Part shown: positions 1 to 40,857 of the stretch, in pieces
Numbering within the stretch: position 1 is the stretch's first letter
How the letters are laid out: every line of letters begins with the position of its first letter
NCBI GenBank assembly: GCA_963517175.1
Contig: CAUQEY010000001.1
Coordinates: 1 to 40,857 of the forward strand
Length of the DNA stretch: 40,857 nucleotides
Origin: an uncultured Candidatus Saccharibacteria bacterium
GTDB taxonomy: Bacteria > Patescibacteriota > Saccharimonadia > Saccharimonadales > Saccharimonadaceae
Direction: 5' to 3'
Made by a program: the position numbers and the translations under genes
Notes under the pieces: generated by a model
Told to the model about the DNA's origin: nothing
What the model saw: the letters and a program-made list of their open reading frames with translations, nothing else
Database searches by the model: none

Positions 1-572
1 GCTTTCAACTGAGCCAATTTAATACCACGCTTAGTCAGGCTAGTAGTCTGGAAAATTTCACCATTTGGTAAAACTACTTCGATACGATCAGTGAAATAAT
101 AGATGCTGCCGTATTTTTTGGCGGCCTCATCGATGAGAGCGATGGAAATTAGGCCACCGATGGTCTGTTTTCTAGAGGCCACTACAGGAAGTTCTAGGCC
201 GAAGAGTGCCAGTGCATCGTTTAATTCACCGAGGGTGATGCCAGCTTTTACCCGTACTAGACTTTCACGAGTGTCAATTTCTTCGATGGTGTTAAATTTT
301 TCCATGGAAATTAAGAGACCGTCAGTCAGGTCGGCACCCGTAGTGTCGAGACCGGCGCCGCGTACACCAATTGGCAGTTTGTATCCCTTTTTGGCTAATT
401 TAGCACTAAAACGCAAGATAAACTGAATGTCTTCTGCAGTTTTCGGAATGCAAAGAAAGCGCGGCATCATTTCCAAGACGCTCATATCACGCGAATAGGC
501 TGCAAGAATCTCCGGTTTATCAGTGACAAGACCAGAAATATGCGCATTCAAAAACTTCGCAAGTTTATTCAT
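1..572 (-). CDS. FAD-binding oxidoreductase (GlcD/D-lactate dehydrogenase-like), runs off the window edge
   Basis: Hand translation from ATG at 572: MNKLAKFLNAHISGLVTDKPEILAAYSRDMSVLEMMPRFLCIPKTAEDIQ...VRGAGLDTTGADL...TIGGLI, matching the PCMH FAD-binding pattern. GGGTGG RBS upstream. Absent from the ORF track because it has no stop in the window. Confidence 0.75.
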   Translation of the reverse strand, partial: MNKLAKFLNAHISGLVTDKPEILAAYSRDMSVLEMMPRFLCIPKTAEDIQFILRFSAKLAKKGYKLPIGVRGAGLDTTGADLTDGLLISMEKFNTIEEIDTRESLVRVKAGITLGELNDALALFGLELPVVASRKQTIGGLISIALIDEAAKKYGSIYYFTDRIEVVLPNGEIFQTTSLTKRGIKLAQLK

Positions 573-683
573 GACCACCCTTTTTCATTAGTATTATTTT
601 AGCATAGACTTTTTAATTTTTGTAGTTGAATTATGGAATAATTCTGGTTTGATTTTGGTGAATGAATTTTTGTCGGCCAACTA

Positions 684-3600
684 CTATTTTAGGACCACAG
701 AATTTTCACCGACTAGATCTTTGAGGCCAGAAATCAACTCTGGACTAGCTTCGATGCGGAATGGCATGCGGAGCGGTTTTTTAATATCGCCGTCTTTGAG
801 TACGAGAATAATTTCCGAAAAACCTGGTGATTCATCACAAAGTTCACGAATCGAAGTGAGCGTGGCGGTATTTTGAGGATTTTCCACTAGAACGAAAAGC
901 TTAAGACTACGCGGATCAGCTTCGGGAGCGATGATACGCTTCGGAGCTTCGGATTCTTCCGATGTGGTGGTTTTAGCAGACCCGGCAGTGGCAGACTTGG
1001 CATTCTCAGATTTTACGGAAGTAGATTTAGTAGCTGCAGGCTTGTTTGACTTAGTGGTAGTGCCTGACTTGGTATCAGATGCGGATTTGTCAGAATCGCT
1101 TTTTTTGGCGGCCGGCTTTGAAATCGTGACGGTTGGAACATCGGTAGATTTTGGCTTGGCAGTATCTTCGCCAGCTGGCTTACGACGGCGGAACTCCTTT
1201 TTCGGGGCTTCCGCTGGGTCGGCCAGACGCGTACCGGTGGACTCATAAGAAGAGAGTTTGTCATCAGAAAGAACCGAGATGGATTCGGCGATAATTTTCA
1301 CATCAGAGGTAATATTACCGTCCTTATCTTTAGCGTTAATGCGACCAGTGACCTTAATTACATTGTCAACTGCGAGACGGTCACTATATTCTTCATAGGT
1401 CTTCGGGAAGACGAGGAATTCAAGTTCAGACGTCTTACTCTCAATCTTCACGAAGGCCATTTTGGTATTGGATTTCGTGAGAATGGTGCGAATATTGGTA
1501 ATAATACCCCCAACAATCACTTGCTTGCCGTCATTTTCCGGAGTAACTAGCGTGAAAGGATGGGTTTGTTCTTCGAAATAAGTATCGTATTTATCTAGTG
1601 GGTGGGCGGAAAGATAGAGACCCATCAAATCGCGCTCCCAGAGCAATTGGTCTTTTTCGGAGACTTGGGTAGGTGATGGCTGAATCACTGGTTCCGGGAT
1701 CGATCCGGCGTCACCCATCATCCCGAAGAGGTCAGTTTGGCCAGAGGCCTTATCTTTTTGGACTTTGGCGCCATAAGCCTGAATATCTTCAAGATTAAAA
1801 AGAAGGTCGGTACGATTATGGAAGCGATCAAAAGCACCAGTCTTAATAGCGGATTCCCAAGATTTTTTATTGAACTTGGAACCGTCGACACGAGCCGCAA
1901 AGTCACAAACTGACTTGAACGGACCGTTTTTGTCACGTTCCGGGATGACGATTTCCTCGACCAGAGCCTTACCCATACTCTTAATCGCGGCCAGACCAAA
2001 ACGAATGGTGTTTTCTCCGCCGACAATACCGAAGTCAGAATAAGACTGATTGATATCTGGACCTAGCACCTTAATCCCCATGCGCTTACACTCAGCGATT
2101 TCGATAGCTAGACGATCAGTCCAGCGCATATCAGAGGTCATTAGTGCGGCCATGAAGGCGTCTGGATAATGCGCCTTAAGATATGCGGTCCAATAAGCCA
2201 CCAAACCATAACACGCGGCGTGAGACTTGTTAAAACAGTAGTTAGCGAAGTCAAGCAGCTGCGACCAGAAAGTTTCGGCCTGTTCCTCAGTGGCGCCACC
2301 CACTTCTTGAGCACCTTTAATAAACTCTGGCTTCACCTTATTCATCAGGTCGACCTTCTTTTTACCCACCGCCTTACGAAGCGTATCTGCCTGACCACCA
2401 GTAAAGCCACACCATTCCTTGGAGATCTGCATGAACTGCTCTTGATAAATCAAAATACCGTAAGTAGATTTCAAAGCATTCTCGAGACCAGGGTGAAGAT
2501 AAGTAATCGGTTCTTCCCCGTGCTTACGACGAATAAAGGAATCAATAAACTGCATCGGGCCCGGACGATAAAGGGCCACCATAGCGATGATATCTTCAAA
2601 GCTACTGGCACGAAGATCTTTCAAATAGCGTTTCATACCGGCCGATTCAAGCTGGAAAACACCAGTGGTTTCGGCGCGTTGTAAAAGTTCATAAGATTTT
2701 TGATCATCGAGCGGAATACTATAAAGATCGACGTCATCATGATACACCTTACGAATCATACGCAAGGCATTATTAATCACGGAAAGGTTAGATAGGCCCA
2801 AGAAGTCCATCTTAAGTAGACCTAATTCCTCGACCTGGGTCGATGGATACTGCGTCGCCAGTGGACCCTTGGCGGAAACTTCAAGTGGTAAGAATTTGAC
2901 CAATTCATCCGGGGCAATCACCACACCACAGGCGTGCACACCGTGCGAACGAATCGTTCCTTCCAGTTTGGAGGCATAATCAATTACGCGCTTAGCGACC
3001 GGGTTGTGTTCATATTCATGTTTGAGATCGGGTGCGGTTTTGATGGCGTCAGTTAATTTGACATGGTGACCCATCACTGGATCTGGCACGAGTTTGGCGA
3101 TACGGTCAGCCTCGGCATAGGGCACCTCGAGTACACGCGCCACGTCACGCACGGCGTTTTTGGCCATCATTTTACCGAAGGTGACAATGTTGGCCACGCG
3201 ATCCTTGCCGTATTTTTCCGTACAATACTCAATCACCTCATCACGACGGGTATCCTGAATGTCGGTATCGATATCCGGCATCGAGATACGGTCTGGATTC
3301 AAAAAACGCTCGAAGAGAAGACCATATTTCATCGGGTCAAGCTCGGTAATACGCAAAGCGTAGGCTAGAATGGAACCAGCCGCAGAGCCACGGCCTGGGC
3401 CGTAAATAATACGCTTAGTCTTACCCCACATAATGAAGTCTTGCACGATCAAGAAGTAACCATTGTAGCCCATACGGTCGACAACGCTTAATTCATAATC
3501 GATACGTTCAAGAATTTCTGGAGATAATAGTTTGCGACATTCTTCAACCGACCAATCTTGTACCTCTTCCTGAGTTTTACCGCCATAGCGAAAAGCCAGG

Positions 3601-4634
3601 CCACGAAAAACCAACTTATCGAGATAAGTTTTATCGGTCTCACCCTCCGGCACGGGAAACTTCGGAATCAGGATACGCCCGAGTTTCATGTCGACGTCAC
3701 AACGTTCGGCAATCTTGCGAGAGTTTTTAATGGCGTCAGGATAATCTTTACCCCAACGGTCAATAATTTCCTGTGGTGGAATGACGTGAAGTTGAAAATC
3801 CTTCAAGGTCATACGATTTTGGTCGGAAAGATTGGCGGCCGTACCGATACAGAGGAGAATTTCATGAGCATCCTGGTCTTCGTGTTTGAGGTAATGACCA
3901 TCACAGGTAACCACGAGCGGCAAACCAGTTTCCTTGGCGATTTGCTGTAAACCTTGATTGATGCGATCTTGCACCTCCCAGTGGGTTGGTGACTCGGGGT
4001 GACCATGGTCTTGCATCTCGAGATAGAAGCGGTCTTTATAGACTTCTTTATACCAATCAACCAGTTTTCTGGCACCATCGATGTCGCCATTTTTTAGGCG
4101 CACGGAGATTTCCGAGCTAGCACAACCCGAGAGACAAATAATTCCCTCGTTGTATTTTTCCATAATTTCATGGTCAATACGAGGTTTATAATATTTACCA
4201 TTAATTTCCGCTTCGGTGGCGAGACGACAGAGATTTTCAAACCCCTGATCATTCATAGCGAGCAAGGTGATGTGATAACGCACCTTATCATGCGCGGGAT
4301 CCTTATCGGTGCGATTTCTAGCCGCCACATAGGCTTCGAGTCCGAGGATCGGTTTAATACCCGCAGATTGACCTTCCTTATAAAGTTCGATCAAGCTCGA
4401 CATGGTACCGTGGTCAGTAACGGCCACGGCTTGCATGCCGGTTTCTTTGACATACTTAATAAGATCTGGAACTTTCGTCAGACCATCAAGTAGTGAGTAA
4501 TGCGTATGGTTATGCAGATGCACAAAATCCGCCGGAGCCAAGATGTGCTCCGGTGAATCAATTTCTTCGCAAAACTTCAAAAAATCGTCGTTATTTGCCT
4601 CGGTAGATGGAGAGGCCTCTGCGGGCGCCGACAT
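684..4634 (-). CDS. dnaE: DNA polymerase III alpha subunit
   Basis: PHP domain (HLHNHTHYSLLDG, TDHG, CDGHY), GPGRGSAAGS, catalytic SMPDIDTD, FNKSH, clamp motif QTDLF, OB fold, and a long low-complexity linker before the C-terminal domain. Confidence 0.98.
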   Translation of the reverse strand: MSAPAEASPSTEANNDDFLKFCEEIDSPEHILAPADFVHLHNHTHYSLLDGLTKVPDLIKYVKETGMQAVAVTDHGTMSSLIELYKEGQSAGIKPILGLEAYVAARNRTDKDPAHDKVRYHITLLAMNDQGFENLCRLATEAEINGKYYKPRIDHEIMEKYNEGIICLSGCASSEISVRLKNGDIDGARKLVDWYKEVYKDRFYLEMQDHGHPESPTHWEVQDRINQGLQQIAKETGLPLVVTCDGHYLKHEDQDAHEILLCIGTAANLSDQNRMTLKDFQLHVIPPQEIIDRWGKDYPDAIKNSRKIAERCDVDMKLGRILIPKFPVPEGETDKTYLDKLVFRGLAFRYGGKTQEEVQDWSVEECRKLLSPEILERIDYELSVVDRMGYNGYFLIVQDFIMWGKTKRIIYGPGRGSAAGSILAYALRITELDPMKYGLLFERFLNPDRISMPDIDTDIQDTRRDEVIEYCTEKYGKDRVANIVTFGKMMAKNAVRDVARVLEVPYAEADRIAKLVPDPVMGHHVKLTDAIKTAPDLKHEYEHNPVAKRVIDYASKLEGTIRSHGVHACGVVIAPDELVKFLPLEVSAKGPLATQYPSTQVEELGLLKMDFLGLSNLSVINNALRMIRKVYHDDVDLYSIPLDDQKSYELLQRAETTGVFQLESAGMKRYLKDLRASSFEDIIAMVALYRPGPMQFIDSFIRRKHGEEPITYLHPGLENALKSTYGILIYQEQFMQISKEWCGFTGGQADTLRKAVGKKKVDLMNKVKPEFIKGAQEVGGATEEQAETFWSQLLDFANYCFNKSHAACYGLVAYWTAYLKAHYPDAFMAALMTSDMRWTDRLAIEIAECKRMGIKVLGPDINQSYSDFGIVGGENTIRFGLAAIKSMGKALVEEIVIPERDKNGPFKSVCDFAARVDGSKFNKKSWESAIKTGAFDRFHNRTDLLFNLEDIQAYGAKVQKDKASGQTDLFGMMGDAGSIPEPVIQPSPTQVSEKDQLLWERDLMGLYLSAHPLDKYDTYFEEQTHPFTLVTPENDGKQVIVGGIITNIRTILTKSNTKMAFVKIESKTSELEFLVFPKTYEEYSDRLAVDNVIKVTGRINAKDKDGNITSDVKIIAESISVLSDDKLSSYESTGTRLADPAEAPKKEFRRRKPAGEDTAKPKSTDVPTVTISKPAAKKSDSDKSASDTKSGTTTKSNKPAATKSTSVKSENAKSATAGSAKTTTSEESEAPKRIIAPEADPRSLKLFVLVENPQNTATLTSIRELCDESPGFSEIILVLKDGDIKKPLRMPFRIEASPELISGLKDLVGENSVVLK

Positions 4635-4937
4635 TTACTCCTCAGTGTCGTCGGTTAATTCTTCAGAAACTGCGTCTTCGACAGGCTCTACAACCTCGTC
4701 TTCAATCTCAGCAGCTTTCTTTGCAAATTTTTGCTTAAATTTTCCAAAATTAGTTTTCTGTTCGTGATAAATCTTGCCTAGATTCTCTTTTTGATCGCGG
4801 TAGATTTTGCCACCTTTGGCCTTAATTTCAGCACGAGTTTCTTTGCCAGACTTGGGAGCAGAAAGAACCCCAGCAATCGCACCAAGAGCCATACCAAATA
4901 TAGCACCGAGAACAAAATGACCAGTAGATTTTTTCAT
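4635..4937 (-). CDS. YtxH-domain protein
   Basis: FVLGAIFGMALGAIAGVLSAPKSGKETRAEI is the YtxH signature. AGGAGG RBS. Its stop abuts the dnaE ATG. Confidence 0.85.
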   Translation of the reverse strand: MKKSTGHFVLGAIFGMALGAIAGVLSAPKSGKETRAEIKAKGGKIYRDQKENLGKIYHEQKTNFGKFKQKFAKKAAEIEDEVVEPVEDAVSEELTDDTEE

Positions 4938-5059
4938 ATTCCTCCTTTTTGTTAATATATTTATATTATAACACGAACGAACAAGACCATAAATCGTTTT
5001 ATAACAGACATGATATAATTAACGCAATATACACTAAGAGCAATATGTAGTGAAAAAAC

Positions 5060-6310
5060 ATGGGAGATAGAAATAAAATGATTATTTGTATTTTTATAAT
5101 AATCATTGCCATTTTTGGCATAAATTTTACTATTGACTTATCGGACCAGGCGGGACTTGATCGTAATAACACGCCAATTCAAATTATGGAGGTTTCAGAT
5201 GAGTATACGTTAAATTATACTGAACATTCAAAAGTTCTAATTGGCAAAATTTCTGGTATTAGTAAATTCGTAAAACTCAAGGTAGCAGAACAAGATGTCG
5301 CCGTACAGAATCTTCGCAACCATATCGGGGAATTTGAATATGAGCTAAAAGACATACCTGAAGGTAAAAGTACAACCAATATCTCGGTCACTGACGGTAA
5401 GAGATCGACAACTAAAGCTGTAGGACTTAACCGTCAAACCAAGGAATCTTACGATAAAGAAAAATTAGAAGAAGCTATCTCTCGCGTTGAAAAATCTTTA
5501 GATGAGGCTGAAAGTAATCCTTTAGATGAAAATATTACAAAAATCGAACAATCCCTTAGCTCTCTACCAGATGAACTTAAAGGAAAATATCAGGACCGTC
5601 TAAATTCTGTAAAAAATACCCTAAAGTCCGCATCCGCTTCGAATACGGTGACTAAGACTAGCATGTATTCAGTAGCAAACGTAATCGATGGCGATACTAT
5701 AGATTTAGTAATTAACGGCAAGACTGAAAGAATTCGCATGATTGGTCTAGACACACCTGAAACCAAAGACCCTAGAAAACCGGTTCAGTGTTTTGGTCAG
5801 GAAGCCAGTCAGAGAATGCGTGAGTTGGTGAATGGGAAAAATGTATATATCGAACAAGATCCGACACAAGGTGAACGAGATAAGTACGGGCGTCTTTTAC
5901 TTTATATCTTTCTTGATGATAGGACAAATGTAGCATATAAAATGATTTATGATGGTTATGGTCACGAATACACCTATAATACTCCGCATAAATATCAAAA
6001 TCAGTTTAAGAATGCCCAAAAAGATGCAGAGAACAATAAGCGTGGTCTTTGGGCAGAAAACACTTGCGCTGGAGACACTAACAAATCCGCAGTAAAAGAA
6101 TCACCACAATCTAGTGCGCATCCAGCCCCAGCACCAAGCTATACTGCGCCAAAACCAGCAGCGCCAGTCTATGTAGCGCCAAACGCAGGAATGACATGTC
6201 CGGCGAACTGTACGCAAGCTAGACAATGGAGTATGGCTGGCATGAGAGCTGGTCATCCATGTTACTCACTAAAGCTTGATAGGGATAGAGACGGCATTGC
6301 TTGCGAATAG
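5060..6310 (+). CDS. Membrane-anchored thermonuclease (SNase) with C-terminal Excalibur Ca-binding domain
   Basis: N-terminal hydrophobic helix; VIDGDT, RIRMIGLDTPE, DKYGRLL and KRGLW SNase motifs; Pro/Ala linker; C-terminal NC...LDRDRDGIACE. Confidence 0.9.
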   Translation: MGDRNKMIICIFIIIIAIFGINFTIDLSDQAGLDRNNTPIQIMEVSDEYTLNYTEHSKVLIGKISGISKFVKLKVAEQDVAVQNLRNHIGEFEYELKDIPEGKSTTNISVTDGKRSTTKAVGLNRQTKESYDKEKLEEAISRVEKSLDEAESNPLDENITKIEQSLSSLPDELKGKYQDRLNSVKNTLKSASASNTVTKTSMYSVANVIDGDTIDLVINGKTERIRMIGLDTPETKDPRKPVQCFGQEASQRMRELVNGKNVYIEQDPTQGERDKYGRLLLYIFLDDRTNVAYKMIYDGYGHEYTYNTPHKYQNQFKNAQKDAENNKRGLWAENTCAGDTNKSAVKESPQSSAHPAPAPSYTAPKPAAPVYVAPNAGMTCPANCTQARQWSMAGMRAGHPCYSLKLDRDRDGIACE

Positions 6311-6350
6311 AGCATGCATAAATTTCTAGAATAGAATTATTTTAAGATAT

Positions 6351-6662
6351 TTATTTCGAAGTCTTTTTAGTGGCCGTCTTTTTCGCAGAAGTACGAGGTT
6401 TAGATGGATTAATAAAACTCATCAGCTTTTTAGCCAGAATATCCTTCACTAAACTTTTCGCAAGAGGTCCGACCGAGGTCATATCCTTGATATTATCTGC
6501 CACATCATCGGCTTTTTCGGCAATGGATTGACCAGTTTGCACCATGATTTCAATCTCAGAGAGTAGGTGAATGAATTTAACCAAGAAAATAATACCGACC
6601 ACCAGAAAGACCAACAAAGTCATTGATAAAATCGCTACTAAAATCCATTCTGCTGTATTCAT
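6351..6662 (-). CDS. Small membrane protein, DUF948/YtxG-like, Lys-rich tail
   Basis: One long TM helix, then an amphipathic helix, then KPRTSAKKTATKKTSK. AAAGG RBS and TGCTAAAAT extended -10 upstream. Family assignment tentative. Confidence 0.55.
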   Translation of the reverse strand: MNTAEWILVAILSMTLLVFLVVGIIFLVKFIHLLSEIEIMVQTGQSIAEKADDVADNIKDMTSVGPLAKSLVKDILAKKLMSFINPSKPRTSAKKTATKKTSK

Positions 6663-6705
6663 ATAAACCTTTCTGGTAACTATTTTAGCATAAGTTCGAT
6701 GAAAT

Positions 6706-6738
6706 AAAAAATATAACTGGAGCTGCCAGTTATATTTT
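6706..6738 (-). terminator. Intrinsic terminator after the galU-like gene
   Basis: AAAATATAACTGG-agctg-CCAGTTATATTTT hairpin with A/T tracts. Confidence 0.8.
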
Positions 6739-6771
6739 CTCGATTTGGTTTCCTTAGATTAGAAGTGAAAT

Positions 6772-7650
6772 TTAGATTTCGCGGATAAACTTCTTGATAT
6801 CTTCACCAAAATCTTCGTACATGAAATTATAGGCAAGTGAAGCAAGAGCGTAATTCTTTGGATCACCAGTAGTCATCCAACGACCCTTAGTTTTTTCGAC
6901 GTAGACGTTGCCAGTTTCGGCCATCTTAGTAATCGCATCGACCGTCCAGAGCTCATTATCGAGACCAATATTCTTTGGATCAAGATGTTCAAAAACTTCT
7001 GGAGTCAAAAGATAGCGACCATAGGAAGTGAGATTAGATGGAGCCTGTTCAATAGCTGGTTTTTCGATAATATTTTCGAGGGTTTGAAGTTCGGTGTCAC
7101 GAAGTTTGATAATGCCGTACTTATTCAAAACTTCGCGTGGCATTTCTTGAGAAATAATGATGGCCTTAGCATCTTCGTGTTTCTTATATGATTCGATCAA
7201 GGTCTTAATGTCGGAATTGCCGAAAACTACATCGTCAGAATAAGCTACCACGAAAGCCTCATCGTCACGGATGTAAGGACGGGCGGAAGCGATTGGTGAA
7301 CCATTACCATATGGATAGCTTTGATCTTGTTCAATGACGGTGATTTTTGGAAAATCTAACACGTGTTGCACAGGAGCGTAACGATCTAATTTGCCCTGAG
7401 AAGCAAGTTGCTTGCGGATACGGTTGACGGAATTATTAAAGTAATCCTCGTAGATACCTTTACCTTCTGGGGTAGCAACAATGATAATTTCTTTGATGCC
7501 GGCGTCCACACATTCTTCAACTACGAGTTGCATGATTGGGCGATTGCCAAGTGGGAGCATGGCCTTAGGTACGGTTTTAGTAATTGGTAGATAGCGGCTA
7601 GCAAAGCCAGCGTCAGTAATAACAGCCTTGGTAGGTAACTTATATTTCAT
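6772..7650 (-). CDS. Sugar-phosphate nucleotidyltransferase, GalU-like
   Basis: KAVITDAGFASRYLPITKTVPKAMLP, YSDDV, YGII, IIEKP...APSNL, GRYLL. Start moved to ATG 7650 (AGGAGA RBS); the longer ORF-track start lies inside the promoter. Confidence 0.85.
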   Translation of the reverse strand: MKYKLPTKAVITDAGFASRYLPITKTVPKAMLPLGNRPIMQLVVEECVDAGIKEIIIVATPEGKGIYEDYFNNSVNRIRKQLASQGKLDRYAPVQHVLDFPKITVIEQDQSYPYGNGSPIASARPYIRDDEAFVVAYSDDVVFGNSDIKTLIESYKKHEDAKAIIISQEMPREVLNKYGIIKLRDTELQTLENIIEKPAIEQAPSNLTSYGRYLLTPEVFEHLDPKNIGLDNELWTVDAITKMAETGNVYVEKTKGRWMTTGDPKNYALASLAYNFMYEDFGEDIKKFIREI

Positions 7651-7669
7651 AATTTCTCCTTGAGTCTTA

Positions 7670-7698
7670 ATTATACAAGATTGACGTACAATAGTCAA
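7670..7698 (-). promoter_or_regulatory. Sigma70 promoter of the galU-like gene
   Basis: TTGACT-N17-TATAAT on the minus strand. Confidence 0.8.
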
Positions 7699-7728
7699 AG
7701 ATTACAGGGGTGAATGAACTTGCTAAAT

Positions 7729-7754
7729 AAAAAATAGGGCACGTGGCCCTATTT
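7729..7754 (-). terminator. Intrinsic terminator after the DUF308-like gene
   Basis: AAATAGGGC-acgtg-GCCCTATTT hairpin; U-tract on the minus strand. Confidence 0.75.
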
Positions 7755-7764
7755 AGGATGAGTT

Positions 7765-8523
7765 TTATTTTTTAGAAATTTTCTTGGCAGTTGGCTTTTT
7801 GGTTTTCTTGGTAGCGGATTTTTTAACTGACTTATGTGCAGTTTTTTCACCAAGATTTTTTGATTTATAGGCACGATCTGGTTTTACAGAAAGTTCTTTA
7901 ATGGCGGCAATTTTCTTAGCATTCTTGACAGATTTAGCACGATATTCTTCGCGTTTTTCACGAAGTTCAGTTTCGTATTCGTGTTTTTGTTCCTTATTGT
8001 GGATGGCATAAATCAGATTAGAGATACCAAAAATCATCATGTAGGAGCCAAAATATTTAATAAATGGCAGATTACCGAGATGCCCCGCATTTACGACCAC
8101 GATGCCGATAATACAACCGGAAATACCAGTGAGAACCCAAATAAAACGGTCGGTCAAATCATCCACGGAGCCGAGACCAATGAAGATCTCCAGAATACCA
8201 CGCGTAATGGTGTAGAGACCAATGATGGCGAGGTGCCAGATGGCGTTCTGATCCTTGGCAAAGAGCATGGTGAAAGCTGTGGCGATTTCTAGGACGGCCA
8301 TGAGAAGTGAAAGACCCCAGGTTTCCTTCAAGTGGGTACGAGTGAGTAAGTTCAACATCTCGATAATACCGAGACCGAGCAAAACCGTACCGGCAATCAC
8401 GATAATTGCCTCGAGACTATTAAGGTTTGTGAAGAGGGCGTACCAGCCGAAAAGAAGTGCCAACACACCCTGCAATGCGAAGATTAGCCAGTGACTATCA
8501 ATGTATTTTCGCTTGATTGACAT
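7765..8523 (-). CDS. HdeD/DUF308-like membrane protein with Lys-rich C-terminal tail
   Basis: About six TM helices starting HWLIFALQGVLALLFG, followed by a highly basic tail. Confidence 0.75.
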   Translation of the reverse strand: MSIKRKYIDSHWLIFALQGVLALLFGWYALFTNLNSLEAIIVIAGTVLLGLGIIEMLNLLTRTHLKETWGLSLLMAVLEIATAFTMLFAKDQNAIWHLAIIGLYTITRGILEIFIGLGSVDDLTDRFIWVLTGISGCIIGIVVVNAGHLGNLPFIKYFGSYMMIFGISNLIYAIHNKEQKHEYETELREKREEYRAKSVKNAKKIAAIKELSVKPDRAYKSKNLGEKTAHKSVKKSATKKTKKPTAKKISKK

Positions 8524-8598
8524 ATAATTTTCCTTGTTAATTCTTATGCTTATTTTAGCATAAAAAAGAAAATAAAGCTGAGTTTACTGAAATATCAC

Positions 8599-8633
8599 AA
8601 AAAACCTCGAATTCGTTTTTGATAAATTCGAGG
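8599..8633 (-). terminator. Terminator of the murF-FemAB operon
   Basis: CCTCGAATT...AATTCGAGG inverted repeat followed by a U-tract on the minus strand. Confidence 0.65.
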
Positions 8634-8655
8634 CGTATTTAATTGACTAAAAATA

Positions 8656-9684
8656 TTAAACGTGACGCACTTTTCGGCGAAGAGTTTCAATTGGTAAAGT
8701 TTTAGTGTAATAGGAAATTTTATCCAAGACGAGATCTCTAGCTTCCAGATATTTTAACTCTTCCACGCCAAATCCACGTTTAAAAACTGAGACGCCATAG
8801 AAGCGATGTTTAGTGTCGTTTTCATCGACAATGCCCCAGAAATTATAGCGCTTAATACCACGTTTTCTGGCGTCGCGCATGGCTTCCATATGGAGAAGTG
8901 GAGCGCCGGAATACTTAGTACCGAGTTCGGAAGATACACCGTAATGATAAGAGGCTTCATTGCCGTAGAAAATCATGAAGTTTTCGGCAAGGATTTCACC
9001 ATTGAGCTTGGCGATGTAGAGCACCGCCTCGTTATTTTTGGCAAATGCAGCAAACTGTTTAGTGAGAAAATCTTCGGAAAAGGCATAAAAATCATGGCGT
9101 TTAGCGGTTTGCAATTCAATTTGATAAAAATCATGAATCGCTTTCGGGTCGGAAGTTTTTTCGATGGTGATTTGATTTTTCTCCGCTTTACGTAATGCAC
9201 GGCGCAGACGCTGACGCATATTTTTTAAGATTTCTTCTTCAGAGTTTTCTAGATTAAGCACACCAGCGAATTCGACTGAAAGATACATCGGAGCCTTACG
9301 GAAGCCGAGTTGCTGAAAAATCTTCGCGTTCTCTGGGGTATTCTCGAGTTGTGGGCGTACACGGACAAAAGTACATTTTAGCTTTTTTGCTTGCAGTTTC
9401 ATGTCATTAAAAATCAGTTTTTTAACTTCTTGGTTGGTCCAATCAAAAATCGGTCCACCAGCTACGGCAAGATGACGGCCACGCTTGGCGGGTTCGACTT
9501 CGCCAGCATAAACCCCGACGAGCTGGTTATTTTCGTCATAGATGCCACGACGCACAATATCAAAACCACGGGAGAAGTAGAATTCATAAAAATCCCAGGA
9601 TTGCAAAAAGTTAGCATCCTGATGCGCGGTGACGAATTCATCCCACTCAGATTGTTTTTCGACGGTTTTGACGGTGTATTTCAT
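8656..9684 (-). CDS. FemABX-family tRNA-dependent aminoacyl transferase
   Basis: NFLQSWD, GGPIFDW, FVRVRP, RYNFWGI, GVSVFKRGFG; FemX-like length (342 aa). Confidence 0.9.
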   Translation of the reverse strand: MKYTVKTVEKQSEWDEFVTAHQDANFLQSWDFYEFYFSRGFDIVRRGIYDENNQLVGVYAGEVEPAKRGRHLAVAGGPIFDWTNQEVKKLIFNDMKLQAKKLKCTFVRVRPQLENTPENAKIFQQLGFRKAPMYLSVEFAGVLNLENSEEEILKNMRQRLRRALRKAEKNQITIEKTSDPKAIHDFYQIELQTAKRHDFYAFSEDFLTKQFAAFAKNNEAVLYIAKLNGEILAENFMIFYGNEASYHYGVSSELGTKYSGAPLLHMEAMRDARKRGIKRYNFWGIVDENDTKHRFYGVSVFKRGFGVEELKYLEARDLVLDKISYYTKTLPIETLRRKVRHV

Positions 9685-9699
9685 AGTTTCCTTTTTAAT

Positions 9700-11847
9700 T
9701 TATAGATGACGTTTTTTGCGACGAGCGTCTTCGACTAAACGAATCAGACCGTAGTGAAGTTTTTTAACTGGAAGATCATGAGCGTGTAGATAATCAAATT
9801 TTTCACCACCGAAGCCAGTCTTGAAGGTAGTGACGCCAGCGAATTTATGATTTTTTTGGCCAGCCGGAGCAATTCCCCAGAGATTATAACGAAGTTTTCC
9901 CTGCTTTTTTAGATCTCTCATCACATGCCATTGAAGAGCATAAGCGCCTGGGAATTTGTAATTTAGTTCGGTGGAAGCTGCCTCAAAATAATCACCTTCT
10001 AGAGCATCAGTTAAGACTAAACCGTAGGCTACCGGCTTACCTTCGAGGGTGGCGCGGTAAATCTGTAAATCTTCTCCGAAGGCCTTAGCGTAGGCATTAA
10101 GATCCTTACGGCGTGGTGGAATAAAACCTTGGCGCCTAGCGGTTTCAGCCTGAACCCGATGAAATTCACGGAGAATTTCTGGACTGTTAGACTTTTTTAC
10201 CTTGAAGTTCAATTTTTCTGAACGTCGCACTTCATAGCGAGTTTGACGGCGCATATTTTTCAAAAGATCTTCTTCAGATTGAGTGAGATCGACGAAGACG
10301 GTATTTTCGGCATGAAGAAAATAGGAAGCGGATAGTGACGGAATTGATTCGATGAGTGCACGATTTTCTGGGGTCTCCTCGAGATTTGGACGAAAACGCA
10401 CGAAGACACAATTATTTTGCTTGGCATAGCGGTAGATTTCGGCCATGGCAAGCTCTAGCTCATTACGATTCTGATAATCGAGAATCGGTCCGCACGGAAT
10501 CTCCAAAAAACGGCCACGCTTAGCGTCTTTAATAATGGCAAGACAATAGGATTTTTCACTAAACATCAGGAAGATAGGCTTATGACCAATGGATTTATTG
10601 ACTTCATACCACTGTTTGGATTGCAGGAAATTAGTGTGTGAGGCGGCGTGGCGAAGAGCATCGATTTGCTCTACCTCAGTTTCGGATAGAGATTTTTTGG
10701 TAGTGAAGGAAGCGATTTTTTCACCTTCTAAATTGACTTCGTATTGATTAATGAGATGCCTAGCCTCAGCAAGCTCAAAAATCGTCAACCAATTCGGCAA
10801 ATTAATCAGATGTTTGGCGGCAAAAACCGCGTTCGGGCAAGCTTTTTCGTTAAAATTAGCTCGGGTATAGTATCTCTCTGGTGAAACTGGTGAACTATAC
10901 CAAATATCATCCATAATGAAGCCTGCGGCCGTGAGTTTTTTCAATAATTCTTCCCGATTTTCCACAAAATAGAATCGACGAAGTGGGGCGCGATGTTTAA
11001 TTTTCTTAAGATCAGATAAAGCAAGCTTGGCCTGCCAATGGGTGAGGCGAATAGAACTATCTAGCCTGGCATCAGCGGATTTCTGGATTTGATGAGTCTT
11101 CAATAAAAACGCGGTATAGAGGCGACCAAAATTAAGGCGACCAAGCTGCAAATGGAATAAAGCACGGGTAATGGCGCCAAAAAGCGGATATAGACGAGTA
11201 CGAAAACGATCAGCAAAGCTTGGCAGATTAGTTGGAATAGTGAAGGATTTTTTTCGCTTATCAGTTTTACTGAGGAATAATAATCCACCAGAAATCAGAT
11301 CGAGGGATTTCCCCTTACCGAAACTCATAATGACGGCGTCACCTATCGTACCAGCTTCGCGACCATCCGGATAATCCATCCCGACACAGTGCGCAAGATC
11401 CTCGATCAAGGCAAGGTTGTATTTTTTAGCCACGACTTCAACATTTGCCATATCGCATGGATAAGCTAAATTATTCTGTACAATCACCGCCTTAATTTCT
11501 GGGTTTTTCGCGCAGGCTTTTTCGAGATTTTTAGCATCAAAATGGAGATTTTCGAGATTCACATCAAGGTAAACCGGCTCACAGCCAGCACTACGTACGG
11601 CCTCAACTACGGCAAAACAAGTCAAAGCTGTAATCGCCACCTTGTCGCCCGGCTTAGTGAAATATTTAAGAGCTTCAGAAAGTGCAGTACGTCCCGAACC
11701 ATAGAGCGCGACGTTTTCCGCTTCCACTTGATAACGGTCGGCAATATAGGCTTTTAGCTTTTTCGAATCATGACTAAAACCGAAGGTGAATAATTGCCTC
11801 AAGGTCTTTTTCAAACCAAATTGACTAGCGTGCGCGATAAATCTCAT
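9700..11847 (-). CDS. Fusion of DegT/DnrJ/EryC1/StrS PLP aminotransferase-like domain and FemABX transferase
   Basis: N-half: SGRTAL, TCFAVVEAV, IEDLAH, SFGKGKSLDLISGG (PLP Lys), CPNA...INLP. C-half: NFLQS, CGPILDY, RYNLWGI, GVTTFKTGFGG. One uninterrupted 715-aa ORF. Confidence 0.85.
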   Translation of the reverse strand: MRFIAHASQFGLKKTLRQLFTFGFSHDSKKLKAYIADRYQVEAENVALYGSGRTALSEALKYFTKPGDKVAITALTCFAVVEAVRSAGCEPVYLDVNLENLHFDAKNLEKACAKNPEIKAVIVQNNLAYPCDMANVEVVAKKYNLALIEDLAHCVGMDYPDGREAGTIGDAVIMSFGKGKSLDLISGGLLFLSKTDKRKKSFTIPTNLPSFADRFRTRLYPLFGAITRALFHLQLGRLNFGRLYTAFLLKTHQIQKSADARLDSSIRLTHWQAKLALSDLKKIKHRAPLRRFYFVENREELLKKLTAAGFIMDDIWYSSPVSPERYYTRANFNEKACPNAVFAAKHLINLPNWLTIFELAEARHLINQYEVNLEGEKIASFTTKKSLSETEVEQIDALRHAASHTNFLQSKQWYEVNKSIGHKPIFLMFSEKSYCLAIIKDAKRGRFLEIPCGPILDYQNRNELELAMAEIYRYAKQNNCVFVRFRPNLEETPENRALIESIPSLSASYFLHAENTVFVDLTQSEEDLLKNMRRQTRYEVRRSEKLNFKVKKSNSPEILREFHRVQAETARRQGFIPPRRKDLNAYAKAFGEDLQIYRATLEGKPVAYGLVLTDALEGDYFEAASTELNYKFPGAYALQWHVMRDLKKQGKLRYNLWGIAPAGQKNHKFAGVTTFKTGFGGEKFDYLHAHDLPVKKLHYGLIRLVEDARRKKRHL

Positions 11848-12518
11848 TAAGCAAGCACCTCATTAATGGCCTTAGCGAGACCTTTTGGATCGTCGATATA
11901 CGGAGCGTGACGCCACTTATCGGAAGAGTAAAAAGTACTATTATTAATTAATTCGTGAAGCTTCTTACCTTGACGGAGCGGCGTAATTTGATCATTTTCA
12001 CCCCAAAGAATCGAGGTTTTTACTTTAATACGTGATGGATCGAGATTTTTATCAGATTCATGCATGTTTGCTAAAGTTTTTTTCATATTTTCTGGCGCGT
12101 GCGCATAATCAGAAGCCCCAACTAATTTATGAAAAACCTTACATAAAATCGGTACTCGCTTAAAAATACCAAAAGCCTTACTGAGTCCGCGTAAAAGATC
12201 ACGTTTCAAAGATTTTTCGTATATACCCGCACTATCGAGAAGAATTAAATGTGAAAGTTTTTTCGGATGCTTGATAGTGAGATTCATTAGAATACGGCCA
12301 CCATTACTATGTCCGAGTACCACAGCTTCATCTGGAAGTTCACGCTTAGCCCAGCGCACATAATCATTAATCGTCCAAACTTTTTGACTTTGCTCGGTGA
12401 GTCCAGGAACGTGAAGCATTTTAACCTCGACATCATATTTGTCTCGTAAAATTTCAATGGTTTTTTCCCAAGGTTCCACGGTGTAGGTCCAGCCATGAAT
12501 AATATATAAAGTTTTCAT
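11847..12518 (-). CDS. Alpha/beta fold hydrolase
   Basis: IIHGW oxyanion motif, GHSNGG nucleophile elbow, WGENDQITP acid, HAPY His. TAATG overlaps on both sides. Confidence 0.9.
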   Translation of the reverse strand: MKTLYIIHGWTYTVEPWEKTIEILRDKYDVEVKMLHVPGLTEQSQKVWTINDYVRWAKRELPDEAVVLGHSNGGRILMNLTIKHPKKLSHLILLDSAGIYEKSLKRDLLRGLSKAFGIFKRVPILCKVFHKLVGASDYAHAPENMKKTLANMHESDKNLDPSRIKVKTSILWGENDQITPLRQGKKLHELINNSTFYSSDKWRHAPYIDDPKGLAKAINEVLA

Positions 12519-13831
12519 TAGTTAAGTCCCCTTTTTTCACGACGCTTTTCTGCAGCTTTTTCGCGGCGTGGCAGACGCTCAGCGTCTTTTGAATTTAATA
12601 ATAATTTTTCAATAATCCATTCGAGATATTGACTACCCTTAAAGAGAATAGTTTCTCCATTTACGGCATTTTGTTGAATGAATTCGAGAGCTTGTTTGGG
12701 GTCATCAAAGGTATTTACCTTAATCCCCTGCTTCTTTAGAATTGGATAGGTGTATTCGTGGGTACGCCGACCGATCAAAATTACTTGTTCTGGCTCAGAT
12801 GCAATAATTGCATCAGCTAGTTTTTCATGTTCATGTTGCTCGATACTGCCTTGCTCGACCATATCCCCGATTACTAACCACTTATGTTGAGTGCGCATTG
12901 AGCGGTACATCTTAAGGATCGATTTCATGGAGATCAGATGAGCATTATAACTACTATCGATAATTTTTAAATTATCGATACCTCTAAGGAAAGTATTACG
13001 ACCAGGAGCTTCACGCATATCGGAAAAGTCACTCGGGATTTGAATATGAAGATATTCGCAAAGCTTGGATAACATGGATAACTGAATAGCCAAATCGCGT
13101 TGCATCGGATTTTTAAAGGTAATAGTGAATTCATTTAGTTTTGGTTGGCTGGAGAAATTCATAACGAACTCAGTTTTATTTGGATAAACAGTATAATTCA
13201 ATAATTCACTCTTACTACATTTAATAACTTCGGCCTTAGTCTTGCCTTTGGCGACAATTTTATCGATCGCACGATTCATTAAGTCGACATCCTTATCAAT
13301 AAGAATCAATTTTTGAGTATGCTCCGGCAAGGTAGCAAATTCATGTGTGATAGCTTTTTCGAGATTTGGAAAGAGACCGGCTTCTACCTGCTTTTCAAAT
13401 TGCACGGCATGTGAAAGACCTAGAGAAACCCAAATCGTAACTTCAGGTTTCAGCCATTTGGCGAGAAATTCGGCTTCGTGTGGGCGTTCACCATCGATTT
13501 CGACAATATAAAACTTTTCACGGTGAGTATAAAAGAGTGATTTAAAAGGCACACCAATGATTAAGCTGAGCCAACGCCACTTACTGCCGCGCACTCCATC
13601 CATATCGACGATATCGAAGGCTACGCCAAAGGCGGAATTAGCATTAAAAGAATAATGTGCCTTGGTTTTTAGAGTGGATTCAACTAAATTTAACATCGTA
13701 GTTTTGCCAACTGAACCGGTAATGGCAATCACCCGAGGCTTCCAGCGTTTAAGTGAAATATTAGCAAAAAAACGAAAATAATTCGCAGCTAAAAAATAAA
13801 ATTTCTTTTTAAGTCTCATTACGAGCGTCAT
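12518..13831 (-). CDS. Mur ligase, MurF-like, lacking the N-terminal Rossmann domain
   Basis: ITGSVGKTT P-loop near the N-terminus, PGR, IIDSSYNA, VIGDMVEQG, LFKGSQ. Confidence 0.85.
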   Translation of the reverse strand: MTLVMRLKKKFYFLAANYFRFFANISLKRWKPRVIAITGSVGKTTMLNLVESTLKTKAHYSFNANSAFGVAFDIVDMDGVRGSKWRWLSLIIGVPFKSLFYTHREKFYIVEIDGERPHEAEFLAKWLKPEVTIWVSLGLSHAVQFEKQVEAGLFPNLEKAITHEFATLPEHTQKLILIDKDVDLMNRAIDKIVAKGKTKAEVIKCSKSELLNYTVYPNKTEFVMNFSSQPKLNEFTITFKNPMQRDLAIQLSMLSKLCEYLHIQIPSDFSDMREAPGRNTFLRGIDNLKIIDSSYNAHLISMKSILKMYRSMRTQHKWLVIGDMVEQGSIEQHEHEKLADAIIASEPEQVILIGRRTHEYTYPILKKQGIKVNTFDDPKQALEFIQQNAVNGETILFKGSQYLEWIIEKLLLNSKDAERLPRREKAAEKRREKRGLN

Positions 13832-13853
13832 ATATTTATTTTAGCATATACTG

Positions 13854-14585
13854 TTAATTTTTAATATTTTGGAAGAAGCGGGCGGCCCGTTCAGTGGTCG
13901 GATGGTCCATAACCTGATGCGGTTCACCATCTTCAATAATTTTCCCCTTATCAAGAAAGATAAGGCGGGTGCCAACCTCTCTGGCAAAACTCATTTCATG
14001 GGTGACAATCACCATAGTGCGACCGTGATCTTTGGCAAGGTCCTTAATAACCTCGAGCACTTCGCCCACCATTTCTGGATCGAGTGCAGAGGTCGGCTCA
14101 TCAAACAAAATTACCTCGGGATGCATAGCTAAGGCGCGAGCGATGGCGACACGCTGCTTTTGACCACCCGAAAGGTTCTTCGGATAATCATAAGCTTTAT
14201 TTGCTAGCCCGACCCGCTTCAATAATTCCATGGCTTCTTTTTCTGCCTGCTTATTCGAGAGATGTAGGACTTTTCTGGGAGCAAGCTTGATATTTTCTAT
14301 GATATTAAGATTTTCAAAAAGATTAAAACTTTGAAAAACCATACCTACTTTAGTACGAAGCTTATTAAGATTGGTTTTGGGTTTTGTAATTTCCTGTCCA
14401 TCGATAAAAATTTGACCCTTATCTGGAGTATTCAAAAGGTTCAGGCAGCGCAAGAAAGTCGACTTCCCTGAACCAGAGGAACCAATCAAGACTACGGTTT
14501 CGCCGTCTTGAATTTCGAGATCGATACCACGCAAAACTTTTTGATTTTCGAAACTTTTTTCAAGTTTCCTTACAACAATAGACAT
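13854..14585 (-). CDS. Polar amino-acid ABC transporter ATP-binding protein (GlnQ-like)
   Basis: GSSGSGKST, LSGGQKQRVAIARAL, DEPTSALDPE, VTHEM. Confidence 0.95.
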   Translation of the reverse strand: MSIVVRKLEKSFENQKVLRGIDLEIQDGETVVLIGSSGSGKSTFLRCLNLLNTPDKGQIFIDGQEITKPKTNLNKLRTKVGMVFQSFNLFENLNIIENIKLAPRKVLHLSNKQAEKEAMELLKRVGLANKAYDYPKNLSGGQKQRVAIARALAMHPEVILFDEPTSALDPEMVGEVLEVIKDLAKDHGRTMVIVTHEMSFAREVGTRLIFLDKGKIIEDGEPHQVMDHPTTERAARFFQNIKN

Positions 14586-14586
14586 C

Positions 14587-15237
14587 TTAAGCCAACCTCT
14601 TTTCTACTTTTGACATAATTTTAGTAAAGATTAGAGTAATCACCAGATAGATAATGGCAGCCGCCACTAAGGATTCAAAGGCAGTAGCGGTAAGTGAACG
14701 AATATCGTCGGCGCCACGCATAATATCGCCAAGACCGATCCAACCCACAATGGAAGTTTCCTTAAAGAGTGAAATTCCCTCGCCGATGAGGCTCGGTAAG
14801 GAATTCTTGAGCGCTTGTGGCATCACAACGTAAAGTTGAGTATAAAATTCTGAAAGACCGAGAGACCTGGCGGCTTCCTTTTGGCCACTAGAAACGCTTT
14901 CGATTCCACCACGAATGATTTCCGAAATATAGGCGCCACTATTGAGTGAAAAAGCTACGGCAGCGACGATAATTTTCGGCATGGCGCGATATTCGGCGAA
15001 GATCACGTAATACATAATTAAGAGCTGCACCAGAAGAGGTGTGCCGCGGATCACCGTGATGTAGAAATTCGAGATTCTTTGGCAAAACTTCGAGCTGGAG
15101 GTGCGCATCATGGCCAAAAGTAATCCTAATAGAAAACCAAAAAAGAGCGCCAAAATAGTTAATACAATAGTAACTTCAAGCCCGTGCCAAAAATAAATCC
15201 AACGCCCGTTACCAAATATCACTTCAAAAAATTTCAT
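14587..15237 (-). CDS. Polar amino-acid ABC transporter permease
   Basis: RGTPLLVQ, AYISEIIRGGI, GQKEAARSLG (EAA loop). Confidence 0.95.
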   Translation of the reverse strand: MKFFEVIFGNGRWIYFWHGLEVTIVLTILALFFGFLLGLLLAMMRTSSSKFCQRISNFYITVIRGTPLLVQLLIMYYVIFAEYRAMPKIIVAAVAFSLNSGAYISEIIRGGIESVSSGQKEAARSLGLSEFYTQLYVVMPQALKNSLPSLIGEGISLFKETSIVGWIGLGDIMRGADDIRSLTATAFESLVAAAIIYLVITLIFTKIMSKVEKRLA

Positions 15238-16022
15238 CTGCTCTCTCCAAAATATTTCCTTAATAAGGTATCCATTCGGCCGTCCTCTTTCATGCGATTA
15301 ATTGTTTGATCAACTTTTTCCTTGAGAGTCTGATTAGATTTTTTCATGGCAATGGCATAAGATTCATTACCGATAGCGGAACCCAGGATTTTTAGGCCCG
15401 AAAATGCCACGATATATTGATTAGCTGGCGCGTCATCGAGAATCACGGCATCGACTCGACCAGAAGCGAGTTCCTGTAAAATATTTGGCGCGGCTGGGAA
15501 CTGAATGACTTTGGCACCTTTAATTTCGGAAGCCAAAATATCACCGGTAGTGCCGAGTTGAACGCCGATTTTCTTACCGATGAGGCCAGATTTATTAAAA
15601 ATTTTACTATCTTCTGGGACAATGATGCGCTGGGTGGCCTGATAATACGGCTCCGAAAATAGAGCATTCTTGGCGCGTTCTTCAGTGACCGACATGCCAG
15701 CCACGGCAAGATCAATGCGACCACCTTCGAGCGCTGGAAGAAGTCCATCAAAGGACATGTCCTCAATTTTTAGCTCAGCGCCGAGGTCTTTCGCGATTTC
15801 GCGCGCGAGATCCACATCAAAACCAACTACCTGCCCACCCTCTTTATATTCAAATGGCTTAAAAGTGGCGTTCGTCCCCATGACGAGTACCGAGGCATCG
15901 TGAGAAACCACGGTTTCACGCTTCAAAATGTCGAAAAACATCCAGAAAAAAGCCGCAACGCACCCCACCAGAATAATCAAATTTTTAATAATTCGGACTG
16001 GATTTCGTTTCGGCTTATGCAT
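15234..16022 (-). CDS. Polar amino-acid ABC substrate-binding protein, TM-anchored
   Basis: GTNATFKPFEY, GFDVDL, GMSVTEER, FSEPYY, GVQLGTTG; N-terminal TM anchor with no lipobox. Confidence 0.93.
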   Translation of the reverse strand: MHKPKRNPVRIIKNLIILVGCVAAFFWMFFDILKRETVVSHDASVLVMGTNATFKPFEYKEGGQVVGFDVDLAREIAKDLGAELKIEDMSFDGLLPALEGGRIDLAVAGMSVTEERAKNALFSEPYYQATQRIIVPEDSKIFNKSGLIGKKIGVQLGTTGDILASEIKGAKVIQFPAAPNILQELASGRVDAVILDDAPANQYIVAFSGLKILGSAIGNESYAIAMKKSNQTLKEKVDQTINRMKEDGRMDTLLRKYFGESR

Positions 16023-16028
16023 AATCTA

Positions 16029-16057
16029 AGTATAAGGTGTTTAGGATAATTATTCAA
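16029..16057 (-). promoter_or_regulatory. Sigma70 promoter of the ABC operon, probably leaderless
   Basis: TTGAAT-N17-TATACT-N6-ATG. Confidence 0.7.
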
Positions 16058-16102
16058 GAATGCAAACGCAATAAGAACAGACGTGCGTTGATTTAGTGAA
16101 AT

Positions 16103-17875
16103 TTAAATCTGTGTAAAATATCCTGGATCCCCAGGGCGATCAATGCGAAGACATTTGAGAGCTTCATTATTATTACCTGAGAATGAACATCTGGACCCAT
16201 TACCACCACGAAGCGTACGACGTTCACCAAAGACATTATAGATTCTCTTAGTTACACTGGATGTATTAAAATCACTCCTTACATAAATATTGGTCAAACT
16301 ATCTCTAGTATAATGACCCAAAGAGAACATTCCAGTAAAATCTTGAACATTTCTAGTATCAAAATTAGTTAAATATAACTTCACGGTATATTCCGTCTCA
16401 CCAAACATTCCACTCATATCAGTTACATTTTGAGTGTTAAAGCTAGAGAGATCGAGGTTCGGGATCCTAGTACCATAGAACATTCCTGACATATTAACGG
16501 CGCTCTGCGTTTCAAAGCCTGCCGTATTTAATGAAGTAATCGCTGCGTTCCAAAACATGTTTTTGAAATTTGTCACCTTGCCAGTGTTAAACCTTGAGGC
16601 TATTACAGTCTGTAAATTAGGAAGCTGGAAAAACATACTATTCATATCAGTGACGTTTTGAAAATCAAAACTACTTAAGTTAATAGTGGGTAGGCTAGTA
16701 GCACCATAAAACATTTCACTCATATCGGTAACTTTTGAAGTATTAAAACTCGAAATATTTATATCAGTAAATCTACTAGAATCCTTAAACATACCCTTCA
16801 TATTAACTACATTGGCTGTATTAAAATTACTTAGATTCAAAGTAATAGTATCTCTTCTCATAAGTGCTCTTATCCCACTAAACATTTCGCTCATATCCTG
16901 CACCTTGTGAGTATCAAATCTTGAAACATCGATTGGATTTAAGTATGAGGCGTCTTTAAACATGCCCTTCATACTGATCACCTCACTGGTATCAATATTT
17001 GAAAAATCTGCACTATAAATACCCGAGAATGAGCTAAACATATAACTACTATCTGGGTTAGCGTAAATTTTAGCAGCGTCTGAGCCGTAGCATATTCCTT
17101 TATCACCCCAACTCCAATCTGGCCAAATGTAAACACCAAAATCTGATTCTACCGGATCCGCAACATTATAATGCGGCTGTTGCTTTATACCCTCCGTAAC
17201 GGTACATCGCCTAAATGCATTTGCGCGACTGCCACTATTTACTCTGGCTATAGCTTGGTTAATTTCTGGGCCAGGCTTAAAGACGGCTCGCCTGTCAATC
17301 GGATTAGTTACTACGGAAAAAATTAGACGATTAGTATAGCTACCATTTTCAAGATTACTTGCAAGTTTCATGCCGATATTCAAATCTGTAATGCTAACAC
17401 CATTGGTGGCTTCGGTGGTTTGACGGAAACTAGCGGGTGCAGCAAGCGCTGGAATAGGATTATAATTTGGCGCAGAGGCTAGACGATAACCCCAAGTATT
17501 ATTTGGAAGATTAGCGAGAGAACTAGGCGTAGAGATTGAATCAATTTTAGCGAGCATCGCAGATGTATTGTTTACCAAGGCGGTATTATTTGATTCGGAA
17601 CTTATGGTAGCTGTATAACCAGTACGGTTATTAGTATTGACAGTCAAGCGCAATGGAAACTCAGTAGTTTTATTGGTGGAATTAATCACCTGGTTACCAT
17701 TGATAGTTACGTTGGCGTTATTAATGGCTGCAGAGAGAGTTGGAGTTGGGGCGGCAAAAACATCCGACACACCGAATTGGTTACCTAGAATAGTGAGCGT
17801 AAAAACGGCAGTAGCAAGATTAAAGACCTTTTTAGCCCACAAAAATATTTTGGATTTTCGAGAGAGAATATTCAT
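16103..17875 (-). CDS. Secreted BspA/DUF285-type LRR protein (about 9 repeats)
   Basis: Signal peptide ending VFA, shared N-domain, LxxFxTxxVxxMxxMF repeats, C-cap LRGGNGS...LRIDRPGDPGYFT. Start set to ATG 17875 because the ORF-track start overlaps a terminator and the TGGTAAAAT promoter. Confidence 0.85.
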   Translation of the reverse strand: MNILSRKSKIFLWAKKVFNLATAVFTLTILGNQFGVSDVFAAPTPTLSAAINNANVTINGNQVINSTNKTTEFPLRLTVNTNNRTGYTATISSESNNTALVNNTSAMLAKIDSISTPSSLANLPNNTWGYRLASAPNYNPIPALAAPASFRQTTEATNGVSITDLNIGMKLASNLENGSYTNRLIFSVVTNPIDRRAVFKPGPEINQAIARVNSGSRANAFRRCTVTEGIKQQPHYNVADPVESDFGVYIWPDWSWGDKGICYGSDAAKIYANPDSSYMFSSFSGIYSADFSNIDTSEVISMKGMFKDASYLNPIDVSRFDTHKVQDMSEMFSGIRALMRRDTITLNLSNFNTANVVNMKGMFKDSSRFTDINISSFNTSKVTDMSEMFYGATSLPTINLSSFDFQNVTDMNSMFFQLPNLQTVIASRFNTGKVTNFKNMFWNAAITSLNTAGFETQSAVNMSGMFYGTRIPNLDLSSFNTQNVTDMSGMFGETEYTVKLYLTNFDTRNVQDFTGMFSLGHYTRDSLTNIYVRSDFNTSSVTKRIYNVFGERRTLRGGNGSRCSFSGNNNEALKCLRIDRPGDPGYFTQI

Positions 17876-17927
17876 AGTTTTTATATGACCGTGTGATTTG
17901 TCGTGTTCTATTTTACCATAAGCAAAA

Positions 17928-17958
17928 TAAAAATCCAAATGCGAAATTTGGATTTTTA
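17928..17958 (-). terminator. Intrinsic terminator between LRR genes
   Basis: TAAAAATCCAAAT-gcgaa-ATTTGGATTTTTA. Confidence 0.75.
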
Positions 17959-18038
17959 GATATTTTTGGATTTAAAGTTTATATTTTCCGATGAGTTGTG
18001 AGTTTTTTAAATTATAAATATGGTTTTAAGTGTTTTAA

Positions 18039-19496
18039 TTATGGCTTAGCGGTAAAGTAACCTGGAGCGCCGGCTATATCTAAACGAAGCCAAGTCTTAT
18101 CGGCGGTAGCTGGGTCGGTTTCATGAGAGCCATTACCACCACGCAAATTGGTACGACCGGCGAAGAGATTTTCAGCTTGAGCGGAAGCATCGACGACGAA
18201 GTTTGTCGAAGCATAAATTGTGGTTAAGGCATCACCGGCTGGACAAGCAGCCGTAGTGGTACCGATGCCGGCGAGACTAAAGAGATTATCGAAATTTCGC
18301 ACATTGGTGGTACTTAACATCGAAAGATCGAGGCTAGCAACCTTACAAGTATTAGCGAACATACCTGCGATAGTATTGGCATTTTCTAGAGTAAAATCAG
18401 CACCTAGCTTAATTTCGGTAGCGGCCTGAAGATTATTGAAGAGATTAGCGACATCCGTCACTTGCTTGGTATTAAAATTCGAAAGATCAAGCGATGCGAG
18501 TTCAGTCATACCGGAGAACATACTGCGCATATTGGTGACACGGGTCGTATCAAAGTTTGCAAGATTCAAGCTTTGGACTTTTTCGGTGCCATCAAACATA
18601 CTTGCCATATTTACAACATTACTGGTATCAAATTTTGCCAAATCAAGGTCCTGAACGTGAGTAAAATTCTTGAACATGCTAGAAGAATCTGGGGCGAGGA
18701 AGATTTTTTCAGTTTCCGCATAATAGTAAACGGTTTTATCGGCTTCCTTATACCAAGCCTTGATAGCATAATCGGAATTCACATTATCTTGAATTTCGAT
18801 AGCTTTATCGCCAGCAGTAGGAGCGGTGGCACTACGACGAAAATGTTCAATCATTTCTTGACCATGACCGAAGAAATTCGAGGAACTACGTTTACCGAGA
18901 TAGGTGATTGCTTTATTGAAGGTCTCACCCTTATCCATAATGGCTTCTTTTTGATAAGTATTCGCCACTACGGAAACCACAAGCTGATTAATATAATCAC
19001 CAGGGCGTAAATCGTCGCCGAGGTTAATACCGAGATTGAGAATAGTTTTTTGATTAGTCACTTCTTTTTCGGTATTATTTGCCACAGTGGCTGGGTGGCT
19101 GAGACTTGGGATTGGACTGTAGTCGGTAGCGCTAGATAATTTATAGCCCCAAGTGTTTGTGGTGAAGTTATTCAGCGATTGGTTACTCGTAATCGACTCA
19201 ATCTTATCTGGTTTGGCTGGGTCAGAATTATTTAACGCGGTATTATCGGTTTTAGAATTAACCACTACCTTATAGCCGGATTTATTTTTCGCGGTAACCC
19301 CGATATTTAGATTCATTTCCCTTTTAACCGATGGATTATCGAGCAAAAGATCACCATCAACTTGAGTTTTGATATTATCAACATAGGCAGAAAGACTGGA
19401 CTGATAGAGGGCAGAAGTGTTTTTCGTATTAAGCCAGGCGGCCGCGACCAAAGTCAAGGCAAGGCCCGAGCTAAGCTTCAAAAATTTATGATTCAC
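18039..19496 (-). CDS. Secreted BspA/DUF285-type LRR protein (about 5 repeats)
   Basis: GTG start with AGGGA RBS, signal peptide ending TSA, shared N-domain, repeats, C-cap LRGGNGS...PGYFTAKP. Confidence 0.85.
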   Translation of the reverse strand: MNHKFLKLSSGLALTLVAAAWLNTKNTSALYQSSLSAYVDNIKTQVDGDLLLDNPSVKREMNLNIGVTAKNKSGYKVVVNSKTDNTALNNSDPAKPDKIESITSNQSLNNFTTNTWGYKLSSATDYSPIPSLSHPATVANNTEKEVTNQKTILNLGINLGDDLRPGDYINQLVVSVVANTYQKEAIMDKGETFNKAITYLGKRSSSNFFGHGQEMIEHFRRSATAPTAGDKAIEIQDNVNSDYAIKAWYKEADKTVYYYAETEKIFLAPDSSSMFKNFTHVQDLDLAKFDTSNVVNMASMFDGTEKVQSLNLANFDTTRVTNMRSMFSGMTELASLDLSNFNTKQVTDVANLFNNLQAATEIKLGADFTLENANTIAGMFANTCKVASLDLSMLSTTNVRNFDNLFSLAGIGTTTAACPAGDALTTIYASTNFVVDASAQAENLFAGRTNLRGGNGSHETDPATADKTWLRLDIAGAPGYFTAKP

Positions 19497-19589
19497 AATA
19501 TTTTCCCTAATTCGTTTTATACTACATTTAGTTTAGCATAACTAGAATGGAAGAAAAGTCTTGAAAAATTTGGAAAATGGTATTTGTGA

Positions 19590-21011
19590 CTAAAGATGGT
19601 CGATTACACAAAAATATCGACCAGCTCTTAACCAAGTTAAATCAGATACTGGAACTTGTCCGGAAGGACCACACCCTTGGTAATTTGTACGGCCTGCAAA
19701 CATACCTTCGTAACTTACCACGCTTTCCGTATTCCAAATATCAGCCCCTGTTGCCCAATATTGGCCCATCGAAAAAATCTTCACCTTATTTTCTTGATCA
19801 GTAGCAAACATGTAGTCTAGTTTTTTTACTTTCTTTGTTTTATATCCAAAAGCATCATCTAAATATACTATATTTGACCCATTAACGCCAAAGAACATAT
19901 AACTTAAATCTTCTGCATTAGTTAAATTTAATCTACTTGCAGCTGTAATATCCCAAAGCTGTCTAGACCTAGCAAACATTCCCGACATATCCACTACATT
20001 TTCCGTATCAAAGAATCTCGGCCAATCATAACCAGTGGGTATTTTCTCCAAGCCAGTATCCGCAAACATTTCATGCATATTAGTGACTTTTTCCGTCTTA
20101 AATATATATTTTCCGAAATTTATGGTTTTGAGTTTCGGGTTTTTCGAAAACATATTGGCGGTAGTAGTAGCAAAAGAAGCATTAAGCTGAGTAGTGTCGA
20201 TAGATTCTAGATTAGAAAAACCATCGAACATCTTTTCACTATTTTCATTCAAATAGGCAAAGCTTGCAGAAGTCCAATAATAAACAGTCTTCTCTGATTG
20301 GTCGTACCAAATCTTAAATTCACCCTTCACATCGGCATTGGTTGCGATATTTTTCACATTTTTGCCTTCCGGTATAGTATTAGAAGATTTTATATGGACT
20401 ACATTCTCCTCGCCACCAGCTATCTCCTTGATATCCTTATTAAATTCGATACCCGATGACAGATTAGCGATTTGATTGGATACTACCGAATAAACAATGG
20501 TATTTTTATAATTAGCGGGCTTAATATTCTCATTCAATTTAATCGCATAGTAAGTCTTTACTACTCTACTGTCTTGACCTTTTGTATTTGCAATAAGCTT
20601 TGGATGATGTTTATCTGGAATTGGTTGATAATTCGTACCATCAGTGCTGAGACCCCAGCTATTTTCTTGAAAATTATCTAGTGTTAAGTTTTCGGAGATA
20701 GATTTAATTTCATCATTAACGAATTTTTCCTCATTGACAAGTGATGTGGTATCGTTTTTTGCATGAATTGAGACCGTGAAACCACTGTCTTCTGCGCCCT
20801 GAACATATAATCCAGCTGGCATCTGAATTGATTTCGAATCTGAATCTAGAATGTCTCTGCCGTCCGCACTAGTATTAGTATTCCAGGTAAAAAATGCAGA
20901 CAGTTCACTGGCGTGAGTATTATCAGTGTTTAAAACAACGCCAGATAAACTCATCACAAACAACAAAATAGCATACTTTAAAATGTGTTTATTTTTACTA
21001 AAAAATAACAT
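19590..21011 (-). CDS. Secreted BspA/DUF285-type LRR protein (5-6 irregular repeats)
   Basis: Signal peptide ending THA, shared N-domain, VTNMHEMF and VVDMSGMF repeats, divergent C-cap WLRAGRYF. Visibly AT-rich. Confidence 0.8.
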   Translation of the reverse strand: MLFFSKNKHILKYAILLFVMSLSGVVLNTDNTHASELSAFFTWNTNTSADGRDILDSDSKSIQMPAGLYVQGAEDSGFTVSIHAKNDTTSLVNEEKFVNDEIKSISENLTLDNFQENSWGLSTDGTNYQPIPDKHHPKLIANTKGQDSRVVKTYYAIKLNENIKPANYKNTIVYSVVSNQIANLSSGIEFNKDIKEIAGGEENVVHIKSSNTIPEGKNVKNIATNADVKGEFKIWYDQSEKTVYYWTSASFAYLNENSEKMFDGFSNLESIDTTQLNASFATTTANMFSKNPKLKTINFGKYIFKTEKVTNMHEMFADTGLEKIPTGYDWPRFFDTENVVDMSGMFARSRQLWDITAASRLNLTNAEDLSYMFFGVNGSNIVYLDDAFGYKTKKVKKLDYMFATDQENKVKIFSMGQYWATGADIWNTESVVSYEGMFAGRTNYQGCGPSGQVPVSDLTWLRAGRYFCVIDHL

Positions 21012-21085
21012 GAAACCTTCCTCTCCTTTTAACTAAGTTTAGCATAAGTGTAATAAAAGAGAAGACTTGAAATTTTTATTAATCA

Positions 21086-21982
21086 TTATTCTTCATATTT
21101 TTCAGCTTGAAATTCAGCGTCAATCATCCAATGACCACGGAGGCGAAAGGCTGGAATGGTGCCACGAATCGCCTTGTTGGTGGCTGATTGAACGCTCATT
21201 TGATTTTGCTTCGCCCAGTCGGAGACGGAGATAATTTTCGGCGCAGTGAGACGAGTGATGCGGCGATAGAGAGCCTCAATGAGAAGTTTAGCAAAAAATT
21301 CTGATAATTGATCGAGTTTGTTGAGTTTTGAATATTCTTCTAGAGCTGGATAATATTCCTCATTTTTCGATTTATTAGGAATCAAAATAGGCGGCAGATT
21401 AAGTAGGTCTAATTGTTCATTAATTAGAAGTCGACCGATTCGACCATTACCATCGATGAACGGATGAATATTTTCAAATTCGGCGTGAAAATAGACGATT
21501 TTATCGAGAAAATATTGGTCGTCTGGCGCGTTATATTTTTCAACTAAATCCAACATAAAACCGTGGACGAACTTAGGATTCGCACCGAGATGACTACCTA
21601 CACGCACCCATTCCTTATTGGTGCGAAACCGACCCGCAGCATCATCACGAATATTTTGCAATAAAATACTGTGAAGTTTAAGAATTAGTGGCACAGAAAT
21701 TTCAGTTTCCGGATTATCCAGAAGAAACTTCATAGCTTTCGCGAGATTGGTGGCTTCAAAAATCTCACGAATCTGATGATCGGTGCGGATCTGGTGACGT
21801 ATTAAAATATCTTCTGTATCTTCGAGGGTAAGAGTAGAGTTTTCAATGGCATTGGAATTATAGACCATCTCTGGAAGCTCAACAAGACTTAGTTCCCTAA
21901 TTCCGGAAGCATAGTTTGGCACCAAATCACGGTATCGTTCAATCAGAAAATCGAGTTTTTGCCGAAGAGAGTTACTAGTCAT
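21086..21982 (-). CDS. Fic-family protein (class II-like) with C-terminal HTH-like extension
   Basis: Canonical HPFIDGNGRIGR motif; N-terminal inhibitory SNAIEN; C-terminal SVSDWAK...RGTIPAFRLRGHWMI resembling an excisionase/HTH_17 domain. Confidence 0.9.
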   Translation of the reverse strand: MTSNSLRQKLDFLIERYRDLVPNYASGIRELSLVELPEMVYNSNAIENSTLTLEDTEDILIRHQIRTDHQIREIFEATNLAKAMKFLLDNPETEISVPLILKLHSILLQNIRDDAAGRFRTNKEWVRVGSHLGANPKFVHGFMLDLVEKYNAPDDQYFLDKIVYFHAEFENIHPFIDGNGRIGRLLINEQLDLLNLPPILIPNKSKNEEYYPALEEYSKLNKLDQLSEFFAKLLIEALYRRITRLTAPKIISVSDWAKQNQMSVQSATNKAIRGTIPAFRLRGHWMIDAEFQAEKYEE

Positions 21983-21988
21983 AACTCT

Positions 21989-22035
21989 ATTATAGCAAAA
22001 CCGTTTAAAATTGTCATTTTCGATGATTTTAAACG
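21989..22035 (-). promoter_or_regulatory. fic promoter overlapped by an inverted repeat
   Basis: ATGACA-N17-TATAAT-N6-ATG; CGTTTAAAAT (22002-22011) and ATTTTAAACG (22026-22035) flank the -35 box. Confidence 0.65.
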
Positions 22036-22036
22036 C

Positions 22037-24520
22037 TTATGGTTTCTGAGTGAAGTAGCCCTTAGCGCCTGGGCGGTCGATGCGAAGCCAAGTTTTGTCG
22101 GCAGACGCAGGATTCACGAGGAAGGAGCCATTGCCACCACGTAGTTTAAGCTGATTTCGAAATACATTATCAAATTCAGTACCAGCAGAAATGTTAAAAT
22201 CTTGACTGACGTAAATTTTTTCCAATTTAGTTTCGAGCGGGCGCGAGGAAGCAAACATGTTGCTAAATTTATTCACCTTCGCAGTATTAAAATTACTCAA
22301 ATCAAGTTCGGTAAGACTATTCGTATCTGTAAACATGCCACGCATATCTGTCACACTAGCCGTAGAAAAACGTCCGCCGAGATTGATTGAGGATAAAGCC
22401 GCCATGCCGGAAAAAATATCTTGCATATTATGGACCTTACTAGTGTCAAGATGACTGAAGTCAAGATTTTCGAGCTTACTAGTACTATAAAACATACGAT
22501 ACATGGATTCTACTTTACTGGTATCGAAGGACGAAATGTTGAGATTTTTTAGCTCAAACATATAGCTAAACATGGATGCCATATTTGTCACATTCCTAGT
22601 ATCAAACTGTGAAAGATCCAGACTGACCAACTTACGATCATTAAAGAACATATTATACAAACTGTTTGCCTTAGAAGTATTAAAATTGTGTCCAAGCTCA
22701 AGACTAGTGAGATTCAGCATGCCACTAAACATACCAGCCATACTAATACTTTCACTGGTATTAAAAGTCGAGACATCAAGTGAAGTGAGGTTCGAGCAGG
22801 CATTAAACATATTGGTAAAATCTGTAACTTTTCTAGTATCAAAACTCGAAAGATCAATTTCCTGCAATTGATTACAATTATTGAACATACTATTCATATT
22901 AGTGACATTACTAGTCTGGAAATTAGGGCTTAAAATAATCTTTTTTACATTACTCATACCGCTAAACATAGCACTCGTAGTAATCACTTTTCTGGTATCA
23001 AAATTCGAGAGATCAAGCTCCTCCAGAAGGATGCAGTTTGAAAACATGCTGGCCATATTTGTCACATTGTGAGTCTTAAATTTGTCACTAATTTTAAAAT
23101 CGGTCATTGAGCGGAGATTACCAAACATGGAGAGCATGTTGGTGACCTTAGAAGTATCAAAATTACGGATATCGAGGCTAGTGAGCTTGGTAGCGCCACC
23201 AAACATGGTTTGCATATTGGTGACCTTAGTCGTATCAAAACTCGAAACATTCAGACTAGTGAGATTACCACAATCCTTAAACATTTCCTGCATATTAACA
23301 ACATTAGCGGTATTAAAATTCCCTAAATCTAGTGACATTATATTACTTGCGCCACTAAACATATTGCCCATATCTTTTACATTGGCAGTATCGAAATTCG
23401 AGAGATCAAGATTCTGCAAAGAGGAAACGCCCATAAACATACGAGAGAAGCTTTTAACATTTTTCGTTTTAAAACTAGAAATATTGAGATTTTTCAGGGA
23501 TCCCATATAGGCAAACATATTAGTCATCGCAGTGACACGGGAAGTTTTAAAGGTAGAAAGATCTAGGTTTACCACACTTCTGGCGTTATTAAACATAAAA
23601 GACATATCCTTCACGTAACGTGTATCGAGTCCAGACAAATCAATATCAGTAATATTAAGGATGTTATTAAAAATCTGACGTGAGTCTTCATTCATGTAGA
23701 CGCGGTCATTCTCGCAATAGTAGTAAACTGTTTTGTCTGCCGGATCAAACCAAGCTAAAATTTCATAGCTTGACTCATCAGAATCTTCAATATTGATAGT
23801 TTTCATGGCAGCCGTCGGTGCGGTCGGGCTTCGCTTGAACCCCTTAATAGCATGCAAATTGGTGCCGGCAAGGATTGCACTACGAGCAATTTTCTGGTTT
23901 AAATCCGGTCCTCTTGTGAGCGTAGCGTTGGTACCGGCATTATTATTTGAAATAACCGAAATCATGAGTGTGTTTTTATAACTACCGCTCAAAAGATCGG
24001 TACCCAAATTCATGCCAATGGTAATATTCTTGACTTCATTGCCATCAGTTTTTTCATCAGAGTTAAAAAGATTGGTCGGACTGGCAACTGAACCTATTGG
24101 TCGAAAATCAGCCTCATCATCCATTTTATAACCCCAGGTCTTAGCCGGGAAATTATTTAGAGTATTGTCACTCGGAATTGAATTAATCTTATCGGTAACA
24201 GTAGAATTCGGGCTAACGAGTGCAGTATTATTCGAATCGGTACTAATAATGATGCGGTAGCCACTTTTATCGTTAGAGTTAACAGTTAGTTTCGTGGTCG
24301 CTTCCTGAAGTTGTGGATTCGCGGAGCGATCATCATTACCGTGAAATACCGCCGATGACTGATTAAGAGCCGCAGACAAAGACGGCGTAAAGAGAGCGTA
24401 AGTTTGGGGAGCAAAAATCATGTTCAAGCTAAAAATTGAGGCCGTTAGGGTAAAAAAGCCGGCGAGACTTTTCAGCCATGAACGGGTGATTCGCAGTTTT
24501 TGATTTTTATCGCTCGTCAT
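22037..24520 (-). CDS. Secreted BspA/DUF285-type LRR protein (about 18 repeats)
   Basis: Signal peptide ending TYA, shared N-domain, 18 counted repeats of 26-27 aa, C-cap LRGGNGS...ADKTWLRIDRPGAKGYFTQKP. Start set to ATG 24520 because the longer ORF overlaps the rpsJ terminator. Confidence 0.9.
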   Translation of the reverse strand: MTSDKNQKLRITRSWLKSLAGFFTLTASIFSLNMIFAPQTYALFTPSLSAALNQSSAVFHGNDDRSANPQLQEATTKLTVNSNDKSGYRIIISTDSNNTALVSPNSTVTDKINSIPSDNTLNNFPAKTWGYKMDDEADFRPIGSVASPTNLFNSDEKTDGNEVKNITIGMNLGTDLLSGSYKNTLMISVISNNNAGTNATLTRGPDLNQKIARSAILAGTNLHAIKGFKRSPTAPTAAMKTINIEDSDESSYEILAWFDPADKTVYYYCENDRVYMNEDSRQIFNNILNITDIDLSGLDTRYVKDMSFMFNNARSVVNLDLSTFKTSRVTAMTNMFAYMGSLKNLNISSFKTKNVKSFSRMFMGVSSLQNLDLSNFDTANVKDMGNMFSGASNIMSLDLGNFNTANVVNMQEMFKDCGNLTSLNVSSFDTTKVTNMQTMFGGATKLTSLDIRNFDTSKVTNMLSMFGNLRSMTDFKISDKFKTHNVTNMASMFSNCILLEELDLSNFDTRKVITTSAMFSGMSNVKKIILSPNFQTSNVTNMNSMFNNCNQLQEIDLSSFDTRKVTDFTNMFNACSNLTSLDVSTFNTSESISMAGMFSGMLNLTSLELGHNFNTSKANSLYNMFFNDRKLVSLDLSQFDTRNVTNMASMFSYMFELKNLNISSFDTSKVESMYRMFYSTSKLENLDFSHLDTSKVHNMQDIFSGMAALSSINLGGRFSTASVTDMRGMFTDTNSLTELDLSNFNTAKVNKFSNMFASSRPLETKLEKIYVSQDFNISAGTEFDNVFRNQLKLRGGNGSFLVNPASADKTWLRIDRPGAKGYFTQKP

Positions 24521-24560
24521 GCAGGATAATTTTAACATAAAGATTATCGTAAAACAAATC

Positions 24561-24588
24561 AAAAATCCCAATACTAGATTGGGATTTT
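24561..24588 (-). terminator. rpsJ terminator
   Basis: AAAATCCCAAT-actag-ATTGGGATTTT. Confidence 0.8.
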
Positions 24589-24607
24589 CAAGTAATTTAT
24601 GTTTTAA

Positions 24608-24931
24608 TTACATTTTGATTTCGGCATCAACACCAGCTGGCAAAGACAAGTTTTGAAGTGCATCAATAGTCTTTGGGGTAGCATTGGTGATGTCGATGAG
24701 ACGCTTGTGAATCTTCATTTCGAAAGCTTCACCACCGGTCTTGTAAACGTGAGGTGATTTCACCACAGTAAAAGTACTGCGCTTAGTTGGTAGTGGGACT
24801 GGGCCAGAAACGGCGGCACCAGTACGGATAGCGGTATCGACGATTTGCTTAGCGCTTTGGTCGATTACACGATGGTCGTAGGCTTTGAGACGAATACGGA
24901 TTTTCAAGCCTTCGTTTTTTGCGTCTGCCAT
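24608..24931 (-). CDS. rpsJ: 30S ribosomal protein S10
   Basis: [38 protein letters not shown]. Confidence 0.99.
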
Positions 24932-25009
24932 GTTTTCCTTCTAATTCTATAACTTCAGATGCTTGGAGCGTCAATGAGTTTTTAGAATTCAATTAATAAT
25001 AGTAGATTT

Positions 25010-25038
25010 ATTTTACGATAAAAACAGAGGTTCGTCAA
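25010..25038 (-). promoter_or_regulatory. rpsJ sigma70 promoter
   Basis: TTGACG-N17-TAAAAT immediately after the tuf terminator. Confidence 0.75.
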
Positions 25039-25041
25039 GAC

Positions 25042-25073
25042 AAAAAAATACCTCCCCCGAAGGAGAGGTATTT
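25042..25073 (-). terminator. tuf terminator
   Basis: AAATACCTC...GAGGTATTT hairpin with a long U-tract on the minus strand. Confidence 0.8.
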
Positions 25074-25086
25074 AGGCTGTTATAGA

Positions 25087-26271
25087 TTATTTGATAATCT
25101 TGGTAACAACACCAGAACCGACAGTACGGCCACCTTCGCGGATAGCGAAACGGTCGTTGTTGTTCATAGCGATAGCTGAAAGAAGCTTGACCTGGAAGGT
25201 AACGGTGTCACCTGGCATGACGATTTCTTTGTCAGCTGGAAGTTCGACTTCACCGGTTACATCGGTAGTACGGAAGTAGAATTGTGGCTTGTAACCCTTT
25301 GAGAATGGGGTGTGGCGGCCGCCTTCTTCTTTCTTCAAGATGTAAACCTGAGCTTCGAATTCAGTGTGTGGGGTGATAGAACCTGGCTTAGCAATAACCT
25401 GACCACGTTCGATTTGTTCGCGTTCGATACCACGGAGCAAGAGACCGGCGTTATCACCAGCTTCACCTTCGTTAAGAGTCTTGTGGAAAGCCTCGATACC
25501 GGTAACGACAGACTTTTGAGTTGGCTTCAAACCAACGATTTCAACTTCGTCGTTCAATTTGACAACACCCTGTTCGATACGACCAGTAGCGACGGTACCA
25601 CGACCCTTGATGGAGAAGACATCTTCGATTGGCATCAAGAATGGTTTGTCAAGATCGTGTTCAGGAATGTCAAAGTATTCATCCATAGCGTGGACGAGAT
25701 CCATGATGCGGTCTTCCATTTCGGTGTCGCCTTCAAGAGCCTTAAGAGCAGAGCCCTTGATGATTGGAGCGTTGTCACCGTCGAAGCCGTACTTGTTCAA
25801 AAGTTCACGGACATCCATTTCAACGAGCTCAACGAGTTCTGGGTCAGCAAGATCCATCTTGTTGAGGAAGACAATGATTTTTGGTACGTTCACCTGGTGA
25901 GCAAGAAGTACGTGCTCACGAGTTTGTGGAAGTGGACCATCGTTAGCAGCAACTACGAGGATAGCACCATCGATTTGAGCAGCACCGGTAATCATGTTCT
26001 TGATGTAGTCGGCGTGGCCTGGCATATCTACGTGAGCGTAGTGACGCTTTTCTGATTCGTACTCTTGGTGAGAGGTAGCAATGGTAATACCACGAGCTTT
26101 TTCTTCTGGAGCGTTGTCGATCTGATCGTAAGCAACTGATTTGTTAACTTCAGATGGGAGGCGCTTCGCAAGTACGGTGGTAATAGCAGCAGTAAGAGTA
26201 GTCTTACCGTGGTCAACGTGACCCATAGTACCAACGTTAATGTGTGGCTTGGAACGGTCGAAATTTGCCAT
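25087..26271 (-). CDS. tuf: Elongation factor Tu
   Basis: [47 protein letters not shown]. Confidence 0.99.
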
Positions 26272-26386
26272 TCTTTATTATTCTCCTTTAATATTATTCT
26301 CCTTGGCACTAATATTAACCAGCCAAGAAGCTAGATATATCTATATATTAATAGATTTTAAAGAATAAGTAAAGAGAGAAATCCAG

Positions 26387-26411
26387 AAAAAAGGCGCCAA
26401 ATTGACGCCTT
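26387..26411 (-). terminator. Probable terminator upstream of the tuf promoter
   Basis: AAGGCG...CGCCTT hairpin with a U-tract on the minus strand. Confidence 0.55.
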
Positions 26412-26486
26412 GACAGTTAGTTTTTCGATGTTGTAGTAAAATTAGCCCAGATGGGCTGGTGTGATTTTTAATTTAAATTTGCAGTT

Positions 26487-26849
26487 TTAATCTTCTGGTA
26501 CGACTTTGACCAAATCATGGCGTTCACGATCCCACTCACAGCCACAGCCATAATCATCAAAATCAACTTCGTCGTCTGCGATTTTAGGGATTCTGTTCTT
26601 GGGGCTTCTATCAAACTGAAAATGATAGCAACCCTGGTCCAGTTCTTCATCGATTCTAGCAATTCTTTCCGCTAGAAGTTTCTCGTGTTGATGATAGAGA
26701 ATGAAAACTAGCGCCGGAAGTAAGGTCAGCACGATCCAACCACAGACAAAAATATCAATCCGCAGAATCAGAATAATGCGAAAATAGTTCAGCACCAGAC
26801 AGAATAGACCAGCCAAAAAACACGACAATGTAACTAGTATTGCAAACAT
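26487..26849 (-). CDS. Hypothetical membrane protein (two TM helices, acidic C-terminus with CGC)
   Basis: AAGGGGG RBS, TGGTAGAAT extended -10 upstream, hydrophobic N-half. Confidence 0.6.
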   Translation of the reverse strand: MFAILVTLSCFLAGLFCLVLNYFRIILILRIDIFVCGWIVLTLLPALVFILYHQHEKLLAERIARIDEELDQGCYHFQFDRSPKNRIPKIADDEVDFDDYGCGCEWDRERHDLVKVVPED

Positions 26850-26966
26850 ACAATTTCCCCCTTTTCTAAAGAACTTACTGATTTTTCCATTTTTTTGAAA
26901 AACTAACCTGCATATTCTACCATATTTTGCGCTTTTTTGCCAGTAATTAATCCATTTATGTTAAAA

Positions 26967-26995
26967 TTGACTTTTTTGTGAAAAAATTGTAGAAT
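26967..26995 (+). promoter_or_regulatory. Sigma70 promoter of the lipoprotein gene
   Basis: TTGACT-N17-TAGAAT. Confidence 0.75.
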
Positions 26996-27045
26996 ATAGC
27001 TAACTTTTAGGCCACTTAAACCTACGCACGTTAAAATGGAGGTGC

Positions 27046-28542
27046 ATGATGAAGAGACAATTCCTGTTTTTGTCACTCGCTCTCGGCTTAGTTGCTTGCA
27101 ACGCCCAGAGTAAAACCGTAGTTCCGGAGACTTCCGAAGTAGAAACTACCGCGAAAGCGGAAGTGAAGCATGAAGAAGAAACCGATAATCCATACGAGAT
27201 GGATGCTCAACTGACGGCAGCGGTGGATGCTTCCGAATTCGGTGGCGGCGAAGTAGCCGGACCGATTAGGGATGCCACGCCTGACGTATTAGAAGCTAGA
27301 CGAGCAGCCAGAAATGATTATGGATTAGCACCGTTAAAGGACCCCGACCCAGGTAGGTCACGCCCAGGCACATTCCAAATGGTTTCTGAATTTAATATCA
27401 GAGCAGTGGAAGACCTGAGAGATCGACTTGTATCGCAATCTGGCAGCTATATCTCTGATTTTATGGTGCCAAGTAACGTAATTCTCTTCCCGAAGCATTT
27501 AACTCAAAGTATCAGAGGAAATTCTGTGCTCGAAGTAAATACCGATGCCGGAGAGAATAGCTATTACCACTATCGGAATATACCGACTTATATCAAGGAT
27601 GGTACTGACGCTGGGTTCCTAGATCCATATCTGAATGGCCGCACGCCAAACTTTACCGGAGCTGACGGAATTAATTATACGCAGTTCCTGGTGCAGAATT
27701 TGGTAGATGAATTTCACACTACTAATTACGACCCCATGGAGCCGATTGAACCAGATGAACCGGACACTATTTCTTTTACGGCGGAGTATATGCTGAGACG
27801 TATTAAGCAAGAAGCTTCTGAGCCACTTCCCACCCATCAGAAAAATGACCCAAAGACCTACACTAGATTTGGCGAGTTTGACCTGGTTGGCTATATGAGA
27901 GATAACGGGTTCAACCTCAGATTAGCTGATAGCTTCCCGGCACTGGACGTCTATACCTTTATTTGCGAAGCGAATCCGAAATTAATGATTCGGTTCGATG
28001 CAAATTATGGAGCGGAGGGTAAGCAGATAAACGATCTTGGCAACATGGCAGATTTTGAAAAACGTCTGGTACCCTACCGCATTGATTCACGCCGACATAT
28101 AAGCGGGCTGTTTTACGGTATTGGTGTAAATGGGATTGAAGTCTACTATGTGAAAGATGACCGGCTTTTCCCAAATTCCGGCTATGGCAGAACTGATGCG
28201 AGACCGGAAGATTTCTATCACGTGATGCACAAGATGAAACTTACGGATATTGATCATAATGGTGGACCCTATTTTTCTAATGATGGTAATGTTTTATTGC
28301 TGTCACCAGAACTTTCGAGTTTCTATGCAGAGATGCAGTTGAAGCGTTTTATCGAGAATAATCCTAACTATGACCCGTCGAAGGATCAATATCGTGCATT
28401 GTATTATGTACGTGAAGATTCGGTGGATTTGATCAGGCGAGTAGTGGAGCGTACTAATGCTCTGGTTGGGCACGAGTCTAACCTTAATCGCGATGATTTG
28501 TTTAAGGATATCGACGCAAATGTAGTCGTAAGACGAAATTAA
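27046..28542 (+). CDS. Hypothetical protein with lipoprotein-type signal peptide
   Basis: MMKRQFLFLSLALGLVA-C lipobox, E/T-rich linker, GGAGGTG RBS, own promoter and terminator. No family recognised. Confidence 0.75.
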   Translation: MMKRQFLFLSLALGLVACNAQSKTVVPETSEVETTAKAEVKHEEETDNPYEMDAQLTAAVDASEFGGGEVAGPIRDATPDVLEARRAARNDYGLAPLKDPDPGRSRPGTFQMVSEFNIRAVEDLRDRLVSQSGSYISDFMVPSNVILFPKHLTQSIRGNSVLEVNTDAGENSYYHYRNIPTYIKDGTDAGFLDPYLNGRTPNFTGADGINYTQFLVQNLVDEFHTTNYDPMEPIEPDEPDTISFTAEYMLRRIKQEASEPLPTHQKNDPKTYTRFGEFDLVGYMRDNGFNLRLADSFPALDVYTFICEANPKLMIRFDANYGAEGKQINDLGNMADFEKRLVPYRIDSRRHISGLFYGIGVNGIEVYYVKDDRLFPNSGYGRTDARPEDFYHVMHKMKLTDIDHNGGPYFSNDGNVLLLSPELSSFYAEMQLKRFIENNPNYDPSKDQYRALYYVREDSVDLIRRVVERTNALVGHESNLNRDDLFKDIDANVVVRRN

Positions 28543-28550
28543 TCTCCAAA

Positions 28551-28580
28551 AAAGAGCCTCGCAGAAATGCGGGGCTTTTT
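28551..28580 (+). terminator. Terminator of the lipoprotein gene
   Basis: AGCCTCGCA-gaaa-TGCGGGGCT-TTTT. Confidence 0.85.
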
Positions 28581-28618
28581 GATGTAAAATATTTTTTGAA
28601 TTTTTGCGTTTTATAGAT

Positions 28619-28648
28619 AAAAAAATAACCTCCGGAGAGGTTATTTTT
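28619..28648 (-). terminator. fusA terminator
   Basis: AAAAATAACCTC-cgga-GAGGTTATTTTT. Confidence 0.85.
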
Positions 28649-28658
28649 AAGAGGTTAC

Positions 28659-30761
28659 TTACTTAGAAGTATTACGCTTCTCAATGATTTCTTGAGCGAC
28701 GTTAGGTGGTACTTCCTCGTATTGCGCGAGCTCCATAGAAGAAGCGGCACGACCTTGGCTCATGGAGCGGAGATCGGAAGTGTAACCGAAGAGGTTAGCA
28801 AGTGGAGCGAAAGCGGTAATAAGCTTAGCGCCACCTTGGATGTCTTCCATAGCGTCGATGCGACCACGACGAGAGTTAATATCGCCGATCACATCGCCCA
28901 TGAACTCTTCAGGGGTAGTAACTTCAAGCTTCATAAATGGCTCAAGAAGCACTGGTTTGGCTTTCTTGATACCTTCACGGGTAGCTAGGCTTCCAGCGAG
29001 TTTGAAGGCGAGCTCGGAAGAGTCGACATCGTGGTAAGAACCATCGTAAAGAGTAGCCTTAATGTCAACTACTGGGTAACCAGCAATCACACCACCATTA
29101 AGAGTTTCTTCAACACCTTGTTGAACTGGCTTGCGGTATTCTTGTGGAACCACACCACCCTTAATCATATCGATGAATTCGAAGCCCTTACCAGATTCAT
29201 TTGGCTCAAACTTAATCCAAACATCACCGTATTGACCACGACCACCGGATTGCTTAATGTGCTTACCTTGAGCTTCGGCAGTACCACGAATAGTTTCACG
29301 GTAGGCAACCTGAGGAGCACCAGTATTAGCTTCCACGTTATGTTCACGTTTCAAGCGATCGATAATGATTTCGAGGTGAAGCTCACCCATACCAGAAATA
29401 ATGGTTTGGCCGGTTTCTTCATCGGTGTGAACACGAAAAGTTGGATCTTCTTCAGCAAGTTTAGCAAGACCGAGACCCATTTTTTCTTGGTCAGCCTTAG
29501 TCTTAGGCTCAACCGCGATAGAAACAGGTGGTTCTGGGAATTCGATAGATTCAAGGTGAATTGGGTGGGCTGGATCACAAAGAGTGGTACCAGTGGTGGT
29601 TTCCTTGAGACCGACGATAGCGGCGATATCACCAGCGGCAACTTCAGAGATTTCTTCACGCTTATCAGCGAACATACGGACGAGACGACCGACGCGTTCC
29701 TTATTGCCGGTAGTAGCGTTCAAGATGTAAGAGCCGGATTTCAAAACACCAGAGTAAACACGGACGAAGACGAGCTTACCGACAAATGGGTCAGAAGCAA
29801 TCTTGAAAGCAAGAGCGGTGAGAGGTTCAGTGACAGAAGCCTTACGGATAACCTTATCGCCAGTCTTTGGATCGGTACCAACAGTTTGACCGAGATCACG
29901 GTCAAGAGGTGAAGGGAGGTAATCAACACAGAGGTCGAGAACTTTTTCGACGATCACACCACGACCATCACCACCGGTAACGAGGAAGAAGTCACCGTCA
30001 AGCACGCGCTTACGAAGAGCTACTTTAAGTTCAGCTTCGGTGATAGCCTCTTCACCTTCGGCGAAGTACTTGTTCATCAAATCTTCATCAGCAGCTACAG
30101 CTTCTTCAACGAGAAGAGCACGAGCTTTCTTAGCCTTGTCAAGCATATCAGCAGGAATTTCGCCAACGGTCAAAGAGTGGTCGGCATATTCCTTGTAGGT
30201 GTAGGCCTTCATATCAATAAGGTCGACGACACCACAGATATCTTTTTCGAAACCAATTGGAAGGTGAATAGCGAAAGCATTCTTCGAGAGACGCTTGTGG
30301 ATAGAGTCGAGAGACTTGTAGAAGTCACCACCGATTTGGTTAATTTTGTTAATGAAACAGAGACGTGGCACGCCGTACTTGGTAGCTTGGCGCCAAACAG
30401 TTTCGGATTGAGCTTCGACACCCATCTTACCATCGAAAACGGTGACGGCACCATCGAGCACGCGAAGAGAACGTTCTACTTCGGCGGTAAAGTCGATGTG
30501 GCCCGGGGTATCAATAATGTTAATTTTGTGACCTTTCCAAGTGGCGGTAACAGCTGCGGAAGTAATAGTAATACCACGTTCCTTTTCCTGTTCCATCCAG
30601 TCAGTGGTAGCACCACCGGTGTCACCCTTGACGAGGTCGATTTTGTGCTTCAAGCCAGTACGGTAGAGGATAGCCTCTGAAGTCGTGGTCTTGCCTGCAT
30701 CAATATGTGCAATAATGCCAATATTGCGCAATTTTGATAAATCATGTGTAGCTTCTGCCAT
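28659..30761 (-). CDS. fusA: Elongation factor G with non-canonical G4/G5 motifs
   Basis: [71 protein letters not shown]. Confidence 0.98.
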
Positions 30762-30823
30762 GAATTTCCTTATTAATTAATAATTTTTAGACTTTCAGGA
30801 TATTTTACCATAATTTCAAGAAG

Positions 30824-30850
30824 AAAAAAAGAGAGCACTGGGCTCTCTTT
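30824..30850 (-). terminator. Terminator of LRR-like gene 5
   Basis: AAAGAGAGC-actgg-GCTCTCTTT. Confidence 0.8.
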
Positions 30851-30871
30851 GAGATTTTTTGATTTTTTTAA

Positions 30872-32383
30872 TTATGGGCCAGTTGAAGGTTGTCCAGGTT
30901 TAATCTTGACACATTCACGGTCGTCACCATAAATACGATGGAAGTATCCGATAATGGTCTTGGCCATAGAACCATCAGTTTTTACCGTATTATATTCAGT
31001 GAACACACAACCGTTATTATAGTATGAACCAACTAGACTTGTATCACCCTCAAACATCTCGCTACTCTCAGAGACATAAGTTAAGTCAAGGTCATGATTA
31101 GTCTTAATCTCTTCCAGTTTATTGTTACCTTTAAACATCTTCTTAGTGTTATTTAATTCAGGGGAGAATTGATTATCGCCGAAATTGATTCGCTTAAACC
31201 CTTCATCAGTACGTTCAAACATAGATTCCATGTTCTTACAGTTCGAAATATCAATCCCAGAAAGGTCTAGGTTATCGAAACGTGGCGCATTATCCGTAGA
31301 GAAGAAATTAGAGCAGTTTTCACCAAGTTTCAAGGTTCCCGATGGAGTCCACCAGCGTAAACCACCATCGTCGGATCTTGAGGCCCAGATTAAAACTGGT
31401 TCCTCATCATCGGTATTATTGGCGGTGGCATTATACATATTAAAACATATTACCCTGTTAGGAGGACAAGCTGGTAACGGAACGCCAGGAACAATAGAGT
31501 CCTCACTAATTAATAAATAGTCCGGTTTTATATTGGAAGTAATAGTCTTATCATCAATGATTTCACTAGAATACTCCTGTGGGGTTGGTTTAGCATACTT
31601 AAAGCTATTAAACTCCGCCTTTCTGCCATAATAATTATTTGGAATTCTGCGGAAGGCCGAATAACCGTCTTTAAGGGTGGCTGGTTTTAAATTATTAGTA
31701 TTAGCTAAAGTACTGAAAATCATTTTGCCAACATAGGTCGATGGAGCTAATTGCTTATTAATCGAAAGACCACAGTAGACGCCGTTATTTTTATTGTCAT
31801 TAGGTTTTACATATTTCACTTCATCAATTAATCGTGGGTGACTTCTGGTAGGAATTGCTAAATCATTGTTAGTGGAATTGATTTTCACTACTTCTCCCGT
31901 AACCGTATCTCGAACCTCTAAAATACCGCAATACCAGTAATTATCAGTGGTATTTTTTGGCTGGCCGTTTTCAAAATCGGAAGGAGTGGCAGAGCGAATA
32001 GAGTCGGTCACCGTAGCATCTATGCTTCGCATATTGATATCCTCATCAACATCTGAGAAGTAAACTTTGTAGCCGGCAGGATTATTAGTCTCGACTGTCG
32101 GTATAAAAGTGGTATTATTTTGAGCCTCATGTTCCACCCCATCTGAAGTAAGATAGACATCATTAAATTTATGGAAGGTTTCATTGACGCTCATTGCAAG
32201 CTTGATATCACCTGGCTTTAGAACCGGTTTTTCTTCTGCATGAGCAAAATTCATAAAATTTGGCGCGAGGGCGAGGGTGCCGAGAATAAGCGCTGTGCCA
32301 CCAAGCGAAATAATCGGCAAGAAACCAAAAATGCACTGCCACTTTCGCGATGGCCTCTTAAAAAATGTTTTGATTTTAGACAT
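30872..32383 (-). CDS. Secreted Cys-containing BspA-like protein (2-3 degenerate repeats)
   Basis: Long signal peptide ending AHA, shared N-domain (TNNPAGY...LAPSTY...IFSTLAN), LDLSGIDISNCKNMESMF, C-terminal GYFH. Start at 32383 has an AAAGG RBS; 32395 is the alternative. Confidence 0.75.
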   Translation of the reverse strand: MSKIKTFFKRPSRKWQCIFGFLPIISLGGTALILGTLALAPNFMNFAHAEEKPVLKPGDIKLAMSVNETFHKFNDVYLTSDGVEHEAQNNTTFIPTVETNNPAGYKVYFSDVDEDINMRSIDATVTDSIRSATPSDFENGQPKNTTDNYWYCGILEVRDTVTGEVVKINSTNNDLAIPTRSHPRLIDEVKYVKPNDNKNNGVYCGLSINKQLAPSTYVGKMIFSTLANTNNLKPATLKDGYSAFRRIPNNYYGRKAEFNSFKYAKPTPQEYSSEIIDDKTITSNIKPDYLLISEDSIVPGVPLPACPPNRVICFNMYNATANNTDDEEPVLIWASRSDDGGLRWWTPSGTLKLGENCSNFFSTDNAPRFDNLDLSGIDISNCKNMESMFERTDEGFKRINFGDNQFSPELNNTKKMFKGNNKLEEIKTNHDLDLTYVSESSEMFEGDTSLVGSYYNNGCVFTEYNTVKTDGSMAKTIIGYFHRIYGDDRECVKIKPGQPSTGP

Positions 32384-32548
32384 ACTACCTTTCATTTTGA
32401 TTTTTGTGCTTATGCTTCTAGCTCTATTTTATATCATTTATGGTTTTATTCAAGGTATGTTCTTAGTCTTTGCAACAAAATCTATATTTGTTTTGATGAA
32501 GAATTTTTAAGATTTAATCAATGTATTTTATGAGAACTACAAACAAAT

Positions 32549-32574
32549 AAAAAGAGAGCGCGCGGCTCTCTTTT
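32549..32574 (-). terminator. Terminator of LRR-like gene 6
   Basis: AAAAGAGAGC-gcgcg-GCTCTCTTTT. Confidence 0.8.
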
Positions 32575-32587
32575 CTTAATATTTTCA

Positions 32588-34021
32588 TTATAGCTGTTGC
32601 TCTTCACATATATTTGGATCACTACCGTCATGCAGATACCCCCACCCTGTTACTGCCCTCCTAGCATCTACACCATAGCTCTCCTCATAGAGAGTACTAG
32701 TGCAACCAATTTTGCCGTAAGATAGCTTCCAGGTTTTATATCCTTCCAATTTAATATCCCCAAGGAACATTTCATTACTTTCTGGCACATAGCTTAAATC
32801 GGTTCCAGGAGATACAATAATCTTCGTAAGATCCGGGTTGTTTTTAAACATCTTCTTGGTGTTCTTTAGTTCTGGTGAGAATTTATTGTCTCCAAAATTA
32901 ATTACTTTAAATCCATCATCATTACAATTTGAAATGTCTACATTCGATAAATCAATTCCATCAAATCTAGGGCTGCGACCAGATGCAAAAAATGAGGAAC
33001 AATCTTCTCCAAAAGTCAAAGTACCAGATGGGGTCCACCAGTTCAGCGACCTTTCACATCCACTTCTCCACATCAATATTGGTTCCATTTCTTCAGATTC
33101 CGCAGCGTCATACATTTCCATTTGAGCTGGACATGATGGGGATGGTTGCCCCATAAATACTTCATAGTCTGACTTAAGTTGAGATACAATTCGTCCGTCA
33201 TTAAGTATATGCTCGCTATAATTATTCCACGGCTTTGTATATTTAAATTTACTGAAGCCACCCCCTACATCTCTTGCTTTGCGAAAGAACTGTTCGCTGT
33301 TTGTGATTTTTGCATTGATTAAATTATTAGTGTTCGCTACAGAGCTAAAAATTACACTATCTGTGTATGTAGAAGGTGCTAATTGCTTATTAATGGATAC
33401 TCCACAATGGACACCCTTTGATCTAGATTCATTTGGTCTTACGTATTTAACTTCCTCAATCATTTTCGGTGAACTTTTAGTTGGAATACTCAATTCATTA
33501 TTATTGGAGTTTGTTTTTTGTATATGAGTGAATCCCTCTGGAGCGCTATTAATAATTCCACAATACCAATAATTATCAGCGGTATTTTTCGGTTCACCGT
33601 TTTTAAAATCAGCAGGAGTGGCGGAACGAATGGAGTCAGTTACTGTAGACTCAATACTTCTCATATTGGTATCCTCATCGGCGTCCGAGAAAAAAATCTT
33701 ATACCCAGCAGGATTATTAGTTTGAACTTTTGGAATTATGGAAACGGTATTTTTATCAGGCTCTTGTGATGTACCAAGGGATGTCAAATAAACATCATCA
33801 AATTTATGCAATGATAAATTTACACTCATGGAGAGGGTGATGTCTTTTTGCTTTGGCGAAGTTGTGTTTTCTTCAGCATATGCGAAGTTCATAAAATTAG
33901 GAACAATGGCAAAAGTACCTAAGATAAGAGATATACCACCAAATGAAAAGATTGGCAGGAGATTAAAAGCATGCTGACAGAACCCCTGAACTCTTTTTAG
34001 AAATTTAACGGGTTTTAGCAT
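32588..34021 (-). CDS. Secreted Cys-containing BspA-like protein, tandem paralog of 30872-32383
   Basis: Shares VTDSIRSATP, DNYWYCG, SINKQLAPSTY, WWTPSGTL and FSPEL with its neighbour. AGGAGA RBS. Confidence 0.75.
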   Translation of the reverse strand: MLKPVKFLKRVQGFCQHAFNLLPIFSFGGISLILGTFAIVPNFMNFAYAEENTTSPKQKDITLSMSVNLSLHKFDDVYLTSLGTSQEPDKNTVSIIPKVQTNNPAGYKIFFSDADEDTNMRSIESTVTDSIRSATPADFKNGEPKNTADNYWYCGIINSAPEGFTHIQKTNSNNNELSIPTKSSPKMIEEVKYVRPNESRSKGVHCGVSINKQLAPSTYTDSVIFSSVANTNNLINAKITNSEQFFRKARDVGGGFSKFKYTKPWNNYSEHILNDGRIVSQLKSDYEVFMGQPSPSCPAQMEMYDAAESEEMEPILMWRSGCERSLNWWTPSGTLTFGEDCSSFFASGRSPRFDGIDLSNVDISNCNDDGFKVINFGDNKFSPELKNTKKMFKNNPDLTKIIVSPGTDLSYVPESNEMFLGDIKLEGYKTWKLSYGKIGCTSTLYEESYGVDARRAVTGWGYLHDGSDPNICEEQQL

Positions 34022-34080
34022 GTATTCTCTCCTTTTTATTTTATGCTTATGCTTCTAGTTTCATTCTACACTATTTTAAA

Positions 34081-34112
34081 GAAAAAAGAACCCCGAGATG
34101 AGGTTCTTTTTC
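34081..34112 (-). terminator. metK terminator
   Basis: AAAAAGAACC...GGTTCTTTTT hairpin. Confidence 0.75.
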
Positions 34113-34118
34113 TTGGTT

Positions 34119-35177
34119 TTAGAAGTGGCCGAATTTGGCGGTGTCTTCGTATTTTTTATGTAAGAGATCGAGGTCTTTGATAATGTTTTTCGGGGTACAA
34201 GCGGCATATAATTCTGGCCCTGGGGTAATGTTTTTACCATCGCCCTTAATGTAAATCGCGAGTGGTTCAGCAATGCCGATGGCGTAGGAAAGTTGTACTT
34301 CGCAGGAATGCAAATTATAGCGCTTGAGATAATCCACGGCAATTTCGCGTGCCTTATAGGCAGCGGAGCGGTCGACCTTGGATGGATCTTTACCTGAGAA
34401 AGCGCCACCACCGACTGGAGCAAAGGATTGATAACTATCGACTACAATTTTACGGCCAGTGAGACCGGCATCACCCATAAAGCCGCCGATGAGGAATTTG
34501 CCGGTAGGATTAACAAGGAATTTTTCGACCTCTACACCGTATTTACCAGCAATTTCACGAGCCTTGTCGATGAGAATTTGGTCGGTTTCGGCGCGATTAG
34601 TTTCGGTATTTTGATAACTAATAGTCCAATCCTTAATTTTGATGAGGCGCATATCGTCGTCATACTCACCAGTGAGCTGGGTTTTACCATCAGCCAGGAA
34701 GCGTGAATCTTTTTGACGCAATTCGTCGTAGAATTTGGAAAATTCCTGCATAATCACCATGGCAGTTGGCTTATATTCGGCGTTATCATCGCAAGCAAAA
34801 CCAAACATCATACCTTGGTCGCCAGCACCACCTACTTCATCATTGGTGCCAAGAGCGATATCTTGACTCTGGACACCAAGGTTATTGACGATTTCAAAAT
34901 CCGCGAGCGTACCAGAAGGTGTGAGATTTTCTGCGTTGTCGCCATTAATGTAGCCGACTTCTTTTAAGACGCGCATCACCACAGACTCAACATCGACCTT
35001 AGCGGCGGAAGTGACTTCGCCGGTGATAAAAATTCTGCCTTTACCGCCCATCACTTCGATACCACAACGGGAGCTAGGATCACCAGAGAGGAAGGCATCA
35101 AGTAGGGCGTCACTAATTTGGTCACAGACTTTGTCGGGATGTCCACGAAAAACAATCTCATTACTATACAGTTTCAT
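34119..35177 (-). CDS. metK: S-adenosylmethionine synthetase
   Basis: GHPDKVCDQISD, GAGDQG, DAGLTGRKI, GGGAFSGKDPSKVDRS. Confidence 0.97.
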   Translation of the reverse strand: MKLYSNEIVFRGHPDKVCDQISDALLDAFLSGDPSSRCGIEVMGGKGRIFITGEVTSAAKVDVESVVMRVLKEVGYINGDNAENLTPSGTLADFEIVNNLGVQSQDIALGTNDEVGGAGDQGMMFGFACDDNAEYKPTAMVIMQEFSKFYDELRQKDSRFLADGKTQLTGEYDDDMRLIKIKDWTISYQNTETNRAETDQILIDKAREIAGKYGVEVEKFLVNPTGKFLIGGFMGDAGLTGRKIVVDSYQSFAPVGGGAFSGKDPSKVDRSAAYKAREIAVDYLKRYNLHSCEVQLSYAIGIAEPLAIYIKGDGKNITPGPELYAACTPKNIIKDLDLLHKKYEDTAKFGHF

Positions 35178-35252
35178 ATTTTCTTTCTTGTGGTCTTAAC
35201 TTTTCTTCATTATAGCATAAGTAGAATAGGGAGAAGGAAAAATATCTGAAAC

Positions 35253-35273
35253 AAAAATCAGCCCGGAGGCTGA
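35253..35273 (-). terminator. gatCAB terminator
   Basis: TCAGCC-cgga-GGCTGA with a U-tract on the minus strand. Confidence 0.7.
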
Positions 35274-35284
35274 AATTTTGGTTT

Positions 35285-36751
35285 TTAAGACTGCAACTTT
35301 TCGCGTAAAAGTTTCTGGGCGATAGCTGGATTTGCCTTTCCTTTCGAAGATTTCATCACCTGGCCCACTAAGAAACCGATTACTTTTTCACTACCGGCCT
35401 TAAAATCGGCGACGGCCTGGGCGCAGGCTGGATCAGTTAGGACTTGATCGACAATCTCAGAGAGCGCACCGAGGTCATTTTCCTGAAGCAGATTGAGTTC
35501 CTTAGCGATTTCGTGAGCCGACTTGTGATGCATATTTGGGTCAAAGAAACGCAGGAACACTTCCTTGACACTGGTGGAAGAAAGTTCGTTCTTATTAATC
35601 ATCTCAGCAAGTTCGCGAAGCTGCATGGTGGTCGAAAGCTCATCATTTAGGAGACTGCTGTTTTCCTCTGCGAGGAGCACCGAGGTATAGAGATTAGAAA
35701 TCTTCTGAATAGCATTCTTAGTGATTTCTTTTTCAATACCATCAGCATCGTAGGCGGACTTTAGTTCTGCTAGGCTTTCGACAAGATTTTGGTGGTCGAG
35801 GAGAATTTCGAGTTGTTCTTCTGGAATCACCACACGGAGCATGGCGCGATAGTCAGCTGGTAAGCGTACTAATTTAGCGCGCTCAGCTTCAACATATTCC
35901 TCAGTCAAATGAATTGGTGGAATATCTGGTTCTGGCATGTAGCGATAATCATTAGCCTCTTCCTTACTACGCTGTGAAGTAGTTTTACCGGTATTATCAT
36001 TCCAGCCACGGGTTTCCTGAACCACTTTTTCGCCATTATCAAGCAATTTTTTCTGCCTGTGATATTCGTAATCGACCGCCATTTCAACCGAACGGAAAGA
36101 GTTGAGGTTCTTAATTTCAGCACGCGTACCCAGCTCAGTGCTACCTTTTTTGGCGAGTGAAATATTCACATCAAAACGCATGTTGCCATTATAGAGGTCA
36201 CCGTAAGTAACGCCAGCAAAAGTTAGAATGCGCCAAAGTTCCTTACAATAATCGCGAGCATCCTCCTTCGAATGAATGTCTGGCATAGAGACAATTTCAA
36301 TCAGAGGGGTGTCGGCACGGTTAAGGTCGACAAGACTGTAAGTATCGAAATGTGTGAGCTTGCCAGCATCCCCCTCGAGATGGGCGTGTTCAATGCGAAT
36401 CTTAGTGCCATTCGGAAGCTCAACAAAGCCTGGGCCAATAATTGGCTGATACATCTGAGTAATCTGATAACCTTTCGGAGAATCTGGATAGAAATAATGC
36501 TTGCGATCGAAGCGTGAAATCAGATTGATATTAGAATTAAGCGCTAGACCGGCACGGGTAGCGAGACGCACGGCTTCCTCATTCAAGCGTGGCAACATAC
36601 CAGGAAGAGCGTACTCGACCGGCGAAACACAAGAGTTAGGCTCCTTACCGCGAGCATCATTGTCGACTTCAGAAAAAAGTTTAGTCTTGGTCGCGAGCTG
36701 AACATGACATTCAATACCGATAGTAATTTCGTAAGCTGAATTTTCTGACAT
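35285..36751 (-). CDS. gatB: Asp/Glu-tRNA amidotransferase subunit B
   Basis: IGIECHVQL, FDRKHYFYPD, DLNRA, EIKNLNSF, DYRYMPEPD, GFLVGQVMK. Confidence 0.98.
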   Translation of the reverse strand: MSENSAYEITIGIECHVQLATKTKLFSEVDNDARGKEPNSCVSPVEYALPGMLPRLNEEAVRLATRAGLALNSNINLISRFDRKHYFYPDSPKGYQITQMYQPIIGPGFVELPNGTKIRIEHAHLEGDAGKLTHFDTYSLVDLNRADTPLIEIVSMPDIHSKEDARDYCKELWRILTFAGVTYGDLYNGNMRFDVNISLAKKGSTELGTRAEIKNLNSFRSVEMAVDYEYHRQKKLLDNGEKVVQETRGWNDNTGKTTSQRSKEEANDYRYMPEPDIPPIHLTEEYVEAERAKLVRLPADYRAMLRVVIPEEQLEILLDHQNLVESLAELKSAYDADGIEKEITKNAIQKISNLYTSVLLAEENSSLLNDELSTTMQLRELAEMINKNELSSTSVKEVFLRFFDPNMHHKSAHEIAKELNLLQENDLGALSEIVDQVLTDPACAQAVADFKAGSEKVIGFLVGQVMKSSKGKANPAIAQKLLREKLQS

Positions 36752-37170
36752 TAGATAGCTCCTAAATCTTTTAATGCTTGTTTGTAAGTCTCCAAGGCGC
36801 GACGACTTTGATTATAATCGAGTTGGAAATTTTGTTCGTGAGCAATTTGGTTGCGTTTCTTATGGACATACCAGACTGAATTCAGTTCCGAGAAACGATG
36901 GCCGGAAGCTTTGAGGCGGTCGCCCATAGTTTTACCCGGTGCGCCAAGCTCCATCATGGCCTTATCGAGTAATTTATCGGCTTCGATGAGAGCATAATTA
37001 AAGCTCAAGGGATTATCGCGCGAGAGATTATTTTCAATTTTGAGGAAGTTAGCCTGATAATCTTCCTTATCGAAAGTATGAGTACGGTTGCCGAGCTGAG
37101 AGATTGAAATAAAAACCAAAATCCCCACAGCTAGTACAGCGATTAAGAGAATAAAGACGGGCGAATTCAT
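36751..37170 (-). CDS. Membrane-anchored hypothetical protein with HEPN/DUF4145-like motif
   Basis: N-terminal TM helix; ALIEADKLLD...GKTMGDRLK...KKRNQIAHE; overlaps gatA (ATGA) and gatB (TAATG). Confidence 0.7.
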   Translation of the reverse strand: MNSPVFILLIAVLAVGILVFISISQLGNRTHTFDKEDYQANFLKIENNLSRDNPLSFNYALIEADKLLDKAMMELGAPGKTMGDRLKASGHRFSELNSVWYVHKKRNQIAHEQNFQLDYNQSRRALETYKQALKDLGAI

Positions 37171-38546
37171 GCGAAGTTCTCCTTGGCAAATTGCAGGAGA
37201 TTACGGTCACTGCGACGTGGGCCAATTAATTGCAAGCCGACTGGGAGTTCATCCTTGTCACGATTGATTGGAATGGCTAAACTTGGCAATCCTGCGAGGT
37301 TAATAGGCACACTCATGACATCTTCGAGATACATGGCGACGGGGTCATTGATTTTCTCACCTAATTTGAAGGCTCTTGACGGTGAAACTGGCGTAAGAAT
37401 ATAATCGCATTTTTCAAAAGCTTCTTCATAAGCCTTGATAATGAGGGTACGGACTTTCTGAGCCTTGAGATAGTAGGCGTCATAAAAACCACTACTTAGA
37501 ACGAAGTTGCCGATCATGATGCGGCGTTTGTTTTCAGGCATAAAGCCATCGTTGCGACTAAGACCAAAAACCTCTTCGATACTGTGAGCTTCAGAACTGC
37601 GATAACCATAGCGAATACCGTCATAACGCGAGAGGTTGGAAGCTACCTCAGCTGGCACTACGACATAATAGACGGCCAGGGCATACTTCAAGACCGGCAT
37701 CGAAAGTTCGACGATTTCATGACCCTCGGCTTTTAGTTTTTCGATTTGAGATTTGAGACCTTCGCGGATTTCTGGGGCGACGTTATCGTTATCAAAATCT
37801 TTAATCACGCCAATACGCTTCTTCGCGCCAGTTTCAACGGCAGTTTCATTATAGTAATCTGGCAAAGAAGTGAGATCTTTTTCATCCTGACCACTAGTAA
37901 TCGACATCAGGAGGTCCATATCTTCTGGGGTCTGGGTAAAGAAGCCAATCGTGTCAGTACTGGAGGCCATGGCTACCACACCATAACGTGAAATCGTACC
38001 ATAAGTAGGCTTCAGACCATAGACACCGTTAAAGGAAGCTGGCTGACGAATCGAACCACCAGTGTCGGTACCGGTAGCAAAAGGCACAATATCAAGAGCG
38101 ACGGCAGCGGCAGAGCCACCGGAAGAGCCACCGGCGACACGTTCAAAATCTTTGGCGTTATGAGTAGGGCCAAAGAAGGAGTTTTCGGTGGAAGAGCCGT
38201 GAGCAAAAGCATCGAGGTTGGTGCGACCAATCATAATGGCACCTTCAGCTTCGAGCTTGGCGACGGTAGTGGAATCAATCGGTGAATGGAGATTCGAGAG
38301 AATTTTCGAAGCGGCGGTGGTATTTCCCTGTTTGCTAAGGAAGTTATCCTTCAAAGCATAAGGCACACCGGCGAGACGACCAACCTTTTCACCGTTTTGG
38401 ATTTTTTGGTCAATTTCAGCGGCTTTTTTTAAGGCTTCTTCTTCATTGAGGGAAATAAAAATATTGTGGTCAGCGTATTTTTTGGCTTTTTCCAAGGCTT
38501 CCTTAACGAGAGAAACCGCAGAAGTATGTAAATCAGCAATTTTCAT
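37167..38546 (-). CDS. gatA: Asp/Glu-tRNA amidotransferase subunit A
   Basis: ALKDN, GGSSGGSAAAVA, GTDTGGSIRQPA amidase signature, SNLSRYDGIRYG, RRIMIG. Confidence 0.98.
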   Translation of the reverse strand: MKIADLHTSAVSLVKEALEKAKKYADHNIFISLNEEEALKKAAEIDQKIQNGEKVGRLAGVPYALKDNFLSKQGNTTAASKILSNLHSPIDSTTVAKLEAEGAIMIGRTNLDAFAHGSSTENSFFGPTHNAKDFERVAGGSSGGSAAAVALDIVPFATGTDTGGSIRQPASFNGVYGLKPTYGTISRYGVVAMASSTDTIGFFTQTPEDMDLLMSITSGQDEKDLTSLPDYYNETAVETGAKKRIGVIKDFDNDNVAPEIREGLKSQIEKLKAEGHEIVELSMPVLKYALAVYYVVVPAEVASNLSRYDGIRYGYRSSEAHSIEEVFGLSRNDGFMPENKRRIMIGNFVLSSGFYDAYYLKAQKVRTLIIKAYEEAFEKCDYILTPVSPSRAFKLGEKINDPVAMYLEDVMSVPINLAGLPSLAIPINRDKDELPVGLQLIGPRRSDRNLLQFAKENFA

Positions 38547-38833
38547 TAGAGAACCTTCTGTACTTTAATCATATTTTGAGCTTGATCAGGTGCGAGTGCG
38601 AGAAGTTGCTCTCTCGTGGCATCCTGAGATTTAATTTCGTCGGCACGCCAAACATTTTCCATCTCAAAGACCTGATAGGTTGGTTCGACCCCAGTAGTAT
38701 CTAATTCATCAAGCTGGGAAATATAGCCCACGATATTGGTGACGTCCTGCTGGAGGGCGGAAATTTCGGCATCCGTGAGCTGCAAATTGGACAGCTTGGC
38801 TAAGTGTAAAATATCATCACGCGTATTATTCAT
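38546..38833 (-). CDS. gatC: Asp/Glu-tRNA amidotransferase subunit C
   Basis: ILHLAKLSNL, LDELDTTGVEPT, NVWRADE; TAATG overlap with gatA. Confidence 0.93.
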   Translation of the reverse strand: MNNTRDDILHLAKLSNLQLTDAEISALQQDVTNIVGYISQLDELDTTGVEPTYQVFEMENVWRADEIKSQDATREQLLALAPDQAQNMIKVQKVL

Positions 38834-38895
38834 AAGATATATTATACCATTTTTTTGATTAGGATATTTTATAAAAATAATGTTATATTTGTGAT

Positions 38896-39231
38896 ATGGA
38901 TTATTTAGAAAGAGCTAAACTTATCAATAAAGTCATTGAAGATGGCCACGAAATCATCGATAGGATGCGTCCGATTTCTAAAATTTCTGAACTAGAAGAA
39001 TTAGTACCCGATATTGACAGATACACTGATTTTGTAAATGAAAACTTTGGCGAACCATCCGATTTTAGTGATGGAAAATGGTGCAGTTTGATGACCTCTC
39101 TTTATGTGGCGCTAGATTGGAAGAGAAAATCACTTTACCCAGAAAATTTAGATTACGAGCCTACACAAGTACTAGCAAAAGATTTCATGGATGGCTTCAT
39201 TAAAGAACTTGATGGTGAGAGTTGGATATAA
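38896..39231 (+). CDS. Small acidic hypothetical protein
   Basis: 111-aa ORF preceded by TGTTATATT-N6-ATG and followed by a hairpin. Confidence 0.65.
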   Translation: MDYLERAKLINKVIEDGHEIIDRMRPISKISELEELVPDIDRYTDFVNENFGEPSDFSDGKWCSLMTSLYVALDWKRKSLYPENLDYEPTQVLAKDFMDGFIKELDGESWI

Positions 39232-39257
39232 AAAATCGACCGATTAAGGCCGATTTT
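39231..39257. terminator. Bidirectional terminator between convergent genes
   Basis: AAAATCG...CGATTTT imperfect hairpin with tracts on both sides. Confidence 0.6.
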
Positions 39258-39267
39258 AATAATAAGA

Positions 39268-40440
39268 TTAATGACCTGGACCGGTATAGTAATGATCATT
39301 TTTATGTTTTTCACTATCCTCGATCCAATCTGGTTCATTAGGAAATCTGGTTTTATCATTTTTTCCATAATGATTATGACGTGCATGAAAAGCTTTTTCA
39401 TCTAGAAAACCGTCCGCAATAAGAGTTTGCCCCTCTCGCTCATTTATCCCCATTACAAATGTAACTTCATGATTATCACCAATAGTTCCCCATTCTTGCT
39501 TAGTCCAGTTTTTTGGTTTCTGATCAACATAGTTTTGGCTACCATGTTTTTCGAATGCATCACGACTATACGTCTTCTTCCCAGACTGGTCTAATGCGAC
39601 ATGTCCATGAAATAAACCATCACCGGAACCGAGGCCACCATGGTAGACCTGGGTAGTTCCATCTGCTTTCTTAACGATTTTAGCATCTTGCCTATTGAGA
39701 TAGCTAACTCCTGCCTTATCCAGAATGCGATCTCGCTCTTTTTGATTATTCGCTTTAATCTCATTGAGTTTTCTTTGACACTCATTCTTTAGCCGTTCAA
39801 ATTCCGCCTGAGCCGAATCAAACTCAGCCTTGTAGGCGTCTCTTTCCGCCTTGGCGCTTTTAAATTCAGCCTCAGCGGACTCGTGCATCATTTTGGCATT
39901 ATCGAAATTACTTTTTGCGTACTGAAATGAGTTGCTATGCGAGCTGGATGTTTGCCATTTAGCATTAGCTTTGGCGCTATTAATTTCCTGAATAAGTCTT
40001 CCGACCTCAGCATTCAAATAATCTCGCCGTTCCTTATGCGCATGGCCTTCACTGGAATACATTGGAGCATCCGCCTTATTGCCATATGAATAAGCTGCAC
40101 TAGCGCTATCGAAACAATTTTTCATCATTTCATGCTCCATATCGGCTTCTTGGCGGAGTTGATCGATTCTCGGGCTATTTTCCTGACAAACTCGGTTAAA
40201 ATCAGCCCAGATAGCATCCCTACTATCTTTTGACTGCTGCATACTTTCGAATTCTCGATTCATTTCTTCTCGAGCAGCTACTCTTTGATCCCATGCTGAT
40301 TGCATTCTGTCGTGAGCTTCGTTTGCACGATTTTTTGCATCAACATACTTCTGAAATGCAGCCTGTTTGCGCCCAAAAGCTTCCTGCTTACGAGCAAATA
40401 AATTATCCAATTCGACACTTCTTGGCATATTAGTCACCAA
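39268..40440 (-). CDS. Hypothetical coiled-coil protein with His/Gly-rich C-terminal domain
   Basis: About 235 aa of Ala/Glu/Gln/Arg-rich helix, then a beta-rich region with FHGHV and HARHNHYG. Start may be ATG 40428. Confidence 0.75.
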   Translation of the reverse strand: MVTNMPRSVELDNLFARKQEAFGRKQAAFQKYVDAKNRANEAHDRMQSAWDQRVAAREEMNREFESMQQSKDSRDAIWADFNRVCQENSPRIDQLRQEADMEHEMMKNCFDSASAAYSYGNKADAPMYSSEGHAHKERRDYLNAEVGRLIQEINSAKANAKWQTSSSHSNSFQYAKSNFDNAKMMHESAEAEFKSAKAERDAYKAEFDSAQAEFERLKNECQRKLNEIKANNQKERDRILDKAGVSYLNRQDAKIVKKADGTTQVYHGGLGSGDGLFHGHVALDQSGKKTYSRDAFEKHGSQNYVDQKPKNWTKQEWGTIGDNHEVTFVMGINEREGQTLIADGFLDEKAFHARHNHYGKNDKTRFPNEPDWIEDSEKHKNDHYYTGPGH

Positions 40441-40491
40441 CCTTTCTTAAAGAACAAAGCTATGTTTTTAGCTTAACATTGAAACAAAAAT

Positions 40492-40520
40492 ATTCTACAA
40501 TATTTTGTATAAAAAATCAA
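40492..40520 (-). promoter_or_regulatory. Sigma70 promoter of the coiled-coil gene
   Basis: TTGATT-N17-TAGAAT. Confidence 0.7.
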
Positions 40521-40558
40521 GCAATTTATTGCTGGCTCGATAAAATTACAAGCTAAAA

Positions 40559-40593
40559 ATTAAGAAAACTACCTTTTTGGTAGCTTTCTTAAT
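40559..40593 (-). terminator. Terminator after the ABC permease
   Basis: ATTAAGAAAACTACC-ttttt-GGTAGCTTTCTTAAT. Confidence 0.7.
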
Positions 40594-40671
40594 CTAATCG
40601 AGCTAAGGATTTTTACCTTAACTAATAGTTTTTCTCAACCGCGGTAGAGTTGTTTTTCAAAAATGTTTTCC

Positions 40672-40857
40672 CTAGTCGCGGCGAAGCTGTTTTTCAGAGA
40701 TGATGCGCTTGCTACTAATATAAGTTAGAAGGAAATAACCACCATAAATTAGCACAATCATCGAAACGGTCATCGGAATCGAGGCAAGCAATCCGTCAGA
40801 GCCGAACGATTCGATAATGCTTGAGGCAAACATGATACCAAAAATGGAATGGATGAT
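40672..40857 (-). CDS. C-terminal fragment of an ABC transporter permease (BceB/FtsX-like)
   Basis: Hand translation: IIHSIFGIMFASSIIESFGSDGLLASIPMTVSMIVLIYGGYFLLTYISSKRIISEKQLRRD*. Two TM helices with HS and IYxxYFxxT patterns. Confidence 0.65.
   Translation of the reverse strand: MIHSIFGIMFASSIIESFGSDGLLASIPMTVSMIVLIYGGYFLLTYISSKRIISEKQLRRD

Follow-up and report, generated by a model that had tools for sequence, protein, structure and literature searches.

The window, by which we mean the whole stretch of 40,857 nucleotides analysed here from an uncultured Candidatus Saccharibacteria bacterium, carries on its minus strand fusA, the gene for elongation factor G (EF-G). Downstream of it lie two orphan ORFs of 120 aa (minus strand) and 498 aa (opposite strand; lipoprotein-like and without an NCBIfam match) at 26487-28542, then tuf, encoding EF-Tu, and rpsJ, directly after which comes an 844-aa PARCEL-repeat surface protein (22037-24571). 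Upstream, at 30872-34021, are metK and two related ORFs (507 and 477 aa) that probably encode surface proteins; the longer of them has no NCBIfam match. The rpsG gene does not precede fusA in the window but is found on another contig, C10 (G000:C10:1262-1699).

Table 1. Features of the fusA-tuf region, in window positions
Feature	Position	Strand	Remark
fusA, 700-aa EF-G	28659..30761	-	sole EF-G detected in genome; TIGR00484, AF2 fold
G1 P-loop AHIDAGKTT, aa 18-26	30684..30710	-	intact; P-loop sequence kept in 114/114 variants
G2 switch I RGITI, aa 62-66	30564..30578	-	intact; kept in 113/114 variants
G3 DTPGH incl. catalytic His88	30498..30512	-	intact; kept in 114/114 variants
Lys112-Met113	30423..30428	-	K in 54/59 and M in 54/59 variants; canonical rows mostly V and A
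G4 NKIN-Q, aa 138-142	30336..30350	-	altered; Asn141 for guanine N1/N2-reading Asp, Gln142 for Arg/Lys
Asp194, G' insert	30180..30182	-	D in 50/59 variants; G in 84/85 canonical rows
G5 GGDGRG, aa 263-268	29958..29975	-	altered; Asp265 (29967-29969) for O6-binding Ser
Segment travelling with variant state, core ~aa 100-280	29922..30464	-	possibly extending 5' to aa 30 or past it
Domains II-V, aa 300-695	28677..29864	-	track family relationships, not pocket state; domain IV loops intact
tuf (EF-Tu)	25087..26271	-	canonical NKMD and GSALK; internal control

In a profile search, the fusA product scores 1020.5 bits against the TIGR00484 equivalog model over residues 5-697 (cut-off 659.4) and stays below the cut-offs of three EF-G2-type models (522 against 890, 469 against 1000 and 539 against 597 bits). 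It keeps G1, RGITI, DTPGH and the domain IV loops required of an EF-G; its AF2 model, built from a 75-row alignment of variants, has the EF-G fold (pLDDT 81), and the top Foldseek matches of this model are all EF-G (E 1e-90, TM ~0.8). A homologue search with the protein returned near-identical copies and nothing else. It is the one EF-G copy in its genome, which is 82% complete and where the remaining matches are two LepA/TypA-type genes and EF-Tu, and one EF-G match per genome was also found throughout our class and phylum draws, with a single exception (G168). Together with the profile scores, these counts rule out a secondary paralog.

The G4 motif reads N138-K-I-N141 (AAC AAA ATT AAC, minus strand, 30339-30350) and is followed by Q142; compared with solved EF-Gs, the G5 loop lacks one residue, right after Asp265. 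Where a canonical, GTP-specific pocket has NKxD in G4 and the Ser of (G)SA in G5, the window protein thus has NKIN and Asp. Aligned to PDB 7cdw, its N141 falls on D141 and its D265 on S265, the two positions whose side chains are described as reading guanine in solved EF-G (PMC8446442), so that both base-reading side chains have changed. An earlier, sequence-only reading of this DNA stands on most of these points: it had named the G4 change, the new Asp at the G5 Ser position, the intact P-loop, RGITI and DTPGH, and the canonical NKMD and GSALK of the adjacent EF-Tu, all of which we read likewise, and had taken the protein for the housekeeping translocase, with which its single copy and profile scores agree; a second canonical fusA, proposed there as a check, was not found in the 82%-complete genome. 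The G5 motif GGDGRG was also correct, but the positions assigned to the longer loop quoted around it, 29958-29981, cover VTGGDGRG only, the full loop spanning 29949-29984.

Linkage and distribution of the altered motifs

The two changes are perfectly linked. Among 199 distinct EF-G sequences, a set enriched for close matches whose counts are therefore no measure of frequency, 114 combine a G4 Asn with GGDxR and 85 a G4 Asp with a canonical G5, with no mixed row; one apparent combination of Asp with GGDxR (P0137) is a 116-aa fragment that lacks G4. Diverged forms read NKINL, NKLNL and, in one genome (L383), NKLS in place of the Asn at G4, and GGDSR, GGDNR or GGDFR at G5. Further columns vary with the variant state (59 variant against 85 canonical rows), namely Q/L142, K112-M113, D194 and positions 30, 34 and 272; Lys112-Met113 may have some role in the variant pocket, and one might speculate that Asp194 partners Arg267. 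G1-G3 hardly vary among the 114 variants, so phosphate binding and catalysis are still under selection. Judged by its sequence, then, the protein has its phosphate-binding and catalytic machinery and its tRNA-moving loops intact, and two base-reading side chains changed jointly. Its switch I (DLVKGDTGG, 30612-30638) is two residues longer than in other families, and family f1 shows varying insertions there.

Of 30 relatives at genus and order level, 4 had no fusA match; the fusA genes obtained from the others carry the pair NKINQ and GGDGRG in 26/26 cases, and so does the complete genome NZ_CP076459.1, which excludes both error and chance; synonymous codons are in use at both positions (Asn141: AAC 79, AAT 34; Asp265: GAT 75, GAC 38), and a sequencing or assembly artefact is ruled out on all these grounds. 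In an even draw of 151 Patescibacteria genomes, of which 148 were matched and 147 read (G194 being the unread one), 55/147 carry the variant, 48/140 outside the window's class. About a third of the sampled Patescibacteria, very small bacteria that depend on a host, therefore carry an EF-G in which both GTP-recognising residues are swapped. The covariation of G4 and G5 that the sequence-only reading proposed to look for is thus complete, and the lineage-wide occurrence that it suspected extends well beyond the lineage.

Scanning 185,579 genomes for the motif pattern gave at least 119 matches, and all 77 with a readable G5 have GGDxR (42 were unread); the labels among the matches listed include Saccharibacteria, Berkelbacteria, Doudnabacteria and WWE3. 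Three matches listed bear proteobacterial labels, but these lie on contigs of 3-20 kb, share 75-90% identity with EF-G of Patescibacteria across 340-376 aa, and are therefore probably misbinned rather than evidence of the variant outside the phylum. A phage carrier is ruled out, both viral matches being not EF-G. A G4 Asn is found in 7/150 cluster representatives. Two further loci deserve mention: a variant fusA match with three in-frame TGA codons in a 2-contig genome (L425, G096:C1:414900-416000), possibly assembly errors, and a 619-aa EF-G-like frame that may encode a ribosomal protection protein (G020:C8:2561-4324; 46% over the G domain). No description of the variant pocket in EF-G was found in full-text searches, outside of which most subscription journals lay, nor by term look-up in the portions so covered of three surveys of translational GTPases (PMC1780047, PMC4342817, PMC12172202). 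We are thus dealing with a real and conserved variant of the EF-G nucleotide pocket that is apparently undescribed.

Different histories of residues 100-280 and domains II-V

The variant state follows the history of one part of the gene. In a tree of 160 columns from residues 100-280, motif columns removed (155 rows), the 70 variants all fall into a single clade with a support of 0.96 and 1 change of state, whereas in a tree of residues 300-695 (150 rows) the pocket state takes 21 changes and variant and canonical rows are often sisters; both trees comprise loci L055 onward, five order rows and the query, most own-family near-copies being left out. Differentiation between the states is 0.18-0.41 in most windows of residues 88-287 (0.09 in one) and 0.21 at residues 8-67, and falls to 0.02 or less beyond residue 288. 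On domains II-V, monophyly of the variants is rejected by an AU test (p=1.9e-5) on 41 rows that were chosen as sister pairs once the first tree had been seen; the starred branches there require no fewer than 11 changes. Both states occur within one family in 5/113 family codes, a count that is independent of the trees. Residues ~100-280 thus differ in history from domains II-V. A single vertical origin of the whole gene is ruled out on domains II-V by the 21 changes and the AU test, and pure convergence of the motifs is unlikely, since the non-motif columns, and residues 148-261 alone, give one clade.

We propose that an alternative G-domain allele had a single origin within Patescibacteria and that its segment would have entered resident fusA genes by homologous recombination, mostly between relatives; among the rows tested, the canonical segment would have been displaced 11 times or more. 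Patescibacteria are reported to retain genes for competence and recombination (PMC12455944). The variant allele seems to have been passed between lineages, and stepwise replacement among relatives fits the data best. The direction and mode of the spread are less sure, since segment distances track those of domains II-V (rho 0.69 for variant and 0.59 for canonical rows) and few strong splits conflict with them (3/15 variant, 1/18 canonical). On the AU-test tree, by eye, the longer domain II-V branch is on the variant row in 11/13 pairs.

The scatter could also be accounted for by history alone, without selection on the pocket: as an ancient balanced polymorphism, as gene-converted ancient duplicates that were lost differentially, or through hitch-hiking of the 5' part of fusA with an upstream variable slot. 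We regard this as possible, if rather unlikely. It gains from the trees of both alleles, which largely follow domains II-V, and from the window's class, where variant and canonical segments each group by class; variable gene slots do flank the window's fusA, and variant-type sites at residues 30-34 suggest that the tract can start near or before the gene start. Against it, no genome with both types was found at E<1e-60 among 142 and 148 matched genomes (overlapping sets), and the two double copies, in G168 (the only double match of the class and phylum draws) and in G013, are variant. Variant segments are moreover shallower across families at every level of divergence, with depth ratios to domains II-V of 0.75-1.07 against 1.46-1.61 for canonical ones, although stronger constraint could also make them so, and the segment of a genome from another class (L075) falls within those of the window's class.

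EF-Tu, the nucleotide pocket and its likely fuel

A parallel change is found in EF-Tu. In the order of genome G193 (families f64 and f126-f129), where EF-G is variant in 10/10 genomes read, EF-Tu was matched in 58/61 genomes and read in 34. The G4 Asp is absent in 32 of these, 32/32 read as the resident type, G4 being NKFG in 12, NTFG in 11, NDFG in 4 and other in 5, and G5 having Asp in 24, Ser in 6 and Asn in 2; the remaining two rows are canonical, sit at the ends of contigs and come from genomes that have a variant copy too. Switch I is also rewritten in the EF-Tu of this order (L328-L355, L371-L375, L386-L387; e.g. KLDKDPESRAKSITI). IF2, LepA and TypA of five genomes of the order keep NKxD in 15/15 proteins, as do EF-Tu, IF2 and the two LepA/TypA-type genes of the window's own genome. 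EF-Tu is canonical in 29/31 variant-EF-G loci where it was read, and a search of 201 genomes gave close scores to the variant EF-Tu only in 8 of family f64. Loss of EF-Ts alongside the variant EF-Tu is ruled out (EF-Ts is present in 4/4); in the window's own, incomplete genome EF-Ts was not found. EF-Tu has lost its G4 Asp independently in this order. The two factors that act at every codon have thus shifted the same way, which suggests that selection acted on the pocket, even though the EF-Tu change, confined to one lineage, counts as one independent event. The sequence-only reading missed both this parallel and the mosaic history of fusA.

As to the fuel, guanine offers O6 as an acceptor and N1-H and N2-H as donors, while adenine offers N6-H2 as a donor and N1 as an acceptor, and ATP-binding proteins are described as reading mostly N1 and N6 (PMC11594714). 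Exchanging Ser for Asp and Asp for Asn would invert the polarity at both sites and so match adenine: by hydrogen-bond polarity, Asn141 could donate to adenine N1 and Asp265 could accept from N6-H2. ATP would thereby become a usable fuel, and a flip of the Asn amide could still permit GTP. We consider a fuel change in the variant EF-G likely, and think it somewhat more probable than otherwise that ATP is accepted by the pocket, either exclusively or in addition to GTP, relaxed purine specificity being as likely as strict ATP use; cells with the variant may then run protein synthesis partly on ATP. The cell might gain by being relieved of about half the GTP that elongation requires, or by escaping guanine-nucleotide inhibitors such as ppGpp. 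The wider picture, in which a large share of Patescibacteria would translocate with an ATP-preferring EF-G whose G domain had swept from lineage to lineage through recombination within this essential gene, and one order would have moved both elongation factors off strict GTP, is offered more tentatively, as falling a little short of probable.

As the main alternative, the pocket may have been rebuilt and yet remained GTP-specific, with Asp265 taking guanine N1-H, the Asn141 oxygen N2-H and its amide holding Asp265, in which case the allele would differ in affinity, kinetics or ppGpp sensitivity with the same fuel. The exchange does leave one carboxylate beside the base, and guanine binders without NKxD are common (43% of 298 complexes, 20.5% using another Asp/Glu, as tabulated in PMC11594714), so that Asp265 may have taken over guanine N1. 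As if a nearby Asp were required, 4/6 EF-Tu variant rows that keep the G5 Ser have Asp at the second G4 position (NDFG). Retention of GTP would also agree with the lack of a metabolic correlate: among 80 chosen genomes, 42 variant and 38 canonical, the pocket state shows no association (Fisher p 0.17-1.0) with Ndk (39/42 against 38/38), RelA/SpoT (30/42 against 24/38), Gmk (14/42 against 19/38) or ATP synthase (25/42 against 23/38). We therefore reject these as metabolic drivers, and the earlier suggestion that an altered specificity would suit a nucleotide-auxotrophic parasite finds no support in them; with Ndk nearly universal, ATP and GTP are interconvertible in any case. In about half of the Ndk matches the aligned region falls into two parts of a single ORF, suggesting an insertion of ~30 residues. 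We nevertheless hold a relocated Asp to be the less likely reading, because a carboxylate that replaces the Ser faces O6, itself an acceptor, where repulsion is expected (from the contacts in PMC8446442), and the G4 of EF-Tu in the G193 order is degenerate (NKFG, NTFG, NQFG, NKFP) rather than neatly swapped. A neutral swap would also leave the repeated replacement of a working allele unexplained.

Much less probable is a pocket that prefers or tolerates XTP or ITP without using ATP. The G4 Asp-to-Asn mutants EF-Tu D138N and Ras D119N do shift toward xanthine nucleotides. Cellular XTP and ITP are scarce, however, too little for a sole translocase, and xanthine use would leave the invariant G5 Asp unexplained, as xanthine also bears O6. 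For Ypt1, D124N alone is reported to convert specificity to XTP, not ATP (PMC2120555). We give slightly less credence still to loosened base recognition in an EF-G that works with little hydrolysis, or with hydrolysis uncoupled from it. The loss of both canonical base contacts fits this, but G1, G2, G3 and His88 hardly vary, the new motifs show no decay and are conserved as well as the old ones, and the window protein falls below the cut-offs of the EF-G2 family. Little or uncoupled hydrolysis is how Bacteroides EF-G2 works.

Significance and comparison with known GTPases

To our knowledge, dependence on GTP is regarded as a universal trait of EF-G and EF-Tu. If acceptance of ATP is borne out, the variant would be a natural exception to GTP-driven bacterial elongation, and with a natural, essential EF-G using ATP or both fuels one could test directly for what reason translation depends on GTP, and whether elongation can bypass its control by ppGpp; sister genomes with either allele within one family are ready comparisons. 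Whatever the fuel, the repeated partial replacement of a core translation gene makes fusA unsafe as a phylogenetic marker for Patescibacteria.

Canonical bacterial EF-G (FusA, TIGR00484; PDB 2xex, 7cdw, 1dar) shares with the window protein the five-domain fold, ~50-57% identity, G1-G3, the domain IV loops, the single copy and the proximity of tuf and rpsJ, but has NKxD and GSAxKNKG where the latter carries NKIN and the shorter GGDGRG; the pocket is canonical in all PDB relatives with an alignment displayed. EF-G2 and other divergent paralogs (NF009377, NF058620, NF009891) are likewise EF-G homologues with changed G motifs, G2 and G5 being described as altered in mycobacterial EF-G2 (PMC8446442), yet these are second copies, whereas the window EF-G is the only copy, keeps RGITI and lies below all three cut-offs. 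The engineered XTPases (Ypt1 D124N, EF-Tu D138N, Ras D119N) have the G4 Asp-to-Asn change in common with the variant, but are single laboratory mutations with a canonical G5, while the variant is natural, essential and tied to the Ser-to-Asp change in G5. The ATP-preferring YchF/OLA1 of the Obg family is, like the variant EF-G, a TRAFAC G domain with altered G4 and G5. The window's own genome has a separate YchF-like gene (C74), and an Obg-like GTPase at G000:C9:13030-14367 has TKCE in place of TKxD at G4. YchF/OLA1 is described as accepting ATP, and in rice GTP too, through (N/T)(M/L/V)xE, with a backbone carbonyl and a Ser reading N6 (PMC10144078); the window protein has neither this G4 nor the Obg architecture and is an EF-G. 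YchF shows that a G domain can accept ATP, though by a different motif and in another family that is no translocase.
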